In this document: positions 1 to 64,000 of the stretch, in pieces | Layout: every line of letters begins with the position of its first letter | How positions within the stretch are numbered: position 1 is the first letter of the stretch | From: Acidobacteriota bacterium | GTDB taxonomy: Bacteria; Acidobacteriota; UBA6911 | DNA length: 64,000 nt | Direction of reading: 5' to 3' | Assembly (NCBI GenBank): GCA_050011535.1 | Contig: JBEKIX010000002.1 | Span: 32,365-96,364, forward strand | Made by a program: the position numbers and the translations under genes | The notes under the pieces: model-generated | Seen by the model: only the letters and a program-made list of their open reading frames with translations | What the model was told of the DNA's origin: nothing | Database searches by the model: none

Positions 1-1085
1 GGCTCGCGTTAGGAATCGATTTCAAGGGCGGCACCGTGGTAAACCTCAAGTTTAACCAGAGCCCGGATATGGATCAGATCCGCAAGGCGCTGAAGCCGGA
101 GGCAGTCGGCAGCAGCATTATCCAACGCTACGGCAACCTGGCGGATAACGCCGTGATCGTTCGCATGCAGCAGGTCTTTGCGGGTGGCCAGAATGCTGAT
201 GCGGGACGAAAGCAGCTGCAGACGTTGCTGAAGCAGACCTTCGATCCCGAGCACATAGGCTCCAGCCTGATTGATTTCAATAATGTCGGCACGGAGACAC
301 TCGCAAAGAATTTGTTGGATACCGATCCTGACAATTGGGCGAGCCAGGGCAAATCCGCACAAGAGATACAGACGCATTACCGCGATCTGGCAGCCGCCAT
401 GATCAACTACCGCGACAAAATTGGCGGAGGCATCGTTGGCTCGCTGGACAATCTGAGGAGCGTGTCTGGTGTGAGTTCCGCTGTCCAGGCGAGCATGTCG
501 AAGACGTTCTATGCCGGACCATTTGCGGTGCCCGGCAACCACAGCGTGGGGGCGGTTGTAGGTTCCGACTTGCGGAATCGTGCGGCGCTGGCTGTCAGTC
601 TCTCGTTTCTGGGAATGCTGGTTTATATCGGGTTTCGATTCAAACCAATTTATGGAGTGGGCGCCATCGTTGCGCTCTTTCATGACATATTGATTACGTT
701 GGGGCTGTTCGCGCTGACCCAGAAGGAAATTTCCTTGACCGTCATCGCGGCGCTCTTGACGCTGACCGGTTATTCGGTCAACGACACCATCGTGGTTTTC
801 GACCGCGTCCGAGAGAACCTCAGGACGATGCGCAAGGAATCGCTCACGCGTGTGCTCAACCTGAGTATCAATCAGACGCTCTCCCGGACTATCATGACTT
901 CAGGGATGACGTTTTTGTCCGTGTTTGCACTTCTCGTTTTCGGCGGGGAAGTGTTAAGCGGCTTCTCGTTTGCCCTGACCGTAGGGATTATCATAGGCAC
1001 GTATTCGAGCATCGCCATCGCCTCGCCGATCGTCGAGTGGTGGTACCGGACGGCGGAGTTGAAGGCGAAGACCAGGGCGGCCTAA
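1..1085 (+). CDS. secF: protein-export membrane protein SecF (5' end upstream of window; C-terminal part of SecDF)
   Basis: Frame open from base 3 and translates LALGIDFKGGTVVNLKF..., matching a SecF N-terminus. A C-terminal multi-TM region follows (IGFRFKPIYGVGAIVALFHDILITLGLF...). The ORF-track entry 36..1085 merely begins at an internal GTG. Confidence 0.85.
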   Translation, partial: LALGIDFKGGTVVNLKFNQSPDMDQIRKALKPEAVGSSIIQRYGNLADNAVIVRMQQVFAGGQNADAGRKQLQTLLKQTFDPEHIGSSLIDFNNVGTETLAKNLLDTDPDNWASQGKSAQEIQTHYRDLAAAMINYRDKIGGGIVGSLDNLRSVSGVSSAVQASMSKTFYAGPFAVPGNHSVGAVVGSDLRNRAALAVSLSFLGMLVYIGFRFKPIYGVGAIVALFHDILITLGLFALTQKEISLTVIAALLTLTGYSVNDTIVVFDRVRENLRTMRKESLTRVLNLSINQTLSRTIMTSGMTFLSVFALLVFGGEVLSGFSFALTVGIIIGTYSSIAIASPIVEWWYRTAELKAKTRAA

Positions 1086-1170
1086 ACCGTGAAAAAGGCG
1101 CGTAAGATCCGCGCATTTCGAGGAGCTCTCTGCAGGGTCTGAGATTGAGGCGCACGCGGGCAGAATCTTC

Positions 1171-1199
1171 TTGACAGTTTTTACAGGCCGATATTAAGA
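1171..1199 (+). promoter_or_regulatory. sigma70-like promoter upstream of the tonB-exbB-exbD operon (TTGACA then a TATTAA/TAAGAT region)
   Basis: Perfect -35 TTGACA at 1171-1176. An AT-rich -10-like hexamer lies 15-17 nt downstream and about 70 nt upstream of the tonB ATG. Confidence 0.4.
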
Positions 1200-1267
1200 T
1201 CGCGCTTCCGATCGGCACCGCGTATAAACCCCAATCTATGGCCCGAGGGCAGTATACGGGAGAAACA

Positions 1268-2023
1268 ATGTTTGAAACTTTAGATCAGACCACTGGCAAG
1301 GATCTAACGAGACGTCTACTGACGCTCGTGATTTCCCTTGTGGCGCACGTGATCGTAGTCATTGTGATTGTGATTTTGCCGTTGGTATTTTTCAACGTGC
1401 TTCCGGAAGGCGAGCTGTTGACGTTTTTGATCGCGCCGCCGCCGCCGCCACCGCCACCACCACCTCCGCCGCCACCGCCCTCACAAAACAGGGTCGTTCA
1501 GGTTCAGAAGGTCCAGGTGGATCCGACGAAATTCGTGGCGCCGACCGAGATACCGAAGGAAATTCCGCCACCAGTAGATGAACCGCCGGTGGTTGGAGTC
1601 AGCGGTGTTATCGGCGGAGTGGCCGGAGGAATCGTAGGCGGAACTGTCGGGAGTGTCGGAGGGGTCGCCAGCGGGTTGCTGGGTGGAGCACCGCCGCCGC
1701 CACCGCCGCCGCCACCGCGTCCCAAGAAAATCGATCCTGTGCGCGTGGGAGGGCAGGTCCAGGAATCCAAGATTATCCGGAAAGTTCTACCGGTCTATCC
1801 CGAACTCGCAAAACGCGCACGTGTGGAGGCGACCGTCATACTCGAAGTCAACGTGGATGAGGAGGGGAACGTCATCAACGTTCGTGTGCTCCGGAGTCAT
1901 CCTCTGCTCGAGCAGGCCGCAATCGATGCCGTGAAACAATGGAAGTATTCACCTACCCTTTTGAATGGAGAGCCCGTCCCGGTTGTTGCTACTGTGACGG
2001 TGGAATTCAAACTTAGCAAATAA
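1268..2023 (+). CDS. tonB: energy transducer TonB (N-terminal TM anchor, two poly-Pro tracts flanking a Gly-rich spacer, C-terminal TonB_C domain)
   Basis: ATG at 1268 is preceded by GGGAGA 8 nt upstream; the ORF-track start 1238 lacks an RBS. The TM helix is LVISLVAHVIVVIVIVILPLVFF, followed by 17 consecutive Pro. The C-terminal motif is ...PVYPELAKRARVEATVILEVNVDEEGNV..NVRVL.S..LLEQAAIDAVKQWKY.P. The gene is followed directly by exbB and exbD. Confidence 0.8.
   Translation: MFETLDQTTGKDLTRRLLTLVISLVAHVIVVIVIVILPLVFFNVLPEGELLTFLIAPPPPPPPPPPPPPPPSQNRVVQVQKVQVDPTKFVAPTEIPKEIPPPVDEPPVVGVSGVIGGVAGGIVGGTVGSVGGVASGLLGGAPPPPPPPPPRPKKIDPVRVGGQVQESKIIRKVLPVYPELAKRARVEATVILEVNVDEEGNVINVRVLRSHPLLEQAAIDAVKQWKYSPTLLNGEPVPVVATVTVEFKLSK
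1436..1486 (+). repeat. (CCG/CCA)17 proline-codon microsatellite inside tonB; a second (CCG)n tract lies at 1691-1723
   Basis: Uninterrupted run gcg ccg ccg ccg ccg cca ccg cca cca cca cct ccg ccg cca ccg ccc encodes 17 Pro. A second run encodes PPPPPPPPPRP. Confidence 0.9.
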
Positions 2024-2048
2024 CCCACTTGGAGGTTAGAGGAAATCG

Positions 2049-2726
2049 ATGGGAATTAACATAGTCGAACTGTGGAGTTCCATGGGCGTGGTTGCCAAAT
2101 TCGTGGTAGGCATCCTTGCTATCATGTCGGCCTATTCGATCAGCATCATGATCGAGAGATGGCTTACGTATCGTCAGGCGCGCAATCAGTCGCGCGTTTT
2201 CACCCCTGCGGTTGCCGAGTGCCTGAAGGAAGGCAAAATCGAGGAAGCGATCGCTCTTGGCGAGCAGAATAACAAGAGCCATCTCGCGAAGGTTCTGATC
2301 TCCGGGCTTCATGAGCTGCAGGCTCACGCCAAAAGCAAAGAGATTCCGGGCGAGACCATTGAATCTGCCAAGAGAGCCTTGGATCGCGCAACAGCCATCG
2401 GGATTTCCGATCTGAAGCGAGGTTTGGGTGGTTTGGCGACGATTGGTTCCACCGCACCGTTCGTAGGATTGTTCGGAACGACGGTCGGTATCATCAACGC
2501 TTTCCAGGGGATGAAGACCGAGGAAACCGCTGGAATCGCAGCTGTGGCCGGCGGTATCGCGGAAGCGTTGGTGACGACGGCATTCGGTCTGTTCGTCGCG
2601 GTTCCTGCGGTGTGGGCTTATAACGCCTTCACGAACCGGATCGAGACCTTTACGATCGAGATGGACAACTCGTCTTCCGAATTGATCGATTACTTCCTTA
2701 AGAAGCGGGGTCAGATCGGTGGCTAA
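2049..2726 (+). CDS. exbB: MotA/TolQ/ExbB proton-channel protein
   Basis: RBS GGAGG lies upstream. The protein has three TM segments and the conserved C-terminal region GLGGLATIGSTAPFVGLFGTTVGIINAF...AGIAEALVTTAFGLFVAVPAVWAYN. Confidence 0.85.
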   Translation: MGINIVELWSSMGVVAKFVVGILAIMSAYSISIMIERWLTYRQARNQSRVFTPAVAECLKEGKIEEAIALGEQNNKSHLAKVLISGLHELQAHAKSKEIPGETIESAKRALDRATAIGISDLKRGLGGLATIGSTAPFVGLFGTTVGIINAFQGMKTEETAGIAAVAGGIAEALVTTAFGLFVAVPAVWAYNAFTNRIETFTIEMDNSSSELIDYFLKKRGQIGG

Positions 2727-3135
2727 ACATATATCTACGGGCAAGGTAACCAGCGACATCAATGTCACGCCAATGGCTGACATTATGCTGGTGTTGTTGA
2801 TCATCTTCATGATCACCACGCCGTTGCTCCAGCAGGGAATCAGCGTGAATCTTCCCAAAGCCAAGTTCCCGCTGGAGGCGCCAGATGCGGACTCGAAAGA
2901 GGCTGTTGTGGTGGCCTTAGACCGGCAGGGGCGCGTGTATCTGGGAAAGAACCAGACAACGGAATCTGCCCTGCTGGATGCTCTGACCAAGCGCTTTGGC
3001 GGCGGCGAGATCAATAAGGTCATGTACTTGAAGGCCGACACGGCCGTACTCTATGGGCGCGTCGTTGAGGTCGTAAACGAGTGCCGCAAAACCGGTGTCG
3101 AACGAATCGGCCTAATGACGGAAAAAGAAAAATAG
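2719..3135 (+). CDS. exbD: biopolymer transport protein ExbD/TolR (copy 1)
   Basis: GTG start overlaps the exbB stop. Signature SDINVTPMADIMLVLLIIFMITTP is present. Confidence 0.8.
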   Translation: MAKHISTGKVTSDINVTPMADIMLVLLIIFMITTPLLQQGISVNLPKAKFPLEAPDADSKEAVVVALDRQGRVYLGKNQTTESALLDALTKRFGGGEINKVMYLKADTAVLYGRVVEVVNECRKTGVERIGLMTEKEK

Positions 3136-3355
3136 CAGCTGCGCCGGCGGCTCCTGGAGTAAGCCTCTCGTGGGAATCGCGCGGTGGTGCTTTCGTCACC
3201 ACGGCGCAGCAGTTTTTCTTGGGCCGGCTGGCTCTTCGCAATCGGCACGCCGAATGCTTGCTGCTTGTGCTGGCCCTATCGGCTGTGTCGTATCCACCAG
3301 TGGGTTATGTGCGGGACCGTAGTTTTAACGGCTGGCAGAAAGGAAGTGTTCTTCC

Positions 3356-3769
3356 ATGTCAATGGCGGTTGGTATCAACAAAGGCCCGAAGTCGGATATT
3401 AATATCACTCCCTACATCGATATCCTGCTCGTGCTTCTCATTATCTTTATGGTCATTACCCCGGTTCGGCAGCAGGACCTTGAGGTCAAGGTGCCACAAC
3501 CTGCTCAAGATGAGGGCAACAAGACGCCTCCACCTGCGGACGTGATCGTGGTATCGATGTCGGAAACTGCTCAGCTGGCTATTAATCAGGAGCCTACCTC
3601 CATCATAGAATTGGGATCAAAGCTCCGCGATATTTATAGCGCCCGGGCAAACAAGAACATGTTTATCAGCGCGAGCGCCAAGCTGCCTTACGGAGATGTC
3701 GTCAAGATCATCGACATCGCGAAAGGCGCGGGCGTGCTTGATGTGGGGCTTCTCACCGAACTGCGATAG
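3356..3769 (+). CDS. exbD: biopolymer transport protein ExbD/TolR (copy 2)
   Basis: Signature SDINITPYIDILLVLLIIFMVITP is present. The gene follows a 220-nt spacer that contains a hairpin and a T-tract. Confidence 0.8.
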   Translation: MSMAVGINKGPKSDINITPYIDILLVLLIIFMVITPVRQQDLEVKVPQPAQDEGNKTPPPADVIVVSMSETAQLAINQEPTSIIELGSKLRDIYSARANKNMFISASAKLPYGDVVKIIDIAKGAGVLDVGLLTELR

Positions 3770-3820
3770 GCGAGCAATCGGTCCGCTTCGCGCTATTACT
3801 GAAATTGTCTGGAGGCCATA

Positions 3821-4603
3821 ATGAGGGTCAACAAGAAGTGGCTTGTTATTTTTGCACTTGCGGCGATGATACCCCTTTCGGGCTGCGGCTTCGTCACGAA
3901 ACTCCGCGCTCGCGATAAGCTCAACAAGGGCGTCAAGGCGTTCGCGGAGCAGAAGTACGAGGAGGCCGCTAAACTGTTCGAAGATTCCATTGCGCTCGAC
4001 CCCGAGTTTAATGTCGCCAAGATGTATTTGGCCACTTCGTATACATCGCAATTCGTGCCGGGCTCTCCGGATCCAAAGAGCACGGAGATGGCCAATAAAG
4101 CCATCAAGACTTTTGAGAGCATCCTGGAGACTGAGCCCAGAAGTATTAATGCGATGCTGAGCATCGCCAGCCTTTACTATCAGCTCGACAATTCCGCGGA
4201 ATCGAAGAAGTGGTGTGGAAAAATTCAAGCAATCGATCCGACCAACGCAGAATCGCTCTATCGAGTCGCCGTGATCGACTACAACGACTCCTACAAGAAG
4301 ACCGGCATTCAAGGAGAAAACGTAGAATTCCTCACGACGGAAGATAAGCAGAAAACGCTCAGCGATATCCAGGAGGGGTTGGATTGCATCGAAAAGGCCC
4401 TGAAAATCAGGCCTGACTATTTTGACGCCATGGATTACGAGAATCTCCTCTGGCGAGAAAAAGCCAAGTTTGAAAAGGATGCCAAGGCCAGAGCCGAGTT
4501 GATTCGTAATGCGGATCTCATCTCGCAGAAGGCGCTGACAATGCACCTCAGGGCGGCGGAGGAAGAGGCCAAGAAACCCAAGAAACTTGCTCCTGGAAAA
4601 TAG
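3821..4603 (+). CDS. TPR-repeat lipoprotein (lipobox LSGC), last gene of the ton cluster
   Basis: Signal peptide MRVNKKWLVIFALAAMIPLSGCG is followed by TPR-like helical repeats. A CpoB/YbgF-like role in the cluster is inference only. Confidence 0.55.
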   Translation: MRVNKKWLVIFALAAMIPLSGCGFVTKLRARDKLNKGVKAFAEQKYEEAAKLFEDSIALDPEFNVAKMYLATSYTSQFVPGSPDPKSTEMANKAIKTFESILETEPRSINAMLSIASLYYQLDNSAESKKWCGKIQAIDPTNAESLYRVAVIDYNDSYKKTGIQGENVEFLTTEDKQKTLSDIQEGLDCIEKALKIRPDYFDAMDYENLLWREKAKFEKDAKARAELIRNADLISQKALTMHLRAAEEEAKKPKKLAPGK

Positions 4604-4755
4604 CCCTTCGCCGTATCAACTTTGCTTGCCTTGGAAGCCGCTGTGCTTCCGATGATTCCTGCTGGGGTACGCCATGAAAGCCCGTGTGGAGGGCAGGCGT
4701 ACCCCATTCCCTGCCTGCTCCTTTTCCTCTATAATAAGTCGTTAGAACGATCTGT

Positions 4756-6936
4756 ATGACTATGATCCGCTTCGAGGACCTTGCTGAGAAGGTGCTGCGC
4801 TATCACCCCGAGGCTCTGGAGTTGGTTCAGCGCGGCTATGTCGTATCCGCAAAGTTCCACAAAGGGCAATTGCGGATGAATGGCGAGCCTTATCTGACGC
4901 ATCCCCTTGAAGTCGCGAACATTCTTGCCGAACTCAAGATGGACGCGGTGACCGTCACTTCCGGTTTGCTTCACGACGTTCTGGAAGACACCCTCATATC
5001 TCCTGAAGAATTGCGCCGCCAGTTTGGAGACGAGGTTTACCAGATTGTCGACGGGGTCACCAAAATATCGCAGGTCTACTTCAGCTCCCGGCACGAGAAA
5101 CAGGCCGAAAACTTCCGGAAAATGCTGCTTGCCATGGTGGGGGACATCCGCGTGCTGTTTGTAAAGCTGGCCGACCGTCTCCACAATATGCGCACCCTGC
5201 AGTATCTACCCCCGGAGCGGCGCGAACGCATATCGCGGGAGACGCTGGACATCTATGTGCCGCTGGCACACCGCCTGGGCATGGGTCTCATTCGAGGAGA
5301 ACTGGAAGACCTGGCATTCAGCTTCCTCGATCCGGTCGCGTATCAGAACACCGTGTCTCTGATCGAAGCGCGTCGTGCGGTCAGTCAGGATTTCATGCAT
5401 GAAACCAAGAAAGCCATCGCCAGCGAACTGGCGGAGTACAACATTCCGGCACGCCTGGAGAGCCGCATCAAGAGGATTTATGGGGTCTACAATAAGATGC
5501 GCGTCCAGAAAATCAGCATTGATGAGGTCTTCGACTTCATTGCGATTCGCGTCATCACCGACACGGTCAAGAACTGCTATACGATACTGGGAATCCTGCA
5601 CAATCTGTGGAAACCTGTTCCCGGACGGATCAAGGACTATATTGCCATCCCCCGTCCCAACCTCTATCAGTCCCTGCACACTTCGGTGGTTGGGAAGAAC
5701 GGGCAGCCGTTCGAAATCCAGATCCGTACCCAGGAGATGCATAGAATCGCGGAGTTCGGCATCGCGGCCCACTGGAAATATAAGGAAGGGAAACTGGGTG
5801 TCGTGGAGGGCGAAGACCAAATCCAATGGCTCAGGCAGCTGATTGATTCCCAAAACGAGATCAGTGATCCTCGCGAGTTTCTCAGCAGCCTCAAGGTCGA
5901 TCTTTACCCGGATGAGGTCTATTGCTTTACGCCCATGGGTGAGGTTATCACCCTGCCACGCGGCGCTACTCCGGTCGACTTCGCCTACGCCATTCACACC
6001 CAGGTGGGGCATCACTGCGTCGGGGCAAAGGTCAATAGCCGGATCATGCCGCTTCGACACAAACTGAAGAACGGCGAAATCGTCGAGATTCTGACCTCCA
6101 AAGACGCAGGACCGAACAGGGACTGGCTGGCCTTCGTCAAGACAGCGCGCGCCCGTAATCGAATCCGGCACTGGGTCAATCAGCAGGAGAGGGAGGATGC
6201 CGCGGAGCTTGGAAAGAAATTGCTCGAAAAGCAGGCCCGCAGGTTCAAAACCAGTTGGAAAAAGATCCTGGGCATGCCCGAGCTTTCTCGAGTGTTGGCC
6301 GATCACGGAATTCAGAAGGCGGAGGATCTGTATCCCGCGGTTGGTTTTGGCAAGATTGCGCCGCGTCATATTCTGGCATCACTTTTTCCTGATCTTGCGC
6401 CTCCCGAGGAAACCCAGGAAAAGAAGTCTGCCATTGCCACCGTCGTCAAGAAGGTACTCGGCAGAGGCGAGGCTCCGATCACCGTTAAAGGACAGGACGG
6501 CCTGCTCGTGTACCGTGCGAAGTGCTGCAACCCGATCCGTGGGGATGAAATTGTCGGCTACATCACGCGGGGGAAGGGTATCTCCGTACACACCACGAAC
6601 TGTCCCAATCTTGTCAACTTCCTCGGGTCGGACCGCATGACGGATGTGGAATGGGTCGATGTTCAGGGCGACGAGATTTTCACGGTCCGGCTCGCCATAT
6701 CGATCGAGGACCGCCAGGGCATCCTTGCCGAGATCACGTCGGCAATCTCGAATCTCAAGACCAACATACGGGAGTCACGCTCAACCACGGGGGAAGGCGG
6801 CCTTGGGACGGTAGATTTGACGGTGGAAATCAATGACATCAAACATCTGCAGAAAATCATCAAGGTGCTAAAGGGCATTCGTGGTATTGACGATGTGGCG
6901 CGCGTGGCTAAGATTCCTGAAGAGGCTCACTACTGA
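4756..6936 (+). CDS. rel: bifunctional (p)ppGpp synthetase/hydrolase Rel/SpoT (HD, RelA_SpoT, TGS and ACT domains)
   Basis: HD motif LLHDVLEDT. Synthetase region includes ...RIKRIYGVYNKMR...IRTQEMHRIAEFGIAAHWKYKE. A TGS and a C-terminal ACT-like region (AISNLKTNIRE) follow. A TATAAT box lies at about 4725. Confidence 0.9.
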   Translation: MTMIRFEDLAEKVLRYHPEALELVQRGYVVSAKFHKGQLRMNGEPYLTHPLEVANILAELKMDAVTVTSGLLHDVLEDTLISPEELRRQFGDEVYQIVDGVTKISQVYFSSRHEKQAENFRKMLLAMVGDIRVLFVKLADRLHNMRTLQYLPPERRERISRETLDIYVPLAHRLGMGLIRGELEDLAFSFLDPVAYQNTVSLIEARRAVSQDFMHETKKAIASELAEYNIPARLESRIKRIYGVYNKMRVQKISIDEVFDFIAIRVITDTVKNCYTILGILHNLWKPVPGRIKDYIAIPRPNLYQSLHTSVVGKNGQPFEIQIRTQEMHRIAEFGIAAHWKYKEGKLGVVEGEDQIQWLRQLIDSQNEISDPREFLSSLKVDLYPDEVYCFTPMGEVITLPRGATPVDFAYAIHTQVGHHCVGAKVNSRIMPLRHKLKNGEIVEILTSKDAGPNRDWLAFVKTARARNRIRHWVNQQEREDAAELGKKLLEKQARRFKTSWKKILGMPELSRVLADHGIQKAEDLYPAVGFGKIAPRHILASLFPDLAPPEETQEKKSAIATVVKKVLGRGEAPITVKGQDGLLVYRAKCCNPIRGDEIVGYITRGKGISVHTTNCPNLVNFLGSDRMTDVEWVDVQGDEIFTVRLAISIEDRQGILAEITSAISNLKTNIRESRSTTGEGGLGTVDLTVEINDIKHLQKIIKVLKGIRGIDDVARVAKIPEEAHY

Positions 6937-6979
6937 CCCGTCGCAGTTGGCGATAGAAACCGATTCAAAGGAGTGCTTC

Positions 6980-7357
6980 ATGCGAGAAATCATCAAGACT
7001 GCGCAGGCCCCGGATCCGATTGGACCTTACTCACAGGCAATTCGCGCTAGTGGTTTAATCTTCGTTTCGGGACAGATCCCGATTGATCCGGCGACCAGTT
7101 CAGTGTCAGGCGGGGACATAGCGGTGCAAACGCGACAGGTCATGAGGAACCTCTCCGCGATTCTGGCGGCGGGGGCAAGTGGAATGGACAAAATCGTGAA
7201 GACCACCGTATTTCTGAGCAATCTGGACGATTTTCAGAAGTTCAACGAGGTGTACGCGGAATTCCTTGGAAGCTCGAAGCCGGCACGCGCAACGGTTGAG
7301 GTGTCCCGGCTCCCCAAAGGGGTCTTGATTCAGATCGATGCGATTGCTCTAGCCTGA
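6980..7357 (+). CDS. ridA: RidA/YjgF family reactive-intermediate deaminase
   Basis: AAGGAG RBS precedes the ATG at 6980; the ORF-track start 6881 is an upstream extension. The protein begins MREIIKTAQAPDPIGPYSQAI... Confidence 0.8.
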   Translation: MREIIKTAQAPDPIGPYSQAIRASGLIFVSGQIPIDPATSSVSGGDIAVQTRQVMRNLSAILAAGASGMDKIVKTTVFLSNLDDFQKFNEVYAEFLGSSKPARATVEVSRLPKGVLIQIDAIALA

Positions 7358-7364
7358 TCGCACG

Positions 7365-7441
7365 AAGGGGGCATTTCGCTTTTCCAACTCCCGGGCGGAA
7401 AGAACGGCCGCGAGACTGGAAAATCGGAATGCCCCCTTTTT
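7365..7441 (+). terminator. long-range hairpin plus U-tract downstream of ridA
   Basis: AAGGGGGCATT (7365-7375) pairs with AATGCCCCCTT (7428-7438) across a 52-nt loop. TTTTT follows. Confidence 0.35.
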
Positions 7442-7611
7442 GCGAAGATTCCGCCGTGCAATGAAATGTGGGCGTTAAGCCTTCGTCACTTTTCCGGAGC
7501 GCAGGCAACGCGTGCAAACGCGAACTCGCTTAACCGCACCCTTTTCCACAATGCGAACGCTTTGGAGGTTGGGATAGAACTTTCGTGAACGAACGTTGTG
7601 CGCGTGCGAAA

Positions 7612-7637
7612 CCGTGTGTCCGAACACGGGGCTTTTT
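7612..7637 (+). terminator. intrinsic terminator-like hairpin (CCGTGT-gtccga-ACACGG then GGCTTTTT)
   Basis: 6-bp GC-rich stem, 6-nt loop and a T5 tail on the + strand. No annotated + strand gene ends here. Confidence 0.45.
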
Positions 7638-7783
7638 GCGCAAGAATAACATTGCATCGGCATAAACCGTCTCCACTCAGAGGCCGTAATGCTATCAGTC
7701 GGGGCGCGGCCAGTCAACAGACAATGCGGGGTGCTCGGGCTGCGCTGACGCAGGCCTTCTTCAGGCGCTGCCGAGAGCACAGC

Positions 7784-8596
7784 TTATCCCACTAAGTCCT
7801 CGCCGCCGTCGATTCCGAGAACATTCCCTGTCATCCAGTTCGAATCGCAGGAAACCAGCGCGACAATAGTCCGAGCGACATCGTCGGGCGTTGTCAGGCG
7901 CTTCCCGGGATTAAACGAGAGAGCTTGCGCAAACATACGGTCGCTCCCGGGGATCTTCCGTGCCGCCGGTGTGTCGGTCACGCCCGCACGCAATGCATTG
8001 GCGCTGATGCCGTAGGGTGCAAGTTCAACCGCCAACTGCCTGACGTGAGCCTCGAGAGCAGCCTTCGCGGCAGAGACGGCTCCATAGCCCGGCCAAACGC
8101 GGTGTCCGCCGGCGCTGGTCATGGCAAAGATCTTGGCACCTTCTCTCAGCATACCCGTCGTATACAGATCCTGGACCCAGTAGACCAGGCTGTGCGCCAT
8201 CACGTCGAGTGTCATATTCATATCGGCCGTGCGAATGGCTTTTTCGCTTTCGGAGGAAATGTAGGGTTTTAGAGTGCCGAATGCCAGGGAGTGAAGTAGA
8301 ACCTCGATGCAACCGCCGCGCGATGGTTCACCGATCTCCTCGCGGCAACGCTGAATGACCTCGGCACGCCTGATGGGATCCGCGGCATTCACGTTGAAAA
8401 AGATGGCCTTTTGGTTCATGGCATGAATGTCGGAAAGGACCCGCTCGGCGGCTGCAAGCGTGGCACGCCTGTCCAGATGCACGCCGAAAACATGATAGCC
8501 GCTGCGAGCCAAGGCAAGGCTCGCGGCTGCGCCAAACCCGCTTGAAGCACCCAGGATGAGCGCCCATTTTTCTCGAGTCGAATTGTCAGCCGTCAT
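7784..8596 (-). CDS. SDR-family oxidoreductase (enoyl-reductase-like short-chain dehydrogenase)
   Basis: Start reassigned to the ATG at 8596, which has GGAGGA 5 nt upstream. Gly-rich dinucleotide-binding motif [12 protein letters not shown] and catalytic Y..K motif (YGAVSAAK) are present. The ORF-track N-terminal extension is rejected. Confidence 0.7.
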
Positions 8597-8776
8597 GATT
8601 CCTCCTTGAAAAGCACCCAAAATATTAGGGAGCGCGCAGCAGGATTGCAACCGGATTGCATCTCGAAGGTTGCGCGCGGTATCGACAGAGGTGTAAGATT
8701 TCTCGCTCACCGGAACCCATTGCGGGTTAGATATAGTGTTTGCCATTCAAACAGAGTAGCTCGTGGGAGAGGGATC

Positions 8777-9655
8777 ATGGAAACAGCAAAGATAGGGATT
8801 GTCGGCGTGGTCGGATCGGGCACGATGGGAAGCGGCATCGCTCAGGTATTTGCTCAAGCCGGCTATCTAGTGCACCTGTCGGACGTTCGCCAGGATCTTC
8901 TCGAGCGCGCTCTCAAGACAATTGAGAAAAGCCTGGATCGCTTCGTGCAAAAGGGCAGCCTTACCGTGCCGGATCGTAACTCGACCTTGAGCCGGATATC
9001 ACCGGCTCCGGGATTATCGGCTTTTTCCACGTGTGGCCTGGCTGTCGAAGCAGTGAATGAGAATTTCGCGATCAAGCGGGCGGTCCTGCAGGAGCTGGAT
9101 GCTATTTGCGAGCAGGATGCCATCCTGGCTACCAACACCTCGTCAATCTCCATTACCAAACTGGCTGCTGCAACCAAGAGACCGGATCGCTTCATCGGGA
9201 TGCACTTCATGAATCCGGTCCCACTCATGAAACTCGTAGAGATCATTCGTGGGCTGGAGACATCCGATGCCACCTGCCGACAAATCATGGACCTCGCGGC
9301 CGCACTTGGAAAGACGCCCGTGGAAGTGCGCGATTATCCCGGTTTTATCTCGAATCGGGTCCTCCTTCCCATGATCAACGAGGCCGTGTTTGCGTTGATG
9401 GAAGGCGTTGCCTCCCGCGAAGCCATCGATACCGTGATGAAGCTGGGCATGAATCATCCCATGGGACCATTGACGCTGGCCGATTTCATCGGGCTGGACG
9501 TGTGCCTCGACATCTTGCGCGTGATGCATGAAGGCCTTGGCGACCCGAAGTACCGGCCCTGCCCGCTCCTGATCAAAATGGTGGATGCCGGCCTGCTCGG
9601 GCGTAAAACAGGCCGCGGTTTCTATGATTATCGAGAAAAGGAAGGAAAAGCCTAA
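8777..9655 (+). CDS. hbd: 3-hydroxybutyryl-CoA / 3-hydroxyacyl-CoA dehydrogenase
   Basis: Begins [24 protein letters not shown] (NAD-binding GxGxxG). A 3HCDH C-terminal domain is present. ATG at 8777 is preceded by GGGAGAGGGA. Confidence 0.8.
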
Positions 9656-10692
9656 TGGCGGACGATCGTACCAACAAGAACAAGGCGATAGAAGTTGCTT
9701 TGACCCAGATCGAAAAGCAGTTTGGGAAGGGTTCGATCATGCGTCTCGGCGACCGCATTGATCCTTCAGGGGTAAGGGCGATCTCGACCGGCTCGATCTC
9801 GTTCGACGCTGCCCTCGGCATCGGAGGATTCCCCAAAGGGCGCGTGGTCGAGGTTTTCGGCCCGGAATCGAGCGGCAAAACCACCGTGGCGCTCCATGCA
9901 ATCGCGCAGGCGCAGAAGCTGGGCGGTGCAGCGGCCTTCATCGACGCAGAGCATGCCATGGATGCAAAGTATGCGAAGATGCTGGGCGTCAACACCGACG
10001 AACTGCTGGTCTCGCAGCCCGACAGCGGTGAACAGGCTTTAGAGATCGCGGAAGTCCTCGTTCGCAGCGGCGCGATCGACATCCTTGTGGTCGATTCGGT
10101 GGCGGCGCTCGTCCCGAAAGCCGAGCTCGAAGGTGAGATGGGAGACTCGCTGCCGGGGCTGCAGGCGAGGCTGATGTCGCAGGCACTGCGAAAACTGACC
10201 GCCATCGTTTCCAAATCAGACACCTGCCTGATCTTCATCAATCAGATGCGAGAAAAGATCGGCGTGATGTTTGGCAATCCGGAAACCACGTCAGGCGGTC
10301 GTGCTCTGAAGTTCTACTCTTCGATTCGAGTCGATATCCGGCGTATTGGTTCCATCAAAGAGGGGGACCAGGTGGTCGGAAACCGCACCCGCGCCAAAGT
10401 TGTCAAGAACAAGCTGGCGCCGCCGTTTCGCGAGGCCGAATTTGACCTTTTGTATAACCAGGGAATCTCGTATGAAGGGGACTTGGTCGATCTCGCCGTC
10501 GATCGGAAACTCATCGACAAGAGCGGCTCCTGGTTTTCCTACAAGAATGAACGCCTCGGCCAGGGCAGGGAAGCTGCAAAACAGTTCGTCCGTGAACACC
10601 ATGACATCGCGATTGAACTGGACGGCCTGCTGCGCCAGCTCCTCGGCCTGGTAAAGCCGGAGCCAGCCGCCGCCAGCGGCAAGACCAAATAG
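9655..10692 (+). CDS. recA: recombinase RecA
   Basis: Contains GPESSGKTT (Walker A) and ...[15 protein letters not shown]. The ATG overlaps the hbd stop (TAATG). Confidence 0.95.
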
Positions 10693-10756
10693 ATGGAAGG
10701 GCGCCGAGGATGTCCCCTCGTGCAATTTGTCACTGTTTGCCGTAAGATATAGATCG

Positions 10757-11131
10757 TTGGAGACGGCCAGGCAATCGCGATCCTGATTTCAGGATCGAGG
10801 AAAGTCCGAACTCCACAGGGCAGTGCGCCTCGTAACGCGAGGGAGGGGCGACCCTACGGAAAGTGCCACAGAAAACATACCGCCTTCGTTTTTGAGGGTA
10901 AGGGTGAAAAGGTGCGGTAAGAGCGCACCGCGTCATTGGTAACAATGATGGCAGGGTAAACCCCGCACGGAGCAAGGTCAAATAGAAAAGCGATCCCGCA
11001 AGGGATGAAGGATGGCCCGTCCGGTGCTTTTGGGTGGACCGCTTGATCTCTGGAGCGATCCAGAGACCAGATGAATGATTGCCGTCCCGGCAAAACCGGG
11101 AAACAAAATTCGGCTTATGGCCGTCTCCAGT
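10757..11131 (+). ncRNA. rnpB: RNase P RNA, bacterial type A
   Basis: Conserved blocks GAGGAAAGUCCGaaCUCCAcAGGGCAG, GGUAAGGGUGAAAaGGUGCGGUAAGAGCGCACC, GGUAAAC.CC.C.CGGAGCAAGG.CAAAUAG and ACCAGAUGAAUGA...ACAaaAUUCGGCUUAU are all present. The P1 helix pairs GGAGACGGCC (10759-10768) with GGCCGUCUCC (11118-11127). Confidence 0.88.
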
Positions 11132-11204
11132 CCTCCAGGACTCATCTTCTCTCCAGCATTTGGGAGAGCTGGTCGTGCAGAGACCATAAAGCGTTTGATT
11201 AAAC

Positions 11205-12146
11205 TTAAAAACGTCGATATTGCTCAAGTAATTGATTAAGTAGCTCGTAGCAGTGATCCGCAGCAGAGCGATACCTAGCGTTGTTTTCCATCAAGCGAGC
11301 CTTCATCAGGCTTCCCGTGACCTTTCCCAGACTGATCTTGGCCTCAAACTTGACAGGAATCTTGCGGTTGTCTGCCGATAACCAGATGCGAAACTGGCCA
11401 CCATTCTTGAACAGACCGCCAAAGACGGCAACCGTACTCACCTGCCAAGCCTTGTAGTTACCTGCGGGAGTATGGACCTGCTCGCTCTTTTCCACACGTA
11501 TCTCGACTTCCTTGACGCGCTCATTAAAAGCGACCAACACCTGGCGCGACGAATTGACGGCAAGATCCGTTTGTCGCAAGGCATACAAGGCTGAGAAAAG
11601 GTCCTTCACATCTGGGGGTATTTCGTCGTAGTCCTTGTCTCGAAGTACTCTTGGAATCGGGCCCGATACATCGACTTCCCTTATATGGACCTGACGGGTG
11701 TCGGGCAGGTATAAAACGTCGATGTCGCGCATGCGCTTTCCCTCGCGCTCCATTTCGGACACGCGATAGGTGCAGAAGGTCTCGGGATCAGTCGTAAATT
11801 CATAGGAATCATCTATGTTCTTGCCGGTGAACCTTGCGAGTGCGCCGCTGGAGCGTGCAGTAAAGATAATCTTGAGTGCTTTTTTGTCCTTGTATTGCGT
11901 CTCGCCGGCCAGAGTGAGAGTCGCTTCGCCTGCCTCCATTGCAGGCAGGAAGAAGAGCCACAAAGGTGGAGTCCATTCGACGTGATACACCAAGCGCTCG
12001 CCGGAGGCAAATGGCGCCGGCACCGTGTCCCTTGGGGTGAACTGGGACCATGCAGCCTGAATCATTGCCGCAGCAAGGATCAGAACTCCTGCCAGGCGCG
12101 CATGCGGGAAGCTTGCCCGGGTTTTGTGCTCTCGCGAATACGGCAT
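11205..12146 (-). CDS. secreted hypothetical protein, possibly DUF3108-like, last gene of the LPS-core cluster
   Basis: Start reassigned to the ATG at 12146 (MPYSREHKTRASFPHARLAGVLILAAAMIQAAWS is a signal peptide). The stop of the upstream gene abuts it. The family assignment is from memory of the motif pattern only. Confidence 0.45.
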   Translation of the reverse strand: MPYSREHKTRASFPHARLAGVLILAAAMIQAAWSQFTPRDTVPAPFASGERLVYHVEWTPPLWLFFLPAMEAGEATLTLAGETQYKDKKALKIIFTARSSGALARFTGKNIDDSYEFTTDPETFCTYRVSEMEREGKRMRDIDVLYLPDTRQVHIREVDVSGPIPRVLRDKDYDEIPPDVKDLFSALYALRQTDLAVNSSRQVLVAFNERVKEVEIRVEKSEQVHTPAGNYKAWQVSTVAVFGGLFKNGGQFRIWLSADNRKIPVKFEAKISLGKVTGSLMKARLMENNARYRSAADHCYELLNQLLEQYRRF

Positions 12147-12148
12147 CT

Positions 12149-13192
12149 TCACATCGTTCGCTCCAAGCGCCGGACGACGGCGCCGAACACTTCTTCGACA
12201 GAGATATCCATGCATTCGTTGGCCGTAGGACACGTTCTTCCATTGCAGAAGCTGCAAGGCAAATGGCGGACGACGACCTCGTCGTTTGTGTTCCAGGGGC
12301 CATTTCTGACGGGACAAGTGGGGCCCAGAATACCTACCACAGGAGTGCCTACGGCGCAGGCCAGGTGCAGCGGGCCCGTGTCGCCCGCTACCAGAAGGCG
12401 TGCGCGCTTAAAGAGCGGAATCAGTTGAAGAAAGGGAACCTGATAATGAGCGGGGCGCATAGACGTGCAGTTCTCCGCAATCTGCTTGTATAGCGTTTCC
12501 TCTCCCGGTCCGGTAGTGACGATGACCCCGTGACCCAGCTCTTTTTCAATTCTTGCCGCCAGGAGACCGTAGTTGGCCGGTTTCCAGAGTTTTGTGGGCC
12601 AACCTCCTCCTGGGTTGATGACAATGAAATCGGAAAGTTGCTCTTCTAGGAGGTGTCTCTCGATTTCCTGCGTATCCTTCTCGCTGGCGCGCAGATTCGC
12701 CCGCAGTTCACCCGGCCTGGCACCGGCTTTCTCGGCAAGAAAAAGATTCAGTCGGGCGACATGGTAGGCAGACGCCGGCTGGTTGAGGGTTGTGTGATAA
12801 AACCAGTGAGCGGGGCGCTCGCGGACGAGTTCCTTTGAGAAACCGAAACGTTCCCGCGCGCCGGAGAGGAGTGCCAACAACGCTGTTTTTAGCAATCCCT
12901 GAAAGTCGATGACAAGATCATAGCGGCGGGCGCGCGCGGTGGCGATCGGCGCCCAGAGCCGTCGCCACTCCGGTCCGCTGCTCGGGTGCGTCCGCAGGGA
13001 ACGAGTGTCGATCGGCAGTGTCTCGCCGATGCCTTCGACAGCTCCAAGCAGATATGCCAGGCGCCGTTCGACCATCCAGTCGATTCGTGATTGGGGAAAC
13101 GTGCTGCGCAAGCTCTCGAAGGCGGGAAGAGCATGAATAATATCGCCAAGCGAGCTCAAGCGGATGATCAAGATACTCTGCCGGTATGCCAT
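12149..13192 (-). CDS. waaC: GT9 ADP-heptose:LPS heptosyltransferase (WaaC-like, heptosyltransferase I)
   Basis: N-terminus ILIIRLSSLGDIIHALPAFESLR resembles the WaaC motif ILIVKTSSMGDVLHTLPAL. The C-terminal region (GDTGPLHLACAVGTPVVGILGPT) is typical of GT9. Confidence 0.7.
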   Translation of the reverse strand: MAYRQSILIIRLSSLGDIIHALPAFESLRSTFPQSRIDWMVERRLAYLLGAVEGIGETLPIDTRSLRTHPSSGPEWRRLWAPIATARARRYDLVIDFQGLLKTALLALLSGARERFGFSKELVRERPAHWFYHTTLNQPASAYHVARLNLFLAEKAGARPGELRANLRASEKDTQEIERHLLEEQLSDFIVINPGGGWPTKLWKPANYGLLAARIEKELGHGVIVTTGPGEETLYKQIAENCTSMRPAHYQVPFLQLIPLFKRARLLVAGDTGPLHLACAVGTPVVGILGPTCPVRNGPWNTNDEVVVRHLPCSFCNGRTCPTANECMDISVEEVFGAVVRRLERTM

Positions 13193-13704
13193 CAGCGCAT
13201 CTTCGCCAGGATTGTTTGGATCAGATCGCGTGAAGAGTGTGATTTGGCGTCGCCGACGATGGCCACGCTGCCTCCATAGGATCGGGCCACATCGCGCTCC
13301 GGAACGGTATCGCTCGTGTAATCGGTTCCCTTGGAATGGAAATCGGGCCTCAGCACTTGCAGGAGATTCGCAACCGTCTCTTCCTCAAAGATGGTCACAA
13401 AATCGACGCACTCCAGGGATGCGATGATCTCGGCACGATCTTCCTGCGGTTGAAGAGGCCGACCGGGTCCTTTGAGCGCTCGTACTGAGGCGTTGCTGTT
13501 GATTCCTACAAGCAGGATGTCGCCGAGGGACTTTGCAGCCTGCAGGTACCGTATGTGCCCAACATGGATGAGGTCGAAGCAGCCATTGCTGAAAACAACA
13601 GTGCGCCCGCTGGACTGAGCATCTGCGCGAAGTCGTTGCATCTCTGCGATACCCTTGATCTTTGTCTTGGGGTCGATCATGATTGCCGAAAAGCGCTGCC
13701 TCAT
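13192..13704 (-). CDS. hldC: D-glycero-beta-D-manno-heptose-1-phosphate adenylyltransferase (RfaE domain II, encoded as a separate gene)
   Basis: Cytidylyltransferase motif VVFSNGCFDLIHVGHIRYLQ.A...GD.L.VGINSN is present. There is a 4-nt overlap with hldA upstream. Confidence 0.8.
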   Translation of the reverse strand: MRQRFSAIMIDPKTKIKGIAEMQRLRADAQSSGRTVVFSNGCFDLIHVGHIRYLQAAKSLGDILLVGINSNASVRALKGPGRPLQPQEDRAEIIASLECVDFVTIFEEETVANLLQVLRPDFHSKGTDYTSDTVPERDVARSYGGSVAIVGDAKSHSSRDLIQTILAKMR

Positions 13705-14714
13705 CGAGACAGGTCTTGTTGAACCGCAGAATACAACTCCTCGCGGCTGACTGTGGCAGTGCCTCGCTTCATGACTACGATCCCACCAGCATAGTTGGCA
13801 AGCCGGGCAGCATCCTCCGGAGATCCGCCCGAGGCAAGTGCCAGTGTATAAGCCGCGATTACCGTATCACCCGCGCCGGTTACATCCGCCACTTCATCGG
13901 TGCCGTAGATTGGGATGTGGACGGGCGGCTTGCCCGGCTCCAAAAGCGTCATGCCAAAACGGCCCTGCGTAACAAGCAACGAACTCAGATGTTGTTTTTT
14001 CAATACCTGCCGTCCGATTTGATGCAGCAGACGCTGGTCTCCTCCAAGGGCTTTCCCGATGGCTGCTTCCAGTTCCGTAATGTTGGGTGTCATGGAAGTA
14101 ATGTCGCGAAACTCCCCCATGCGAAAGCGCGAATCGACGATCATCGGGAGCCCGGCGGGGACCCCGGCCGCTCGGATTTCGCGCACCAGCGACGGGTCAG
14201 CGGCGCCGTACCCGTAGTCGCTGATGATGATGCCATCGAGCTTGCGCAACAAGGGCCGAACTCTCCGCCACGGAACCCTGGGTCCTCCATCCAGCCTGGC
14301 CTCTCTATCGACCCGGACGATCTGTTGAGGGGACGAATGGTGCGCTCCTGCGAGAATTCTGGTCTTGATCGGGGTCGAATAGGATCTTAGCTTGACGACG
14401 TGCCGCACGTCGGCGCCCTTGTTACCCAGCACCGTCAGCAACCCGGCGCCGCTATCATCGCAACCCACGATCCCAAATACCCGCACGCGGCAGCCGAGGT
14501 CCAAAAGATTATTCGCGGCATTCGCAGCTCCGCCTGGCACGCATACGAGGTCCCTGTACTGCAGCACCAGGACGGGCGCCTCGCGCGACACACGCTCGAT
14601 CTGCCCATAAAGAAACTGATCGGCAATCAGATCACCGAAGACGGCGACGGTGCGGGTCGCGAAGGTATCCACGATGCGCAGAAGCCGATCGCGTGTCAGC
14701 AAGGAGTTCACCAT
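13701..14714 (-). CDS. hldA: D-glycero-beta-D-manno-heptose-7-phosphate kinase (RfaE domain I, PfkB family)
   Basis: PfkB sugar-kinase motifs are present: a GGAANAANNL-type motif and the C-terminal DVTGAGDTVIAAYTLALASG. Confidence 0.8.
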   Translation of the reverse strand: MVNSLLTRDRLLRIVDTFATRTVAVFGDLIADQFLYGQIERVSREAPVLVLQYRDLVCVPGGAANAANNLLDLGCRVRVFGIVGCDDSGAGLLTVLGNKGADVRHVVKLRSYSTPIKTRILAGAHHSSPQQIVRVDREARLDGGPRVPWRRVRPLLRKLDGIIISDYGYGAADPSLVREIRAAGVPAGLPMIVDSRFRMGEFRDITSMTPNITELEAAIGKALGGDQRLLHQIGRQVLKKQHLSSLLVTQGRFGMTLLEPGKPPVHIPIYGTDEVADVTGAGDTVIAAYTLALASGGSPEDAARLANYAGGIVVMKRGTATVSREELYSAVQQDLSR

Positions 14715-14743
14715 GTTTTTATCCAGACGCCCCCGGATAGCGG

Positions 14744-15343
14744 TTAACGCCCCTCATTATGCTCAGCAGAACCAAGGGTGATTCTGAGCACCCAGTCGAC
14801 TGCCTCGAGAAGATTTGCAGCCACACAGTCGGGCTTCCTGGGCCACGAGTCCTTGTGGTACAGATATTCGCCTCGGCCGTACCCGGTCATAACCAATCCT
14901 CCCCGTGCACCCATCGCAAAACCCATCGACAAGTCCTGATATCGGTCGCCGATCACGAAACTTGAACCCAGATCGATATCGAATTCCCGGGCGGCGCGCT
15001 GAAGCATGCCAGGGGACGGCTTGCGGCAGACACAGGTCTTGCGATAGGCTTCGACTCTGCCGTCCGGAAGGTGGGGGCAGTAATAAATGCCGTCGAGACT
15101 GGCCCCACCGCGTGCCAGTTCCGCTTGCAGCCTACAATGTGTTTCCTGGACGAGAGCCTCTGGAAAGTACCCTCTGGCCACGCCGCTCTGATTGGTGACC
15201 AGAATCGCCAGAATGCCGGCATGATTGAGCCTGAGAACGGAGTCGGCAGTCCAGGGAAAGACGTGAAACCGGTCGATGTGGTTGATGTAACCGACCTCTT
15301 CGTTCATTGTACCGTCCCGGTCCAGGAAAACCGCAGGCCTCAT
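14744..15343 (-). CDS. gmhB: D,D-heptose 1,7-bisphosphate phosphatase
   Basis: HAD motif AVFLDRDGTMNEE and a Cys-rich zinc site (CPH...C.CRKP). The ATG at 15343 has GAGGG 7 nt upstream; the TTG at 15373 is rejected. Confidence 0.8.
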   Translation of the reverse strand: MRPAVFLDRDGTMNEEVGYINHIDRFHVFPWTADSVLRLNHAGILAILVTNQSGVARGYFPEALVQETHCRLQAELARGGASLDGIYYCPHLPDGRVEAYRKTCVCRKPSPGMLQRAAREFDIDLGSSFVIGDRYQDLSMGFAMGARGGLVMTGYGRGEYLYHKDSWPRKPDCVAANLLEAVDWVLRITLGSAEHNEGR

Positions 15344-15482
15344 TTTGACCCTCGAAATTAGAGACTCTAGCAAAGCGTCTATAGGCTCTCAATGAAAAAG
15401 AACTCGATCGAGGCGTCTGTTTTTGGTCTAACCGTTGTCGCGTCCTTTAAAAAATGTTCGGCAATTCACAATCCGCCAATTT

Positions 15483-15498
15483 TGTGATGTATGTCACA
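15483..15498. promoter_or_regulatory. CRP/FNR-family consensus palindrome TGTGA-N6-TCACA in the waaF-gmhB intergenic region
   Basis: Exact TGTGAtgtatgTCACA, about 140 nt upstream of the gmhB start on the coding (minus) strand. Confidence 0.45.
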
Positions 15499-15617
15499 GC
15501 TGTGCCGAGAACCTTGAGTTACCTTGGCACATCAGGAGAACATCGCGGGCCGGGATTGCAAGAGCAGGGATGTCCGGGGGGATGCTTCCGACTCGAGCTG
15601 TGCCGGCCGCGATGGTT

Positions 15618-16718
15618 TCAAACCGACGCGTCAGAATGAAATGCGGCGAGCGACATCCGGGCGCGCGCGGCGGCTACAACCTCCTGGACCGAGATCCCCA
15701 ACATACATCGAAAATCTATCGGGCACTCCCTTAGGAAGCAGGGGTTGCAATCCACCTGACACTTGATCACCTGGGCGGATGCACTGAGCGGACCTGTGGC
15801 GATTTCGCTGGTCGATCCAAAGATCGCAAGCTGAGGAACCCCGAGAGCGGCGGCCAGGTGCATCGGACCGGAGTCATTGGTGATGAAAAGCCGGCATTCC
15901 TTTATGAGGCCCATGAGTTGACCGAGTGTGGTCATGCCCGCCAATACGACGGCGGGTGAAGCCATGGCATCAGCGACCTGCTGGGCGATCGGCAGCTCCT
16001 TGGTCGCTCCGAAAATTACGATGCAGGCTCCGAATTCAGTTGCCACGGCATCCGCCACGCTTGCAAACCGTTGCGCCGGCCATCGTTTGGCGCCGCCATA
16101 GCTGGCGCCGGGATTGATGCCTACGATGGGAGCATCGCCTGCGACGCCGCGTGCACGCAATAGTTCGCGCGCGGCACTCGCATCCGACTCGCAGACGCCG
16201 AGGCGGATCGAATCCAGGTGATAGTTTTTCTGTTTCCAGGGATGTTCGTCAAGCAATCCCGCGCCTGACAGTATTCCGAGGTAGTAGTATGCCTGGTGCG
16301 ACCGATGCACGGTCGGATCGATGGGAATGGCGTGCGTGAGCAGCAAGCTTCTGGCATCGCGGGCATACCCCAGACGAATGGGAATGCGTGCCAAAAACGC
16401 AATCGATGCGGCTTCGAAGGCGTTCTGTAACAAAACCGCCATGTCGAATTTCCTGGATTTCAGCTCACGCACCAGGCGGCGCATTCCGCTCAGACCGTGA
16501 TGGTTGCCTGCCTTGTCGTACACCAGGATCTCGTCGACAAAATCCGTCGCTGCGTAGACGTCTTTCACCCATGGACGTACGAGGAGGACGATGTGCGCGT
16601 TTGCGAACTTGCGCCGCAACTCCCTGAGAGCCGGCACAGACATCACGGCATCGCCGACCCAATTGGTTCCCCGCACGAGCAGAGTCTTGATACGATCCGG
16701 GTAAATCGCCTTCACCAA
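15618..16718 (-). CDS. waaF: GT9 ADP-heptose:LPS heptosyltransferase II (WaaF-like)
   Basis: N-terminus LLVRGTNWVGDAVMSVPALRELRRKF resembles WaaF KILVIGPSWVGDMMMS. GT9 C-terminus NDSGPMHLAAALGVPQLAIFGST. The start codon overlaps lpxK by 7 nt. Confidence 0.75.
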   Translation of the reverse strand: MVKAIYPDRIKTLLVRGTNWVGDAVMSVPALRELRRKFANAHIVLLVRPWVKDVYAATDFVDEILVYDKAGNHHGLSGMRRLVRELKSRKFDMAVLLQNAFEAASIAFLARIPIRLGYARDARSLLLTHAIPIDPTVHRSHQAYYYLGILSGAGLLDEHPWKQKNYHLDSIRLGVCESDASAARELLRARGVAGDAPIVGINPGASYGGAKRWPAQRFASVADAVATEFGACIVIFGATKELPIAQQVADAMASPAVVLAGMTTLGQLMGLIKECRLFITNDSGPMHLAAALGVPQLAIFGSTSEIATGPLSASAQVIKCQVDCNPCFLRECPIDFRCMLGISVQEVVAAARARMSLAAFHSDASV

Positions 16719-17824
16719 TATCTCCTGAATATCGCGTCTAACTTACGTTCAAACTCGTCTTGTTCTTCCAGATGCGTGGATTGAACTGCCACGAGCAACT
16801 CCTGACCGGGATCCTCCGTCAGTTTGATCGCGTCCTTTTCGGTTGTGATGACCGATGCGGCGCCGCGTGCGCACGCCTCGCGAATGCAGTCGGCCCAATC
16901 GCTATCCCGGAGGCGAAAATGATCTCCAAAAAAGCGAGTTCCCGCAATTGCTATGCCTAGCGCCTCGACGTCTTTGCGGAAGCGATCAGGATTTCCGATC
17001 GCAGCCACGAGGTAGGCAGACGGAGGGTGGCCGCGGCTCCCACTCTCTGGATCCTGGTTTTGCCACGCTGAGAATCGCACAAAACGGTCGATTCGCTGTT
17101 GGCAGTGAAACACGGTAAGGCTTGGGTCGATCCTGTGGACAAACAATTCGATTGGATCTTCTCCATGTCCTTGGTACTGGCCGTTGATGACCACCACGTC
17201 AGCGCGTCGCAGTCCGGCAGCAGGTTCCCGCATAGTGCCCGCGGGCAACATTCGATTCTCCTCCAGTGGTTGGGTCCGGTCAATGACGACCAGATCCAGG
17301 TCGCGCCGGAGATGCCGATGCTGGAAACCGTCATCGAGCAGGAAGCACACCCGCTCCGCGTGCCGCGAGATTTGGAGTCCCGCGATATAGCGCTTGCTCC
17401 AGATTCCCAGCCAAAGGCGGCTTTCGTGCCGGCGCACAAGTGCCGGTTCGTCCCCGAGAGTGCGGGCAGGAGACGGAATCCGAGCGCCGGGCGCCAAAAT
17501 GATGGGCGCCTTTCCTTCTCGACCATAGCCTCGGCTCAAAAGAGCCGGAACAGCACCCATTCGTGAGATCGTGCGCGCGACGTGAATTACAAATGGAGTC
17601 TTGCCGCTGCCGCCGACTGTCAGATTTCCGATGCTTATCACAGGGTGCGACAGCCGCACCTGTGGAAGCAGGGAAAGGTCGTACATGCGGTTGCGCAAAC
17701 GCACCAGGCCCTGGAACACTAATCCGCAAATACTAGAGAGCGGCCCGCGCGGCGGAGTGTGGTTTTGCACGATCGACCTGCTGTCTCCAGATTTCTTGTT
17801 TCTTGACGCACTTCCCCTGTTCAT
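16712..17824 (-). CDS. lpxK: tetraacyldisaccharide 4'-kinase
   Basis: PLSSICGLV...PVISIGNLTVGGSGKTP matches the LpxK P-loop region. The exact start is uncertain; the ORF-track N-terminal extension may be non-coding. Confidence 0.8.
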   Translation of the reverse strand: MNRGSASRNKKSGDSRSIVQNHTPPRGPLSSICGLVFQGLVRLRNRMYDLSLLPQVRLSHPVISIGNLTVGGSGKTPFVIHVARTISRMGAVPALLSRGYGREGKAPIILAPGARIPSPARTLGDEPALVRRHESRLWLGIWSKRYIAGLQISRHAERVCFLLDDGFQHRHLRRDLDLVVIDRTQPLEENRMLPAGTMREPAAGLRRADVVVINGQYQGHGEDPIELFVHRIDPSLTVFHCQQRIDRFVRFSAWQNQDPESGSRGHPPSAYLVAAIGNPDRFRKDVEALGIAIAGTRFFGDHFRLRDSDWADCIREACARGAASVITTEKDAIKLTEDPGQELLVAVQSTHLEEQDEFERKLDAIFRRYW

Positions 17825-17857
17825 TCACCCATTGGGAGGAACCTGGCGGCCATCGAT

Positions 17858-19519
17858 CTACCAACCCATCGCACAGCCGTCTTTTCTGGGGTCGCTTCCT
17901 CCCATGAGCACGCCCGTGACAGGGTCAATCAGAATACCCTGAAATCCGCCGAAACTGTCGTTCATAACGACAATATGGTGCCCCAGCAGCGTGAGCAGCC
18001 TGCGAACCTGTGGCCCGATCCCGGACTCGAGGCCTAGCTGCCCTCCAGTATGTCGGAATCGGGGCGCTTCGCCGGCCTCTTGCACGTTCATTCCGAATTC
18101 GACGAGGTTTAGGAAAACCTGGACCTGCGCCTGTGCCTGGTTATCTCCGCCCATGACGCCGAAGCTGAAGTAGGGCCTGCGGTCCTTCATGACGAGGGCA
18201 GGAATGATCGTGTGCATGGGCCGTTTGTGGGGCTCGATGCGGTTATTGGAGACCGCGTCCAGCTTGAAGCTTGATCCGCGGTTCTGCAGGCAAATGCCCG
18301 TGTCGCCTGCGACAATGCCGGATCCGAACTCGCTGTACAGGCTGTTAATGAAGCTCACGGCATTGTGGTCTTTGTCGACCACCGTCAGATAGATCGTGTC
18401 GCTCTGTTCCGATTCTCCATGCGAGTACTCTTCGTGAGCCTGATTTGGATCGATGAGCTTTCTGCGCTCTGCCGCGTACCCTTTCGACAACAGCCTGTCC
18501 AATGGGATCTTGGCGAATTCCGGGTCAGTGATGTAGTAATCCCGATCGGCAAACGCCAGCTTCTTGGCCTCCACCATGTGGTGTAGGTACGCCGCTGAAT
18601 TATGCCCCCACGCCTTCAGTTCGTACCCTTCCAGGATGTTGAGCATTTCGAGGGCAGCCAATCCCTGGCCGTTTGGAGGCAATTCGCAAAACTCGTAGCC
18701 CTTGTAGTCGACGCTGATCGGTTTGACCCAATCGGACTTCTGGTCAGACATGTCCTTCAGGCTGAGCACGCCTCCCTTGGCCTTAATTGTCTCGACAATT
18801 TTGGCTGCGATCGGTCCTTCGTAGAATGCCTTGCGTCCGTCTGCCGCGATCCGGCGGAAAACCGCCGCAAGATTTTTGTTGTAGGCAATTTGTCCGTGTG
18901 CCGGCGGCTTGCCGTCAGGAAGATATGTTTTCGCTGCCCACGGATCTTTAGCGAGCTTTCCGGCCTGCTCAGCCCACTGATTTGCGATGATTTCGGACAC
19001 AGGGAATCCGTTCTCAGCATACTCGATCGCCGGGGCCAGGACCTTCTCCATTTTTAGGGTGCCGAATCTATCGAGAAGGGAAACCCATCCATCGACAGCT
19101 CCGGGCACAGTGATCGTATCGACACCATCGGTTGGCATGCCGGTGTAGCCCTTTTCCCGGAGATACTCCAGCGTCATGCCATAGGGAGACCTGCCGCTGC
19201 CATTCAAGCCGATCAATTCTCCGGACTTGCTCCAATAGACCATCGCGAACATATCGCCGCCGATACCGGTCATCAGTGGTTCGACGACGTTCAACACAGC
19301 GGCGGCCGCTATCGCGGCATCCACCGCATTGCCGCCCCCCTGCAGAATCCTCAAGCCGGCTGCCGCTGCCAGCGGCTGGCTAGCGCATATCATTCCGTTG
19401 CGCGCGAGAACCGGCGAACGTGTGCCGGAGATGCTACGTGCGTTACGATCCTGTCCCGACATGACTATTACCCCGAAGGCGAGTGTGAGTACTGATAGGA
19501 TGCTCCATCGATTGATCAT
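17858..19519 (-). CDS. ggt: gamma-glutamyltransferase
   Basis: Start set at the ATG at 19519 (signal peptide MINRWSILSVLTLAFGVIVMSG). GGT motifs TTHFSVVD-like (DTIYLTVVD) and the catalytic Thr region HTIIPALV...GGDNQ are present. Confidence 0.88.
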   Translation of the reverse strand: MINRWSILSVLTLAFGVIVMSGQDRNARSISGTRSPVLARNGMICASQPLAAAAGLRILQGGGNAVDAAIAAAAVLNVVEPLMTGIGGDMFAMVYWSKSGELIGLNGSGRSPYGMTLEYLREKGYTGMPTDGVDTITVPGAVDGWVSLLDRFGTLKMEKVLAPAIEYAENGFPVSEIIANQWAEQAGKLAKDPWAAKTYLPDGKPPAHGQIAYNKNLAAVFRRIAADGRKAFYEGPIAAKIVETIKAKGGVLSLKDMSDQKSDWVKPISVDYKGYEFCELPPNGQGLAALEMLNILEGYELKAWGHNSAAYLHHMVEAKKLAFADRDYYITDPEFAKIPLDRLLSKGYAAERRKLIDPNQAHEEYSHGESEQSDTIYLTVVDKDHNAVSFINSLYSEFGSGIVAGDTGICLQNRGSSFKLDAVSNNRIEPHKRPMHTIIPALVMKDRRPYFSFGVMGGDNQAQAQVQVFLNLVEFGMNVQEAGEAPRFRHTGGQLGLESGIGPQVRRLLTLLGHHIVVMNDSFGGFQGILIDPVTGVLMGGSDPRKDGCAMGW

Positions 19520-19686
19520 GGCCCGTACCTTGTTCCTGAGTCCCACGATCATAACCCTGCCATGCGCCGCCCTCAAGAGCGATTGCCCCTCTTAATTCTC
19601 GGAAGGCCTCCGAGCGAATGCGCTTGCAGCCCGCCTTGGCGCCGGTATAATCAACCATTCTCCGGCCGGAAGCAGGAGGATGAATC

Positions 19687-20922
19687 ATGGCTGATGCGAA
19701 ACCCTTTAACCGATACGATCACGTGACCGCCGATGAGATTAAAGCGCTGGAGGATTCCTACCTCTTTCCCACATATCAGAAGTACGAACTTTGCGTTTCG
19801 CATGGTTCGGGCGCGTACCTTTATGATCTGCAAGGCCGCCGCTATTTGGATTTTCTTGCTGGAATCGCCGTCAATTCTCTGGGCTACAGCCACCCTCGCA
19901 TTGTTAAGGTCGTGCGCGACCAGGGAGAAAGACTGATTCACACATCCAATCTGCTCTTTCACCCTTACCAGGGGCAGTTGGCTCGTCGATTGGTGGAGAT
20001 GTCCGGCATGTCTCGGGCATTCTTCACCAACAGCGGCACTGAGGCGATGGAAGCGGCGCTCAAGATCTCCAGGGCATGCGCGCGCCGCAAGGGAGAGGAG
20101 CACCGATCCCGGTTCCTCTGCCTGAAAAACGCGTTCCACGGACGCACATTTGGATCTCTCAGCATCACGGCGCAGGAGAAGTATCAGGCGCCATTTCGTC
20201 CCTTGCTTGCGGACGTCGAGACAATTGCCGAACTTACGTCCGAGGCGTTGGAGAAGGCTTTCGATGAGCGCGTCGCCGCGCTGGTGTTTGAGCCCATTCA
20301 GGGAGAAGCGGGCATCCGTCCCATTCCTGTCGAGTTCATGCGCAAGGCTCGCGAACTGTGTGACCGTTGGGGAGCCCTGTTGATACTCGACGAGATCCAG
20401 TCCGGATTTGCCAGGACCGGCCGGATGTTTGCATTCCAGCACTATGACATTCGACCGGACCTGGTTACTGCTGCCAAAGCGATTGCCTCCGGATACCCAC
20501 TCGGAGTTGTCCTTGGAAATGAGAAAGTGGCGCAGAGCCTTAAGAGTGGAGAACATGGCACGACCTTCGGCGGTGGTCCCCTGGCATGCCGGATCGCTCT
20601 CGAAGTCCTCGACGTGATCGAGGAGGAAGGATTGACTGCCAAGGCTGCAGAACTGGGAGCCTATCTGATGGAGCAGCTATCTACCCTCAAGGACCGGCAC
20701 GCATGCATTCAGCAAGTCCGCGGCCTCGGTCTCATGATCGGCGTGGAGGTAGGCTCCGTCGCCCCCGAGGTGGTCCGGCGATTATTGCGGAAGGGAGTGA
20801 TCGCAAACGCGGCACACGGCTTGGTTCTGCGCCTGGTTCCTCCGCTGATTGTCACGCGGGAGCAAATCGATCATTTCACGGAAGCTCTCGATCAAACTCT
20901 TTCGGAAGTAGAATCCGCATAG
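19687..20922 (+). CDS. argD: acetylornithine aminotransferase (class-III PLP aminotransferase)
   Basis: Class-III motifs LIHTSNLLFHP, ...LILDEIQSGFARTGRMFAFQHY and the Lys-containing region TFGGGPLA are present. AGGAGG RBS and a TATAAT box lie upstream. Confidence 0.85.
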   Translation: MADAKPFNRYDHVTADEIKALEDSYLFPTYQKYELCVSHGSGAYLYDLQGRRYLDFLAGIAVNSLGYSHPRIVKVVRDQGERLIHTSNLLFHPYQGQLARRLVEMSGMSRAFFTNSGTEAMEAALKISRACARRKGEEHRSRFLCLKNAFHGRTFGSLSITAQEKYQAPFRPLLADVETIAELTSEALEKAFDERVAALVFEPIQGEAGIRPIPVEFMRKARELCDRWGALLILDEIQSGFARTGRMFAFQHYDIRPDLVTAAKAIASGYPLGVVLGNEKVAQSLKSGEHGTTFGGGPLACRIALEVLDVIEEEGLTAKAAELGAYLMEQLSTLKDRHACIQQVRGLGLMIGVEVGSVAPEVVRRLLRKGVIANAAHGLVLRLVPPLIVTREQIDHFTEALDQTLSEVESA

Positions 20923-21011
20923 CCAATTGTGTCTCCGTGGAGCATGCTTGTGTCATGCTGGATTTGAAATGGACATTTGGGACAATACGTTCTTATGGCT
21001 ATGATTGAGTC

Positions 21012-21944
21012 ATGAAGACCACTCCGGAAGACAGTTTTAAGATTGTTGATAATGGCAGAGCAGAGATGCGTCGTCCCCGTCCCGAATGGTTAAAGGTGCG
21101 GCTGCCTTCAGGGGAACGGTACACAAATGTAAAGAAATTAGTGCACGAGCAGCGTCTGAACACAGTCTGCGAAGATGCCCAATGTCCGAATATCGGTGAA
21201 TGCTGGGGAGCAGGCACAGCGACTTTCATGATCCTCGGAGATGTCTGCACGCGCTCCTGCAAGTTCTGTGCGGTCAAGACGGGATTGCCGCCTGATTACG
21301 ACTTGGATGAGCCGCGTCGCGTCGCGGAAGCCATGCGCCGGCTCAACCTCAGGTACGCTGTCATCACCTCGGTCGACCGTGATGACCTGGAAGACGGCGG
21401 CGCCTATATTTTCGCCGAGACGATCCGGCGCACGCGGGAAGCTTGTCCCGGCATCAGGATCGAAGTGCTGATTCCGGATTTTCGCGGATCCGGCGACGCG
21501 CTCCGCAAGGTAGTCGAGGCGCAGCCAGATGTCCTCGCTCACAACGTTGAAACCGTTCCCAGGCTCTATCGGACCGCGCGAGCAGGATCTCGCTATCGCC
21601 GTTCCCTTGACCTGTTGTTAAAAGCAAAATCGTTTGGGTTGCAGATCCGCACCAAGTCCAGCGTTATGCTCGGCCTGGGCGAGAACCGGGGTGAAGTTGT
21701 TGAAGTCATGACGGATCTGCGTGTCGCGAGCGTCGACATCCTGACTTTGGGACAGTATTTACGGCCGACCAAGGAACATCTGGCCGTTGACCGCTTCTAT
21801 ACTCCGGACGAGTTTTCAGAGCTGCGCAAGGTTGGGCTGTCGCTTGGGTTCTCTTTTGTGCAATCCGGCCCGCTGGTGAGATCGTCCTATCACGCAGAAA
21901 AGCAGGAAGTGGTCCTCAACGAGTCATCGTCTGCCACGATCTGA
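21012..21944 (+). CDS. lipA: lipoyl synthase
   Basis: Contains CEDAQCPNIGECW (auxiliary cluster) and the radical-SAM CTRSCKFCAV motif. Confidence 0.9.
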   Translation: MKTTPEDSFKIVDNGRAEMRRPRPEWLKVRLPSGERYTNVKKLVHEQRLNTVCEDAQCPNIGECWGAGTATFMILGDVCTRSCKFCAVKTGLPPDYDLDEPRRVAEAMRRLNLRYAVITSVDRDDLEDGGAYIFAETIRRTREACPGIRIEVLIPDFRGSGDALRKVVEAQPDVLAHNVETVPRLYRTARAGSRYRRSLDLLLKAKSFGLQIRTKSSVMLGLGENRGEVVEVMTDLRVASVDILTLGQYLRPTKEHLAVDRFYTPDEFSELRKVGLSLGFSFVQSGPLVRSSYHAEKQEVVLNESSSATI

Positions 21945-22055
21945 AACGCAGGTTGGGTGTGCGCTGCTGCAGGGCATAAAACGTTCGAGTTAATCGTGAG
22001 GAGGTTCTGCATTCTGTGCTATGATGCAGTCTACACATAGGACTCACGCATTCCT

Positions 22056-23360
22056 ATGACCCTCATTCCGCGCACGATCATTCTCTTGACGTTGTTTTGC
22101 GGCGGCGCCGCGGTGCCCTCAAGTGCGCAGATTGCCAGAATCGACTTGAACGGCATTATTGACCCGATCACTTCGGAATACGTGGTGAGAGGCATAGCCC
22201 GTGCGAACGCCGAGCACGCCCAGTTTGTCCTGTTGCGCCTCCAAACCCCCGGCGGTCTAGGCGCCTCCATGGAGGAAATGATCGCGGCGATATTGAACAG
22301 CGGTATCCCGGTTGTCGCCTATGTGTCCCCGAGCGGTTCATCCGCCGCCTCAGCGGGGTTTTTCATCTTGATGGCCGCGGATGTGGCGTCCATGGCTCCC
22401 GGAACCAACACCGGCGCGGCTCATCCTTTGCTGGAGATTGCGGGGTTTCCGATCGAGGGAGGCGAAGCGGGAAAGACCCTCACCGAAAAGATTACGAGCA
22501 ACGCGACGGCCTATTTAAGGAGTATCACGAGCAAGCGGCATCGTAATGTCGCGGAGGCCGAAAAGGCGGTCGTGGAAAGCAAATCGTTTACAGACAACGA
22601 AGCGCTCGACAACCATCTTATCGATTTCGTGGCACGCGATGAGGACGAATTGCTGCGGGAACTTCAGGGCTACAAGGTCGAGATGTTCTCCGGAAAATCG
22701 GTCACACTCTCTCCGCAGGGACAGGCAGTCGTAAGCTACCAAATGACGCCGCGCGAAAAGTTTCTGAACACAATATCCGAGCCAAACCTGGCTCTGATTT
22801 TAGGAGTGCTTGGCCTTATTCTTCTCTACGTCGAATTCACTCATCCGGGAATGGTCGCTCCCGGAGTGATCGGAGGCATCAGCTTTCTTCTCTCTATCCT
22901 TGGTTTTTCGTTTCTCCCAGTCAACTATGTCGGCGTCTTGTTGATCATGTTGGCTGTCGGGTTGTTCATCGCCGAGGTCAAAGTGCAGGGGTTCGGTGTT
23001 CTCGGCCTCGGGGGAGTGGTCGCCATGGTGATCGGCATGCTCATTCTCGTCGACAGTCCTGATCCAGCTGTCAGGATCGGACTTGCAACCGCACTGTCCG
23101 CCGCGCTTCCCTTCGCGGTGATCTTCATGATCCTGCTGTTTGCGTTGATCAAATCGTATCGCCAGAAGCCGTCTACTGGAAGCGCTGGGATGATCGGCCT
23201 GGTCGGCGTCGCAGACAGCGATGTGTTTGCCGAAGGCCGGGTGAGAGTACGGGGAGAGTACTGGCAAGCTCATGCCGCCGCACCTATTAGAGCTGGTACG
23301 CAGGTGTGCGTGGTAGGCATCGACAACTTGAATTTGTACGTTGAAGAGGCGAAGAAATAG
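22056..23360 (+). CDS. nfeD: NfeD-family membrane-bound ClpP-class serine protease (partner of the stomatin gene)
   Basis: Signal peptide, ClpP-like domain (GSSAASAGFFILMAADV), central polytopic TM region and a C-terminal NfeD OB-fold (VRVRGEYWQAHA...VCVVGIDNLNLYVEE). Confidence 0.8.
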   Translation: MTLIPRTIILLTLFCGGAAVPSSAQIARIDLNGIIDPITSEYVVRGIARANAEHAQFVLLRLQTPGGLGASMEEMIAAILNSGIPVVAYVSPSGSSAASAGFFILMAADVASMAPGTNTGAAHPLLEIAGFPIEGGEAGKTLTEKITSNATAYLRSITSKRHRNVAEAEKAVVESKSFTDNEALDNHLIDFVARDEDELLRELQGYKVEMFSGKSVTLSPQGQAVVSYQMTPREKFLNTISEPNLALILGVLGLILLYVEFTHPGMVAPGVIGGISFLLSILGFSFLPVNYVGVLLIMLAVGLFIAEVKVQGFGVLGLGGVVAMVIGMLILVDSPDPAVRIGLATALSAALPFAVIFMILLFALIKSYRQKPSTGSAGMIGLVGVADSDVFAEGRVRVRGEYWQAHAAAPIRAGTQVCVVGIDNLNLYVEEAKK

Positions 23361-23411
23361 CAGGGAGTTTGTAGTCGTGTTTTTCCGCTTCCTAACATGG
23401 GCGAGGGAATC

Positions 23412-24167
23412 ATGGATACTCAAGAGGCTTGGCTGTTTGGCATTGCGATCGTTATCCTCTATCTGCTGAGCACGATTAACATCCTCAAGGAATATGAGCG
23501 CGCCGTTGTTTTCCGCCTCGGCCGCCTCGCGAAAGACGCGTTAGGCCCCGGCGTGATCTTTATTTTCTGGCCCATTTACAAGATCGTCCGCGTCAGCCTG
23601 CGAACGGTCACGCTCGAGGTGCCACCGCAGGATGTGATCACGCGTGACAACGTATCCGTCAAGGTGAATGCGATTGTTTACTTTCGAGTGATGAACGCGC
23701 CACGCGCCATCGTCGAGGTGGAAAACTATTTGTACGCCACCTCTCAGCTGGCACAAACTACGCTACGATCAGTGCTCGGCGAAGTGGATTTGGATGACCT
23801 TTTGAGCAACCGTGAGAAGCTGAACGTCAAGCTCCAGGAGATTCTGGATCGGCACACCGATGCGTGGGGCATCAAAGTGAGTCTGGTTGAAGTAAAGCAG
23901 GTGGATCTGCCGCAGGAGATGCAGCGGGCCATCGCCCGGCAGGCGGAAGCGGAACGTGACAAGCGCGCCAAAGTCATTCATGCGGATGGCGAGTTTCAGG
24001 CCGCAGCCAAGATTCGCGAAGCTGCCGAAGTGATTGCCGGAGAACCTGTCGCGCTCCAACTGCGATATTTGCAGACACTCGCGGACATCGGGAATGAAAA
24101 GAACACGACCATTGTTTTCCCATTGCCGATTGATATTATTCAGACTTGGATCAAAACCAAATCATAG
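23412..24167 (+). CDS. SPFH/band-7 stomatin-like (slipin) protein
   Basis: The ATG at 23412 has GAGGGA upstream. The N-terminal TM is followed by an SPFH domain ([13 protein letters not shown]...[15 protein letters not shown]...). It forms the classic nfeD-stomatin operon. Confidence 0.85.
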
Positions 24168-24178
24168 GTTTACAGGAC

Positions 24179-24835
24179 ATGGCACAACTCAGCGCCGAAT
24201 CCGGAAATGAATTCATTCTAGATAATCGCAAGCTCATCATCGGTTTCATGCTGCTCATTGTCATTTGCGGGGCGTTCTTCGTAGTCGGCTTCATGGAGGG
24301 GAAGCGCCAGGCCGTGCAAGCACGATCCGAGCGGCCATCATCCGGCCCGGCAGGGACGCCTTCTGAGGCAGCAGCCCGTGCGGTCGCGACGCCGCCTGTG
24401 ACGCCTGCCAAGAATGGGCCTGCCGAAGATCGTTCCGTACGGGAACAGCTTGATTGGTACAAGACTGTCCAGGGTGGGGATACCGCAACAAGGGCGGTCG
24501 CGGAACCATCAAAAAGCGCAGAGGCGGAACCTACCCAAACCGAGAAGGTGACGCGCCCAGCCGCTGTACCCCAGAAGGCGGCTGCTGTGCCGAAAGCGTC
24601 ATCCGGAGCGGCTGCGTACACCGTCCAGGTCGGAGCATTCCGTCAACGGCATGAGGCGGAGAGCAAGGCCGACGCGCTGAAGACTAGAGGATACACCTTT
24701 GTGATCGAGTCTCCTGCGACCCCGGATGGGCTCTTTCTTGTCAAGGTCGGCAATTTCAATTCGCGCGCGGACGCCGTCGCCATGGAACGAAGGCTTAGAA
24801 AGGACGGCTTCAGCTGCTTCATCAAGACCAATTGA
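24179..24835 (+). CDS. SPOR-domain membrane protein (septal peptidoglycan binding)
   Basis: TM anchor, Ala/Pro-rich linker and a C-terminal SPOR motif YTVQVGAFRQRHEAESKADALKTRGY...LFLVKVGNFNSRADAVAMERRLRKDGFSCF. The start is uncertain (24146 TTG or 24179 ATG). Confidence 0.6.
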   Translation: MAQLSAESGNEFILDNRKLIIGFMLLIVICGAFFVVGFMEGKRQAVQARSERPSSGPAGTPSEAAARAVATPPVTPAKNGPAEDRSVREQLDWYKTVQGGDTATRAVAEPSKSAEAEPTQTEKVTRPAAVPQKAAAVPKASSGAAAYTVQVGAFRQRHEAESKADALKTRGYTFVIESPATPDGLFLVKVGNFNSRADAVAMERRLRKDGFSCFIKTN

Positions 24836-24888
24836 ACGGCCGTACGCATGCAAAGGTGGCAGGACAAGGTCTATTCCGAACAATCCGG

Positions 24889-26421
24889 ATGCCGCAAAAG
24901 GAACCGGCTCTTCTGCTTTACCCCTTACTAACAGGGGTTCTGACTTGGGCTTGTTTTCCAAAACTCAACCAGGGTTACCTGGCTTGGGTTGCGCTCGCCC
25001 CTCTCATCTTCTTTCTTCTCAAAACGCGCAGAATTCGCGCAGCCTTTTTCGCTGGATGGCTCGCGGGGACCGCTGAGTTTCTCTTATTGCTCTACTGGGT
25101 GCCGCCGGTGCTGAGCCACTATGGAGAGCTGCCTGTGCCAGTGGCCTGGGCCTTTCTGCTGTTGATAGCGGCGACCCTTGGGTGCTTTTCCGCCACGGCA
25201 TGCGCGCTGACGCGGTACGGGATGAATCGCTGGGGCGACTGGATTTTGTCTTTATTCCCCGCGGCCTGGGTTGCTCTCGAATACGCGCGCAGCCTGTTTC
25301 CATTCGCAGGATTTCCGTGGCTTCTGCTCGGTTATTCGCAGACAGACGTTCCGACGCTCGTTCAGACAGCGGATCTGTTCGGCGTTTACGGCGTATCCTT
25401 TCTCATCGCATGGGTAAACACAGCGCTTCTATGGGCGTGGGTGCAGCGCAGAAAGGGTTCGCAGGTCATCTTGGCGTTATCGAGTTGCGCTGTTTTGTTA
25501 TCGGCCTGCGCGGCCTATGGCGCGGCTGCGCTGACCCGCTGGGACCGCGTCCAGCCTCAGTATCAGGCAGCGCTTTTGCAGCAGAATCTCTCCGCTGACG
25601 AATCGGACGCGGCGCTGGAGTGGAAGTACAAGGAAGGTTACGTCAAGATGGCCGAGCGTCTTGGTGGCCGTCCTATAGACTTGCTGCTTCTCCCCGAATC
25701 GCCCTCGCCTCTGATATTTCAGTATGACAAGGACTATCAAACCTGCCTGCGCCAGCTGGCACGACGCTTTCCCTTTGGAATTGTCTTTAATAATATCCGT
25801 TTTGAGGAAGTGAGCGGCATATCTGCCTATTTTAACAGTGCGTTCTTTCTGGATGGGGCCGGAGCCGAAGTTGCGCGCTATGACAAGATTCATCTGGTCC
25901 CTTTCGGGGAGTACATCCCGTTCAAGCAACTGTTTTTTTTCACCGAGACCATTTCCAAGGATGTCGGCGATTTCATGCCGGGTAAGAATTACGTCATAGC
26001 CCCGATGGGAAGCCACGAGGTGAATGCACTGATATGCTTTGAGGCGGTCTTTGGCGATCTCTCACGGCAGTTCATCCGGCGGGGAAGCCAACTGATTATC
26101 AATTTGACCAACGACGGCTGGTACGGAGATACATCGGCCCCCTATCAACATCTGGAGATGGCCAGATGGAGAGCCGTCGAAGCCCGCAGGTGGTTTCTCA
26201 GATCCGCGAATACAGGCATTTCTGCGATTGTCACTCCTGCCGGCAGGCTTGAAGCGTCGACGGGTCTGCTAAGGGAAGCGGTAGTCACCGGTGGATTCGA
26301 TTTTCTGGCCGGCGAAACGTTCTATGTGCGGCACGGCGACGATTTGCCTATTGTGTGTGCTATCCTTTGGTCTTGTATTTTAATTGCTGGTTTCGTGATG
26401 ACCGCACGAGGCCGGCGCTAG
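24889..26421 (+). CDS. lnt: apolipoprotein N-acyltransferase
   Basis: Polytopic N-terminus plus a C-terminal CN-hydrolase domain (LLLPESPSP..., FEAVFGDLSRQ, LTNDGWYGDTSAPYQH). ATG at 24889 is preferred over the TTG at 24832, which overlaps the upstream stop. Confidence 0.8.
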   Translation: MPQKEPALLLYPLLTGVLTWACFPKLNQGYLAWVALAPLIFFLLKTRRIRAAFFAGWLAGTAEFLLLLYWVPPVLSHYGELPVPVAWAFLLLIAATLGCFSATACALTRYGMNRWGDWILSLFPAAWVALEYARSLFPFAGFPWLLLGYSQTDVPTLVQTADLFGVYGVSFLIAWVNTALLWAWVQRRKGSQVILALSSCAVLLSACAAYGAAALTRWDRVQPQYQAALLQQNLSADESDAALEWKYKEGYVKMAERLGGRPIDLLLLPESPSPLIFQYDKDYQTCLRQLARRFPFGIVFNNIRFEEVSGISAYFNSAFFLDGAGAEVARYDKIHLVPFGEYIPFKQLFFFTETISKDVGDFMPGKNYVIAPMGSHEVNALICFEAVFGDLSRQFIRRGSQLIINLTNDGWYGDTSAPYQHLEMARWRAVEARRWFLRSANTGISAIVTPAGRLEASTGLLREAVVTGGFDFLAGETFYVRHGDDLPIVCAILWSCILIAGFVMTARGRR

Positions 26422-26436
26422 GCTCTTGGAGGTGAC

Positions 26437-27583
26437 ATGATCGAGGAGTTGCGCGAGAAAGTGAACGCCATCATGCAAAAAGTCGAACAGGTTCGAGGTT
26501 ATCTTTGATGTAGAACATAAGCGGGCAGAAATCGCCCAGATAGAAAAAAGAGTCGCTCAGCCCGACTTTTGGTCTCGCCACGAAGAGGTTCAATCGATCC
26601 TGCAGACGAAGCGCCGCCTCGAGCGCGACGTTGAGCTGGATTCTCAGCTGTCGCGCGACATCTCCGACCTGGGCGCCCTTTTGGACCTTGCCGTGGAAGG
26701 AGAGGATGTTCTTTCCGAGTTGGATGCTGAGACGGATCGTCTCGCGCAAGAGATAAAGCAAACCGAAATCCGGACACTGCTTTCCGGTGAGCACGACGAC
26801 AGTAACGCGATTGTCAGTATTCATCCCGGAGCCGGCGGCACCGAATCACAGGACTGGGCTGAGATGCTGCTGCGCATGTACCTGCGCTGGTCGGAGCGCT
26901 CAGGGTACGGGACCGAAATTCTCGACTATCAGCAAGGAGAGGAGGCAGGTATCAAGTCGGTCACCTTTCTGGTAAAAGGTGATTATGCCTACGGCAACCT
27001 GGGCGCCGAGATCGGAGTGCACCGTCTGGTGCGCATTTCGCCTTTTGATGCCGCGGCGCGCCGGCACACGAGCTTTGCTTCAGTATTCGTATACCCGGAA
27101 ATCGACGATAAGATTGAAGTTCAAATCGACGAGAAGGACCTTAGAATCGACACGTACCGTTCTTCCGGGGCTGGGGGGCAACATGTCAACGTGACCGACT
27201 CCGCCGTTCGCATCACGCACATTCCCACCGGTATCGTCGTTTCGTGCCAGAACGAGAGATCGCAGATTCGGAATCGGGACATGGCGCGCAAGGTTTTGCG
27301 CGCGCGGCTGTACGATCTGGAGTTGGAAAAGAAGCGCAAACAGCTGCAGGCCGTGGAAGATACCAAGTTGGACATCGCCTGGGGCAGCCAAATCCGTTCG
27401 TACGTCCTGCATCCATATCGCATGGTGAAAGACCATCGCACCAAGTACGAGACTTCAAACACCGATCGCGTGTTGGACGGCGAGCTTGATGATTTCATAT
27501 ATCAGTATCTGGTCTTTCGCGAGAAATCCAGGAAGCGAGACAACGTGGTCGGGCCGGAGAGCAATTCCAGGGCTGCGAAATGA
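26437..27583 (+). CDS. prfB: peptide chain release factor 2, requiring a programmed +1 ribosomal frameshift: join(26437..26505,26507..27583)
   Basis: Frame-0 ORF MIEELREKVNAIMQKVEQVRGYL ends at CTT TGA. The +1 frame continues DVEHKRAEIAQIEKRVAQPDFWSRHEEVQSILQTKRRLERDVELDSQLSRDISDLGALLDLAVEGEDV... into the ORF-track entry 26681..27583. The SPF tripeptide (RISPF) and GGQ (SGAGGQHVN) motifs are present. An SD-like GAGGU lies 3 nt upstream of UAU CUU UGA. Confidence 0.9.
26491..26509 (+). other. RF2 autoregulatory recoding site (internal SD GAGGU, slippery CUU U, in-frame UGA)
   Basis: Sequence gttcGAGGTtatCTTTGAtg. CUU is at 26503-26505, and T26506 is skipped in the +1 shift. Confidence 0.85.
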
Positions 27584-28374
27584 TGAATGGAGAAATCGTG
27601 GAAACCGAAAAAAGTACAGGCGTTGCTAAGCAAGCTCTGGCGCAGACGAAGCGACCTGGGAGGCCGGCGTATCACAGCAGGACGTATACGGGTCTCTTGA
27701 TCTTCGTCATCGTTGTCGGCCTGCCGTTGATCGCCATACCTTCCCTGAGACAACGTTTGAAGACGCGCTTCGACATGATTAGAGCGGCGGTTCGCGGCGA
27801 GCAGCTTCCGCCGCCGCCTGCCTTTGCTCGCGTCGGTCAAAATCAGGTGCCGTTTCCCCGCGAATACGAACAGCCGCAGCCTCGCCCCGCCTTTTTGGCA
27901 GGTCTGATAGCGCCTCGACAGCACGCATCGATTGTGGTCACAGACCAAGTCGGGGTGCCCACTATCGTCCCCGCGCCGCTCAAGCGAACTCTCGGGTCGC
28001 CGTCGCCTATTCCTTCAAAGGGAAAGCCTGGAACGCCGCCCGCGGCACTGGCCTCCGTGCCCGCACAGGCGGAGACGGAAACTGCAGGGTCCGCAAGTTC
28101 GGAGCCGGTCTACAAGAAAGGAGAGCGCGAACAGGAGGCTTATGACATCGTGCTAAACGCGAATCAAACCCTGGCAGGAATGGTCAAAGGGAGCGATGCG
28201 ACGCTCAAATTCCAGGACTGGGCTGCGGCTAACATGGGCGAGGGTTCCTATTACGTGATGGTGACCTTCGCACAAACTGCAGACAATGTGGCCCGCAAAT
28301 ACATTTGGAATGTCAAGGTGTCTTCGAAAGAGGTGACACCACTGAGCTCCTATGCTATGTCCATTTCCAAATAG
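27580..28374 (+). CDS. hypothetical single-pass membrane protein (cytoplasmic N-tail, TM, Pro-rich linker, roughly 100-aa C-terminal domain)
   Basis: The start overlaps the prfB stop (ATGA). The TM segment is LLIFVIVVGLPLIAIPSL. No recognisable motif was found. Confidence 0.4.
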   Translation: MMNGEIVETEKSTGVAKQALAQTKRPGRPAYHSRTYTGLLIFVIVVGLPLIAIPSLRQRLKTRFDMIRAAVRGEQLPPPPAFARVGQNQVPFPREYEQPQPRPAFLAGLIAPRQHASIVVTDQVGVPTIVPAPLKRTLGSPSPIPSKGKPGTPPAALASVPAQAETETAGSASSEPVYKKGEREQEAYDIVLNANQTLAGMVKGSDATLKFQDWAAANMGEGSYYVMVTFAQTADNVARKYIWNVKVSSKEVTPLSSYAMSISK

Positions 28375-28536
28375 CGGCCCGCGGGCAATCCAGTCGCCGC
28401 GCGGACTGCGTTTGGACGCCTTTGGCGCGGTTCCTCCACTTAGAAAAGACCTTTCCGTGCGTCTAGTATTCCAAAGAATGGTTACGCATTCCCAGAGTGT
28501 TATGCCATCTCAAATGCGGACCGCTTAGGAGCGCAT

Positions 28537-31059
28537 ATGCAGATCACGATTTTCAGATTCTTGCGCGCATTGCTGATAGGTCTGATTGCTCTGATCTCGC
28601 TCGCCGTGCTGGTCAATTACTCGCAGACCGCGCGCCGCAGGCGCGCTGCCGTTAAACCGATCACGCAGATCCTGAGCCCCGAGATGTTGCGGTCGGCAAA
28701 CAATATTGAGTACTTCGCAAACTCGCAAGGCGGCACCAAGTTTCGCCTGCAAGCTCTGAAACTGCTGGAAAATCGCCAAGGGAAAGAGCTCCTGGAAGGT
28801 GTCACCGCAAATGATTTCGACAGCGAAGGAAACGAGGTCAATCACATTACGAGCGAATGGCTCGAATACGACACAATCGGTAAACAGCTGTTCTTCTATG
28901 GGAAAGTGCGTCTCCATCCAGGGAAGGGCGTCGAGCTGCGCATGCAGACGCTTCACTATAATTTGAAGGACCAGATCGGCTATTCGGATGACCGTTTTCA
29001 GCTCGTTTCGACGCAGGCCGACGGAACGGCGCGGGGAGTCCGCTACGATAATGCCCGCAAGCGCATGGAGCTTCTACACGAAGTTGCATTTGTCGTGCAC
29101 CGGAGTGCGCCCGCCGCGGATGGTTCCGCTCAGAATCAGGATTATCGCCTTTTTTCTCAGCAAGGGACGTACTCCGAGACGGAGCATACGGTGCGTCTAA
29201 ACGGCGCGGCCAGGATCGTATCCGCGACCGGCACACTGGCAGGCGACCGGATTACAGCGACGTTCACGCCGGAAGGGAAACAGCTGACGGGTCTCGTCTG
29301 CGACGGTAACTCTGTTTACGAATCCGTGTACGGGACCGAATCGAGGAAGCTGCAGGGAGAGCGCATCGAGCTGGGCATCAACCAGGCATCACGTACGCTC
29401 GAGAAAATTCTGGTGCACGAACACGCCAGCTTCAGCTCAAATTCTGCCGACGGAGAGCAGAAACTGGATGCGTCGGAAATCCAGCTTGAATTGGATCCGG
29501 TAAAAGGGACGCCACGCACGATCCGGAGCCAGGCAGGCATACGCTTCACCGTCGCGCGTGGAGGGCAGAGCACGGTGCTGACCGGTGACTGGATGGAGGC
29601 AAATTTCGCAGCAGAAGGAGGTGCCCTGGAAGACATGCATCTTCGCGACCATGCGAGCATGATCATGAACAATGCCTCAGGCCGGCCCGATGAGCTTCAA
29701 GCGCAGGACATTCACCTGACGTTCAGCAATTCCGAAGGGCGCAGCGTTCCCCGGGAACTGCAGGCACAAGGTTCGATTCAATGGAAATCGCGAAGTGGCG
29801 GACCTCCAGGCGGCGCGGCAGGAAGCAGCGACAGATCCCTGAACGCGTCCTCTTTGCACTTGACCTACTCCCAAAACGGAGATTTCCTGGAGTCAGGAAC
29901 CGCGGAAAACAACGTGGTCTTGTCCGCGCTTCCCTCGGCAACGGCCACGACAGGTCTGGACCAGCGCCTTCAGTGCGATCGGCTTTCATTCGACTTTTAT
30001 CCCGGCAACAACCGGCTTCGAAGGCTGATTGGTGAGGGTGACGTACGGGTTTTCTATCGCAAACCCGCTGGATCCGGCGGACATTCTTCTTTCGAAGAGT
30101 TTCACACCTCGAGTTCGAGCATCCAGGCTCAATTCCGTGAGAGTGACGGCAGCGCAGAATCGGTCAATCAGTCAGGCAAATTTGTTTACCAGGACGCGAC
30201 GCGAACTGCCAAGGCGGGGACGTGCGACTACGATGCCACCACGGATATGGTTGATTTGCGCAATCATCCGAGCGTTGCGGACTCAGATTCCGCCACCAGT
30301 GGCGATGTGATTAGGTACGCGCGCAACCAAGGCTTGCTGACCGTTCAAGATCACGTTCGTTCGATACTAATGTCCACCAGGGATCACACCTCCGGATTTC
30401 TTACCACCTCCTCCAGTTCGTCTTCGCCCTGCGTCGTCAGTGCCAATGAAATGCAGTATTGGACCAACGGAAACGCAGTCACTTATACAGGACACGTGCA
30501 GTTGCTTTCGGCGACAGGCCAGTTCCAGGCGGATTCGCTTACCCTCTTGGACTCCGGACAGCGCGTTGAAGGCAAGGGAAATGTACGCCATTTGCTATCG
30601 GGCACAGCTATGACCAATTCGGATAAGCGCCCCCGCGAAAACGGAACGTCTGCCGCCAAAACTGACGATAAGGCAAAGGTGGTGAAGCAGACCCTCATCC
30701 GCAGCGCCCGGTTTCAGTACAACCGGGCTGAAAACCGAATGCACTACGAAGATAACGTGACGCTGGATTCGCCCGACGCCAAAGCAAAAGCGGACAGCCT
30801 GGACGCCTTTTTGGATGCCGACGGGACAAAGCTTGAGCGGGCAACTGCACAGGGCAATGTGCTTATTACACAACCGGGCAGGGAGGTAAAAGGCGCAACT
30901 GCCGAGTATCTCCTGTCCGAAGGCAAGGTCGTTGTGACGGGAAACCCTGCCACCGGAAGTCTTGCGGAACTCCGTGATTACGTTAAGGGCACGTCGAGGG
31001 CCCTTCGATTGACATTTTTTACAGCCGATGATAGGATCGTGCTCGAAAATCGCAAGTAG
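28537..31059 (+). CDS. LPS-transport periplasmic bridge protein, apparent LptC-LptA fusion with expanded OstA-like beta-jellyroll repeats (840 aa)
   Basis: N-terminal TM anchor plus an LptC-like domain (residues ~1-190). Repeated OstA/LptA-like segments follow. A canonical LptA C-terminus ([37 protein letters not shown]) sits immediately upstream of lptB. There is no stop codon in 2,520 nt. Confidence 0.55.
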
Positions 31060-31091
31060 GCATGTATGATACTGATTGTAAAAGACTTGTG

Positions 31092-31823
31092 ATGAATGAC
31101 TCCAGATTGCAGGCCTTTGGTTTGGAGAAGTCCTACCGGGGAAGGATGGTGGTCAGTGAAGTCGTCCTCGAACTCCGACAGGGTGAGGTCGTGGGACTTT
31201 TGGGCCCCAATGGAGCCGGAAAGACCACGACGTTTTATATCGTAGTCGGGCTGATCCCACCGGATGCAGGCAGGGTTCTGCTGAATGGGGCGGACGTAAC
31301 CAATCTGCCGATGTATCAGAGGGCGCGTTCCGGAATAAGCTACCTTCCACAGGAACCATCGGTGTTCCGCAAGCTCACGGTGGAGGAGAACCTGAAGAGC
31401 ATCGCCGAAACGCTGCCGATCTCCGTGGCAGAACAGGGAGAGAGAGTGGCGGGCCTGCTCGAAGAATTTGGAATTGAGGCGTTGCGGCGCCAGGGAGCAT
31501 ATACCCTGTCCGGCGGTGAACGGCGTCGCTTAGAGATTGCCCGAGCACTTGTCCTTACTCCCAAGTTTGTCCTTCTCGATGAACCCTTCGCCGGCATTGA
31601 CCCTCTTGCCGTCCTTGATATCCAGAGAATCATCAGTCGGTTGAAGGAGCGCGGCATCGGGGTCCTGGTTACCGATCACAATGTGCGCGAAACTTTGAAT
31701 ATCACGGATCGCGCTTATATAATAAGCGAGGGCAAGATCTTGCGTGAAGGCACTCCTGAACAATTGACGAACGACGTGGAGGTTAGGAAGGTTTACCTCG
31801 GCGAAAATTTCAGGCTTAACTAA
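31092..31823 (+). CDS. lptB: LPS export ABC transporter ATP-binding protein
   Basis: [36 protein letters not shown] aligns with E. coli LptB. The ATG at 31092 is preferred over 31062. Confidence 0.85.
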
Positions 31824-31826
31824 GCG

Positions 31827-33278
31827 ATGAATAATCGGCGACAACAACTGCGTCAATCCCTTGATCTGCGGCTAAGTCAAAGGCTGGCGCTTACGCCGTC
31901 TCTGCTGCAGAAAATTGAACTGCTCCAGCTGAATAAGCTGGAATTGCAGGACTTGCTCACGCAGGCGCTTGTCGACAATCCAATCCTGGAGGAAGGCACC
32001 GAGGCAGATGTCCCGCGTGATGCAAATCCTGATGAAAAGATGCCGGAGGCGCCCAAGGAATCCGGTGAGAAGGACTCGTTCGAGGAAATCGATTTCGGAT
32101 ACTTTTTCGACGAATATCTGGACACCGGATACAAGAACCGGGAGGTCGAAGACCCTGAAAAACCTTCATTTGAAACGTTTTTGGTGCGCCCTCCTTCGCT
32201 TACCGACCACTTGATTTCTCAATTAGGCCTTGCGGATGTCGAAGGTCCTATCGCTGAAATTGCCCAGCAGATCATAGGAAACCTGGATGAAGACGGTTAC
32301 CTTCTCGTCAGCACGGAAGAGCTCTGTGACCTGACATCCGCGAGTTTAGAACAGGCCGAGGCGGCGCTTCTCCTGGTTCAGAGCTTTGATCCCATCGGCG
32401 TGGCGGCACGCGATTTGAGGGAGTGCCTGCTGCTCCAATTGCAGGCACGGGGGCTGAAAGACACTCTTCCTTGGCGCGCTGTCAGCGAGCATATGGCGTT
32501 GCTGGAAAACCACAAGTTCAAAGAACTGGCTGCCCGTACGGGTGCTTCTTTTGCGGAGGTGTTGCAGGCGGTCGACGCCATCCAACATCTGATCCCGAAA
32601 CCGGGCCAGAAGTACAATCCTCAGAGTGTCGCCTATGTTCAGCCTGAGGTGACGATCTCCAAAGTCGACGGAGAATTCGTCATCATTCAGAACGAAGATG
32701 GAATGCCGCAGCTGCGCATGAACACCGGCTATCGGGATCTGCTGAAGAGCAACGGTGTCAGTGGGGAAACGAAGGCATTTCTGAGAGAGAAATTCCGTTT
32801 GGCAGTGGAATTGTTGCGGAGCGTAAGCCAAAGAAAACGCACGATATATCGCGTATGCGAGGTCATCATCAATCGTCAGCGCGAGTTTCTTGATCGGGGC
32901 CCTTCTGCATTGCATCCCATGCTGATCAAGGACGTGGCAAACGAGCTGGGAGTGCACAGTTCGACGATCAGTAGGGTCGTGACCAACAAGTACGTCGACA
33001 CGCCCCAGGGGGTAATGGAACTACGAAAGTTTTTCACGATGGGGGTGGAGAGTCCTGATGGAGAGGAACTCTCGATTGTGCAGGTAAAACTGAAGATAAG
33101 AAAACTCATCGAGGATGAAAACAAAGCCAAACCTCACTCTGACAACCAGATCGGGCAACTATTGCGACGGAACAACATTTTCATCACCAGGAGGACAGTG
33201 GCAAAATACCGGGAGCAGATGCAGATTCCCGGCTCGCGCGAGCGGAAGATCGGCTATCTACTCCACGCGGAAAGCTAG
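31827..33278 (+). CDS. rpoN: RNA polymerase sigma-54 factor
   Basis: Gln/Leu-rich N-terminus, a core-binding region and the C-terminal RpoN box ...GVHSSTISRVVTNKYVDTPQG...RKFF. Confidence 0.9.
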   Translation: MNNRRQQLRQSLDLRLSQRLALTPSLLQKIELLQLNKLELQDLLTQALVDNPILEEGTEADVPRDANPDEKMPEAPKESGEKDSFEEIDFGYFFDEYLDTGYKNREVEDPEKPSFETFLVRPPSLTDHLISQLGLADVEGPIAEIAQQIIGNLDEDGYLLVSTEELCDLTSASLEQAEAALLLVQSFDPIGVAARDLRECLLLQLQARGLKDTLPWRAVSEHMALLENHKFKELAARTGASFAEVLQAVDAIQHLIPKPGQKYNPQSVAYVQPEVTISKVDGEFVIIQNEDGMPQLRMNTGYRDLLKSNGVSGETKAFLREKFRLAVELLRSVSQRKRTIYRVCEVIINRQREFLDRGPSALHPMLIKDVANELGVHSSTISRVVTNKYVDTPQGVMELRKFFTMGVESPDGEELSIVQVKLKIRKLIEDENKAKPHSDNQIGQLLRRNNIFITRRTVAKYREQMQIPGSRERKIGYLLHAES

Positions 33279-33365
33279 TTGTGGCGGCGTCAGGGTGGAC
33301 AACAGCTTTCTGGCGCGGCCCACCCCTCAGATCAGCTTGAAATCTCAATCGAGAAGGATGGCAAG

Positions 33366-33908
33366 ATGAACGTGGAAATTACCGGGCGGCATGTAGTGAT
33401 TACGCCTGCGATTCGTTCGTATGTTCTGAAACGTTTGAGCAAGTTTGATAGGCTTTTCGGAGATGGCGTCAGTTTTCACGTCATCATCGATGTGGAAAAG
33501 GAGCGGCACACAGCAGAAATCCTCCTCAAATCCAGGCTTCTTGATTTGACTGGCAAGGGTGAGACCGATGATATGTACACATCGGTGGTGCGCGCCATTG
33601 ACAAACTCGAGCGTCAGGCAATCAAGAATAAGACTCGGCTGATTGAGACAAAACGTCAGAAAGCCAAAGCAAAGTCGGTTCAGAAAAAATCCGGCATCAG
33701 CGTCTCGCGGCCGGCGTCGATCCTAAGTAGACCGGGGATCGTTCTTGAGGAGGAGGAAGTGCCCGGCAGGCCGATGAGCGTCGAGGATGCTCTGGCCGAG
33801 CTTGAACAGTCTGAGCACCAGTTTGTTGCCTTCAGGAACATGGAGTCAGGATCACTGAGCGTAATATATCGGCGGAGGGACGGATCGATTGGCCTGATTC
33901 AGGAGTAG
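33366..33908 (+). CDS. hpf: ribosome hibernation promoting factor, long form with C-terminal extension
   Basis: MNVEITGRHVVITPAIRSYVLKRLSKFDRLF... is followed by a C-terminal dimerisation-like domain (RPMSVEDALAELEQSEHQFVAFRNMESGSLSVIYRRRDGSIGLIQ). AAGGA RBS precedes the ATG. The ORF-track start 33279 is rejected. Confidence 0.85.
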   Translation: MNVEITGRHVVITPAIRSYVLKRLSKFDRLFGDGVSFHVIIDVEKERHTAEILLKSRLLDLTGKGETDDMYTSVVRAIDKLERQAIKNKTRLIETKRQKAKAKSVQKKSGISVSRPASILSRPGIVLEEEEVPGRPMSVEDALAELEQSEHQFVAFRNMESGSLSVIYRRRDGSIGLIQE

Positions 33909-33928
33909 CAGCCGCGAACCGAAATCGT

Positions 33929-34888
33929 ATGTATGCGCAGGAGGGAATTCAACCGGAAGGTGTAACCGTCGAAGAGTTTGCTCTTGCCCCTCAGGTTGGG
34001 CTCGACTTCGAAATCCTGTCCGGCATTGCGGGATATGCGAAAAGGATTCGTATCTCTCGCATCCAAAAGCTCGGCATGGCGCTTGCCGGTTTTACCGACT
34101 ATATCCATTCGGATCGTGTGCAATTGCTCGGCGGTAGTGAGATGAATTACCTGAACATTCTCGACGCTGCCGCCCGACGTGACTCTATTCACCGCCTTCA
34201 ACGCGTCGAGATTTCCTGCATAGTGATCACCAAGGGTCTGGATGCACCTCCTGAATTGACCGAAATGGCGCGGGCTAGAGACTTTGCATTGTTAAAGACG
34301 CCGGCGCTCAGTTCAACATCAATCGAAAAAATCACTGACTACCTGGAAATGCGCCTGGCATCACGCACCACTCTCCATGGAGTGTTCATGGAGGTTTTCG
34401 GGCTCGGCATCCTGATTCTTGGAGCATCAGGAATTGGTAAGAGCGAGTGCGCTCTCGAGCTGATTGTTAAGGGACACCGGCTGGTCGCCGACGACAGCGT
34501 CGAAATCATCCGGCGTGGAGCCGATCGGCTGGTGGGGGCCGGGGGGCCGGTTCTCAAGTACCATATGGAGCTGCGCGGTCTTGGCATCATAGACATCAAA
34601 GAGCTGTTCGGCATTTCCGCAACCGGGAACCCGCACGCCCTTGAATTGGTGGTCCGACTCGAACGTTGGAAACCGGATGGCGTGTATGACCGTCTCGGGA
34701 TCGATTGTTCTACGATTGAAATTCTGGGTGTGCCGGTGCCGCTTATAGAGATGCCGGTCGCGCCCGGGAGGAACGTATCCACGCTGGTGGAGGTCGCGGC
34801 TCGCGCCCAATTGCTCCGCAGGCGCGGTTTTCAACTATCCAGCGAACTCAAGGATGAGCGTGATCCGGTCGGCGACGGCGCGCCGTAG
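33929..34888 (+). CDS. hprK: HPr kinase/phosphorylase
   Basis: Walker A GASGIGKSECALELI and ...HRLVADDSVEI...LRGLGIIDIK are present. Confidence 0.85.
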   Translation: MYAQEGIQPEGVTVEEFALAPQVGLDFEILSGIAGYAKRIRISRIQKLGMALAGFTDYIHSDRVQLLGGSEMNYLNILDAAARRDSIHRLQRVEISCIVITKGLDAPPELTEMARARDFALLKTPALSSTSIEKITDYLEMRLASRTTLHGVFMEVFGLGILILGASGIGKSECALELIVKGHRLVADDSVEIIRRGADRLVGAGGPVLKYHMELRGLGIIDIKELFGISATGNPHALELVVRLERWKPDGVYDRLGIDCSTIEILGVPVPLIEMPVAPGRNVSTLVEVAARAQLLRRRGFQLSSELKDERDPVGDGAP

Positions 34889-34920
34889 CCCCGGTCGTAC
34901 TCGAGGGGTTTGGACGAGAC

Positions 34921-35814
34921 ATGAGCCTTCAGGAACTGGTGGTAGTTACGGGAATGAGCGGTTCCGGAAAAGGGACCGTTCTAAAATCATTCGAGGATCT
35001 AGGTTTCTTCTGCATTGACAATCTTCCGGTCACTCTGATCCATAAGTTCATTGAGGGGATTCATGTAAGCGGCGGCGTTGTGGAACGCGCGGCGCTCGTG
35101 ATCGATATCCGGGCAGGAGAAAGACTTCGCGATCTCGAGAAAATAATACTCAGTTTGCGGGAGTTCGAGTTCCGCGTTTTTGTTCTCTATCTCGAAGCCC
35201 GCGATGAGGTGCTCGTGCGGCGATTCAGCGAGACACGGCGGCCTCACCCGCTCACGACTGACAAGCCTGTTCGCGATGCCATCCGGCTCGAACGCAAACG
35301 CCTGCGTGCGGTACGGGAATGCGCTGATGTCATCATCGACACCTCGGAATACTCCATTCACGAAGTCAAGGCACTGGTCATGAGCCGCTTTCGGGAGCAT
35401 CCCCGGGTGGAGAAACTCATCATCTATCTGGTGAGTTTTGGATATAAGCACGGAGTGCCGTTGGAGAGCGACCTTCTCTTTGATGTGCGCTTCCTGCCGA
35501 ATCCGTTCTTCGTTTCGGGGTTGCGTATGCTGAGCGGCCGGCACCCGCAAGTGGCAAAGTACATGCGTTCCTTTCCCGAGACCAAGGAGTTCATCAAGCG
35601 TGTGTGCAGTTTCCTGGGTTTTCTGATTCCGCTGTATATAAAAGAAGGAAAGGCGTATCTCACTGTAGGTGTTGGATGTACGGGAGGACGGCACCGGTCT
35701 GTGTATATCGTGGAAGAGCTGGCCAAGCTGATCAAGTTCCGGAAGGTGACCATCAAGGTCAGGCATCGGGATGAAGCACAGGCACGGCTGGCGCAATCGC
35801 ATTCTCGATCCTGA
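34921..35814 (+). CDS. rapZ: RNase adapter protein RapZ (YhbJ, P-loop NTPase)
   Basis: VVVTGMSGSGKGTVLKSFEDLGFFCIDNLP and the C-terminal ...GCTGGRHRSVYIVEELA are present. Confidence 0.85.
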   Translation: MSLQELVVVTGMSGSGKGTVLKSFEDLGFFCIDNLPVTLIHKFIEGIHVSGGVVERAALVIDIRAGERLRDLEKIILSLREFEFRVFVLYLEARDEVLVRRFSETRRPHPLTTDKPVRDAIRLERKRLRAVRECADVIIDTSEYSIHEVKALVMSRFREHPRVEKLIIYLVSFGYKHGVPLESDLLFDVRFLPNPFFVSGLRMLSGRHPQVAKYMRSFPETKEFIKRVCSFLGFLIPLYIKEGKAYLTVGVGCTGGRHRSVYIVEELAKLIKFRKVTIKVRHRDEAQARLAQSHSRS

Positions 35815-35823
35815 GGGAACCTA

Positions 35824-36222
35824 ATGATCGGCGCACTATTGGTAAGCCACGGTCACCTCGCGCAGGAGTTATTGGCTGCTGCTGAGATGATCGTTGGAGA
35901 GATTTCGCATATTCAGGCGGTTTCGATCGGCTGGCACGATGACGTCAACGATGCGCGCAGTGAAATTGAGAAGCGCATCGCGGATGTGGACGGCGGCGCA
36001 GGAGTGCTCATTCTCACGGACATGTTCGGGGGTACGCCGTCCAATATCGCCTTTTCGTTTCACGAACCCGGAAAACTGGATGTTGTGACGGGCGCAAACC
36101 TGCCGATGATCATCAAAATCGCCAGCCAGAAGGAGGGGGAAACTTTAGAGTCACTGGCGCGCTCGGTTTGCGAGCAGGGGCGCTCAAGCATCGCCATGGC
36201 AAGCGATTTTTTGAAGACATGA
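35824..36222 (+). CDS. PTS EIIA component, mannose/fructose family (occupies the position ptsN holds in E. coli)
   Basis: MIGALLVSHGHLAQEL...VLILTDMFGGTPSN has the EIIA-Man fold signature with the phospho-His in VSHGHLA. Confidence 0.75.
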   Translation: MIGALLVSHGHLAQELLAAAEMIVGEISHIQAVSIGWHDDVNDARSEIEKRIADVDGGAGVLILTDMFGGTPSNIAFSFHEPGKLDVVTGANLPMIIKIASQKEGETLESLARSVCEQGRSSIAMASDFLKT

Positions 36223-36494
36223 TTCAGCTTTCAATCGTTGTGGAAAACAGGCTGGGTTTGCACGCTCGTGCCGCCGCGAAACTGGTCCAATTGGCGTCGC
36301 GTTACGGCAGCGACATCTACCTAGCCCGCGAAGGATATCAGCAGGCGATTAACGCCAAGAGCATCCTGGGGGTTTTGATGTTGGCCGCTTCCAAGGGTAC
36401 GCATCTCGTAGTCTCCATCAGTGGGCCCGATGAGGTCGATGCGGGTGAAGCCGTCGGCGGGCTGTTTGCCGCCAAATTTGGAGAGGAAAGTTGA
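36219..36494 (+). CDS. ptsH: phosphocarrier protein HPr/NPr
   Basis: MIQLSIVVENRLGLHARAAAKLVQLA has the His15 region. Ser46-type region KSILGVLML is present. ATGA overlap with the EIIA gene stop. Confidence 0.8.
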   Translation: MIQLSIVVENRLGLHARAAAKLVQLASRYGSDIYLAREGYQQAINAKSILGVLMLAASKGTHLVVSISGPDEVDAGEAVGGLFAAKFGEES

Positions 36495-36511
36495 ACGGCA
36501 CCACGGCTGAA

Positions 36512-38332
36512 ATGGTATTCCACGGCAACGGCATCTCACACGGTGTCGCGCTGGGGAGCGCGCTGAAACTCGACAGCTACAACAGGGTCATCCTGAAGAC
36601 GCTGCTCGACGACAATCTTGTGGAAGACGAAGTCAGCCGCTTTCAACTGGCGATCCGCACCTCAAAAGAGCAGCTGGAGGGTCTGAAACAACAATTAGCG
36701 GAAAAAGTCGGCGCCGAGCACGGCTTCATCCTGGATGTGCACATCTTGATGCTGGAAGACGACAGCCTCATGGATCATATCATTGCCATTATCCGGGGCC
36801 AGCATGCCAATGCCGAATGGGCCGTCCGCCAGGCCACAGACCGAATCATGGAGGCGTATAAATCGCTGGACGATGAGTACTTCCGAGAGCGTGTGAGTGA
36901 CATAGAAAACGTGGTCGAGCGCATCCTATTGAATTTGAGGGGTGATCATCCGGTCCCATGGGCGCCCTTGCCGCAAGACTTGATTGTGGTTGCCCACGAT
37001 TTCAATCCGTCTGCGTTTGCAACCATGGACCTGCAAAAGGTGCGCGCACTGGCGCTTGAATCCGGAGGGCGCACGTCGCATACCGCGATCATCGCACGTA
37101 GCCTGCGACTGCCGGCGGTCATGGAGATCAAGGGGTTTCTTCCCTTGGTGGCCACCGGCGATACGCTATTGGTGAACGGGGACGAAGGCGAACTCGTCTT
37201 GAATCCATCCGAAGAGCGCCTCAAAAGGTTGGGTCCGCGGCTCGAACAATCCAAGCTGGGAGTGCCGGAACTTGCCGCATCGCAGGACAGCGCTGCGGTA
37301 ACCGAAGATGGTGTTCACATTTCGCTACAGGCAAACACCGAAATGCCTCATGAGGTAATGGCTGCGAAGAGATGTGGGGCTGAAGGGATAGGTCTTTTCA
37401 GGTCAGAGTTTCTCTTCTTTGCGCATCCGCAGGGTTTTCCGAGCATGGGAGAGCAGCTGGAGACGTATCAGATGCTGGCCCGCGAGATGTTTCCCTATCC
37501 TGTGGCGATACGGACGCTGGATGCAGGAGGCGACAAGACCTGGGCTCGCACAGCTCCCTCGCTGGAACCCAATCCGAGCATGGGCTTGCGCGGGATTCGC
37601 CTCAGCCTGCGCACTAAGCAACATTTTTCAGCACAAATCGAGGCAATCCTGCGCGCGAGCGCTTCTGGAAAGCTCGAAATCGTACTTCCCATGGTTTCCA
37701 CCGTCGAGGAACTCTGGGAGGCCAAGAAACTTATCGAGGAAGTACGATTAAGCATCCGTCTGGAAGGAGGCCAGGTACCTGCTCCTGTGCCAGTCGGAGC
37801 GATGATTGAAGTTCCGGCTGCGGTTCTGACGCTGGACCGTCTGGCCCGCGAGGTCGATTTCCTCTGCGTGGGGACCAATGACCTGATCCAGTATCTCCTT
37901 GCGGTGGATCGTGATAACCCCCATGTAGCCCACCTGTTTCAACCGCTGCATCCCTCGATCCTGCAATGTCTGCGGAGGATCGCGGAAACCGCAACGAATT
38001 TGAAGAAGCCGGTGCGGATATGCGGCGAAATGTCCTGCAACCCGTTTTTTGCGGTTCTCTTTCTTGGAATGGGCTATGACCAGCTGAGCATGAATCCCAG
38101 GTTCATACCCGAAACCAGGCAAGTCGTTCGCAGCGTCACCGTGCGCGCAGCGCGCAAGATCGTCGATGAAGCCGTGACATTTACCACGGCTGCCGAAATC
38201 GCGGAGTTCCTTATTGCGGAGGTTTCTCGCCTGGTGAAGCTGGACCTCAGTTCTTTCGAAAAGGAGCTAAGATCAAGTGGTGCAATCTCTGGCGACACAC
38301 CGACCCCGGGTTCATCGGCTCTCGCAGAATGA
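36512..38332 (+). CDS. ptsI: phosphoenolpyruvate-protein phosphotransferase (Enzyme I)
   Basis: MVFHGNGISHGVALGSA matches the EI N-terminus. The phospho-His region GGRTSHTAIIARSL and the PEP-utilising C-terminal domain (...CGEMS) are present. Confidence 0.85.
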   Translation: MVFHGNGISHGVALGSALKLDSYNRVILKTLLDDNLVEDEVSRFQLAIRTSKEQLEGLKQQLAEKVGAEHGFILDVHILMLEDDSLMDHIIAIIRGQHANAEWAVRQATDRIMEAYKSLDDEYFRERVSDIENVVERILLNLRGDHPVPWAPLPQDLIVVAHDFNPSAFATMDLQKVRALALESGGRTSHTAIIARSLRLPAVMEIKGFLPLVATGDTLLVNGDEGELVLNPSEERLKRLGPRLEQSKLGVPELAASQDSAAVTEDGVHISLQANTEMPHEVMAAKRCGAEGIGLFRSEFLFFAHPQGFPSMGEQLETYQMLAREMFPYPVAIRTLDAGGDKTWARTAPSLEPNPSMGLRGIRLSLRTKQHFSAQIEAILRASASGKLEIVLPMVSTVEELWEAKKLIEEVRLSIRLEGGQVPAPVPVGAMIEVPAAVLTLDRLAREVDFLCVGTNDLIQYLLAVDRDNPHVAHLFQPLHPSILQCLRRIAETATNLKKPVRICGEMSCNPFFAVLFLGMGYDQLSMNPRFIPETRQVVRSVTVRAARKIVDEAVTFTTAAEIAEFLIAEVSRLVKLDLSSFEKELRSSGAISGDTPTPGSSALAE

Positions 38333-38592
38333 ACATCGAGGGAGGAATACCGTCAGGCAAACTGCAGTTGTATGTTCCTTACTCCCGCGCTGGATTCCAA
38401 TCGCGCATCATACGTTGCCCCGGACGCAGGTGATGTGCGATAATTGAAAGCGTGAAGTCATGCCGAACTAACTCTGCAGTGGCGAGGGACCAAGCAACCG
38501 CGCTGGACAGAATAGTGATACTTTGAGCTGGAGGCTGCATCTAATTGAGTGTCGGCATCAATGCACTGATTAAGAATCGCCAGGAGGCTATC

Positions 38593-40413
38593 ATGTCACG
38601 CAGATTGCTTCTTCTGTTTCTCGCCTTTAGCTTATGCGGTTTCTACGCGCTCGCCGGATCGCTGGATGATTTCCGCATCGCGAGGGTGTCCTACCTTAAC
38701 GGACACGTCAGCTTTCAACACACTGACGAGGTAGACTGGACGGCAGCCAGCATCAATATGCCTTTGCAGCCCGGAGATCGCATCTATACAGGAGATAACG
38801 GCAGAGCGGAGATAGAGTTTGACGACGGTTCGGTCTTGCGCTTGGCCGAGAAGGCGGATGTCGAGATCCTTACGATGAAAGACCAGCTGATCCAGCTCCG
38901 TGTGTCACTGGGATTGTGCTCGTTGATTAATCGCAGCGGTGTCCCCTTCGAGATCGACACCCCAGCGGCGGCTTTTACCACTACCGAAAAGGGCAGTTTC
39001 CGGTTTGACATCGCCGAGAACGGCGATTCGGACGGGATTGTTCGCAAGGGAGAGATGGAGGCCACAAATAACAGTTTTTCCAGGCGCGTTCAAGCAGGCG
39101 AGGTTCTCCATGTAGCGTCCGCGGAGAATTCGTCTGAAATTCTTGCCCGTTACGATCAGAGAGACGCCTGGGATGATTGGAACGACCGCCGCAATGCGGA
39201 TGCTACTGCCTCTGCCAGTACCCGATACCTCCCCGACTACGTCTCCATGGGTGTTGCTTCCCTAGATCAGTACGGGAGCTGGCTGACGGTAGATCAATAT
39301 GGTTCCGCCTGGGTGCCAATGGTCAACGCGAGCTGGTCCCCGTATTCGAGCGGCCGCTGGATCTACCGGGATTTTTGGGGATGGACTTGGGTGTCGGATG
39401 AATCCTTTGGCTGGCTGCCCTACCATTATGGCCGGTGGTATTACGCGAACAATATTGGCTGGTGCTGGATTCCGGGGGCGTCTTTTGGATTCCATTTCTG
39501 GTCGCCCGGCCTCGTGCGATTCTATGCGGGCGCCGACTGGGTCTCGTGGTATGCCTTGGGCCCGGGGGATTATTATGATGTCAACAACCTCTTCTTCAAT
39601 AATCAGAACAGGGCCAATCTCTTTTACTTGAACGAATTGCGACTCATGCAGAAACGTGGTCCGAATGATCTTGTAAACCACGGTTCTCCCGGTGCTTTCC
39701 GGAGCGTCCGGACGGATCAGTTCGTCAATGGCAACTTGGGACCGAGAGTCGAGCCTGTCAGAGGGCTGACGGACCCGTCGAGGGCTGGACGCCTGGTAAC
39801 TGGCAGCCTCGATGTGCATCCCACGGCTCGAAGTTTTGGCCAGGTTCCGGATCAAACCGCCGTACGGCCGACTGTCAAGCAGAGGGCAGTCGTGGTCCGG
39901 AATGAACCGGTAAACACGCCCCACAACGAGCGCTTTGTTCACATTACGAACCCGCAATACGCGGCGCCCCGTGCAGTAGGTGCCGCGCCTGTAAATGCAG
40001 GCCAAAGGCAGCCCACGCGGGACATGCGATCCAACCAGAATTCTATCGGTCGAAACACGGAAGTCATGCCAAACCGTAATGCAACGCAGTCGAATCAGAC
40101 TGCTCCGTACCGGTCTGGCAGCCAGACAGGAAATAACGCGCAGCAGGCCGCGCCACGGACGCAGCAACCGCCTGCCGGTGCTGCTGGAGCTTCTTCTAGT
40201 GGGACACGCAGAATGGAAGTGACTCCGCCGAGGTCGGCTCCATCGGCACCGCCGTCGATGTCCGCGCCCTCTCGACCGTCGGTTCAGTCGTCCGCGCCAC
40301 CGTCAATGTCCGCATCCCCATCAATGGATAGGCCGGCGGCGACTGCGGCGCCACCCGCGAATTCTTCCGCACCGCCGAGCAACGCTCCGGTGAAGAAGGC
40401 GCCGACCTGGTAG
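38593..40413 (+). CDS. secreted FecR-domain protein with Trp-rich central region (DUF6600-like) and Pro/Ser/Ala-rich C-terminal low-complexity tail
   Basis: AGGAGG RBS, then ATG at 38593. Signal peptide MSRRLLLLFLAFSLCGFYALAG. FecR-like fold (GDRIYTGDNGRAEIEFDDGSVLRL). W/Y-rich block WVPMVNASWSPYSSGRWIYRDFWGWTWVSDESFGWLPYHYGRWYYANNIGWCWIPG. The tail is SAPSAPPSMSAPSRPSVQSSAPPSMSASPSM. Confidence 0.6.
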   Translation: MSRRLLLLFLAFSLCGFYALAGSLDDFRIARVSYLNGHVSFQHTDEVDWTAASINMPLQPGDRIYTGDNGRAEIEFDDGSVLRLAEKADVEILTMKDQLIQLRVSLGLCSLINRSGVPFEIDTPAAAFTTTEKGSFRFDIAENGDSDGIVRKGEMEATNNSFSRRVQAGEVLHVASAENSSEILARYDQRDAWDDWNDRRNADATASASTRYLPDYVSMGVASLDQYGSWLTVDQYGSAWVPMVNASWSPYSSGRWIYRDFWGWTWVSDESFGWLPYHYGRWYYANNIGWCWIPGASFGFHFWSPGLVRFYAGADWVSWYALGPGDYYDVNNLFFNNQNRANLFYLNELRLMQKRGPNDLVNHGSPGAFRSVRTDQFVNGNLGPRVEPVRGLTDPSRAGRLVTGSLDVHPTARSFGQVPDQTAVRPTVKQRAVVVRNEPVNTPHNERFVHITNPQYAAPRAVGAAPVNAGQRQPTRDMRSNQNSIGRNTEVMPNRNATQSNQTAPYRSGSQTGNNAQQAAPRTQQPPAGAAGASSSGTRRMEVTPPRSAPSAPPSMSAPSRPSVQSSAPPSMSASPSMDRPAATAAPPANSSAPPSNAPVKKAPTW

Positions 40414-40547
40414 GTTGAAAGGCGCTATGGCCTGAGGGTGATCAAACGGGAACCGAGGAACCAAAACGGTTCCCGTACTGGCTGGGCGCGGAAGAATCTG
40501 AGTTGTGCCACACTTTCGGTGATCTCAAGGGGTTCTTCCCCGGAAAA

Positions 40548-40589
40548 GACCTCGAAGCGACGTAACCTTCGAGGTCTTTGCAGTATTGC
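40548..40589 (+). terminator. intrinsic terminator: 10-bp perfect stem GACCTCGAAG/CTTCGAGGTC, 9-nt loop, T-rich tail
   Basis: Read directly from the sequence, downstream of the FecR-like gene and before msbA. Confidence 0.6.
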
Positions 40590-40624
40590 AGTAGTGTGTC
40601 GACTCGACGGCCTGGAACTGATCC

Positions 40625-42457
40625 ATGAATGAATTCCGTAAGCTGCTGCCCTTCATCCGACCATATAGCTTTAGTTTGATCATTTCCTTCGTCTTGCTGG
40701 TAGCCTCCGGCCTTCTCGAGGTTGGAACCACAGCTCTTGTGATTCCGTTGTTCGACAAACTCTTTCCAGGGCAAGCAGTCCAGGTGAGCGACGCCTTGCA
40801 GCAAAAGCTCGCGATCTTGAGCCGGACATTATCCGTGTTGCCCGGAGATCTTCTCGTGCAGGTCTCGATTGCGCTCCTTTTGTTCACTTTCCTGAAGGGT
40901 CTGTGCCTCTACGCATCCAATTACAAAATGAGCTATGTGGGGCAGGGGGTAGTCACCGACCTGAGGAATCACCTTTACCGGCATGTGCTGAGCCAGTCGA
41001 TGGGCTTTTTTTCACTGAATTCCACAGGGCGTCTGATGTCGCGCATGAACAGCGACGTCGAACAGGTTCAGGAAGCGGTATCCACATCCGTCGCAGACCT
41101 CTTTCGCGAGGCTGTCCTTCTCATATCCCTGGTGGTCTGGGTTTTCTGGCTTGACTGGAAGCTGGCCCTACTGTCGTTGACCATCGCCCCCGTAGCGCTC
41201 GTGCTCACGATGGTGATGGGGAAGAGAATCCGCCAGGCAAGTCTCAGCAGCAGGGAAAACATTGCCTCCCTGAGCGACCTGATTCAGCAGTCCCTAACGG
41301 GCATGCGAATTCTGAAAGCGTTCGGAATGGAGTCCCATGAACAGAAGCGTTTCGAAAAGGTCGCCCAACGCCTTTTCTCCGCCAATATGAGAGCTGCCCG
41401 CATTCTGTTCATCAACTCTCCGGCGATGGAAATGGTAGGGGTGACGTGCTTCGTTCCGCTTGTTTTCTATGCATACTATCGGATTTATATAGAGCATACG
41501 CTGCTGGCCAGCCTGTTCGCCGGGGGAATCTTCTCCCTTTTTAAAATGTACGATCCTATCCGTAGACTCAGCCGCCTTCATGTCGGATTCAAGCGCGCGT
41601 TTGCCTCCGCTTCGCGGATCACCGAATTGTTTGAAACGCATGTCGAGATTCATGATCGGCCTGACCCTCTCATTCTCGAAGGCGTGGAGGATTCTGTCGA
41701 ATTCAGGGACGTCTGTTTTGACTACCAAGGAAACGGAGATGAAGCGGTCCTCAGGCACATTAATCTTATTGTACCCCGTAACAAGGTCATCGCCTTGGTA
41801 GGAAGCAGCGGCTCCGGGAAAACGACCCTGGTGAGTCTGATTCCTCGCTTCTATGACGTGACTTCAGGGGCGGTCCTGATTGACCGGGTGGATGTTCGGG
41901 ATTACAGCCAGAGTTCGCTGCGCCGGAACATCGCCATCGTCACGCAGGAGACTTTCCTCTTCAACGACACGATCCGAAACAACATCGCGTACGGAGACAT
42001 CGATTCCTCGGAGGAGAGAATCGTAGCCGCGGCGCGGGCCGCCCTGGCTCACGACTTTATCGAACAAATGCCGAAGAAGTATGAGACGCGAATCGGCGAG
42101 CGCGGCCAGAGGCTCTCCGGCGGCGAAAGGCAGAGGATCTGCATCGCGCGCGCGATTCTAAGAAACGCCCCGATCCTCATCCTCGACGAGGCTACCTCGG
42201 CCCTCGATTCGGAATCCGAGCAGTTGGTGCAGCGGGCATTAGCCAATCTCATGCAGGACCGGACGACATTCGTGATCGCACACCGTCTATCCACGATCCG
42301 GAGCGCGAATGAAATTATCGTCATCGAAAAAGGCAGGATTATGGAGATTGGTACTCATGACACCCTGCTGGAGCGTGGCGGTCTGTACGCCCGGTTTTAC
42401 AGGCTGCAGACGGACGACCTCTTCGCAGAAGGAGCGGAGATCGTGCGGAGCTCCTAG
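40625..42457 (+). CDS. msbA: lipid A export ABC transporter MsbA-like (fused permease/ATPase)
   Basis: Six-TM N-domain plus an NBD with Walker A GSSGSGKTT, signature LSGGERQR and Walker B ILILDEATSALD. Confidence 0.8.
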   Translation: MNEFRKLLPFIRPYSFSLIISFVLLVASGLLEVGTTALVIPLFDKLFPGQAVQVSDALQQKLAILSRTLSVLPGDLLVQVSIALLLFTFLKGLCLYASNYKMSYVGQGVVTDLRNHLYRHVLSQSMGFFSLNSTGRLMSRMNSDVEQVQEAVSTSVADLFREAVLLISLVVWVFWLDWKLALLSLTIAPVALVLTMVMGKRIRQASLSSRENIASLSDLIQQSLTGMRILKAFGMESHEQKRFEKVAQRLFSANMRAARILFINSPAMEMVGVTCFVPLVFYAYYRIYIEHTLLASLFAGGIFSLFKMYDPIRRLSRLHVGFKRAFASASRITELFETHVEIHDRPDPLILEGVEDSVEFRDVCFDYQGNGDEAVLRHINLIVPRNKVIALVGSSGSGKTTLVSLIPRFYDVTSGAVLIDRVDVRDYSQSSLRRNIAIVTQETFLFNDTIRNNIAYGDIDSSEERIVAAARAALAHDFIEQMPKKYETRIGERGQRLSGGERQRICIARAILRNAPILILDEATSALDSESEQLVQRALANLMQDRTTFVIAHRLSTIRSANEIIVIEKGRIMEIGTHDTLLERGGLYARFYRLQTDDLFAEGAEIVRSS

Positions 42458-42593
42458 GCGCGGGCTTGCCTCGAAGATAGCTCTCAGTCCTGCGACTTGC
42501 CTGTGACTTTGGGTGATCCATCCGCGGTTCAGACAAATACAGCCAGGGGATAAGCCCATACGCGCAAAGATGAGCTCGCGATCGAACTTGGCC

Positions 42594-42726
42594 CTGGACC
42601 TAGACCTCGACGTGGACGTGGACTATCGAGCGCGACGTAAACTTTCGCAAGGAGGATACTTGCGAGAATCTGTCAAGCACAAGAACGTCCAAGTCCAGAT
42701 CGAAGCCCGAGTCCAGGTCCACGTGG
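42594..42726. repeat. two inverted blocks of imperfect hexamer repeats: (NTGGAC)5 at 42594-42623 and (GTCCAN)6 at 42687-42726
   Basis: Block 1 reads ctggac ctagac ctcgac gtggac gtggac. Block 2 reads gtccaa gtccag atcgaa gcccga gtccag gtccac. An AAGGAGG-like element sits between them. The blocks lie in a 410-nt intergenic region between msbA and yicC. Confidence 0.8.
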
Positions 42727-42896
42727 GAAAAGACGCTTAGGTCAGCCATTATGAGATCAGGCTCCCGGGCCGCAGCTATGCCGCCCCTCGCGGTGTTTGC
42801 CACTGTCCAAATTGCAGGGGATCCACGATACAACTTGACGCTTACCCACTGTAAAAGATAAAATAATTGGATTTACGAGGCGAAGGAATTTTCGAG

Positions 42897-43784
42897 ATGA
42901 TCCAGAGCATGACTGGCTACGGAACGGCTACGCTTCAAAAGGAAGGGGCGGCGCTGTCTGTGGAGATTCGCACCGGTAATCATCGCTTTTTTGACCCGCA
43001 CGTCCGTCTTGCCCGCGAATACGGCTTCCTGGAACCCGAGATCTCCCAACTCCTGCGCGAGGCCATACGCCGTGGTAGAGTCGATGTCGCGGTTACCATT
43101 TATGCGTCGATTCCCGCGGAATGTCTCATTAGTGCCGACACGGCTCGTGCTTATATGAAGGCCGCATCGAGACTGCGGCAGGAGCTTCAGCTGGCTGATT
43201 CTCTGGACTTGAAGACGTTGCTCTCGCTACCGGGCGTTGTCCTGAGCCAGAACTCGCCTTCTGAGGAACAGGAGCGAGCTGGACTCGAAATGAAGGATTT
43301 CGTGCTGGCGGGTGTGCGCCATGCTCTGGGAACGGTTATTCAAATGCGGCGTCAGGAAGGCCAGGCGCTCGAGGCGGAGCTGGCGGCATACCTCCGCAGC
43401 ATAAGGCATAAAGTGGAGGCCGTCCGTGCTTGCATGCCCGCCGCGCTGCAGGAATACCAGCAGAAACTGGAAGAGCGCTTGAAACACCTGCTCCAGCAAA
43501 TGGCACCTGATCCGCAGCGACTGGCTCAGGAAGTAGCGATTTTGGCGGAGAAAACGGACATATCGGAGGAGATCACCAGGCTGGAAAGCCACCTCGATCA
43601 GTACGCGGGCATGATGAGCGACGGGCGCGAGGTGGGGAAGAAAATGGATTTTTTGCTGCAGGAAATGCATCGCGAAGTCAATACGGTGCTGTCGAAAACG
43701 GGACATCTGGAAGTGACGCGCCTTGGAATCGCACTCAAGGCCGACATCGAAAAGATGCGCGAACAGGTTCAAAACGTGGAATAG
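42897..43784 (+). CDS. yicC: YicC/YloC family stress-induced protein (endoribonuclease)
   Basis: MIQSMTGYG N-terminus. Located upstream of gmk, a conserved arrangement. AAGGAA RBS. Confidence 0.8.
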   Translation: MIQSMTGYGTATLQKEGAALSVEIRTGNHRFFDPHVRLAREYGFLEPEISQLLREAIRRGRVDVAVTIYASIPAECLISADTARAYMKAASRLRQELQLADSLDLKTLLSLPGVVLSQNSPSEEQERAGLEMKDFVLAGVRHALGTVIQMRRQEGQALEAELAAYLRSIRHKVEAVRACMPAALQEYQQKLEERLKHLLQQMAPDPQRLAQEVAILAEKTDISEEITRLESHLDQYAGMMSDGREVGKKMDFLLQEMHREVNTVLSKTGHLEVTRLGIALKADIEKMREQVQNVE

Positions 43785-43785
43785 T

Positions 43786-44421
43786 ATGCCCCGAAAAGGC
43801 AGCCTGATCATCGTCTCGGGCCCATCTGGAGCAGGCAAATCGGCCCTTGCCTCCGCGGTCATCTCGCGGCTGAAGGATCTGCACTTTTCCGTATCCTACA
43901 CGACACGGGCGCCCCGGGGAGACGAGCGAGACGGCGTGGAATATCATTTTGTGCGCAAGGCGGAGTTTGAGGGACTGATTCGGGGCAACGAGTTTTTGGA
44001 ATGGGCGGAAGTATACGGAAACTACTATGGTACCGCGCGCAAGTTCATCGACGACACGCTCTCCAGCGGCAAGGACGTGCTGCTGGATGTTGATGTTCAA
44101 GGAGCGCGCACAATGCGCAGGAAGCGCCCGGATGCCATCAGTATTTTCATAATGCCGCCGTCCTACCAGGTGCTTCGGCGGCGGCTCGAGAACCGGAAGC
44201 TCGACAAGGATTACGTCATTGAGCAGCGCCTGAAGATCGCACGCCGCGAGATTGTTCAGTACAAGGATTACGACTATTTGATCGTCAACGACGACTTTGA
44301 CGAGTCCGTCAAGGAATTGGAAGCCATTATACTGGGATCCCGATGTCAAATGACTTCGCGAGCCGAGTCAGCCGAAGCGATCGTTGCTACGTTTGGAGGA
44401 TTGGATGCCGAATATCCCTGA
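43786..44421 (+). CDS. gmk: guanylate kinase
   Basis: GSLIIVSGPSGAGKS P-loop and ...YHFV...F......FLEWAEVYGNYYGT. The ATG lies 1 nt after the yicC stop. Confidence 0.85.
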   Translation: MPRKGSLIIVSGPSGAGKSALASAVISRLKDLHFSVSYTTRAPRGDERDGVEYHFVRKAEFEGLIRGNEFLEWAEVYGNYYGTARKFIDDTLSSGKDVLLDVDVQGARTMRRKRPDAISIFIMPPSYQVLRRRLENRKLDKDYVIEQRLKIARREIVQYKDYDYLIVNDDFDESVKELEAIILGSRCQMTSRAESAEAIVATFGGLDAEYP

Positions 44422-44605
44422 GAATATCGGGTCGAAGTACCGGTTCATTATTATTGCTGCGGAGAGAGCGAAGCAACTTCAGAACAGAGCCAAGCCCAAG
44501 GTCAAGATCAGATCGACCAAGCCCGCCAAGATCGCGATGAAGGAAGTGGAAGAGGGCCTGATCAGCTTCGAGGTTTTGCCGATCGAGCCGAAGGAGCAGA
44601 CCTAG
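44405..44605 (+). CDS. rpoZ: DNA-directed RNA polymerase subunit omega
   Basis: IGSKYRFIIIAAERAKQL. GGAGGA RBS. Overlaps the gmk 3' end by 17 nt. Confidence 0.8.
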   Translation: MPNIPENIGSKYRFIIIAAERAKQLQNRAKPKVKIRSTKPAKIAMKEVEEGLISFEVLPIEPKEQT

Positions 44606-44614
44606 GGGGTTGCC

Positions 44615-45817
44615 GTGAAAGTCGGGCTGGGAGTTACTGGCTGCATTGCCGCGTACAAGGCTGTCGAAGTAATGCGCGAGTTACAGAAGGCCGGCGTATC
44701 GGTACAGGTGGTGCTGACGCGCTCCGCGCGCAGATTCGTCGGTCCGGTCACCTTCGAAGCGCTCTCGGCCCAGAACGTAATCACCGACATGTTCCGGGCG
44801 GGACGCAATCTGGCGATCGAGCATATAGGTCTTGCACAAGAGATTCAGTTGCTCGCTGTTGTCCCCGCGACGGCAAATATCCTCGGGAAATTCGCCCACG
44901 GAATTGCGGACGATTTCCTGTCCACATTATACCTGTCGTGTCCGGCGCCCGTGCTGATCGCTCCAGCCATGAATGTTGAGATGTGGAAACACCCGGCGGT
45001 TCAAGGCAATGTGGATATCCTGCGGAAGCGTGGACACGTTTTTGTGGATCCGGATGCGGGCGTTCTCGCCTGCGGCATGGAGGGGGAAGGCCGGCTGGCG
45101 GACGTGAACGCAATTGTGGCGCGTGCGCTGGAAATCCTGCGGCAGGGACCATCATTGGCGGGACAGAGGGTTCTGGTCACCGCGGGCCCAACCATCGAAG
45201 ACATCGATCCGGTCCGTTTCCTTTCCAATCGCAGCTCCGGGAAAATGGGGTATGCGGTCGCGCAAGCTGCAGAGCAGCGCGGCGCAGAGGTGGTGCTCGT
45301 TTCCGGGCCGACGGCGCTTACGCCGCCCGCGCGGGTGCATACCGTCATGGTTCGTTCGGCAGCTGAAATGAGAAGCGCCGTCCTGCAGGTCTATCCACAG
45401 GCGGACATCGTAATCAAGGCGGCGGCGGTGGCGGATTATCGTCCTGCGGAGCTGGCCACGGAAAAAATCAAAAAAAAGGCGGCCGCCACAGAGCTCTCCC
45501 TCGTGCCCACCGACGACATTCTTGCGGAACTGGGGGTTGCCAAGAAGAATCAGGTCCTTGTTGGATTCACGGCCGAAACGCGCGACCTCATCGCGCGCGC
45601 TCGCGAAAAGATGGCCCGGAAGAATCTCGATTTGATGGTTGCCAACGATGTTTCCAGCGGAGTCTTCGGCGCCGATTCCGCGACCGTCCACATCTTCGCT
45701 CCAACCGGAGAAGTTGTCACTATCCACGACCGCTCCAAGCTGGAGATCGCCCATCGCATCCTCGATCTGGCGTTGCACGCTCAAAAATCTCGCGGCGCCG
45801 GAACGACATCGGCATGA
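44615..45817 (+). CDS. coaBC: bifunctional phosphopantothenoylcysteine decarboxylase / phosphopantothenate-cysteine ligase
   Basis: N-terminal flavoprotein domain (GVTGCIAAYKAVEVMREL...PAMN.EMW.HPA). C-terminal CoaB domain (LVTAGPTIEDIDPVRFLSNRSSGKMGYAVA). GTG start. Confidence 0.9.
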   Translation: MKVGLGVTGCIAAYKAVEVMRELQKAGVSVQVVLTRSARRFVGPVTFEALSAQNVITDMFRAGRNLAIEHIGLAQEIQLLAVVPATANILGKFAHGIADDFLSTLYLSCPAPVLIAPAMNVEMWKHPAVQGNVDILRKRGHVFVDPDAGVLACGMEGEGRLADVNAIVARALEILRQGPSLAGQRVLVTAGPTIEDIDPVRFLSNRSSGKMGYAVAQAAEQRGAEVVLVSGPTALTPPARVHTVMVRSAAEMRSAVLQVYPQADIVIKAAAVADYRPAELATEKIKKKAAATELSLVPTDDILAELGVAKKNQVLVGFTAETRDLIARAREKMARKNLDLMVANDVSSGVFGADSATVHIFAPTGEVVTIHDRSKLEIAHRILDLALHAQKSRGAGTTSA

Positions 45818-45830
45818 GCCCGGTCCATCC

Positions 45831-46715
45831 ATGAAATCAGGCACCGCAACTATCGTGGGGAGGCCGAACTCCGGCAAATCCACGCTCCTGAACGCCCTCA
45901 TCGGGCAGAAGATCTCGATAGTGAGCGCGAGTCCGCAGACGACTCGCCGCTGCATTCTGGGCATTCTCACGGAACCTCGCGGACAGGTGGTTTTTGTGGA
46001 CACGCCCGGAATCCACCGCCCTGAATACCGTATGAACCGAAGGATGCAGCGCAGCGTGACGGACTCACTGCGTAACGTGGATCTAATCCTCCTTATGGTG
46101 GACGGCTCGGTTGCGTTCGGGGCTGGAGAGAGCTTTGTCCTGGATCTGGTAAAGCGCGCAGGCATGCCTGCCTTGCTGTTGATCAACAAGATCGACATAA
46201 TATCCAAGCCGCGTCTGCTGCCGAGAATGAAACGGTACTCGGAGGCTCATGACTTCCTGGACATCATTCCCCTTTCGGCGCGCACCGGGGAAAACCGTGA
46301 GCTGATAGTGAACTGTGTCTTTAATCACCTTCCCGAAAATGCGCCGCTCTACGATCCCGAGGAGATCACCGACCGCTCGGAGAGGTTCCTTGCCGCCGAG
46401 TTCATCCGCGAGAAAATCCTCGCTTTTGCGCGCGAGGAACTGCCATACACGACAGCGGTGCTCATTCGCAGGTTTGATGAGAGCCGGCGTGACAGCAAGC
46501 GTCTCGTCATCGTCGAGGCCGACGTCGTGGTTGAAAAAAAGTCGCAGCAGGGTATCATCATCGGCAAGGAAGGATCACAGTTGCGAGACATCGGGTCGGC
46601 CGCTCGATTGGAGCTGGAGCAGTTGCTGGGATGCAAGCTTTTTCTCAGCCTAACGGTTAAAACAGTGCCCAGATGGCGCAACGATGACACCGTGCTGGAC
46701 GAGCTGGAAGTTTGA
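45831..46715 (+). CDS. era: GTPase Era
   Basis: G1 GRPNSGKST and G3 DTPG motifs plus a C-terminal KH domain. The ATG at 45831 is used; the ORF-track start 45639 overlaps coaBC and is rejected. Confidence 0.85.
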   Translation: MKSGTATIVGRPNSGKSTLLNALIGQKISIVSASPQTTRRCILGILTEPRGQVVFVDTPGIHRPEYRMNRRMQRSVTDSLRNVDLILLMVDGSVAFGAGESFVLDLVKRAGMPALLLINKIDIISKPRLLPRMKRYSEAHDFLDIIPLSARTGENRELIVNCVFNHLPENAPLYDPEEITDRSERFLAAEFIREKILAFAREELPYTTAVLIRRFDESRRDSKRLVIVEADVVVEKKSQQGIIIGKEGSQLRDIGSAARLELEQLLGCKLFLSLTVKTVPRWRNDDTVLDELEV

Positions 46716-46717
46716 TC

Positions 46718-47476
46718 ATGAGCGAACTCAAGAATCTCGGCAACGAAATACTCGATCACTTGCGCCGTTATCGCCAGGTGGGTGTGCGCCTGGCCGCCAA
46801 TGCGCCACGATCGGCCCCACGAAAACCTGTTTCCACCACGCTGCGGCGCGGCGCTGCCGACGAGAGGCCTGCGGTGACGATTCCCAGGACATCGCTTTTC
46901 GATGGGCCGGCGCCGATACGCGAGGGCATGAAAGCAATTCGGGCCGATTTGGGAGACTGCAAGAGGTGCAAGCTTGCGCCTACGCGCAGCAACATCGTGT
47001 TCGGCGTCGGAGATCCACACGCCGAATTGATGTTCGTCGGCGAAGCTCCGGGCGCGGACGAAGACGCGCAGGGGCTTCCCTTTGTGGGGCGGGCGGGGCA
47101 ATTGCTGACCAAGATCATCCAGGCGATCGACATGCGGCGCGAGGATGTCTATATCTGCAACATATTGAAATGCAGGCCGCCGTCGAATCGCAACCCGGAA
47201 AGCGACGAAATCGCTGCTTGTGAGCCGTTCCTGTTTCGTCAAATAGCCTCCCTCCAGCCGCGCGTAATCTGTGCTCTGGGCACGTTCGCTGCTCAGACCC
47301 TGTTGCGGACCAAGGAGCCGATCGCGAGGTTGCGTGGCGCCTTCATGGATTTCCACGGCGCAAAGCTGATGGCAACCTATCACCCCGCATATCTGTTGAG
47401 AAACCCGAACGAAAAGCGAAAGGTTTGGGAAGATGTCCAGAAGATCAGGGATTATTTGCTTTCATTGAGAGCGTGA
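46718..47476 (+). CDS. uracil-DNA glycosylase, family 4
   Basis: Family-4 UDG motifs are present: C..C.L in [17 protein letters not shown] (motif A) and HPAYLLRNP (motif B). Confidence 0.8.
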
Positions 47477-47579
47477 CGCAGACACGGGGAATTCCCGCGC
47501 GCTGCTCCGCTGGACAAGCGGCGCCGGCACGAAAGTCAGCCGCCGGAACACATCAAGAGCCATAAGAGCAAGCTGAAAC

Positions 47580-50042
47580 ATGACCTGCTATGTTGACGTT
47601 GCCGTGCCCATGTCGGTGCGCAAGACGTTTGCATATTCCGTTCCCAGGAATCTGGGAAAAAGCGCTGTGGTCGGGGCACGGGTGTTGGTGCCGTTCGGCC
47701 GCAAGCTCGTCTCCGGGTTCGTAGTCGCCAGACATGCTACGCCACCGGCCGGCGACTTCCGCATCCGCCCGCTCCGGGATGTGATGGATCCCGCACCGAC
47801 GATTTCCGAGGAACTGGTGGAGCTTGCGCTCTGGGTGGCAGATTACTATTTTACCTCTCCCGGCGAGGTCCTGCGTGCTCTGTTGCCTGCCGGCAGCCTC
47901 ACTGCCGGCGATAGAGAAGTGCGCCTGGCTGAGCGCACACAGGAACTTCTCGCGGGCGGTCTGCGGCCCTCCGGACTCGCGCCCAGAGAGGAACGCCTCC
48001 TCGAAACTCTCGCGCGCGAAGGCGTGGTTGGCCTCAAGCAGCTCTGCCGGCATGAAGGGCTTCGTGAGGTCGCCCAATGGATCGATGCCAGTGCAAAAAA
48101 CGGCTGGGTGCATATTGTCGATCGCGTCGAACGCGCCCGCGTCAGCGAAAAGACCCGATTGGGGATCTCGGCGTTGGAGGCTTCGCAGGATGCCATCGCA
48201 TCGCTGAGCAGCTCCCAGCGTCTGATGTATGAGCAGTTGAAATCAGCTGGCGGTGTGATGAGCCTTCAAGCCGCATTGCGACTCGCGGGTGTCGGGCCGA
48301 GCATCGCCAGGACTCTTGAGAAAAAGGGCCTTGCCGCGATGGCTCCCATGAAGGTCGACCGCGTGCCTGTTGAATTGTCGGAGAACGCGACGCGAAACAA
48401 GCATGTGCTTACGCCCGCGCAGCAGGCAGTGTTTGAAAAAGTGCGCGGGTTCCTCAATAGCGGCGAAGCCGTGCGCTGCCTGCTCCATGGCGTCACGGGC
48501 AGTGGAAAGACTGAGATCTACCTTCGATTGATTGCCGAAGTGCTTCTGCGAGGCAACAGCGCCATTCTGCTGGTGCCGGAAATCGGGCTCACTCCCTTGC
48601 TGAGCCGGATCGCTGCGTCTCACTTTCCGGACCAGGTGGCGTTGCTCCACAGCGGCATGTCGGCGGGCGAGCGCTTCGATCAATGGAATCGGATCCATTC
48701 AGGAGCTGCTTCCGTAGTTGTCGGGACACGGTCCGCGGTGTTCGCACCGCTCGAGAAGATCAGGCTGATCGTCCTCGATGAAGAACAGGACGCCTCGTAT
48801 AAACAGGATGTTTCCCCCTGCTATCATGCGCGTGAAGTCGCCTGGCAACGTCTCCAGCGTTGCGGCGGCGTACTCCTGATGGGATCCGCGACCCCGTCCG
48901 TCGAAAGCTACCACATGTCACAGGCCGCCGCCGCGATCAGTCCCCTGAGCTTGCCGGAGCGCATCGAGGCGCGTCCACTTCCCGAAGTCAGCGTGATCGA
49001 CATGAGCATCGAATTCCAACGGCACGGCAGAAGTACGGTGATCTCCGACAGGCTGAAGGCGGAGTTGGCGGAAAACCTGCGCCGCGGCGAACAGTCCATC
49101 GTGCTGCTGAATCGCCGGGGTTATTCGCGCTCGCTGCTTTGCCGTGGCTGCGGCAATGTGTTTTCATGCAGCGATTGCAGCATTCCTATGACGTATCATC
49201 AGCGGGAGAGCTGTCTGATCTGCCATTATTGCGGCCTGCAGAAGCAGACGCCTTCGGCATGTGACCGCTGCGGAGGGGAGTATATTTATTTTGTGGGAGT
49301 CGGAACCGAGCAGCTCGAGGAATTGCTGCGATCGATGTTTCCCGGGGCGCGTCTTGCCAGGGTGGATCGCGATACGACGAGGCCGCGGGGAGCGTTGCGC
49401 AGGATGCTGCACGATTTTGAAGATCGCAAACTGGACATGCTGGTGGGAACCCAAATTCTGGCGAAAGGGCACGATTTCCCGGATGTGACTCTTGTGGGTG
49501 TCGTCTCGGCCGATGCAGGACTGGCTTTCCCCGACTTTCGTGCGGCCGAACGCACGTTTCAATTGCTGACACAGGTTGCCGGCAGAGCCGGCCGAGGAAG
49601 GGTCCCCGGACGCGTCGTTTTGCAGTCATTCTACCCCGATCACTATGCGCTTCAATTCGCGCGCAGACAGGATTACCTCGGTTTCTACGCTCACGAGATC
49701 GAGTTCCGCAAGCTGCTGGGTTACCCGCCCTTTCGAAGCTTGGTTCAGATCCTGATCAGCGCCAGCAGCGCGCAAAAGGGCCTGCGGATTGGAGAAAAGG
49801 CGGCGGCGGAGCTGAAGGCGAGCGCCGAGAGGCATGGAGCCAAAGCGGAGATCCAAGTGCTGGGACCCGCGGCCGCGCCGCTGGAACGATTGCGAGGGCA
49901 ATACCGATTTCAGATACTGCTGAAGGCGGCGCCTGGCAAGAAAATGGGTGAGATTCTGCAGGACGCATTTGCGCAGCTGTCCCTACATAAGGTGCCGCTG
50001 AAAAGTATGCACGTTGATGTGGATCCGCTGTCTCTGCTATGA
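47580..50042 (+). CDS. priA: primosomal protein N' (replication-restart helicase)
   Basis: N-terminal 3'-DNA-binding domain. Helicase Walker A LLHGVTGSGKTE and DEAH-like VLDEEQD. Cys-rich zinc region CRGCGNVFSCSDC..C..C. Confidence 0.9.
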   Translation: MTCYVDVAVPMSVRKTFAYSVPRNLGKSAVVGARVLVPFGRKLVSGFVVARHATPPAGDFRIRPLRDVMDPAPTISEELVELALWVADYYFTSPGEVLRALLPAGSLTAGDREVRLAERTQELLAGGLRPSGLAPREERLLETLAREGVVGLKQLCRHEGLREVAQWIDASAKNGWVHIVDRVERARVSEKTRLGISALEASQDAIASLSSSQRLMYEQLKSAGGVMSLQAALRLAGVGPSIARTLEKKGLAAMAPMKVDRVPVELSENATRNKHVLTPAQQAVFEKVRGFLNSGEAVRCLLHGVTGSGKTEIYLRLIAEVLLRGNSAILLVPEIGLTPLLSRIAASHFPDQVALLHSGMSAGERFDQWNRIHSGAASVVVGTRSAVFAPLEKIRLIVLDEEQDASYKQDVSPCYHAREVAWQRLQRCGGVLLMGSATPSVESYHMSQAAAAISPLSLPERIEARPLPEVSVIDMSIEFQRHGRSTVISDRLKAELAENLRRGEQSIVLLNRRGYSRSLLCRGCGNVFSCSDCSIPMTYHQRESCLICHYCGLQKQTPSACDRCGGEYIYFVGVGTEQLEELLRSMFPGARLARVDRDTTRPRGALRRMLHDFEDRKLDMLVGTQILAKGHDFPDVTLVGVVSADAGLAFPDFRAAERTFQLLTQVAGRAGRGRVPGRVVLQSFYPDHYALQFARRQDYLGFYAHEIEFRKLLGYPPFRSLVQILISASSAQKGLRIGEKAAAELKASAERHGAKAEIQVLGPAAAPLERLRGQYRFQILLKAAPGKKMGEILQDAFAQLSLHKVPLKSMHVDVDPLSLL

Positions 50043-50055
50043 GTGACCAACAGCC

Positions 50056-50961
50056 ATGATTCTGGAACACGCCAGATCTCACGCACATTCCGTAACCTCG
50101 CGAAGGCTCTCGCTCGCTCTGCTCGTGGTTGCCGTCTGGTTTGTCGCCGAACTGATCGCGGGAATCTACACGAACAGTCTCGCCTTGCTCGCCGATGCCG
50201 CGCACATGTTGACGGACTTGGCGGCTTTGTCACTGAGCCTCTTCGCGCTGAAAATCTCCGTTCGCCCTGCGACCACGGAGAAGACTTTCGGATACCTGCG
50301 CGCAGAGATCCTGGCCGCCCTCGCCAATGGCGTCATCCTGGTCGTCGTCGGTTTGTTCATTGCGTATGAAGCCTATCGCCGCCTGCGTCAGCCGCAGGAG
50401 GTGAAGAGCGTCGCGATGCTGGCGGTGGCTGCTTTCGGGCTATGCACCAACCTGGTGGCAGCGTGGCTGCTCGCCCGTTCCGATCTCGAGAATCTCAACA
50501 TGCGCGGAGCATTTCTTCACGTGCTGGGTGACATCATGGGGTCGCTGGGCGCCATTGCCGCGGGGATCATGATGATCGCGTGGCGATGGTTTACAGCCGA
50601 TGCGGCGGTTTCTATGCTTGTCGCGGCGCTTATACTCTACAGTTCATGGCGTTTGCTGCGCGACAGCGTCGACGTGCTGCTGGAAGGCGCTCCGAGGCAT
50701 GTCGACATGGCCGCGCTTCTCGCGGATCTGGGAAGCGTCGACGGTGCGGTCTCCGTGCACGACCTGCATGTCTGGTCCATTACCTCAGGGCTGCCGGCGA
50801 TGAGTTGTCATGTCGTCTTGCGGCCTGAGACTGATTCGGCTGCGGCTCTCAAGATGCTCATCGAGCTGATGCGCAACCGCCACCACATCGAGCACACGAC
50901 GATTCAGATCGAAAAAGAGCCGCGGCCGAAAATGGAGAATCCGGTTCAATTGCGATTCTGA
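50056..50961 (+). CDS. czcD: cation diffusion facilitator family divalent-metal efflux transporter
   Basis: Six TM segments, the His/Asp metal-site motif in LADAAHMLTDL, and a C-terminal cytoplasmic domain. Confidence 0.8.
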   Translation: MILEHARSHAHSVTSRRLSLALLVVAVWFVAELIAGIYTNSLALLADAAHMLTDLAALSLSLFALKISVRPATTEKTFGYLRAEILAALANGVILVVVGLFIAYEAYRRLRQPQEVKSVAMLAVAAFGLCTNLVAAWLLARSDLENLNMRGAFLHVLGDIMGSLGAIAAGIMMIAWRWFTADAAVSMLVAALILYSSWRLLRDSVDVLLEGAPRHVDMAALLADLGSVDGAVSVHDLHVWSITSGLPAMSCHVVLRPETDSAAALKMLIELMRNRHHIEHTTIQIEKEPRPKMENPVQLRF

Positions 50962-51030
50962 GAAAGTCTCCGGCATTCGGCCCTGCCATCGGCGATAAAT
51001 GCGTCCGCCTGTATTGCGCGCCCGCGCTGG

Positions 51031-51588
51031 TCATGGCTCGGGGCTGTCAGGCGGAGGAGGCGGTGGCGGCAGAACGATCGGCGGTTCCGCGGCTGGCGCG
51101 TGGTGCGAGATCTTGCGCTTTTCGAAGATCGCGACTCCCAGAACTCCGCCCAACATTCCCATCACCGAAAACACCACCAGAAATAGCAAAGCGGAAAAAA
51201 CCATGAGAAGAGCCAAGGCGGTGCCTCCCGTCGGCATGGACGCGATGGCTTCGCGAAACGCGGGCGGAAGATTCGGAATATCGCCGAGGCTTCGTCGCGT
51301 CTCCTCGAGAATGCCCCCGCCGGCGCTGCGCAGAAGGAGCATCGGTATGCTAAACAGAATGTAGACCATTCCTCCGATGCTTCCCGTGAGCAAACCGAGG
51401 CCGGCGCCACTCCCCAGCGTCACCGCTGCCGGAGCGCTCTTTACGTAAAGGTTGGCAGCGAGTATGCCGCCGCCGATCACCCATGCACAGCAGACGCAGT
51501 TGAAGGCCTGGATCAAAGGGAGAGCGGAGAGTATCCCCAGCAGGATGCCGCCGATCAACGCCGGTTTCAGAATTCCATGATCATTCAT
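51031..51588 (-). CDS. hypothetical polytopic membrane protein with poly-Pro C-terminus
   Basis: Four predicted TM helices, ending ...LPPPPPPPDSPEP. The start overlaps the stop of the upstream DUF2085-like gene. Confidence 0.4.
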   Translation of the reverse strand: MNDHGILKPALIGGILLGILSALPLIQAFNCVCCAWVIGGGILAANLYVKSAPAAVTLGSGAGLGLLTGSIGGMVYILFSIPMLLLRSAGGGILEETRRSLGDIPNLPPAFREAIASMPTGGTALALLMVFSALLFLVVFSVMGMLGGVLGVAIFEKRKISHHAPAAEPPIVLPPPPPPPDSPEP

Positions 51589-52103
51589 GATGTGCCTCCC
51601 AGTGCGCCCATGCCTTGATGCTTCCTCCGAGCGTCTTCACTCAACTCGGCCAGTGCCGGCAATACAAGGGATGAGAGCATGGCACCAAAAAGCAAACCCG
51701 TAAGACAGCGACTGACAGGAGTATTGGCCCATATGCCGCTGAACTGCAGCATGGCATCTATCAGCAGAGGCGCAACACCGCAAATCACCCAAAGCCTCCG
51801 CAGGCGTGGCGATTGCAAAATGCTATTCCATGCAAAAGGGACAAGGGAGCCCAGCAACAGGCCAAAATAGATCCCCGAACAGCGATGACATACCGCCCAC
51901 GGATGTCCGAAAATTGCAAAAGACCGTGCCGGGATCTGATGACAGACCGGCGAAAACAGCGCGTACAGCAAGGCTGCGGCCCACTTGTGTCCACTTGCTT
52001 GAAGCAGCGGGGCTGCGAGAAATGCGATGCAGACGCAGATCCAGAGGACTACAGCAGAGGTTCGAATGGATAGCGGAATCGTGCGCGGCCCGGAGTGTTT
52101 CAT
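51585..52103 (-). CDS. DUF2085-like small membrane protein (CxxC-containing)
   Basis: The ATG at 52103 (MKHSGPRTIPLSIRTSAVVLWICV...) is used rather than 52244. Contains VCHQIPARSF...HPWAVCHRCSGIY. Confidence 0.45.
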   Translation of the reverse strand: MKHSGPRTIPLSIRTSAVVLWICVCIAFLAAPLLQASGHKWAAALLYALFSPVCHQIPARSFAIFGHPWAVCHRCSGIYFGLLLGSLVPFAWNSILQSPRLRRLWVICGVAPLLIDAMLQFSGIWANTPVSRCLTGLLFGAMLSSLVLPALAELSEDARRKHQGMGALGGTS

Positions 52104-52358
52104 AGACGAGCCGGCATTATACCCGACTGTACGGCGGGTTTTCAAAAGCGTACCGCATGCAAGAACAATCGTCGTCTCAAGGCAACAAGGCGTCTGAATA
52201 CTATACGTATCATACGAACGGCTTAGGAATAAAAATGATTTCATCTATGAGCCGCCATTTTCCCTTGCTACGACGGCAGCCGTGAGCAGTCAGAATGCGT
52301 TTTTCACGCGATTCCAGCGGGTGAATTAACGCAGCCCGAAGCCTCAGGTTCCACAAGC

Positions 52359-52448
52359 TTTTGTATAAACAACTGGTACTGGCACTAAATCTTGTATAAA
52401 ATCTGGAAATACTACTTGACAGTATATTTTGATTTTATTATACAAAAG
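52359..52448 (+). promoter_or_regulatory. AT-rich promoter (TTGACA-17-TATACA at 52416-52444) flanked by three copies of a TTGTATAAA motif (two direct, one inverted)
   Basis: cTTTTGTATAAacaaCTGG at 52359-52376 and cTTGTATAAAatCTGG at 52391-52406. The inverted copy TTATACAAAAG at 52438-52448 overlaps the -10. RBS GGAGAGG is at 52457-52463. Confidence 0.55.
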
Positions 52449-52467
52449 GGGACATTGGAGAGGTTGG

Positions 52468-53490
52468 ATGCGAGTCGGACTGACATATAACTTGAAGCGT
52501 GGCGAACCTGAAGAGGGGCAGGAACCTCCAAGTAGCAGCCGGGAGGCTCAGGCAGAGTGGGACGAGCCGGAAACCGTCCATGCGGTCATAGATGCCATAC
52601 GGGAACGCCACGAAGTCCTGCCGATTGACGCCGCAGAAGATCCCTACAATGCCTTGCGCGAGGCGCGGCCCGACATTGTATTCAACATGGCGGAAGGAAC
52701 ATTCGGACCCTGCCGTGAAGGTCACATTCCCTCGATTCTCGAGTTTCTGAACATCCCATATACAGCCAGCGACCCATTGACGCTGAGTGTCTGCCTCGAC
52801 AAGTCGCGTGCCAAGGAGATCCTCGCGTATCATGCGCTGCCGACGGCCCGCTTTCGTGTTGTTTCCAGCGTGGAACCTTCGTTCAACACCCTGCACTTTC
52901 CACTTATGGTGAAGCCGCTCTTTGAGGGTTCGAGCATGGGCATCCGGAACGATTCGGTGGTTCAGACACACCAGGAGCTGCACGCCAAGGTGGAGTGGGT
53001 CGTGCGGCGATTCCATCAGCCGGCCATTGTGGAAGAGTTCCTGTCGGGACGAGAGTTCACGGTTGCCATCCTGGGAAACGGCGTGGAAGCCCGGGCACTC
53101 CCGATGGTTGAGGTGCGGTTCGACTCGCTGCCGGCAGGGGTGAATCCCATCTATTCTTATGAAGCCAAGTGGGTATGGGATCAGAGTTCCAAACCGCTTG
53201 AGATTTTTAGCTGTCCGGCGAAGATAGACGAAAAATTGCGAGCGGCGATCGAGCGCATCTGTCTGGAGGCTTATCGAATCCTGAGATGCCGGGACTGGTG
53301 CCGTATCGACGTACGCCTCGATTCAGCGAACCGTCCGCACATTCTTGAATTGAATCCGCTTCCCGGAATTCTTCCGCGGCCGGAGGACAACTCCTGCTTT
53401 CCGAAAGCGGCTCGGGCGGCGGGCATGTCGTACAACCAACTGATCAACGAAGTCCTTGACATTGCTTGCCGGCGGTACGGAATCTCCTGA
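52468..53490 (+). CDS. ATP-grasp ligase of the D-Ala-D-Ala ligase family (copy 1)
   Basis: RVGLTYNLKRG N-terminus. Ddl-like central and C-terminal motifs FPLMVKPLFEGSSMGI, EEFLSGREFTVAILG, RIDVRLDSANRPHILELNPLPG. ATG at 52468. Confidence 0.75.
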   Translation: MRVGLTYNLKRGEPEEGQEPPSSSREAQAEWDEPETVHAVIDAIRERHEVLPIDAAEDPYNALREARPDIVFNMAEGTFGPCREGHIPSILEFLNIPYTASDPLTLSVCLDKSRAKEILAYHALPTARFRVVSSVEPSFNTLHFPLMVKPLFEGSSMGIRNDSVVQTHQELHAKVEWVVRRFHQPAIVEEFLSGREFTVAILGNGVEARALPMVEVRFDSLPAGVNPIYSYEAKWVWDQSSKPLEIFSCPAKIDEKLRAAIERICLEAYRILRCRDWCRIDVRLDSANRPHILELNPLPGILPRPEDNSCFPKAARAAGMSYNQLINEVLDIACRRYGIS

Positions 53491-54536
53491 TGGCACGATC
53501 AGACTGCATTATCCTTTATAACGCCTCTACCGTCAGGCAGATGCCCTCTTCGGAAGAGAAGATCTATCCGGCAAACCTCCTGCGCGAAGAGGCCGGCGCC
53601 ATCGAAGAGAGTTTGCGCGAGCTCGGCTATGCGCCTTTAGTGCTTGCCATCGATTACTTCACGAAAGATCTCGTGGCAACGATTCAGCGCGTCGCTCCCA
53701 AGTTCATCTTCAACTTGTGCGAAGAGCTTCAGGGAGACTGCGAACTGGAGATGTGTATCGCCGGATTATTCGAGCTCATGAACATTCCGTACACGGGCTC
53801 GAGACCGTTGGCGCTCGGTCTGGCGTTGAACAAATTCCGCGTCAAACAGGTGCTGCGTGCCGCCGGCATCCCTGTGCCGCGAGGCTTTCTCTGCCCGATC
53901 GGACAGCAGCTCAAACCCCGGGCTCTGGGCCGTTTTCCTGTTTTCGTGAAGCCGGTCCACGAGGACGCGAGCCTAGGAATCAACGCCCACTCGGTCTGCC
54001 ACGATTTCACACAGCTCGAGAGACAAGTCTCATACATCCATCATGTTTATAACCAGGATGCGCTCATCGAGGAATTTTTGGAGGGCAGGGAGTTCAATGT
54101 TTCCATTCTGGGCGGACAGATCGCTCGGGTGCTCGCAATCTCCGAGATCGATTTCAGCAGCATGCCTGATGGCGAACCAAGAATCGTGAGCTATCGTGCA
54201 AAGTGGGACGAAGAGAGTAGCGTCTTTCAGTGCAGCGTTCCGGTCTGTCCCGCGGAGATCCCTCACCGCCTCGAAAGCCGGATCAAGAGCATCGCGATGC
54301 GTAGCTTCCAATGTGTAGGGTGCCGTGACTACGCCAGGGTGGATATGCGCACGGATTCCCTTGGGAACGCGTGCGTGATGGATGTCAATCCTAATCCGGA
54401 TCTTTCTCCGCACGCGGGATTCTTCCGCGCGGCGCGGGCGGCGGGCATGACTTACACTGACATGGTCTCGCACATCACTCAATCCGCATTGGAGCGAGTG
54501 ACAAAGGCTCCCTCGACGGCATATGTCTTCTCCTGA
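53490..54536 (+). CDS. ATP-grasp ligase of the D-Ala-D-Ala ligase family (copy 2)
   Basis: ATGA overlap with copy 1. Motifs FPVFVKPVHEDASLGI, EEFLEGREFNVSILG, RVDMRTDSLGNACVMDVNPNP. Confidence 0.75.
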   Translation: MARSDCIILYNASTVRQMPSSEEKIYPANLLREEAGAIEESLRELGYAPLVLAIDYFTKDLVATIQRVAPKFIFNLCEELQGDCELEMCIAGLFELMNIPYTGSRPLALGLALNKFRVKQVLRAAGIPVPRGFLCPIGQQLKPRALGRFPVFVKPVHEDASLGINAHSVCHDFTQLERQVSYIHHVYNQDALIEEFLEGREFNVSILGGQIARVLAISEIDFSSMPDGEPRIVSYRAKWDEESSVFQCSVPVCPAEIPHRLESRIKSIAMRSFQCVGCRDYARVDMRTDSLGNACVMDVNPNPDLSPHAGFFRAARAAGMTYTDMVSHITQSALERVTKAPSTAYVFS

Positions 54537-55023
54537 CTCTCATATACACTCGATTCGCAATCTGGAACCGCGCGATCGCGCCGCGATTGCGAACATCGTG
54601 CAAAGTGTCGGCAATTTCAATCAGGCAGAGATCGAGTGCGCTCTCGAACTGGTCGACGCATGCCTGAACGATACCAATCAGAAGGACTATCGGATCGTCG
54701 TGGATGAGATCGCTGGAGAAGTCTGTGGCTATGCATGCTGGGGACTGGCTCCGCTTACCAAAGGAACATTTGATCTTTATTGGATCGCCGCGCATCCCGG
54801 AGCTCAGGCACGCGGCGTCGGACGCGCCTTGATGGCGCACGTTGAAAACCAGGTGCGCGCGGAGAATGGCAGGCTCCTCATAATTGAAACTTCCTCCAAG
54901 GAATCATACGGGAATACCGTGGGATTCTATCGCCGCTTGGGATATGAAGAGGCGTCGCGAATACGGGATTTCTACGACGCGGGTGACGATAAGCTGATAT
55001 TTGTAAGGAGATTTTCCCGGTAA
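54523..55023 (+). CDS. GNAT-family N-acetyltransferase
   Basis: Acetyl-CoA-binding motif A region HPGAQARGVGRALMAHVE. 166 aa. Overlaps the copy-2 3' end by 14 nt. Confidence 0.75.
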   Translation: MSSPDSHIHSIRNLEPRDRAAIANIVQSVGNFNQAEIECALELVDACLNDTNQKDYRIVVDEIAGEVCGYACWGLAPLTKGTFDLYWIAAHPGAQARGVGRALMAHVENQVRAENGRLLIIETSSKESYGNTVGFYRRLGYEEASRIRDFYDAGDDKLIFVRRFSR

Positions 55024-55038
55024 GGAGAATTGTTGTCC

Positions 55039-56124
55039 ATGAAACAGTGGATGCTTGACCTGCGCAACAGCGTCACCAATGGGGAAACGGTCTGCGAGGA
55101 CTTCGACGCCGAAAAGGATGAAATCGACGTCGTCCGCGATGTCTATCCAATGCGGATTCCCCGTTATTACTACAACCTGATCCGCGAGAAGGGGGATCCC
55201 ATCTGGATGCAGTCGGTCCCCTCGATCCAGGAGCTCCAGGACATGGACGCTCCCGAGGATCCGCTTCATGAGGATGAAGACAGCCCGGTCACCCGGCTTA
55301 CCCACCGGTATCCAGACCGCGTCCTTCTGCTGATCACAGACCGCTGCCCCATGTATTGCCGGTTCTGCACACGCAAACGAATGGTGGGACGAACGAGCGA
55401 TATTACGGAGCGCACCATCGCAATCGGTATCGAGTATATCCGCGCTCACAAGGAAATCCGCGATGTCCTGCTCTCGGGCGGCGACCCGCTGATGGTCAGC
55501 GACGAAAAGCTCGAGAGCATTATATCGAGGCTGCGTGAAATCCCTCACGTCGAGATCGTACGCCTGGGAACCAGATTCCCTTGCGTTCTCCCGAGCCGGA
55601 TTACGGACGAGCTTTGCAACATGCTCAAGAAGTACCATCCGATATTCGTCAATACACACTTCAACCATCCGCGCGAACTCACTCCGGAAGCCAGAGGCGC
55701 GTGTGAGCGTCTGGCAAACGCGGGCATACCCGTCGGTTGTCAGACCGTGCTGATGAAGGGTGTCAACGACGATCCTGAGGTGATCAAGGAGCTGATGCAC
55801 AAGCTCGTGATGGCCCGCGTGCGGCCGTATTACCTCTACCAGACCGATCTCACGCGCGGCACCAACCATTTCCGCACACGTGTTGAGATGGGGCTGCAGA
55901 TCATCCAGGCACTCCGAGGACACACGAGCGGATTTGCAGTCCCCCAATTCGTCATCGATGCTCCCGGCGGCGGCGGCAAGATTCCCTTGATGCCCGAGTA
56001 TGTTGTGGGCTTCGACGAAAAGGAAATTGTGCTCAGAAACTTCGAAGGCAGACTCTTCCGTTACCCGCAACCCACGGAAGAGTATGTTCGCGATGTGCGC
56101 GAAATCGAAGTGATCAACTTCTAG
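55039..56124 (+). CDS. lysine 2,3-aminomutase family radical-SAM enzyme, short form (KamA/EpmB-like)
   Basis: CPMYCRFCTRKRMVG (CxxxCxxC) plus KamA-family blocks LLSGGDPLM, VRLGTRFP, FVNTHFNHPREL, GIPVGCQTVLMKGVNDD, RPYYLYQTDL. AAGGAG lies 11 nt upstream. Confidence 0.85.
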   Translation: MKQWMLDLRNSVTNGETVCEDFDAEKDEIDVVRDVYPMRIPRYYYNLIREKGDPIWMQSVPSIQELQDMDAPEDPLHEDEDSPVTRLTHRYPDRVLLLITDRCPMYCRFCTRKRMVGRTSDITERTIAIGIEYIRAHKEIRDVLLSGGDPLMVSDEKLESIISRLREIPHVEIVRLGTRFPCVLPSRITDELCNMLKKYHPIFVNTHFNHPRELTPEARGACERLANAGIPVGCQTVLMKGVNDDPEVIKELMHKLVMARVRPYYLYQTDLTRGTNHFRTRVEMGLQIIQALRGHTSGFAVPQFVIDAPGGGGKIPLMPEYVVGFDEKEIVLRNFEGRLFRYPQPTEEYVRDVREIEVINF

Positions 56125-56134
56125 CGATTGCAGG

Positions 56135-56222
56135 TTGACGATTGACGATTGAAAGCCGGGCAATGCTCCCCGCCCCTGAGCCCGCCAGCTTTCAATCGTC
56201 AATCTGAGATTGTCTGTTTTTT
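56135..56222 (+). terminator. 17-bp perfect-stem hairpin (GATTGACGATTGAAAGC ... GCTTTCAATCGTCAATC, 31-nt loop) containing tandem TTGACGA repeats, with a T6 tract 12 nt downstream
   Basis: Arms lie at 56140-56156 and 56188-56204. TTTTTT is at 56217-56222. Confidence 0.45.
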
Positions 56223-56364
56223 CAATTGCCGCACCGGTCGCCCGTACGCTGGGGATCGAGTAACATTCCAGCAACATTGGCTTGCCTCAGCCGCGACAGG
56301 CTGGTAATCTTGCCCCGTCATTTCCGGGAAATCAAAGACGCAATCGAGTCAAGATGGGGAACGT

Positions 56365-58011
56365 ATGAAATTTATATTTGTGACGGGAGGCGTGCTTTCG
56401 TCGCTTGGAAAGGGGCTGGCCAGCGCTTCGATTGGATGCCTGTTGGAAGCGCGCGGATACAAAATCAATTTCCTCAAACTGGATCCCTACATCAATGTCG
56501 ATCCGGGTACGATGAGCCCGTTTCAGCACGGCGAAGTCTATGTCACCGACGATGGCGCCGAGACCGATCTGGACTTGGGACACTACGAGCGCTTCACCAC
56601 TGTGCGCTTGACGCGTGACAATAACTCGACGACCGGAAGAATCTACCTCAATGTGATCGAGAAGGAACGCAAGGGCGAATTCCTGGGCAAGACCGTACAG
56701 GTCATTCCGCACATCACTAACGAAATCAAAAACACGATTCGCCGCGTAGCACAGAATGTCGATGTCGCAATCGTTGAGATCGGCGGGACCGTAGGAGACA
56801 TTGAAGGTCTGCCCTTCCTGGAATCGATCCGCCAATTGAGGAATGAGGTGGGTCGTGAAAACTCGCTGTTCATCCACCTGACGCTTGTGCCCTTCATCGG
56901 CACGTCGGGTGAATTGAAAACCAAGCCGACACAGCACAGCGTCAGGGAGTTGCGAGAGATCGGTATTCAACCCGACATTCTGCTCTGCCGCACAGACCGG
57001 CTGTTGCCGCGCGACATCAAGGCAAAAATCGCACTGTTCTGCAACGTTTCCGAAAAAGAGGTGATCACTGCTCTCGATGTCAAAAATATATATGAGGTTC
57101 CGCTGGTTCTCCACAGCGAAGGACTCGATGGCGCTGTCGTGCGCTACCTGAATCTTCCGGCGCATGAACCCGATTTGAGCCCTTGGGAAAATCTGATTCA
57201 CCGACATCAGCATCCGCAGGATCTGGTGCGCATTGGCATCGTCGGCAAGTATGTGGAATATGAGGATTCCTATAAGAGCCTGAATGAGGCACTTTACCAT
57301 GGTGGATTGGCACATCGTGTGGAGGTCGTCCCCAAATGGATCGAATCCGAGGGACTCCTGGACGAGACGCTGGATGAGCAACTCTCGGAATACGATGCCA
57401 TCCTGGTTCCGGGCGGGTTCGGCAAACGGGGCATCGATGGTATGCTGCGCGCGGTCAGGTTCGCGCGCACGCGCAAGGTGCCGTTCTTCGGCATCTGCCT
57501 GGGAATGGAATGTGCGGTGATCGAATTTGCACGCAGCGTCTGCGGGCTGCAGGCCGACAGCTCTGAATTCGATGCGGCCGCGCCCCATCGCGTTTTTTAC
57601 ATGCTGCGCGAACTGCTGGGCACGGATATCATGGGTGGAAACATGCGCCTGGGCGCCTTCCCATGTGTTCTCGACGAGGACTCTCTCGCCTATCGGGTCT
57701 ATGGGAAAAAGGAAATCTCCGAACGACACCGCCACCGTTATGAGTTCAATCGGGAATATGAGGATATTCTTTCCAGTTACGGCATGAAGTTTTCGGGGAA
57801 TTCGCCCGACCGCAACTTTGTTGAAATGATGGAACTGCCAGGACACCCGTGGTTCCTGGGTTGTCAATTCCATCCCGAATTCAAATCCAGGCCCCTGGAG
57901 CCTCATCCTCTGTTTGCCGGCTTTATCGGCGCTGCGCTGCAGCATCGGTTGGAACGAAAGTCGGTGCAGCGGGCGCCGCGCGAAGTGGAAGTCAAGGATG
58001 CCCGAGCCTAG
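56365..58011 (+). CDS. pyrG: CTP synthase
   Basis: [18 protein letters not shown]-terminus. A glutamine amidotransferase domain with GICLGME is present. Confidence 0.95.
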
Positions 58012-58035
58012 AATCCAGCACTGCAGCGAAACCTC

Positions 58036-58860
58036 ATGAATCCGGTCACGATTGGCAGCTTGAAACTGAGTCGCGGCGGGCCACCGTTTTTCGTCGCTGG
58101 ACCATGCGTGATCGAGAGCGAAAAACACTGTCTCAAGATCGCTGAAAGACTGGCGGCAATCGCGGAGCGAAGCCGCATCCAACTGATCTTCAAGGCCTCC
58201 TACGATAAAGCCAACCGCACATCGGCCGGCTCTTTTCGCGGGCCGGGTCTGGCAGAAGGACTGCGGATCCTCGAAAAGGCGCGCGCCGTCAGCGGGCTTC
58301 TCATTCTGAGCGACGTGCACGAATCCGCGCAGATCGGCGCCGCAGCGCAGGTCCTGGATGTTCTTCAGATTCCAGCGTTTCTCTGCCGGCAGACAGATTT
58401 GATTCTCGCCGCTGCGCGCAGCGGCCGCGCCGTCAATCTCAAAAAGGGCCAGTTTCTCTCTCCTCTGGAAATGCGCAACGTTCTTGAAAAGGCGCTGTCG
58501 ACAGGTAATCGCAACATTCTGTTGACCGAGCGTGGAACTTTTTTTGGGTACAATAACCTTGTGGTCGACTTTCGTTCTCTCGTCATCATGCGATCGTTCG
58601 GGCAACCGGTGATTTTTGATGCCACCCATAGCGTGCAGACTCCGGGCGGGGCAGGCGACCGGTCCGGTGGACAATCTGAGTTCATTCCTCCTCTGGCGCG
58701 CGCAGCCGTAGCTGCAGGAGTGGACGGGCTTTTTTTCGAAGTGCACGATCATCCCGAGAGAGCGTTATCGGATGGACCCAACGCGCTTCGTTTGCGCTCA
58801 TTTCCGCGGCTCGTGCAGGATCTGCTCGAGATTCACGCCACAGTTTGGAGAAAATCATGA
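58036..58860 (+). CDS. kdsA: 3-deoxy-8-phosphooctulonate (KDO-8-P) synthase
   Basis: FFVAGPCVIESE...FKASYDKANRTS. Confidence 0.9.
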   Translation: MNPVTIGSLKLSRGGPPFFVAGPCVIESEKHCLKIAERLAAIAERSRIQLIFKASYDKANRTSAGSFRGPGLAEGLRILEKARAVSGLLILSDVHESAQIGAAAQVLDVLQIPAFLCRQTDLILAAARSGRAVNLKKGQFLSPLEMRNVLEKALSTGNRNILLTERGTFFGYNNLVVDFRSLVIMRSFGQPVIFDATHSVQTPGGAGDRSGGQSEFIPPLARAAVAAGVDGLFFEVHDHPERALSDGPNALRLRSFPRLVQDLLEIHATVWRKS

Positions 58861-59840
58861 CCCTCCCGGCCGAGCCTGGCGGCGATCCGATAGCCACTGC
58901 CATACGAGTCTTGGAACTTGAGGCTGAAGCTGTGCGTGCTCTGGCTGCTCGCCTGGACTCTTCTTTTGTGCGTGCCGTGGAGGTTGCTGCTGCGTGCACT
59001 GGAAAGATCGCGGTCACGGGAATGGGCAAATCCGGCATCGTCTGCAAGAAAATCGCCGCCACCTTGAGCAGCACAGGATCGCCGGCTATTTTCCTGCATG
59101 CAGCGGAAGCACTGCACGGTGATGTTGGCCTGCTGGGAAAAAACGATGTTGTGCTCGCAGTCTCAAAGAGCGGAGAAACCAGCGAGATCCTGCAGATTCT
59201 CAACGTCATCAAAAGGCTCGGCCTGCCGCTGATCGCCATGTCCGGCGACGCCAACTCCTCATTGGCGCGCCTTGCCGATGTGCACTTGAATGTGAGCGTG
59301 GTCGACGAAGCTTGTCCTTTCGGACTGGCTCCCACAACCAGCACCGCGGCGGCGATGGCCATGGGGGATGCACTAGCCATGGCCCTGATGGAACGAAAGG
59401 GTTTTCGCCTGGAAGATTTCGCGAAGTTTCATTCCGCGGGCAGCATTGGCAAAAAGCTGCTCCGCGTTGGCGACCTCATGCATCGCAGCGAGCAAGTACC
59501 TCTGGTAAGCATTTTGACGCCGATGAGCGAGGTGATTTACGAAATGTCACGCAAGTCCTTGGGGATGACGGCCGTAAGCGACGAAAATGGAAAGCTCGCG
59601 GGCGTGATCTCCGACGGAGATCTGCGCCGGCTGCTGCAGCGTTCGCCGGACCCGCTGCACCAGCGGGCAGGCGATTGCATGACTCGAGCGCCCAAGACCA
59701 TTGCGGCAGAACAGCCGGCCACGGCAGCGCTCGCCCTGATGGAGGAGCTAAAAATCACCAGTCTGGTGGTCATCGACAGTAACCAAAAGGTGGTGGGGAT
59801 CATCCATATCCACGACCTGTGGCGCACGCAGATGTTCTGA
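58857..59840 (+). CDS. kdsD: arabinose-5-phosphate isomerase KdsD/GutQ family (SIS plus tandem CBS domains)
   Basis: SIS motif KIAVTGMGKSGIV and C-terminal CBS pair. ATGA overlap with kdsA. Confidence 0.85.
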   Translation: MTLPAEPGGDPIATAIRVLELEAEAVRALAARLDSSFVRAVEVAAACTGKIAVTGMGKSGIVCKKIAATLSSTGSPAIFLHAAEALHGDVGLLGKNDVVLAVSKSGETSEILQILNVIKRLGLPLIAMSGDANSSLARLADVHLNVSVVDEACPFGLAPTTSTAAAMAMGDALAMALMERKGFRLEDFAKFHSAGSIGKKLLRVGDLMHRSEQVPLVSILTPMSEVIYEMSRKSLGMTAVSDENGKLAGVISDGDLRRLLQRSPDPLHQRAGDCMTRAPKTIAAEQPATAALALMEELKITSLVVIDSNQKVVGIIHIHDLWRTQMF

Positions 59841-59844
59841 AGCA

Positions 59845-59874
59845 TTGACTTGGCGAAGCCTGATTCGCTAATAT
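59845..59874 (+). promoter_or_regulatory. sigma70-like promoter TTGACT-18-TAATAT upstream of tRNA-Gly
   Basis: Read from the sequence. -35 is at 59845-59850 and -10 at 59869-59874. Confidence 0.5.
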
Positions 59875-59893
59875 GAATGCGGCTTGGAGCCTT

Positions 59894-59968
<75 letters not shown>

Positions 59969-60216
59969 TAGAATCAACAACTTACAGACCTCGGGTGACG
60001 TCCTTTGCACCAGTCTTACTGCACAATTCGGATCCGGCGTATGCGAGTGAGAACCGCCGGACCGACGAGGTTCAACATCCTGAGGTGTGCATAGCCTGTT
60101 CGAGGCTGAGGTCCGGCTGCACGTAGACAGCGCCACGTGGATCGGCACCTTGTTGACGGCGGCGGCCCCAAGCATCCCTGCGAGGTTCGAAGCGGGCAAG
60201 CCAGTAGGACTGCGTT

Positions 60217-61176
60217 CTAGCGACTACTCACCGACTCCAGCGCCGGGGCGCCTGGCGAGCGAAGGGTCCGAATATCCCGCATCGGTGGTTGGCCGAAGAG
60301 ACGGCTGTATTCGCGATTGAATTGGCTGGCACTTTCGTATCCGACTTCAAAGGCCGCACTTGCGGCGTCCAGACCATCGATGAGCATGCGCCCCCGCGCT
60401 GCCTGCAACCGAAGCTGCTTCTGATACTGAAGAGGACTCATGGCGGTCAGCGTCCGGAAATGGTTGTACAGCGTGGACAGGCCCATACCCGCGATTTGTG
60501 CGAGATCTTCCACCCGTAGGGGCTTCGCATAGTTCGCCCTGATCCACGCGATTGCCTTTGCTGTGCGGTGGCTCTGATCTCCCAGCGTTGCAATCGCTCG
60601 AAGGCGTGCCCCCTCCGGCCCCCGAAGAATTCGGTAAATGATCTCGCGTTGAACCAGGCCGCTCAGAAAGGGAATGTCCTGCGGAGTGTCCAGTAGGTCC
60701 ATAAGCCGGCAGCAAGCACTCAAGAATTCCACCGTAACTCCACCGGTCGCCATGGCAGGACTTTCAGAGGGCGCCTCAGCCACCTGAATCTCTTCCCGGC
60801 TGAGAAGTTCCCGGATCACGGGCATTTCGAGCCTCAGCGACATCGCTAGACAGGGTACCTCTTCACTGGCTTCGGTGATCTGGCTGACAACAGGCAAATC
60901 GAGCGACGTCAGCAGGTATCGCGACTCACCGTAGGTAAAAGTGGTTCGTCCGAGGTCTACCCGCTTTCGCCCCTGGGCGATCACGGTAATGCCAGGTTCG
61001 TAGGTTGCTGAACAAGGAGCGGTCGGGGCGGTCCGTCGGTGGAGCGTCAGGCCGGGAATTTGCGTTGCCCGATTCTCTGCCGAGCCCATGTGCGCGGCAA
61101 TCTTGCGGGCCAGCTCGGATAGCAATTCGCGAGCTCGGCCTGGTAAAGGACTCTTGTTCTCTTTGCGGTCTGTCAT
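60217..61176 (-). CDS. AraC-family transcriptional regulator (N-terminal AraC_N-like sensor domain, C-terminal dual HTH)
   Basis: C-terminal motifs LAQIAGMGLSTLYNHFR...SPLQYQKQLRLQAARGRM...AFEVGYESASQFNREYSRLFGQPP. Divergent from the AKR gene. Confidence 0.75.
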   Translation of the reverse strand: MTDRKENKSPLPGRARELLSELARKIAAHMGSAENRATQIPGLTLHRRTAPTAPCSATYEPGITVIAQGRKRVDLGRTTFTYGESRYLLTSLDLPVVSQITEASEEVPCLAMSLRLEMPVIRELLSREEIQVAEAPSESPAMATGGVTVEFLSACCRLMDLLDTPQDIPFLSGLVQREIIYRILRGPEGARLRAIATLGDQSHRTAKAIAWIRANYAKPLRVEDLAQIAGMGLSTLYNHFRTLTAMSPLQYQKQLRLQAARGRMLIDGLDAASAAFEVGYESASQFNREYSRLFGQPPMRDIRTLRSPGAPALESVSSR

Positions 61177-61234
61177 AGCAATGGCTCAGCTTACCTCTAA
61201 CCTAGGATAACCGCTGGGCTCTGCGACGCATAGA

Positions 61235-61259
61235 TATTTCTCAACCGCAGAGAGAAATA
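61235..61259. promoter_or_regulatory. inverted repeat TATTTCTC-N9-GAGAAATA in the araC/AKR divergent intergenic region
   Basis: 8-bp arms at 61235-61242 and 61252-61259. Confidence 0.3.
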
Positions 61260-61310
61260 GGCAATTAATCGGGAGGATCAGGATACCGCCTCCGGCGCGA
61301 TCGATCCTAA

Positions 61311-63258
<1,948 letters not shown>

Positions 63259-63274
63259 GCCTCATACGGTTTTA

Positions 63275-63290
63275 ATATTAGGCCTAATAT
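63275..63290. promoter_or_regulatory. perfect 16-bp palindrome ATATTAGGCCTAATAT upstream of the CMD-family gene
   Basis: Exact reverse-complement symmetry. It lies 25 nt upstream of the GAGGAGA RBS/ATG at 63316, in an AT-rich spacer. Confidence 0.35.
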
Positions 63291-63315
63291 ACTCATGACG
63301 ATGAGGAGAATAGCG

Positions 63316-64000
63316 ATGGCTCCCAATGAGCAGGCGCGCAAGAACCACGACGAGCTGTTTCCCGGCCACGTCTCCACCTTGGCGGTGACCGACCCCGAGC
63401 TCATCGAGACCTTCGACAACTTCGCCTTCGACGAGGTGCTCCGTCACGGCAATCTGGACGCCAGGACCCGGCTGATGGTCCAGCTCGCGTCGATGATTGC
63501 CTCACAGGCGCTGCGCGAGTACCGCGTCATGCTCGGCGCGGCGCTCACGGTCGGGGTCACTCCGGTGGAGTTGAAAGAGATCGTCTACCAGGCGGTGCCG
63601 TACGTGGGTATGGCAAAGGTCTTCGACTTCATCCACGCCACCAACGACGTGCTCACCGAGCGAGGCGTTGAGTTGCCTCTGTCGGGCCAGTCCACGACAA
63701 TGCCCGAGAACCGCATGGAGAAGGGCCTTGCGGTGCAGAAGCAGATCATCGGCAGCGATGTCGTCGAGAAGCTTTACTCCTCCTCGCCCAAAGACCAGCT
63801 GTACATTCAGCATTACCTGTCGGCCAACTGCTTCGGCGACCACTACACGCGCACAGGCATCGACGTGCCTACACGCGAACTGCTCACCTTCAGCATGCTT
63901 GTCTCGCTTGGTGGATGCGAAGCACAGGTCAAGGGGCATGTCGCCGCAAACCTCAAGGTTGGCAACAATTGCGCACGGCTGATCGATGTGTTGACCCAGT
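63316..64000 (+). CDS. carboxymuconolactone decarboxylase (CMD/AhpD-like) family protein, tandem CMD domains; 3' end beyond window
   Basis: MAPNEQARKNHDELFPGHVSTLAVTDPELIETFDNFAFDEVLRHGNLDARTRLMVQLASMIASQA... The gene is absent from the ORF track because no stop occurs before the window end. GC3 is very high relative to the rest of the window. Confidence 0.65.
   Translation, partial: MAPNEQARKNHDELFPGHVSTLAVTDPELIETFDNFAFDEVLRHGNLDARTRLMVQLASMIASQALREYRVMLGAALTVGVTPVELKEIVYQAVPYVGMAKVFDFIHATNDVLTERGVELPLSGQSTTMPENRMEKGLAVQKQIIGSDVVEKLYSSSPKDQLYIQHYLSANCFGDHYTRTGIDVPTRELLTFSMLVSLGGCEAQVKGHVAANLKVGNNCARLIDVLTQ

Follow-up and report, generated by a model that had tools for sequence, protein, structure and literature searches.

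The locus between positions 26437 and 27583 of the DNA analyzed here, referred to as the window (the whole stretch of 64 kb), raises the question of whether it holds two separate open reading frames (ORFs), a broken gene, or one intact gene that is read in two frames. The ORF list contains a 23-residue ORF at 26437..26508 on the plus strand, which starts with ATG, encodes MIEELREKVNAIMQKVEQVRGYL and ends with the stop codon TGA, and a 300-residue ORF at 26681..27583 on the same strand, which starts with TTG and lies in the +1 frame relative to the 23-codon ORF. A sequence-only reading had proposed that both belong to prfB, the gene for the release factor RF2, and are connected by a conserved programmed +1 frameshift; its description of the two ORFs and of the nucleotide string at their junction agrees with the sequence and the ORF list to the base. 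Knowledge of the prfB frameshift as a phenomenon dates back to the 1980s. Here, we find an ordinary prfB with a textbook +1 frameshift, i.e., already known biology that had been read correctly, and we are highly confident that the region is prfB with an RF2-autoregulated programmed +1 frameshift.

The structure of the gene can be read from the arrangement of its frames. The +1 frame of prfB is open from 26465 to 27583 with an upstream stop codon TGA at 26462, and the only start codons in this frame before 26700 are TTG at 26681 and GTG at 26693; a frame scan detected no ATG, GTG, or TTG in the +1 frame from 26465 to 26680. Because start codons are lacking from the +1 frame between the stop codon at 26462 and the TTG at 26681, the full-length product requires a shift of frame, and the stretch 26507..26680, being free of start codons, is open and yet not initiable by itself. 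The +1 part that is translated comprises 358 codons (26507..27580, plus the stop codon at 27581..27583). The figure of 300 codons given for this part in the sequence-only reading is that of the ORF list and reflects the position of the first in-frame TTG, whereas the translated part is longer. The correct prfB feature is join(26437..26505, 26507..27583), in which T26506 is skipped and which encodes 381 residues. The gene comprises the following parts:

26428..26436, plus strand: putative Shine-Dalgarno sequence GGAGGTGAC before the prfB ATG, with a GGAGG core and a 4-nt spacer, assigned by reading the sequence.

26437..26505, plus strand: zero-frame part of prfB, codons 1 to 23 (MIEELREKVNAIMQKVEQVRGYL), from the ORF list and its translation.

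26507..27583, plus strand: +1-frame part of prfB, codons 24 to 381 and the stop codon TGA at 27581..27583.

Several lines of evidence bear on the identity of the joined 381-residue protein. It scores 522.1 bits with the NCBIfam model TIGR00020 for prfB, the cut-off of which is 370, and covers positions 2 to 352 of the 353 positions of this model in one single stretch, in agreement with the full-length match that had been expected of the joined translation. The scores with the RF1 models are 267.5 and 262.7 bits and lie under the respective cut-offs of 400 and 423. In Pfam, the protein matches PCRF at residues 29 to 216 and RF-1 at residues 224 to 334. The SPF motif is located at residue 201 (27038..27046) and the GGQ motif at residue 246 (27173..27181). 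Solved structures of E. coli and Thermus RF2 match the joined protein with E values from 1e-117 to 1e-96, the top matches being E. coli RF2 chains at E = 1e-117, and one of the alignments to an E. coli RF2 structure extends from residue 6 to residue 355 and is gapless over the junction. In a tblastn search of the window with the joined protein, two segments in frames 1 and 2 were found that abut at the shift site; the same search detected no second release-factor-like gene (prfA, prfH, or arfB) in the 64 kb.

A direct comparison with E. coli was made using the annotated two-piece coding sequence of prfB of K-12 MG1655 (b2891, NC_000913.3), which was translated likewise. The joined protein and E. 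coli K-12 RF2 share 52% identity over 355 residues. The zero-frame part aligns with residues 4 to 25 of the E. coli protein, and across the junction RGYL|D is identical in the two proteins and aligned with no gap. The window RF2 differs in having a C terminus that is 16 residues longer than that of E. coli RF2. The premature stop codon is codon 24 in the window and codon 26 in E. coli, and a start codon in the +1 frame is unavailable in E. coli as in the window. The score with the prfB model, the PCRF and RF-1 domains, and the identity to E. coli RF2 bear out the earlier claim that the +1 frame encodes the N-domain of RF2 and joins an ORF with the SPF and GGQ motifs; N-terminal similarity to RF2, the lack of which had been named as a finding that would speak against a frameshift, is present. 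The predicted joined product is a full-length RF2, and its assignment to this family is unambiguous.

The shift site lies within gttcGAGGTtatCTTTGAtg, which corresponds to 26491..26510 of the window and reads GTT CGA GGT TAT CTT TGA TGT A. Its elements are as follows:

26495..26499, plus strand: internal Shine-Dalgarno (SD)-like element GAGGU (GAGGT), which ends 3 nt upstream of CUU and 6 nt upstream of the stop codon.

26500..26502, plus strand: UAU, the codon predicted to occupy the E site when the shift takes place; the same codon is found in E. coli.

26503..26506, plus strand: slippery CUU-U (CTTT), on which the P-site tRNA-Leu would re-pair from CUU to UUU, as in the E. coli mechanism.

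26506..26508, plus strand: UGA, the RF2-specific in-frame stop codon and putative sensor of the RF2 concentration; codon 24 of the zero frame.

26509, plus strand: U (T), the base after UGA, which is C in most bacteria.

Compared side by side, the E. coli site CTT AGG GGG TAT CTT TGA C and the window site GTT CGA GGT TAT CTT TGA T have in common UAU CUU UGA and the 3-nt gap from the purine-rich element to CUU, and in this respect the site matches the recoding site of E. coli prfB, as had been stated. The SD-like element differs, being CGAGGU in the window and AGGGGG in E. coli. GAGGU matches the SD consensus over 5 nt; compared to GGAGGU, the match is displaced by one position, and pairing would lie one position further 3'. 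CGA GGU encodes Arg-Gly as in E. coli and, thus, represents a synonymous re-coding. The first codon in the +1 frame is GAU in the window and GAC in E. coli, and both encode Asp. That the base after UGA is U and not the usual C is a point that the sequence-only reading passed over in likening the two sites.

The window site can also be placed among the prfB genes of Bacteria at large. The prfB frameshift motif was found in 64% of 12,753 bacterial genomes; the recoding stop codon is TGA in >99% of the motif-bearing species, and the C after it is highly, almost universally conserved (Prince, Lin and Feaga 2025, PMC12421855). An earlier treatment of the motif, Baranov et al. 2002, is referred to here as it is cited in PMC12421855. 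The window site agrees with this Bacteria-wide motif in TGA, CTTT, and the SD spacing and differs from it in having U for C after the stop codon. Thus, all defining features of a prfB recoding site that can be judged from sequence are present, and the one exception is the absent C after the stop codon, which is highly conserved without being a strictly defining element. Per-genome motif sequences for Acidobacteriota are not contained in the supplement of PMC12421855.

Searches for additional elements around the site gave negative results. The predicted fold of 26470..26590 was not beyond that of shuffled controls (z = −0.58) and, therefore, gave no indication of a stimulatory RNA structure; such a lack of local structure is expected because the shift mechanism uses none. 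An Rfam search of the whole window at gathering thresholds returned only RNase P RNA and one tRNA, with no family matched at the shift site. The hexamer CTTTGA occurs in 27 copies in the window compared to 36.7 expected from shuffled sequence, and, therefore, is uninformative when taken alone. The significance of the site stems from where it lies, namely at codon 24 in a gene for RF2, from the alignment to RF2, which runs over the junction with no gap, and from its conservation in relatives.

To describe this conservation, we used 80 loci from a scan of species-representative genomes; nearly all are labeled as Acidobacteriota or as lineages of this phylum, and one is labeled as Candidatus Binatia. 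The nearest relatives among the 80 loci by RF2 protein identity are L062 (78%) and L001 (74%), and the window is accordingly assigned to an uncultured representative of the Acidobacteriota. At two of the loci, contig ends cut the sequence upstream of the site, leaving 78 that could be evaluated. In all 78 of these, a zero-frame CTT TGA is present at the homologous codon, 222 to 224 codons before GGQ. Base tables cover 75 relatives, with L001, L038, and L044 added separately to the CTT count: CTT is found in 75 of 75 tabulated relatives and likewise in these three loci, and TGA in 75 of 75. As E-site codon, 57 of the 75 relatives have TAT and 14 have TTT. GGAG or GAGG is present at the SD-like position in 74 of 75, while the residues encoded by the two SD-like codons vary among relatives (RS, RE, GR, QE, RR, and RG). 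That the nucleotides are kept while the residues vary argues for selection on the nucleotides rather than on the protein. Leader peptides homologous to the zero-frame part (...DLRxYL) were also found in relatives. CTT TGA is, thus, conserved throughout the evaluable sample.

The base after the recoding TGA is more variable. Among the 75 relatives, 58 have C at this position, 11 have T, 3 have G, and 3 have A, so that 17 of 75, or 23% of the sampled Acidobacteriota, deviate from C. Accordingly, the base after the recoding stop codon is more variable in Acidobacteriota than in the Bacteria-wide survey, in which C is almost universal. T after TGA is also present in L001 and L062, which as the closest relatives form the window's own small clade. 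These two loci share with the window the U after UGA and a GAGG/GGGG register, their SD-like and E-site codons being CGA GGC TAT and CGG GGT TAT. Most of the phylum, by contrast, has C after UGA and the SD-like codons CGG AGC or CGG GAG. In Blastocatellia and Pyrinomonadaceae, T after TGA is combined with GGGAGG and with TTT (UUU) as E-site codon. G and A after TGA occur in Vicinamibacterales-like loci, in which the first +1 codon encodes Glu.

Three other explanations for the interrupted frame have to be weighed against a programmed shift. The T at 26506 might be an extra base introduced by sequencing or assembly that splits an uninterrupted prfB, and the insertion of one base into a run of T, here in CTTTG, is generally known as a common type of error. 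This explanation can be judged from three public assemblies of the same species (Logan SRR12951270, JGI 3300039307, and ENA ERZ4200889), which were found via an identical rpoN product. Over 17.4 kb, substitutions relative to the window number 19 in the Logan, 7 in the JGI, and 10 in the ENA assembly, and because of these single-nucleotide differences elsewhere the assemblies are independent. In a comparison of 164 bases around the shift site, however, all three are identical to the window, although the assemblies come from different samples and pipelines. An identical site in three assemblies that bear substitutions elsewhere excludes a sequencing error at 26506 for all practical purposes. Moreover, all evaluable relatives are interrupted at the same codon, and the annotated prfB of E. 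coli is built alike. We, therefore, consider the probability of an error to be negligible; the extra T, which had been singled out as the base on which the frameshift proposal could founder, is real and is present in the three assemblies and in all evaluable relatives. A real interruption could also mark prfB as a pseudogene that was inactivated by a frameshift, with RF2 being supplied from elsewhere in the genome. Because only 64 kb are visible, a second prfB could lie outside the window. A decayed gene would, however, not be expected to have a +1 frame open over 358 codons and a score well over the prfB cut-off, nor to have its interruption coincide precisely with the known recoding site, all elements of the motif being in place. 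The conservation of this structure across the phylum is also not a product of random decay, and we find a pseudogene no more credible than an error.

The third explanation dispenses with a frameshift altogether. In this scenario, a truncated RF2 would be made from an internal start codon (TTG at 26681, GTG at 26693, or the starts chosen by public gene callers, which give products of 296 and 239 residues), and the 23-codon ORF would encode a separate leader peptide. Public gene calls model the gene in this way, and start codons are available at 26681 and 26693. However, such a product would lose at least ∼81 domain 1 residues that can be aligned to E. coli RF2. Also, the start-less stretch 26507..26680 encodes conserved RF2 sequence that is continuous with the zero-frame peptide, and the RF2 profile is matched from position 2 only after the two parts are joined. 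Independent translation of the two ORFs is, in our estimate, very improbable, if marginally less so than an error or a pseudogene. Altogether, these comparisons favor a single prfB that is decoded by a programmed +1 frameshift, and none of the observations speaks against it.

How the shift would proceed can be outlined by analogy. The mechanism is established in E. coli, and the work on E. coli and B. subtilis is summarized in PMC12421855; from the work on E. coli we infer that the shift itself takes place in the organism studied here and that it depends on RF2. In such a model, ribosomes would initiate at the ATG at 26437 and translate 23 codons, after which tRNA-Leu on CUU (26503..26505) would occupy the P site and UGA (26506..26508) the A site. 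If RF2 is plentiful, UGA would be read and the 23-residue peptide released. If RF2 is scarce, the ribosome would pause and GAGGU, located 3 nt behind the P-site codon, would pair with the anti-SD sequence at the 3' end of 16S rRNA; the window itself contains no 16S gene. The E-site tRNA would then leave and tRNA-Leu would slip from CUU to UUU, upon which GAU (26507..26509) would be read as Asp and translation would continue in the +1 frame to the TGA at 27581..27583, yielding the 381-residue factor. The functional outcome would be negative feedback on RF2 synthesis.

The departures from the E. coli site, i.e., U after UGA and GAGGU as SD-like element, are small variations within a known kind. 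The UGA-U context could lower the efficiency of the shift in this organism. In E. coli, UGAU reportedly signals termination better than UGAC does, as Poole et al. are said to have found in 1995, and Major et al. are said to have described an effect of the base after the stop codon in 1996. A one-line summary in PMC12421855 bears on UGAU terminating better than UGAC. We tentatively raise the idea, which we consider rather unlikely, that UGA-U in this lineage and in Blastocatellia, joined in the window's clade by the shorter, register-shifted GAGGU, gives the RF2 loop a different set point or, alternatively, reflects a preference of RF2 for the base after the stop codon that is altered in these Acidobacteriota compared to E. 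coli. If the set point differs, there would be more termination per passage and a higher demand signal would be needed before RF2 is made. If this were true, the 23% of sites with a base other than C would form a natural series on the tuning of the RF2 loop by stop codon context. The residual novelty of the locus lies in the UGA-U context, which is common to a minority of Acidobacteriota.

The practical value of the analysis lies in the correction of the annotation. As had been anticipated for gene callers unaware of frameshifts, the gene is miscalled in the three public assemblies, in which it is represented by products of 296 or 239 residues; these truncated calls carry the PCRF and RF-1 matches. 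The exact product of the 300-residue ORF had no match in the public gene index because the callers picked other starts. In the JGI and ENA assemblies (L082 and L083), a 117-residue ORF was called on the opposite strand at 26471..26824, in the 5' part of prfB that the truncated calls leave vacant; this call is almost certainly spurious and due to the frameshifted gene having been missed. Such miscalls introduce fragments and false "hypothetical proteins" into protein databases and can make a genome appear to be without an intact essential gene. The model type of TIGR00020 is "exception", i.e., NCBI handles the family as a special case.

The genes adjacent to prfB in the window are the following:

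24832..26421, plus strand: lnt (apolipoprotein N-acyltransferase), with Pfam matches to LNT_N and CN_hydrolase; it ends 15 nt before the prfB ATG.

27580..28374, plus strand: a 264-residue ORF, the ATG of which overlaps the prfB stop codon (ATGA).

The neighbors of prfB, lnt and the 264-residue ORF, differ from those in E. coli, which are recJ and lysS. Of the 80 relatives, 67 have lnt immediately before prfB in the same orientation, and the two genes are probably co-transcribed in the window. The conserved lnt-prfB pair of Acidobacteriota, thus, stands in contrast to the prfB-lysS pair of E. coli. A gene for a SPOR-domain protein (24146..24835) precedes lnt, and matches to its product were found upstream of prfB in 11 relatives. 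The 264-residue ORF (27580..28374) had no Pfam match, and among the 80 loci homologues of it are located downstream of prfB only in L001 and L062.

Further downstream, an 840-residue ORF (28537..31059, plus strand) matches LptC at residues 16 to 183 and LptA/LptD_N at residues 721 to 804, with a long middle part that has no assignment. It is located directly before lptB (31062..31823) and resembles a fusion of LptC with LptA or a giant bridge protein of the periplasm for LPS transport. From 31062 to 38332, the plus strand contains lptB, rpoN (31827..33278), hpf (33279..33908), hprK, rapZ, and genes for EIIA-Man, HPr, and ptsI, and this cluster is a nitrogen-PTS-like neighborhood of sigma-54. 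The start of hpf differs between public calls, which give 209 or 180 residues. In the window as a whole, GC content is 56.6% and TGA is the commonest stop codon of long ORFs (28 of 52). RNase P RNA of bacterial class A is encoded at 10759..11132 on the plus strand (full-length Rfam match, 333 bits), and the sole tRNA gene in the window is that for tRNA-Gly (anticodon CCC) at 59894..59968, also on the plus strand. In the plus-strand region 21012..24167, upstream of the SPOR-domain gene, a gene for a lipoyl synthase (radical SAM and LIAS_N) precedes one that resembles an NfeD membrane protease and one of the SPFH/Band 7 type; the pairing of NfeD with stomatin is usual.

Follow-up and report, generated by a model that had tools for sequence, protein, structure and literature searches.

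In Escherichia coli, LptC (191 aa) and LptA (185 aa, or ~158 aa when mature) are encoded in the order lptC-lptA-lptB. In the window (i.e., the whole 64-kb stretch of DNA analyzed), lptB is directly preceded by a single long ORF, and an earlier reading of the sequence had proposed that this ORF encodes a covalent fusion of LptC with a multi-repeat LptA, and had suggested that a bridge lengthened in this way might span a wider periplasm. The proposed architecture is upheld by domain matches, an AF2 model, and full-length homologs. The observations establish the architecture of the protein, the fold of its end modules and of its middle, its conservation, the selection acting on it, and its synteny. 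In our view, the gene probably encodes a single-chain periplasmic Lpt bridge, in which an LptC-type anchor and jellyroll are continued by ~4 to 4.5 LptA-like units.

The gene and its neighbors

The fused gene and its immediate neighbor lie on the same strand:

28537..31059, + strand: fused lptC-lptA gene, 840 codons plus stop, ATG start (ORF listing)
31062..31823, + strand: lptB, LPS exporter ATPase (TIGR04406, 360 bits against a cut-off of 240)

As first read, the 840-aa ORF is uninterrupted and abuts lptB, with 2 nt between its stop codon and the lptB start at 31062. The closest in-frame stop codon upstream of the ORF is at 28441, and homologs share the start position, with a GTG start in some of them. 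Downstream of lptB, the window contains rpoN, hpf, hprK, rapZ, and PTS genes. No lptD, lptF, or lptG was found among the large ORFs of the 64-kb window, and neither promoter and terminator consensus scans nor Rfam gave anything informative at the locus.

An LptC-type anchor and jellyroll at the N-terminus

The N-terminal part of the protein comprises three features:

28549..28620, + strand: TM anchor, ~aa 5–28, counterpart of the LptC TM helix (hydrophobicity, AF2 helix)
28633..28656, + strand: basic cluster RRRRAAVK, aa 33–40, directly after the TM helix (conserved)
28699..29112, + strand: jellyroll module 1, the LptC domain, aa 55–192 (PF06835, TIGR04409, Foldseek)

All 19-residue windows with a Kyte-Doolittle mean >1.6 start at aa 1–14, making this the sole strongly hydrophobic stretch; the hydrophobicity scan found no internal signal peptide or hydrophobic segment along the 840-aa protein. 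In the AF2 model, the helix spans aa 3–36 and is followed by a low-confidence linker. A hydrophobic N-terminal segment at the matching position is present in 130 of 137 long relatives. The segment that follows matches both curated LptC models above their cut-offs: PF06835 over aa 16–183 (60.2 bits; cut-off 21) and TIGR04409 over aa 12–185 (70 bits; cut-off 38), the latter covering profile positions 3–178 of 180. Similarly, Foldseek aligns it to solved LptC chains (6mit_C, 4b54, and 3my2) with target-normalised TM-scores of 0.67–0.79. Hence, the TM anchor and LptC-like domain that had been read at the start of the ORF are both present. The order of one N-terminal TM anchor and then a periplasmic jellyroll is that of LptC, with the caveat that a basic cluster lies C-terminal of the helix. 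The protein departs from LptC in size: LptC is a single-jellyroll protein of ~190 aa, and this one has 840 aa and ~5–5.5 units.

The basic cluster deserves separate mention. Alignment A1 shows no substitution at R33 or R35, and in a set of 123 family members the sequence is basic on either side of the TM helix. The cluster lies on the presumed periplasmic side of the helix, contrary to the positive-inside rule. One speculation is that it might contact lipid A phosphates where LPS exits the membrane.

A continuous run of Lpt jellyrolls in the middle

Between the LptC domain and the C-terminal module, the features are as follows:

29128..29493, + strand: jellyroll module 2, aa 198–319 (weak PF03968 at aa 207–317, pLDDT ~90, internal repeat)
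29512..29931, + strand: jellyroll module 3, aa 326–465 (no Pfam match)
29959..30369, + strand: jellyroll module 4, aa 475–611 (PF03968 at ~533–599, TIGR03002 at 552–605, PDB match)
30370..30429, + strand: Ser-rich loop, aa 612–631, consensus GFLTSSSxSSSP (conserved)
30430..30600, + strand: four-strand half-module, aa 632–688 (DSSP strands in the AF2 model, internal repeat)
30601..30687, + strand: disordered, variable, Lys/Asp/Ser-rich loop, aa 689–717 (low pLDDT)

The AF2 model, built from a 12-sequence alignment, has a full-length pLDDT of 82.8 and a pTM of 0.66. It contains ~52 DSSP strands, with uninterrupted beta structure from aa 55 to 839. Over most of the middle, pLDDT is ~90, with low-confidence loops at aa 422–430, 468–472, 515–517, and 690–715. 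When the full model is compared with the PDB using Foldseek, the matches are LptD, LptC, LptA (TM-score 0.70–0.75), and LptH. With module borders taken from the strand map, the modeled chain consists of about 5 to 5.5 units.

Sequence comparisons point to the same repeated organization. An hhalign self-comparison detects internal repeats at ~80-residue offsets with probabilities of 93–94%, for example aa 202–351 against aa 282–417 (93.5%) and aa 552–701 against aa 641–776 (94.5%). PF03968, the model for LptA and the N-terminal domain of LptD, matches several stretches (75.1 bits; cut-off 20.4), the best of them at aa 721–804. On overlapping pieces of the protein, it matches ~aa 207–317 (weakly, E 0.008), ~533–599, and 721–804, as well as one more stretch within the piece aa 522–695. 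PDB chains of LptA and LptH match the family profile inside aa 536–613.

In the same scan of overlapping pieces, the piece aa 290–466 has no Pfam match. The Pfam-less segment aa 320–480 was therefore modeled alone, giving a pLDDT of 80.5 and a pTM of 0.75. In the Foldseek search with this model, E. coli LptA ranked first (E 3.6e-3), and LptA and LptC chains were among the next matches. Since the segment best matches LptA, the middle of the protein is Lpt jellyroll. The sequence-only reading had placed several OstA/LptA-like jellyroll segments here, and had named unrelatedness of the middle ~450 aa to OstA folds as the outcome that would count against it; the AF2 model, the PF03968 stretches, and the Foldseek matches all place OstA-type folds in this region.

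Two loops interrupt the regular pattern in the second half of the chain. The Ser-rich loop has a pLDDT of 60–68, and four of its residues (G620, T623, S629, and P631) do not vary in alignment A1. The loop at aa 689–717 has a pLDDT of 30–35; its length varies in alignment A1, and its occupancy is 0.58 in the diverse alignment A3.

The C-terminal module and the question of a free LptA

The chain ends with a module that had been recognized at the outset as an LptA-like C-terminus directly before lptB:

30688..31056, + strand: C-terminal LptA-like module, aa 718–840 (PF03968, PDB LptA chains, conservation)

The best PF03968 stretch falls in this module. When the family profile is compared with the PDB, LptA chain 8onu_A aligns to aa 716–809 (E 2e-4), and LptA chain 7zax_A aligns more weakly to aa 716–824 (E 0.054). 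Together, these alignments cover positions 7–119 of the 133-residue constructs over aa 716–824. Because LptA is aligned at near full length, the C-terminal 120 residues form a complete LptA-like module. This module contains the 11-residue block that is best conserved in the family, and the top conservation scores across the family fall at aa 781–840. All of 55 diverse members share G802, and almost all of them share G818, L825, and T826. Conservation of the C-terminal edge suggests a protein-protein docking surface, presumably for the LptD jellyroll.

The modules have the OstA-type twisted beta-jellyroll fold of LptA. They differ from LptA in another respect: LptA is soluble in the periplasm, is ~185 aa long, and carries a cleavable signal peptide of its own, and here the modules are covalently joined to an anchored LptC. 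This leaves room for a different account, in which the protein is an anchored LptC of unusual length and the connection to LptD is still made by a soluble LptA from another gene elsewhere in the genome. The NCBI pipeline does call these proteins LptC. Moreover, the LptA equivalog model TIGR03002 falls narrowly under its cut-off (70.8 bits; cut-off 71.7; best stretch aa 552–605), and related genomes were covered only within 10 kb of the gene. Nevertheless, we consider an extended LptC of this kind unlikely. The C-terminal module aligns to nearly the whole of LptA, and it holds the block that is most conserved in the family, as expected of an LptD-docking edge. Six-frame translations of the 64-kb window and of the 6–10 kb around the gene in the related loci (L001–L012), searched with HMMs, contained no other LptA- or LptC-like ORF, including at the canonical site before lptB. 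Finally, ~5–5.5 units already exceed the four OstA domains reckoned to be enough for E. coli (PMC3944529).

A free LptA-like unit could also arise after synthesis, if the protein were a polyprotein that is exported whole and then cut in a flexible loop, e.g., at aa 689–717. The position of that disordered, variable loop, directly before the terminal LptA-like module, is what such processing would call for. However, the loop has no conserved sequence usable as a cleavage site, the remaining module junctions are continuous and confidently modeled beta structure, and the papers searched contained no precedent. We regard release by cleavage as highly unlikely.

Two further candidates for a stand-alone product were rejected. 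Short profile matches that might represent separate LptA or LptC proteins are contig-end or frameshift fragments, none of them with a signal peptide. Translation from within the gene, beginning at the invariant M639, was discarded because its product would be without an export signal.

Conservation of the locus and of the protein

The gene order [fused gene]-lptB-rpoN-hpf is kept both in close relatives (L001 and L012) and in distant ones (L009 and L010). The L009 protein is 921 aa long and the L010 protein, from Blastocatellia, 699 aa. In none of these four loci is there a separate lptC or lptA between the fused gene and lptB. In Chloracidobacterium thermophilum, the fused gene is located away from lptB. 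Retention of the canonical position before lptB-rpoN-hpf, together with the match to the LptC equivalog model, also bears on whether the protein might have another role, such as transport of some non-LPS lipid along the jellyroll bridge or a chiefly structural function as a tether or spacer in the envelope. Lpt homologs have been proposed as lipoprotein movers in Borrelia, which lacks LPS (bioRxiv 10.1101/2022.12.21.521298), but set against the conserved position and the equivalog match, a different cargo is barely credible here.

The fused gene belongs to a large family. Twelve relatives of 822–841 aa are 45–100% identical to the query over the full length, with invariant residues along the whole chain. 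In a homolog genome scan with alignment A1 over species-representative genomes, seven genomes, all from Acidobacteriota, encode a full-length match with 34–50% identity; a scan of species-representative contigs with a single protein query gave no match. A profile search of 1.84 billion cluster representatives (50%-identity clusters) returned 4142 matches at E<=1e-3, of which 431 reach E<=1e-30; the majority of the 150 best among the 4142 are 730–920 aa long and aligned end to end. The long members have a median length of 811 aa (687–921 aa). Among the 55 diverse members, which are 19–31% identical to the query, LptD_N is found in all 55 and LptC in 52. A second, word-indexed homolog search with the diverse alignment A3 recovered the same 13 proteins and no new taxa.

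All relatives that carry a taxon name are from Acidobacteriota. They include a 742-aa protein of cultured C. thermophilum (WP_014100026.1, AEP12289.1), with counterparts in related strains, as well as members in Blastocatellia and in other Acidobacteriota metagenome-derived genomes (MAGs). Length variation in the family is found mainly at aa 301–390, which is absent in about half of distant members, and in the aa 691–720 loop. This pattern suggests that roughly half a unit is gained or lost at a time.

The fused gene is under purifying selection over its entire length. Compared with the 84%-identical L012 relative, dN/dS is 0.22 overall and 0.13–0.32 in each of eight 105-codon windows. The sequence-only reading had also raised the possibility of a frameshift hidden over two genes; neither these values nor the >130 full-length relatives bear it out. 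Although one MAG (L008) has the fused gene split into two overlapping frames, probably by an assembly indel, and some database entries are truncated or have out-of-frame ends, the idea that a sequencing frameshift or assembly join merged separate lptC and lptA genes is refuted by independent full-length homologs in many assemblies (including finished genomes of cultured Chloracidobacterium), by conservation and dN/dS that hold over the entire length, by the lack of an internal signal peptide, which a separate LptA would need, and by a 450-aa middle that far exceeds a junction between two genes.

How a single-chain bridge might work

If the gene encodes a single-chain bridge, as we think probable, its working can be sketched by analogy with the known Lpt system. 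LPS would be the cargo, the chain would dock to LptF/G at one end and to LptD at the other, and a free LptA would be unneeded. The N-terminal helix and LptC module would sit in the LptB2FG transporter, as homology to E. coli and the position of lptB as the next gene suggest. ATP-driven extraction would deliver LPS into the LptC module. The fused modules would together form a single unbroken hydrophobic groove, and LPS would be pushed through it to the conserved C-terminal edge. This edge, docked to the N-terminal jellyroll of the outer-membrane protein LptD, would be the exit. The fusion would fix the number of units and do away with both the LptC-LptA and the LptA-LptA junctions. This would leave one periplasmic protein-protein junction, as opposed to the recruitment and oligomerization of free LptA.

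With ~785 residues, the periplasmic part is about as large as one LptC and four LptA together. As a rough estimate, a straight chain would be ~20–25 nm long, assuming 4.8 Å per strand and ~135–140 residues per eight-strand-long unit. Four OstA-type domains have been estimated to be enough to span the E. coli periplasm (an estimate relayed in a review, PMC3944529); by this yardstick, 5–5.5 units together with the LptD domain would span it with room to spare.

It is possible, although we would stop short of calling it probable, that Acidobacteriota have no free LptA, the entire periplasmic section of their Lpt bridge being a single covalent chain. In that case, the bridge would be permanent, with fixed stoichiometry and length, as opposed to the transient, LptA-dependent bridge of E. 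coli. Bridge length and periplasm width would correspond, or the bridge would help to determine the width. The structure of a complete Lpt bridge could then also be solved from one naturally occurring chain.

Naming and significance

Relatives of this protein are named inconsistently. NCBI uses “LPS export ABC transporter periplasmic protein LptC”, and JGI uses “LptC”, “LptA”, or “LptC/…LptA”. The JGI “LptC/LptA” annotation in effect already registers both domains. Where genes are labeled LptC or LptA alone, surveys for stand-alone lptA could score lptA as missing; the finding described here corrects the annotation of these genes. A full-text literature search, the coverage of which was largely outside subscription journals, found no description of a natural LptC-LptA fusion. 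Text matches to “LptCA” were rejected as reports of a fusion, being references to the lptCAB operon or, in one paper, an unrelated notation. The protein is best filed as a fused, multi-module LptC-LptA form of the known Lpt bridge.

Several implications follow. A widespread natural protein hard-wires one LptC to about four LptA-like units, which makes a long, multi-unit groove a viable design. The genetically fixed unit count could be compared with measured periplasm width, and structural studies of a complete bridge would have a single chain to work with. It also provides an instance of jellyroll module duplication and fusion in a major soil phylum.

Comparison with known systems

The closest comparison is with E. 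coli LptC and LptA. Shared features are (i) the order of TM anchor, LptC jellyroll, LptA-type jellyroll(s), and lptB; (ii) the fold and the family matches; and (iii) the presumed head-to-tail LPS groove. We know of no counterpart in E. coli LptC or LptA of the basic cluster, the Ser-rich loop, or the disordered loop of the fused protein. For the established system, a transient bridge was reportedly described by Törk and colleagues in Nature in 2023. The E. coli bridge is built from separate small proteins (PMC8727689), whereas the protein described here is one 840-aa polypeptide without a separate signal peptide. LptA stoichiometry in vivo is regarded as uncertain (PMC6164715, PMC3944529). Other Lpt components also contain this fold, but LptD, LptF, and LptG each have one jellyroll fused to a membrane domain, in contrast to the tandem array of the fused protein.

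Outside the Lpt system, LetB/MCE tunnels, AsmA/TamB-like proteins, and eukaryotic bridge-like lipid transfer proteins resemble the proposed bridge in that one long chain forms an unbroken route for lipid from one membrane to another. Foldseek detects a weak resemblance to the LPD-3 complex (9cap_A; E 8.5e-5, probability 0.89). With respect to membership of the bridge-like and AsmA groups, no relationship at the sequence level was found, and neither the query nor 55 relatives have a Pfam match to Chorein_N, AsmA, or TamB; their matches are LptC and LptD_N. One review contrasts the single bridging polypeptide of LetAB with the modular Lpt bridge of small jellyroll proteins (PMC8727689). The fused protein differs from LetB and AsmA-like bridges in that its building block is the Lpt jellyroll, and its motor would be the LptB2FG ABC transporter.

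Segments of the fused protein

Three segments of the single-chain LptC-LptA protein (840 aa) stand out, the first two of them conserved:

28633-28656 (aa 33-40): basic cluster RRRR..K, directly C-terminal of the transmembrane (TM) helix
30370-30429 (aa 612-631): Ser-rich loop GFLTSSSxSSSP
30601-30687 (aa 689-717): variable, disordered Lys/Asp-rich loop, just N-terminal of the terminal LptA-like module

The basic cluster lies on the side of the helix that is expected to be periplasmic, an arrangement contrary to the positive-inside rule. Across 123 family members, the two flanks of the helix are both basic, with a mean of 3.1 and 3.5 Lys and Arg residues. The Ser-rich and Lys/Asp-rich loops could serve as a candidate modification site and a candidate hinge, respectively.

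The fused gene in other loci

At L008 (5863-8488), a locus of the metagenome-assembled genome MFD00032.bin.2.131, the fused gene is divided over two reading frames that overlap, 5863-7401 and 7184-8488. This arrangement likely reflects an assembly indel; a genuine split of the gene is a possible alternative. In the cultured Chloracidobacterium thermophilum (CP072632; locus L011, 8001-10229), the fused gene encodes 742 aa and does not adjoin lptB; its neighbors encode a family 3 glycoside hydrolase and an asparaginase II.

Genes upstream of the fused gene

Two genes precede the fused gene in the same orientation:

26437-27583 (+): prfB, encoding release factor 2 (RF2), with a classical programmed +1 frameshift
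27580-28374 (+): 264-aa ORF, after prfB and before the fused gene, encoding a single TM segment and a Pro-rich stretch

In prfB, a 23-codon ORF terminates at CTT TGA T (26503-26509), and the RF2 body is read on in the +1 frame. The 264-aa ORF is without a match in Pfam or NCBIfam. Its position is taken in L001 by a counterpart of 251 aa and in L012 by one of 224 aa; both are loci of close relatives with the gene order fused gene-lptB-rpoN-hpf.

Other features of the window

At the gathering threshold, Rfam matches across the whole window comprise the first and last of the following features and no others:

10759-11132 (+): RNase P RNA, bacterial class A (333 bits)
52429-53490 and 53466-54536 (+): pair of neighboring D-Ala-D-Ala-ligase-like ATP-grasp genes with a slight overlap
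54904-56277 (-): large ORF of a putative gene, 457 aa
56332-58752 (-): large ORF of a putative gene, 806 aa
59894-59965 (+): tRNA

Neither of these putative minus-strand genes has a Pfam match at E<=0.001, and the plus strand opposite them carries overlapping long ORFs.

An ABC exporter downstream of the lpt genes

The lpt genes are followed, approximately 9.5 kb downstream, by a further transport gene, the position of which is kept in both L001 and L012:

40625-42457 (+): fused ABC exporter, 610 aa (ABC_membrane and ABC_tran domains)

The likeness of this exporter to MsbA, the lipid A flippase, is one of domain architecture.

Follow-up and report, generated by a model that had tools for sequence, protein, structure and literature searches.

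A recurrent bacterial cassette of two Ddl-like ligases, a GNAT acetyltransferase and a KamA-family aminomutase: a putative route to a small beta-lysine-derived amide

What might a bacterium make with two Ddl-like ATP-grasp ligases, an acetyltransferase and a KamA-family aminomutase encoded side by side? Genes for these four proteins lie co-directionally and tightly packed at positions 52468-56124 of the DNA stretch analysed here (the window; 64,000 nucleotides from an Acidobacteriota bacterium), with a conserved promoter region on the 5' side and a 17-bp hairpin on the 3' side. An earlier note on this DNA had read them as a four-gene operon, and this is borne out: the set is a real operon, whose genes are as follows.

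52468-53490, + strand: G1, Ddl-like ATP-grasp ligase 1, 340 aa; the well-conserved member of the pair, carrying an AEWD motif
53490-54536, + strand: G2, Ddl-like ATP-grasp ligase 2, 348 aa; the divergent member of the pair, GNAT-fused in many lineages
54523-55023, + strand: G3, small GNAT acetyltransferase of the 2R7H family, 166 aa
55039-56124, + strand: G4, KamA-family radical-SAM/PLP 2,3-aminomutase, 361 aa from ATG; LAM/AblA-like, C-terminally short

The start ATG of G1 is invariant across 13 aligned acidobacterial loci, and that of G4 (55039) has AGGAGA about 10 nt upstream; an alternative TTG at 55030 would give G4 364 aa. The 14-nt overlap of G2 with G3 and the 15-nt gap between G3 and G4 described previously agree with these coordinates, but the supposed ATGA overlap of G1 with G2 is in fact TGATG, with 1 nt shared (TGA 53488-53490, ATG 53490-53492). 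The genes flanking the cassette are of a housekeeping nature (PriA, RecG, DnaG, PyrG, LepA).

The AT-rich control region reported before is evident as a drop in GC to 0.42 at 52200-52499, against approximately 0.58 in the surroundings. The non-coding features of the operon are:

52352-52366, + strand: upstream conserved box 1, CACAAGCTTTTGTAT; from the 13-locus acidobacterial alignment, with direct and inverted repeats
52383-52397, + strand: upstream conserved box 2, CACTAAATCTTGTAT; from the 13-locus alignment, with direct repeat D1
52416-52444, + strand: candidate sigma-70-type promoter; TTGACA 52416-52421, 17 nt, TATACA 52439-52444
56140-56222, + strand: operon-end hairpin; perfect 17-bp stem 56140-56156 / 56188-56204, structured loop, then T6

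Box 1, which in relatives reads CACAAGATTTTGTG, an imperfect palindrome (CACAA-N4-TTGTG), has an ATCTTGT core in common with box 2. Across the 13 aligned acidobacterial upstream regions the invariant columns are C115, A117, T122 and G124 in box 1, and C146, A150, T151, T153, G155 and T156 in box 2; an inverted copy of the box-1 core, TTATACAAAAG, overlaps the -10 hexamer (inverted repeats I2 and I3). Both boxes are candidate operators. The description of the promoter as near-consensus is accurate for the -35 hexamer, which is perfect, but less so for the -10, which matches at just 4/6 positions and ends in A, and for this reason the promoter was not called by a consensus scan. CTTGAC and the -10 TA are unchanged in 13/13 acidobacterial loci. 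The hairpin was likewise found as previously described, with 17 perfect base pairs; a repeat search returns its arms as 20 nt with 95% complementarity, and the fold of 56122-56232 (111 nt) has an MFE of -43.4 kcal/mol (z = -5.4), with 0/200 shuffles equally stable. The T6 run (56217-56222) sits 13 nt past the stem, and the hairpin thus departs from a textbook intrinsic terminator.

G4 matches the Radical_SAM and LAM_C domains and scores 415 bits against the clostridial LAM structure 2A5H. It is without the C-terminal domain of clostridial lysine 2,3-aminomutase and retains all of the lysine-, PLP- and Fe-S-binding residues of that enzyme: C125/C129/C132 (Fe-S), R134 (alpha-carboxylate), D293 and D330 (epsilon-ammonium) and K337 (PLP) are invariant in 72/72 cassette KamAs. 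These common residues suggest that G4 acts on lysine; a different basic amino acid (e.g. arginine) may be the substrate instead. By the same residues it is not a glutamate-type aminomutase, as both of the Asp that bind the lysine epsilon-amine are retained. Among NCBIfam models it exceeds the cut-off of TIGR00238 (318.9 against 199.2), falls short for its best family, AblA (492.7 against 525.4), and for TIGR04468 (362), and is far under that of EpmB (238 against 369), an enzyme which likewise uses lysine. The earlier note's short, 'EpmB-sized' aminomutase is thus C-terminally short, but its sequence resembles LAM/AblA and not EpmB.

The truncation that G4 has in common with EpmB nevertheless invites the proposal that the ligases place beta-lysine or an acetyl-beta-lysyl peptide on a macromolecule, either a protein (e.g. 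EF-P, independently of EpmA) or a cell-envelope polymer. The housekeeping flanks would be compatible with this, as would one locus (L001) in which efp lies 2.3 kb downstream. However, efp is absent from the 64-kb window and lies within approximately 6 kb in only that one of 91 loci, no candidate target gene emerged as conserved around the cassette loci, and the solved structures that match G1 and G2 in sequence are all Ddl/Van-type ligases of small molecules. Unlike EpmB/EpmA beta-lysylation of EF-P, in which a short KamA-family enzyme also acts on lysine, the cassette has no epmA/efp partner and would ligate by ATP-grasp enzymes and not by a LysRS paralogue. Given the EpmB score as well, we regard macromolecule tagging as quite unlikely.

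G3 matches generic GNAT families, its top NCBIfam match being RimI at 41 bits (cut-off 86). The NCBIfam profile search gave no match to AblB (TIGR03827), and G3 is not AblB; it belongs instead to the family of PDB 2R7H (E = 3.7e-32, approximately 43% identity), a structural genomics entry titled 'putative D-alanine N-acetyltransferase of GNAT family'. This protein, which we infer to be Dde_3044 of Desulfovibrio alaskensis G20, is itself encoded in a KamA-ligase-ligase-GNAT cassette, though its operon is arranged in the other order and has a sigma-54 activator next to it. Its name seems to derive from the Ddl-like neighbour genes, and it is an orphan structure.

In the AblA/AblB system, which makes N-epsilon-acetyl-beta-lysine in methanogens and some bacteria, a LAM-type radical-SAM/PLP aminomutase and an acetyl-CoA-dependent GNAT-superfamily enzyme are likewise found in one operon. 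The appeal of the earlier note to this logic holds for the KamA/GNAT pairing but not as homology. With AblA the top family match of G4, and a GNAT present, one could suppose plain synthesis of this osmolyte, with a separate task for the two Ddl paralogues. We consider this very unlikely: G4 is under the AblA equivalog cut-off and without the C-terminal approximately 55 residues, G3, at 166 aa, is of the 2R7H type, and the two ligases are obligatory partners, linked to KamA in all gene orders observed and, in the case of G2, joined with the GNAT into one protein in 32 representatives.

Both ligases match Dala_Dala_lig_C only, the Ddl N-terminal domain being unmatched in each, and their NCBIfam Ddl scores (208.7 for G1, 155 for G2) lie below the cut-off of 243. 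They have the fold of the Ddl/Van ligases and 30-31% identity to E. coli DdlB (31% for G1), and by alignment they retain the Ddl catalytic residues: K97, K144, E180, E187, K215, R255, D257 and N272 are invariant in both families, and position 270 is E, or D in 4/75 G2 sequences, the window's G2 among them. The full Ddl substrate pocket, by contrast, is not retained. H63->E and Y216->W are common to both proteins, L282->C occurs in G1, and S150->A, S281->A, L282->G and G276->D occur in G2; G1 additionally carries a 4-residue acidic insertion ahead of S281. G2 gives a poor alignment towards its N terminus, and hence its amine-binding residue is not readable. NCBI names G1 'D-alanine--D-alanine ligase', and its resemblance to DdlB, catalytic residues included, could be taken to mean that these genes encode ordinary or alternative (Ddl/Van-like) peptidoglycan dipeptide ligases; the sub-threshold scores, the unmatched N-terminal domain, the altered pockets, the lack of mur/fts genes in the cassette context and the conserved linkage to KamA and GNAT make this highly improbable. 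G1 and G2 are 35% identical, yet each is nearer to its own orthologues across phyla (57-83% identity for G1) than to the other paralogue, and they therefore represent an old duplication and a non-redundant pair.

As a unit, the cassette occurs repeatedly across seven or more bacterial phyla, the four families occurring together, in differing gene orders, in Acidobacteriota, Bacteroidota/Ignavibacteriota/Kryptoniota, Nitrospinota, KSB1, Planctomycetota, Desulfovibrio and Woeseia-type Gammaproteobacteria. G1 relatives were found at >555 genome loci, and in 62 of the best 80 the order is G1-G2-G3-G4, most exceptions being interrupted by contig ends. KamA-G1-G2-(deacetylase)-GNAT is the order in Desulfovibrio, Woeseia and six further metagenome contigs (most without assigned taxonomy), while one Nitrospinota locus has G2-G3-G4-G1 and five others the G4-G1 pair alone. 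Among the 150 best GNAT representatives, 32 have the GNAT fused to a G2-type ATP-grasp; in 32/32 the ATP-grasp portion has its better score with G2, not G1, and one fusion lies in a KamA-G1-fusion operon. As some loci are without an adjacent KamA (L018, L038, L076) or a detectable GNAT (L012, L026), the pathway may be modular or fed by other inputs. MFS transporters or amino-acid permeases adjoin some cassettes, such that the product could be exported, and other lineages have sigma-54 promoters and/or an adjacent enhancer-binding protein.

Two ATP-grasp proteins and one GNAT also make up the MdnB/MdnC/MdnD set, and the cassette might by this resemblance be a microviridin/graspetide-kind RiPP system, with two macrocyclases and an N-acetylating GNAT acting on a ribosomal precursor and radical-SAM tailoring. 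Such a reading is scarcely credible, however, as no plausible precursor ORF was found in or beside the window's operon, a conserved short ORF is largely lacking across loci, the ATP-grasp proteins are Ddl-type and not RimK-type, and KamA retains the binding residues for a lysine whose alpha-carboxylate and epsilon-amine are free. Of more weight is a catabolic, protect-and-deprotect route, in which lysine, beta-lysine or a polyamine would be acetylated and ligated to another amino acid, the added groups serving only as a temporary handle in its degradation or detoxification, in the manner of the gamma-glutamylation (Puu) of putrescine or the Bacillus subtilis kamA-yodP-yodQ operon. PF00850 deacetylase genes lie within four cassettes (L083, L084, L086, L088), amino-acid permeases adjoin another (L089), polyamine genes are immediately upstream of two (L076, L041), and sigma-54 control, typical of nitrogen/amino-acid catabolism, is seen or implied at several loci. 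Still, we think this route unlikely: the cassette loci have no conserved aminotransferase, dehydrogenase or CoA-transferase gene, nor any other for later catabolic steps, two ATP-consuming ligations come at high cost, and the window's cassette has no deacetylase.

We are instead modestly inclined to the view that the cassette is a self-contained, regulated biosynthetic unit, a small-molecule pathway yielding a small beta-lysine-derived amide; the conserved promoter and operator-like boxes in Acidobacteria are counted as support for its regulation, as are the sigma-54 elements of other lineages. G4 would convert free L-lysine to beta-lysine (3,6-diaminohexanoate), as residue conservation suggests. 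G1, placed second because it accompanies KamA also at loci that lack G2 and G3, would couple beta-lysine with a further amino acid or an amine via an acyl-phosphate intermediate. G2 and G3, to judge from their fusion, would form one functional unit that N-acetylates a free amine with acetyl-CoA and makes a further amide bond, in either order; it is gene pairing and fusion only that point G1 and G2 to their steps. Such a pathway would end in a solute resembling an N-acetylated di- or tripeptide, with beta-lysine as a constituent. In the lineages with a PF00850 deacetylase (HDAC/acetylpolyamine-amidohydrolase type) the acetyl group is probably on a terminal alkyl amine and would be removable, for recycling or as a protecting group. 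The earlier proposal that a beta-amino acid becomes an acylated di/oligopeptide or conjugate gains support here, with the checks of pocket, neighbourhood and aminomutase all favourable.

Precedents exist for parts of this scheme. The mycosporine-like amino acid pathway also comprises four genes, and its two different ATP-grasp enzymes (MysC and the Ddl-like MysD) add amino acids successively to a small core; that core is 4-deoxygadusol, however, and the cluster has neither radical-SAM enzyme nor GNAT. In the Ngg/AsnO system for N-acetylglutaminylglutamine amide, Ngg catalyses N-acetylation as well as formation of the peptide bond in NAGGN synthesis (PMC8070244). An N-acetylated small peptide is thereby made without ribosome or NRPS, by GNAT acetylation and ATP-dependent peptide bond formation in one protein unit, which the G2-G3 fusions parallel. 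No homology of the cassette proteins to Ngg was detected; the cassette fusions run ATP-grasp then GNAT, and the cassette is without an AsnO-type amidotransferase and has a second ligase and a dedicated aminomutase supplying the beta-amino acid.

As to physiological role, an inducible cytoplasmic stress or compatible solute is a tentative suggestion, and the origin of many carriers from non-saline soil and groundwater does not speak for a classical osmolyte. A full-text literature search found no publication on the cassette and public annotation is generic, in keeping with the earlier view that the combination is not a characterised pathway, although its GNAT family does have the orphan structure 2R7H. 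The cassette is a good experimental lead assembled from known enzyme kinds, and its product, if our reading is true, would be an undescribed acetylated beta-lysine-containing small peptide.

Four plus-strand open reading frames occupy positions 52468-56124 of the window, and the reading towards which we lean, at somewhat better than an even level of confidence, is that they encode a small-molecule pathway whose product would be a beta-lysine-containing, N-acetylated compound that resembles a di- or tri-peptide. The genes, together termed the cassette, and the signals that flank them are as follows.

Features of the cassette (positions within the window)
Candidate sigma-70-type promoter: TTGACA 52416-52421, 17 nt, TATACA 52439-52444, + strand, from sequence reading and alignment
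G1, Ddl-like ATP-grasp ligase: ATG 52468 to TGA 53490, + strand, 340 aa
G2, second Ddl-like ATP-grasp ligase: ATG 53490 to 54536, + strand, 348 aa
G3, GNAT acetyltransferase: 54523-55023, + strand, 166 aa
G4, KamA-family radical-SAM/PLP aminomutase: ATG 55039 to 56124, + strand, 361 aa, with AGGAGA about 10 nt 5' of its ATG
Operon-end hairpin: stem 56140-56156 / 56188-56204, 17 bp and perfect, + strand, -43.4 kcal/mol, z = -5.4 (111-nt stretch folded)

The junctions consist of a 1-nt overlap, a 14-nt overlap and a 15-nt gap, and as such the tight, probably translationally coupled packing described in an earlier note on this DNA is upheld, including its 14 nt between G2 and G3 and its 15 nt ahead of the aminomutase gene; the ATGA overlap reported there for G1 and G2 is in fact a single shared nucleotide in TGATG. 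The AT-rich control region also described is borne out by the 224-nt spacer 5' of G1, the AT-richest in the region (GC 0.42 versus about 0.58 in the surroundings), and no known RNA or riboswitch was matched in this leader and region in Rfam at E <= 1. With regard to the near-consensus promoter proposed there, a consensus scan did not list the site because its -10 hexamer ends in A. When the window spacer is aligned with its counterparts from 12 acidobacterial relatives, no variation is seen in CTTGAC, in the -10 TA or in the G1 start codon (ATG), nor in the cores of two boxes further 5', CACAAG-N-TTTTGTG and ATCTTGTG, with repeats detected as well; the invariance of CTTGAC, of the -10 TA and of the box cores lends comparative support to a genuine promoter with putative operator-like sites. 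The 17-bp stem said to close the operon is perfect, but a T6 run begins only 13 nt past it, and the element is thus a strong hairpin rather than a textbook terminator.

A candidate sigma-54 promoter in the window (TGGCAC...TTGT, 52380-52395) was rejected, its TTG lying one base out of the GG-N10-GC register, and a scan requiring GG-N10-GC found no sigma-54 site 5' of G1 there; the window and its closest relatives (L001-L004) are without a sigma-54 promoter and keep only the sigma-70-type one. Clear sigma-54 promoters (TGGCAC-N5-TTGC, with GG-N10-GC spacing) stand 5' of the cassette in several Acidobacteria, in D. mangrovi and on a metagenome contig, at about 166 nt 5' of G1 in L005, L009, L011, L012 and L013, 112 nt 5' of KamA in L083 and 352 nt upstream in L086, and in Desulfovibrio the gene of a sigma-54 enhancer-binding protein lies directly upstream of the cassette. 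Two membrane-protein genes at 51031-52244 (- strand), one for a DUF2085 protein and one for a 185-aa protein without a family match, diverge from the same AT-rich spacer in the window; they adjoin the cassette in 8-9 acidobacterial loci only, and no link between them and the cassette is evident. Antisense ORFs at 54904-56277 (457 aa) and 56332-58752 (806 aa), both on the - strand, overlap G4 and the pyrG/kdsA genes and are most likely non-coding artefacts of base composition that do not merit annotation as genes. A tRNA-Gly (anticodon CCC) lies at 59894-59968, beyond the PyrG-KdsA-KdsD block 3' of the cassette.

Relatives of G1 were found at more than 555 loci, a count that derives from one genome per species and G1-specific peptide patterns and is not a full survey. 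The best 80 of these loci were searched by tblastn with all four proteins, and the neighbourhood proved to be conserved, 62 of them having all four genes in the order of the window.

Gene arrangements among the best 80 loci (rows total 81, as one G4-G1 locus is also near a contig end)
G1-G2-G3-G4: 62 loci, including three with split matches (frameshift or insertion)
Cassette interrupted by a contig end: 8 loci
G4-G1 only: 5 loci, Nitrospinota
G2-G3-G4-G1: 1 locus, Nitrospinota
G1-G2-G3, KamA not adjacent: 3 loci
G1-G2-G4, GNAT not detectable: 2 loci

The hosts are labelled Acidobacteriota, Bacteroidota/Ignavibacteriota/Kryptoniota, Nitrospinota, KSB1, Deltaproteobacteria and Planctomycetia. 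A search with the sequence of 2R7H, an orphan structural-genomics structure of the G3 family, recovered a 99% identical protein of Desulfovibrio alaskensis G20, whose gene follows those of a sigma-54 activator, a KamA and two Ddl-like proteins. A neighbour of this cassette, the SpoIIE phosphatase Dde_3047, is named in the literature (PMC8836040), from which we infer that the GNAT is Dde_3044 and the rest of the cassette Dde_3040-3043. The KamA-first order recurs in D. mangrovi, in a Woeseia MAG and on six further metagenome contigs. Clustering of all flanking ORFs of the 80 loci yielded no fifth gene common to the cassette across phyla; the flanks hold lineage-specific housekeeping genes (RecG, DnaG, PriA, a CDF transporter, DUF2085, PyrG). 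As the four enzyme families remain together through several rearrangements and no further gene is common to them across phyla, they constitute the unit, and this is strong evidence that they would share one pathway. A catabolic or protecting-group route, which we consider unlikely, is at odds with these flanks, where genes for later catabolic steps do not accompany the cassette in any conserved manner.

Several local associations were also seen. A csrA gene is found within 2-3 kb of the cassette on two unrelated metagenomic contigs (L087:2728-2931 and L088:10612-10869), and in L086, L088 and L089 the cassette is bordered by MFS transporters or amino-acid permeases. In a Deltaproteobacteria MAG (L076:3113-5855), three polyamine genes (deoxyhypusine-synthase-like, agmatinase-like and pyruvoyl arginine decarboxylase) stand directly 5' of G1-G2-G3, KamA not being adjacent there, and an arginine decarboxylase gene is likewise ahead of the cassette in a Nitrospinota locus (L041:2565-3107); these could reflect a polyamine acceptor or chance synteny. 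A defence system was rejected, none of the four proteins having a match in PADLOC.

G4 exceeds the cut-off of the KamA radical-SAM family (TIGR00238, 318.9 bits versus 199.2), and its best specific model is the AblA lysine 2,3-aminomutase (TIGR03820, 492.7 versus a cut-off of 525.4), of which it matches positions 8-363 of 417, so that the C-terminal part is missing. It falls further below the cut-offs of the glutamate (421.6 versus 650), arginine (361.9 versus 600) and EpmB (TIGR03821, 238.4 versus 369.3) models. Against the lysine 2,3-aminomutase (LAM) of Clostridium subterminale (2A5H, whose numbering is used here), 344 residues align at 415 bits. G4 has the CxxxCxxC cysteines C125, C129 and C132 and the PLP lysine K337, and neither these nor R134, D293 and D330 vary in any of 72 sequences (that of the window and 71 KamAs from related cassettes). 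Arg134 of lysine 2,3-aminomutase binds the alpha-carboxylate, while D293 and D330, as Ruzicka and Frey reportedly described in 2007, contact the lysine epsilon-ammonium and have Lys and Asn as their counterparts in glutamate 2,3-aminomutase. Given these invariant lysine-binding residues, G4 most likely converts free L-lysine to beta-lysine, and its assignment as lysine-2,3-aminomutase-like rather than of the glutamate type is sustained. Where the cassette KamAs depart from the clostridial enzyme is at the Zn ligand Cys268, replaced by D, N, K or E, and at the C-terminus: they end about 15 residues past LAM position 369 and are without its C-terminal multimerisation/Zn-site region. The KamAs of Desulfovibrio carry an N-terminal extension and stop at the same point, and it is thus the missing C-terminal domain, not overall length, that is the family trait.

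G4 had also been called short and EpmB-sized, and the shortness holds at the C-terminus of this 361-aa protein; in sequence it is AblA-like, its score with the EpmB model lying far under the cut-off. This bears upon an EpmA-independent tagging route, improbable in our judgement, in which beta-lysine from a short KamA is placed on a protein (e.g. a translation factor) or a cell-envelope polymer; we hold equally improbable its elaboration, in which the ATP-grasp ligases would perform the attachment and the G2-GNAT unit would extend and acetylate the tag with no free metabolite released. Beyond the poor similarity to EpmB, efp is absent from the window and was matched near the cassette in only 1 of 91 loci (tblastn, with E. 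coli EF-P as query), and a link to EF-P was rejected on these grounds. The sole case is L001:11969-12535, an efp homologue 2.3 kb 3' of KamA with 44% identity to E. coli EF-P, and is probably coincidental.

That the tandem ATP-grasp ligases belong to the Ddl family without being ordinary Ddl, as suspected from the sequence, is supported at several levels. In Pfam both match Dala_Dala_lig_C alone, the Ddl N-terminal PF01820 being absent, and every solved structure that they match is a Ddl/Van ligase. Identity amounts to 30-31% with E. coli DdlB and to 35% between the two, and both score below the NCBIfam Ddl subfamily cut-off of 243 (G1 208.7, G2 155). DdlB was aligned with 86 G1 and 75 G2 sequences, among which the residues for catalysis and ATP/Mg binding, K97, K144, E180, E187, K215, R255, D257 and N272 (DdlB numbering), do not vary; the sole catalytic exception is E270, which is D in four G2 sequences including that of the window. 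Inspection of the substrate-binding residues against genuine Ddl revealed H63->E and Y216->W in the D-Ala pocket of both families, together with changes particular to each. In the G1 family the changes are L282->C and E68->R, an acidic insertion stands ahead of S281, and E15 (within an invariant AEWD motif), S150 and S281 are retained; in the G2 family they are S150->A, S281->A, L282->G and G276->D, and the N-terminal region is unalignable. With catalytic residues kept and pocket residues replaced, G1 and G2 are probably both active as ligases, each with a specificity of its own that is not that of Ddl. The altered pocket and sub-threshold scores render a true peptidoglycan Ddl/Van function very improbable; no third Ddl-like gene is present in the 64-kb window. 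The NCBI name of G1 (MGD0307802.1), 'D-alanine--D-alanine ligase', is likely a systematic over-annotation. JGI applies the same name even to some stand-alone GNATs of the G3 family, to which it was probably carried over from ATP-grasp-GNAT fusions.

G3 is a small GNAT for which an NCBIfam scan at E <= 0.01 lists no AblB model, its best named match being RimI at 41 bits, far below the cut-off of 86; the ablA/ablB logic cited earlier for KamA plus GNAT therefore does not extend to homology of the acetyltransferase. Its only close solved relative is 2R7H (E = 3.7e-32), titled 'putative D-alanine N-acetyltransferase', on which a literature search found no publication. By sequence search, each of the four cassette proteins belongs to a fold of solved structure. 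In some G3-type GNATs (P0296, P0333) the chain also contains a class-I SAM methyltransferase domain, and in L076 the gene after that of the GNAT encodes a methyltransferase (8731-9243); a methylation step may have been added in some lineages. An exhaustive HMMER search returned 105 G3 representatives at E <= 1e-30, and among the best 150 representatives, 32 are ATP-grasp-GNAT fusions of about 390-620 aa, with a Ddl-like N-terminal and a G3-type C-terminal part. In all 32 the ATP-grasp part gives a higher score with G2 than with G1, which suggests that G2 and the GNAT work on the same molecule. One such fusion sits in a three-gene operon, KamA-G1-(G2-GNAT), and five Nitrospinota loci pair KamA with G1 but have neither G2 nor G3 beside them; by this pairing and the G2-GNAT fusion, the cassette divides into modules. 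Plain acetyl-beta-lysine synthesis of the AblAB kind, which would account for an aminomutase beside an acetyltransferase, we deem quite improbable in view of these fusions and of how constantly the ligases are linked.

Four KamA-first cassettes contain an additional deacetylase gene, fused to a GNAT in all but the Woeseia copy.

Deacetylase genes within cassettes (positions within each locus)
L083:8629-10386, GNAT-PF00850 deacetylase, D. mangrovi
L086:6268-8004, GNAT-PF00850 deacetylase, metagenome contig
L088:6250-7980, GNAT-PF00850 deacetylase, metagenome contig
L084:6505-8001, PF00850 deacetylase without the GNAT part, Woeseia

The N-terminal GNAT of these fusions is distant from G3 (25% identity, E = 0.003). 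The PF00850 (histone-deacetylase) family hydrolyses N-epsilon-acetyl-lysine and acetylpolyamines, and its presence hints that the acetyl group may reside on a terminal alkyl amine, for which the beta-lysine epsilon-nitrogen would be an example; its insertion in the cassette implies a putative cycle of acetylation and deacetylation where the gene is carried.

Taken as a small-molecule pathway, the cassette would begin with the conversion of L-Lys to beta-Lys by G4, as residue conservation suggests. From the gene pairing, G1 would then ligate beta-Lys in an ATP-dependent manner to a second amino acid or amine, and from the gene fusion, acetylation by G3 and formation of a second amide bond by G2 would follow in either order. 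The product might serve as an inducible compatible or stress solute, although this is a weak best guess. A microviridin-like or graspetide RiPP, which would likewise call upon ATP-grasp ligases, is barely credible: the 224-nt upstream spacer holds only chance ORFs of 22-48 aa, none with conserved context, that were rejected as precursors, and the G4 residues for binding free lysine are intact.

None of the four kinds of enzyme is new, and AblAB and Ngg are partial precedents for combining aminomutase, GNAT and ATP-grasp. In the synthesis of the osmolyte NAGGN, Ngg carries out both the N-acetylation of glutamine and the formation of the peptide bond (PMC8070244). The cassette similarly joins GNAT and ATP-grasp in one unit (the 32 fusions, and the overlapping genes of the window), but its proteins match no Ngg-like family in NCBIfam or Pfam, and it lacks the AsnO-type partner of Ngg, no amidotransferase being conserved nearby. 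The initial impression that the four-gene combination is not a characterised pathway is reinforced by a full-text literature search, which returned no paper on the cassette, the locus tags Dde_3040 to Dde_3047 included; the only locus-tag match concerned the neighbouring phosphatase Dde_3047, and a paper on the D. vulgaris sigma-54 regulome does not mention the cassette genes. To our knowledge, no characterised pathway has this composition. The window proteins are recorded at NCBI as MGD0307802-805 (Acidobacteriota MAG) under names that are unspecific or probably erroneous ('D-alanine--D-alanine ligase', 'ATP-grasp domain-containing protein', 'N-acetyltransferase' and 'KamA family radical SAM protein').

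The cassette is a well-supported and widespread lead that is open to experiment, though in principle no surprise. Desulfovibrio alaskensis G20, for which transposon libraries exist, bears it (Dde_3040-3044 by our numbering) and offers a tractable host. Recognition of the family corrects a recurrent, likely over-annotation of G1 in public records, and, if the proposal is true, would give a function to the orphan structure 2R7H. It would furthermore mean that hundreds of species, from abundant and poorly studied groups (Acidobacteriota, Ignavibacteriota/Kryptoniota, Nitrospinota, KSB1, Desulfobacterota and marine Woeseia), make an undescribed beta-lysine-based acetylated peptide by a non-ribosomal, NRPS-free pathway, with two new substrate specificities in the Ddl branch of the ATP-grasp ligases.

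Follow-up and report, generated by a model that had tools for sequence, protein, structure and literature searches.

A probable NrdR operator upstream of an operon for ATP-grasp ligases, a GNAT acetyltransferase and a KamA-like aminomutase in Acidobacteriota

Segment 52351-52397 of the acidobacterial DNA analysed here (the window, a stretch of 64,000 nucleotides) is very likely an operator for NrdR, located upstream of a sigma-70-type promoter that would drive a four-gene operon. The operator is of a known kind; what is new is its target. The known NrdR regulon consists of ribonucleotide reductase (RNR) genes, while the genes found here encode two ATP-grasp ligases, a GNAT acetyltransferase and a KamA-like protein. 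The first-pass annotation of this region had described three short boxes around the promoter and called for a repressor acting in trans or a factor that responds to osmotic conditions or stress. It is very probable that the two direct boxes are sites for a repressor encoded elsewhere; the factor implied is NrdR, a dATP/ATP-sensing repressor with a Zn-ribbon and an ATP-cone, rather than an osmotic or stress-responsive one.

Published NrdR operators comprise two 16-bp boxes in which C4, A6, A8, T9, T11 and G13 are conserved, separated by a linker of 15-16 bp (PMC13584703), and the box consensus has been given as acaCwAtATaTwGtg (Rodionov and Gelfand 2005, as quoted in PMC4009431). The published linker tolerance is 14-17 bp, or one helical turn more. 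In the window, box 1 (CCACAAGCTTTTGTAT, 52351-52366) carried five of the six key positions (C4, A6, T9, T11 and G13, with C at A8) and box 2 (GCACTAAATCTTGTAT, 52382-52397) carried all six; taken together, the two partially palindromic boxes matched the published operator at 11 of 12 key positions. The linker between them (52367-52381) is 15 bp long, and its length is conserved but not its sequence. Both boxes are dyad-symmetric with centres 31 bp apart, and A+T between C4 and G13 was 75% in box 1 and 87.5% in box 2, the published minimum being 63% (PMC13584703). We identified the pair as an NrdR operator because the invariant columns C..A....T..G with central AT, the dyad symmetry and the 31-bp centre distance fit the published one. 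In previous binding work (PMC13584703), C4 and G13, 8 bp apart, were critical for NrdR, mutation of A8 was tolerated in binding assays, G or C at position 6 of both boxes weakened binding, a single box was not bound, and NrdR proteins of different phyla bound one another's boxes.

The repeats that had drawn attention to the region were largely confirmed by a repeat finder and by reading of 51900-52900, although the unit behind them is a different one. Exact TTGTATAAA was present in two copies on the plus strand, at 52361-52369 and 52392-52400. The inverted third copy, TTGTATAAT (52437-52445, minus strand), had been counted as a further TTGTATAAA box and turned out to match it at only eight of nine positions. 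The 11-nt perfect inverted repeat is real; its downstream arm, TTATACAAAAG, lies at 52438-52448 as first placed, and its upstream arm, CTTTTGTATAA, lies at 52358-52368, not 52359-52369. As regards a possible random occurrence of TTGTATAAA, exact copies in the 64-kb window (2 vs. 0.05 expected; a count of 2 was reached in 0 of 100 shuffles) clearly exceeded chance, while copies with one mismatch (5 vs. 3.1 expected) did not. When the AT-rich intergenic region (364 bp) was shuffled with dinucleotides preserved, perfect inverted repeats of 11 nt or more appeared in 4 of 500 shuffles and direct repeats of 9 nt or more in 86 of 500. By the sequence of the window alone, the inverted repeat is thus less expected than the direct repeats; comparison with orthologues reverses this ranking. 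The real motif unit is not TTGTATAAA but the 16-bp NrdR box, with TTGTAT representing positions 11-16 and the remainder of TTGTATAAA representing three flanking bases. Neither the proposed 'N-CTGG' extension of the motif nor the TATAAA tails of the window boxes were conserved among the orthologues.

The promoter was found as annotated, with a -35 hexamer TTGACA (52416-52421, plus strand), a 17-nt spacer and a -10 hexamer TATACA (52439-52444, plus strand). The operator ends 18 bp before TTGACA and is therefore adjacent to the promoter with no overlap with either hexamer. In 37 aligned orthologues TTGAC was invariant and the last A nearly so. The -10 element lacks the usual final T, and for this reason it was not reported by a simple promoter scan; the corresponding hexamer in orthologues is TATACC, TATATC, TATATG or TAAAAA. 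An A/T-rich stretch with a conserved GAAATA core (52398-52415, plus strand), located between box 2 and the -35 hexamer, resembles an UP element and may act as one. A Shine-Dalgarno-like GGAGAGG (52457-52463, plus strand) precedes the ATG at 52468, with GAGAGGG or GAAAGGT in its place in orthologues. The position of the transcription start is a predicted one.

Judged by its homologues, the window belongs to Acidobacteriota and probably to Terriglobia. Conservation across Acidobacteriota was analyzed in orthologous loci gathered from species-representative genomes, metagenomes and co-specific contigs, which yielded 39 distinct acidobacterial promoters. The 130 bp preceding the operon were strikingly conserved in these 39 sequences, whose first protein is 62-83% identical to that of the window, and synteny was kept (priA, a CDF transporter, a 185-aa gene, DUF2085, then the operon). 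Both boxes were present in every promoter (39/39). In box 1, C4, A6 and T11 were found in 39/39, G13 in 38/39, T9 in 36/39 and A8 in 31/39; in box 2, C4, A8, T9, T11 and G13 were all found in 39/39, and position 6 varied (A in 11, T in 13, G in 11 and C in 4). The linker measured 15 bp in 35 of the 39 promoters, 14 bp in two and 16 bp in two, and the start-to-start distance of the boxes, 31 bp in the first 18 sequences, was 30-32 bp over all 39. Box flanks and linker sequence varied freely. Most orthologue boxes had at least 62.5% A+T between C4 and G13. The distance from box 2 to the -35 hexamer was 17-18 bp in 35/39, 27 bp in L018 and 39 bp in L015. The overall consensus reads ACACAAGATTTTGTGA-N15-GCCCAnTATCTTGTGG-N17/18-TTGACA-N17-TATAC...GAAAGGT...ATG, in which ACACAAGATTTTGTGA agrees at 13/16 positions with acaCwAtATaTwGtg(t) and at 12/16 with the published synthetic box ACACAACATCTAGTGG. 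This pattern points to strong purifying selection on the NrdR-critical positions and on the linker length across Acidobacteriota.

The published NrdR regular expression was too loose to be used alone, as it gave approximately 30-40 background matches in 1.4 Mb, including conserved matches inside the kamA coding region of Nitrospinota that were removed by a stricter score. The strict rule called for at least 11/12 key positions, C4 and G13 in both boxes, a linker of 14-17 bp and A+T of at least 62.5%, and was applied to 1.45 Mb. It matched every acidobacterial promoter, two that score 10/12 doing so only through identical or same-species copies. Beyond these promoters, it returned eight Nitrospinota loci and one other match. 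A position weight matrix of the box found no further strong site outside the operon promoter in the window and 17 acidobacterial loci (251 kb), so a large local regulon is not indicated.

In Nitrospinota, the pair TCACAATATATTGTGG-N16-ACTCAAAATGCTGTGT was found at eight loci, four of them distinct (L020, L022, L033 and L037; also L116-L118 and L121), approximately 70-117 bp upstream of a kamA-like gene. Here the cluster begins with the kamA-like gene, followed by a single ATP-grasp gene and then HU. The promoter elements follow in the order TTGACA / box 1 / T / TATATT, and the start region is covered by box 2; given this predicted promoter, the layout is the classical placement for NrdR as a repressor. 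A fifth Nitrospinota sequence (L041) kept box 1, with box 2 degenerate. The Nitrospinota loci thus resemble the window in gene family cluster and in type of operator, but they differ in having kamA first, one ATP-grasp gene, box 1 filling the -35/-10 spacer and a linker of 16 bp, whereas in the window the operator lies upstream of the -35 hexamer and has a 15-bp linker. Since two phyla that differ in gene order and in operator position both carry the operator, which is hard to explain otherwise, NrdR control of this gene family is credible. No conserved box pair was found near the cluster in Bacteroidota, Ignavibacteriota, Kryptonia, KSB1 or Planctomycetes.

The third, inverted copy had been given a role of its own, in that three boxes would bracket the promoter and occlude RNA polymerase; such a model could have the copy at the -10 hexamer cooperate with the upstream boxes by looping. 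The downstream arm (52438-52448) does overlap the -10 hexamer (52439-52444), the 11-nt repeat is improbable by chance in this region, as the 4/500 shuffles indicate, and the co-specific contigs L082-L084 carry it unchanged. Nevertheless, we consider this arrangement very improbable. The arm, with ACAAAAG in the window, lies outside the NrdR operator and is not conserved past the -10 hexamer: it is down to 7 nt in L001, a relative with 83% identity, and to at most 5 nt in other orthologues, distant ones having TATACCAAG or TAAAAAAT there, so that the bracketing and the occlusion through the -10 arm received no comparative support. On its own strand, the inverted copy shows T9, T11 and G13 of an NrdR box but not C4, A6 or A8, which leaves the right half-site alone, and NrdR fails to bind one box, let alone half of one (PMC13584703). 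Its centre is 59 bp from that of box 2 and 90 bp from that of box 1, distances that fit neither of the published spacing classes (31-32 bp between centres, or one helical turn more). Further, two independent constraints, a TATACAA -10 region and a TTGTATA box end, already account for seven of the 11 complementary bases, and the other four are species-specific. The third 'box' is therefore probably the -10 element itself, and its likeness to the boxes a lineage-specific by-product.

Two other explanations address the conserved palindromes of 14-16 bp themselves. A different lineage-specific dimeric or tetrameric factor might bind them and activate a promoter with a weak -10 element, candidates being a class-I-type activator near -61.5 and -92.5 or an amino-acid sensor of the Lrp/AsnC type with approximately 31-bp phasing. 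Such a factor would suit boxes upstream of the -35 hexamer, a -10 element without its final T in almost all orthologues and an operon that handles an amino acid; a start approximately 7 nt past the -10 element would put the box centres at classical class-I positions, and in L015 the -35 hexamer is approximately 21-22 bp farther from box 2, which corresponds to roughly two helical turns. We nonetheless regard it as unlikely: the invariant positions are precisely the six of NrdR and the linker is the NrdR linker, neither TGTGA-N6-TCACA nor TTGAT-N4-ATCAA symmetry is present, L018 differs by approximately 9 bp in its distance to the -35 hexamer, so strict helical phasing with the promoter is not maintained, and Nitrospinota carry the same type of box in a pure repressor position. 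The notion that the conserved block is a structured RNA, a leader or an antisense transcript with the palindromes as hairpins, is hardly tenable. A 5-bp hairpin can be drawn in box 1, and the outer half-sites of 37 sequences show 88% complementarity, but this complementarity arises from each arm matching one consensus, and the boxes lie upstream of the invariant -35/-10 pair. There was no Rfam match in 51500-53000 at E up to 1. In the 37-sequence alignment, local hairpins were paired in 71% of cells with covariation below that of shuffled controls; the long-range pairing was not clearly above shuffles (53/500 for cells paired, 69/500 for covariation), and measures of pair count and pair type were marginal (21/500 each).

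Known sites of other kinds were also compared with the boxes and set aside. For Lrp-type 31-bp phasing, the NrdR definition fitted better. Of a class I CRP/FNR site, a TGTG half alone is present, the dyad CAC(A/T)A-N4-T(T/A)GTG being of the opposite polarity. In a sigma-54 reading (GG-N10-GC) based on TGGCAC at 52380-52385, the following TTG is one base too far, GT stands in place of GC, and the GG is not conserved in orthologues. IHF and DnaA-box readings had the wrong spacing or symmetry, or matching bases that were not conserved.

The NrdR reading was then set against characterized operators. The operators of nrdHIEF, nrdDG and nrdAB in E. coli and of nrdRJ and nrdAB in S. coelicolor have, like the window, paired 16-bp boxes with the six key positions, a 15-bp linker, an AT-rich core and a promoter-proximal placement. 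In contrast to the window, where the operator lies upstream of the -35 hexamer and the genes are not RNR genes, these operators cover the -35 hexamer, the -10 hexamer or the start. In nrdHEF of S. pneumoniae (PMC12051234), by comparison, the -35 and -10 elements are downstream of box 2, as in the window, and the ATG lies 68 bp past box 2, compared to 70 bp here; its linkers of 24-26 bp and its RNR operon are unlike the window. It thereby provides a precedent, at a genuine RNR operon, for boxes wholly upstream of the -35 hexamer. The one experimentally tested non-RNR target of NrdR is topA of P. aeruginosa, which, as in the window, has a box ahead of a non-RNR gene; there, a single box is present and NrdR acts positively, whereas the window has a full canonical pair that is conserved across the phylum (PMC4409342).

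In structural terms, NrdR loaded with ATP is a dodecamer unable to bind DNA, while dATP together with ATP gives an NrdR tetramer that occupies both boxes and makes the DNA turn through approximately 180 degrees, which blocks or restricts RNA polymerase (PMC9110341). Applied to the window, rising dATP would bring an NrdR tetramer loaded with dATP and ATP onto both boxes, on one face of the helix, with the DNA sharply bent, and transcription from the adjacent promoter would fall; with ATP alone, NrdR would form dodecamers unable to bind DNA and the operon would be derepressed. Because 18 bp separate the operator from the -35 hexamer, direct occlusion of the hexamers is not expected. The effect would instead probably run through interference with upstream RNA polymerase contacts and a distorted promoter geometry, the GAAATA stretch lying between box 2 and the -35 hexamer. 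From our analysis, repression appears roughly twice as probable as activation, positive control being possible since NrdR acts positively on P. aeruginosa topA via a single box. Several points weigh against the proposal. The regulated genes are non-RNR, while NrdR has been described as RNR-specific; an operator clear of the -35 and -10 hexamers does not allow simple occlusion, and we infer the direction of control; position 8 of box 1 in the window is C; and position 6 of box 2 is variable in orthologues, including the G and C that weaken binding.

With regard to the regulator itself, neither nrdR nor RNR genes were found in the 64-kb window or in the loci around the gene cluster, and the window contained no RNR motif. 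In line with the first-pass annotation, no regulator gene is adjacent to the operon, the neighbours being DUF2085 and another membrane protein. A search with a consensus-like NrdR query returned NrdR-annotated proteins, those with organism names belonging to Terriglobia, Vicinamibacterales, Luteitalea and 'Acidobacteriota bacterium', and including P0166 (Terriglobia), P0240 (Acidobacteriota) and P0207 (Luteitalea). The Zn-ribbon cysteines, RRRR, D15 and R17 were present in the four NrdR sequences read, D15 and R17 having been reported to contact C4 and G13 (PMC13584703). At the acidobacterial nrdR loci (L165-L168), hsp20 and lon come after nrdR, and an ECF sigma/anti-sigma pair lies divergently to it (two lineages). 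As there were no NrdR boxes upstream of nrdR in L165-L168, autoregulation of the kind known for Streptomyces nrdRJ is not expected there. A consensus NrdJ query for acidobacterial RNR genes matched only unnamed fragments or fragments from other phyla.

The first gene of the operon (52468-53490, plus strand) encodes a Ddl-like ATP-grasp ligase of 340 aa (Pfam PF07478, 5e-38) whose closest solved structures are Ddl, and the second (53490-54536, plus strand) a further Ddl-like ATP-grasp ligase of 348 aa; both score under every NCBIfam Ddl cut-off. They are followed by a GNAT acetyltransferase of 166 aa (54523-55023, plus strand) and a KamA-family radical-SAM 2,3-aminomutase of 361 aa (55039-56124, plus strand; PF04055 and PF12544). 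The latter reached 492.7 bits against TIGR03820 AblA, just under the 525.4 cut-off, and its nearest solved relative is lysine 2,3-aminomutase from Clostridium (2A5H, E = 1.7e-123). A long inverted repeat with a T-run, read directly from the sequence (56139-56222, plus strand), is a probable terminator that would end the four-gene operon before pyrG, with kdsA and kdsD beyond; a simple terminator scan missed it because of its large loop. The repeat begins 15 nt past the stop of the KamA-like gene and consists of GATTGACGATTGAAAGC...GCTTTCAATCGTCAATC, then TGTTTTTTC. Read-through to pyrG was considered as a reason for NrdR control, and this long hairpin with its T-run after the last gene makes it unlikely.

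Full NrdR box pairs thus accompany the cluster in both Acidobacteriota and Nitrospinota, two phyla that differ in its gene order and in where the operator is placed. We propose tentatively, as a possibility rather than a probability, that the cluster of a KamA-like gene with one or two Ddl-like ATP-grasp genes (and GNAT in some lineages) is an old, conserved, non-RNR target of NrdR in at least two phyla. If so, the need for its product would be tied to deoxynucleotide supply or DNA replication; what that product is can be a matter of speculation, a small molecule containing a beta-amino acid or a protein modification being our guesses. An anonymous repeat would in this way become a named regulatory link, with the prediction that NrdR is the binder, that dATP plus ATP versus ATP alone is the switch and that C4 and G13 of each box are the decisive bases. 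The NrdR regulon would extend beyond ribonucleotide reductase to a widespread operon of uncharacterized function, for which coupling of expression to deoxynucleotide status would be a first physiological clue. Our literature search linked NrdR neither with an aminomutase operon nor with Acidobacteriota. Previous genome-wide surveys of NrdR boxes covered only the upstream regions of annotated RNR operons (PMC12051234) and hence would have missed targets of this kind by design.

Several further features were observed around the cluster. The operon, which combines a KamA-like aminomutase and a RimI-like GNAT with one or two ligases of the Ddl-like ATP-grasp type, has orthologues in at least seven phyla and is uncharacterized; its enzyme types are as reminiscent of protein modification (EpmB, RimK, RimI) as of the synthesis of N-acetyl-beta-lysine, an osmolyte. 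Upstream and divergent from the operon in the window lie the DUF2085 gene and a gene for a 185-aa membrane protein with no Pfam or NCBIfam family. A near-consensus promoter, TTGAAA-18-TATAAT (11/12; 52101-52145, minus strand), faces the DUF2085 gene, whose likely ATG (52103-52101) is approximately 13 nt past the -10 element, suggesting a leaderless mRNA or one with a very short leader. The TTCATA...CATTATA arrangement recurs in L001, L002, L004 and L085-L089. Approximately 18-20 nt upstream of NrdR box 1, a GC-rich palindrome or hairpin, GGGT-N6-ACCC, was seen in L001, L002, L003, L004, L007, L085-L089, L093 and L101 (for example TGGGTGAAATCACCCA, TGGGTCATTCAACCCA and GGGGAGAAACACCCC), and some of its changes look compensatory; in the window it is degenerate (approximately 52322-52341).

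In Nitrospinota, a large imperfect hairpin of short tandem units lies between kamA and the ATP-grasp gene, and L041 has a GNAT gene upstream. A different element was found in Bacteroidota and Ignavibacteriota (L019, L021, L025, L026, L029, L031, L042, L046, L056, L070, L114 and L125), where a conserved leader of the form GAAAGG-YAWCCAAA-(5-9 nt loop)-TTTGGTACTC-YYCTGA-ATG stands directly upstream of the ATP-grasp ATG. It matched no Rfam family. Its hairpin (CCAAA/UUUGG plus GGUA/UACU) is located between the Shine-Dalgarno-like GAAAGG and the start codon, and may bring the Shine-Dalgarno sequence near the AUG or act as a translational switch.
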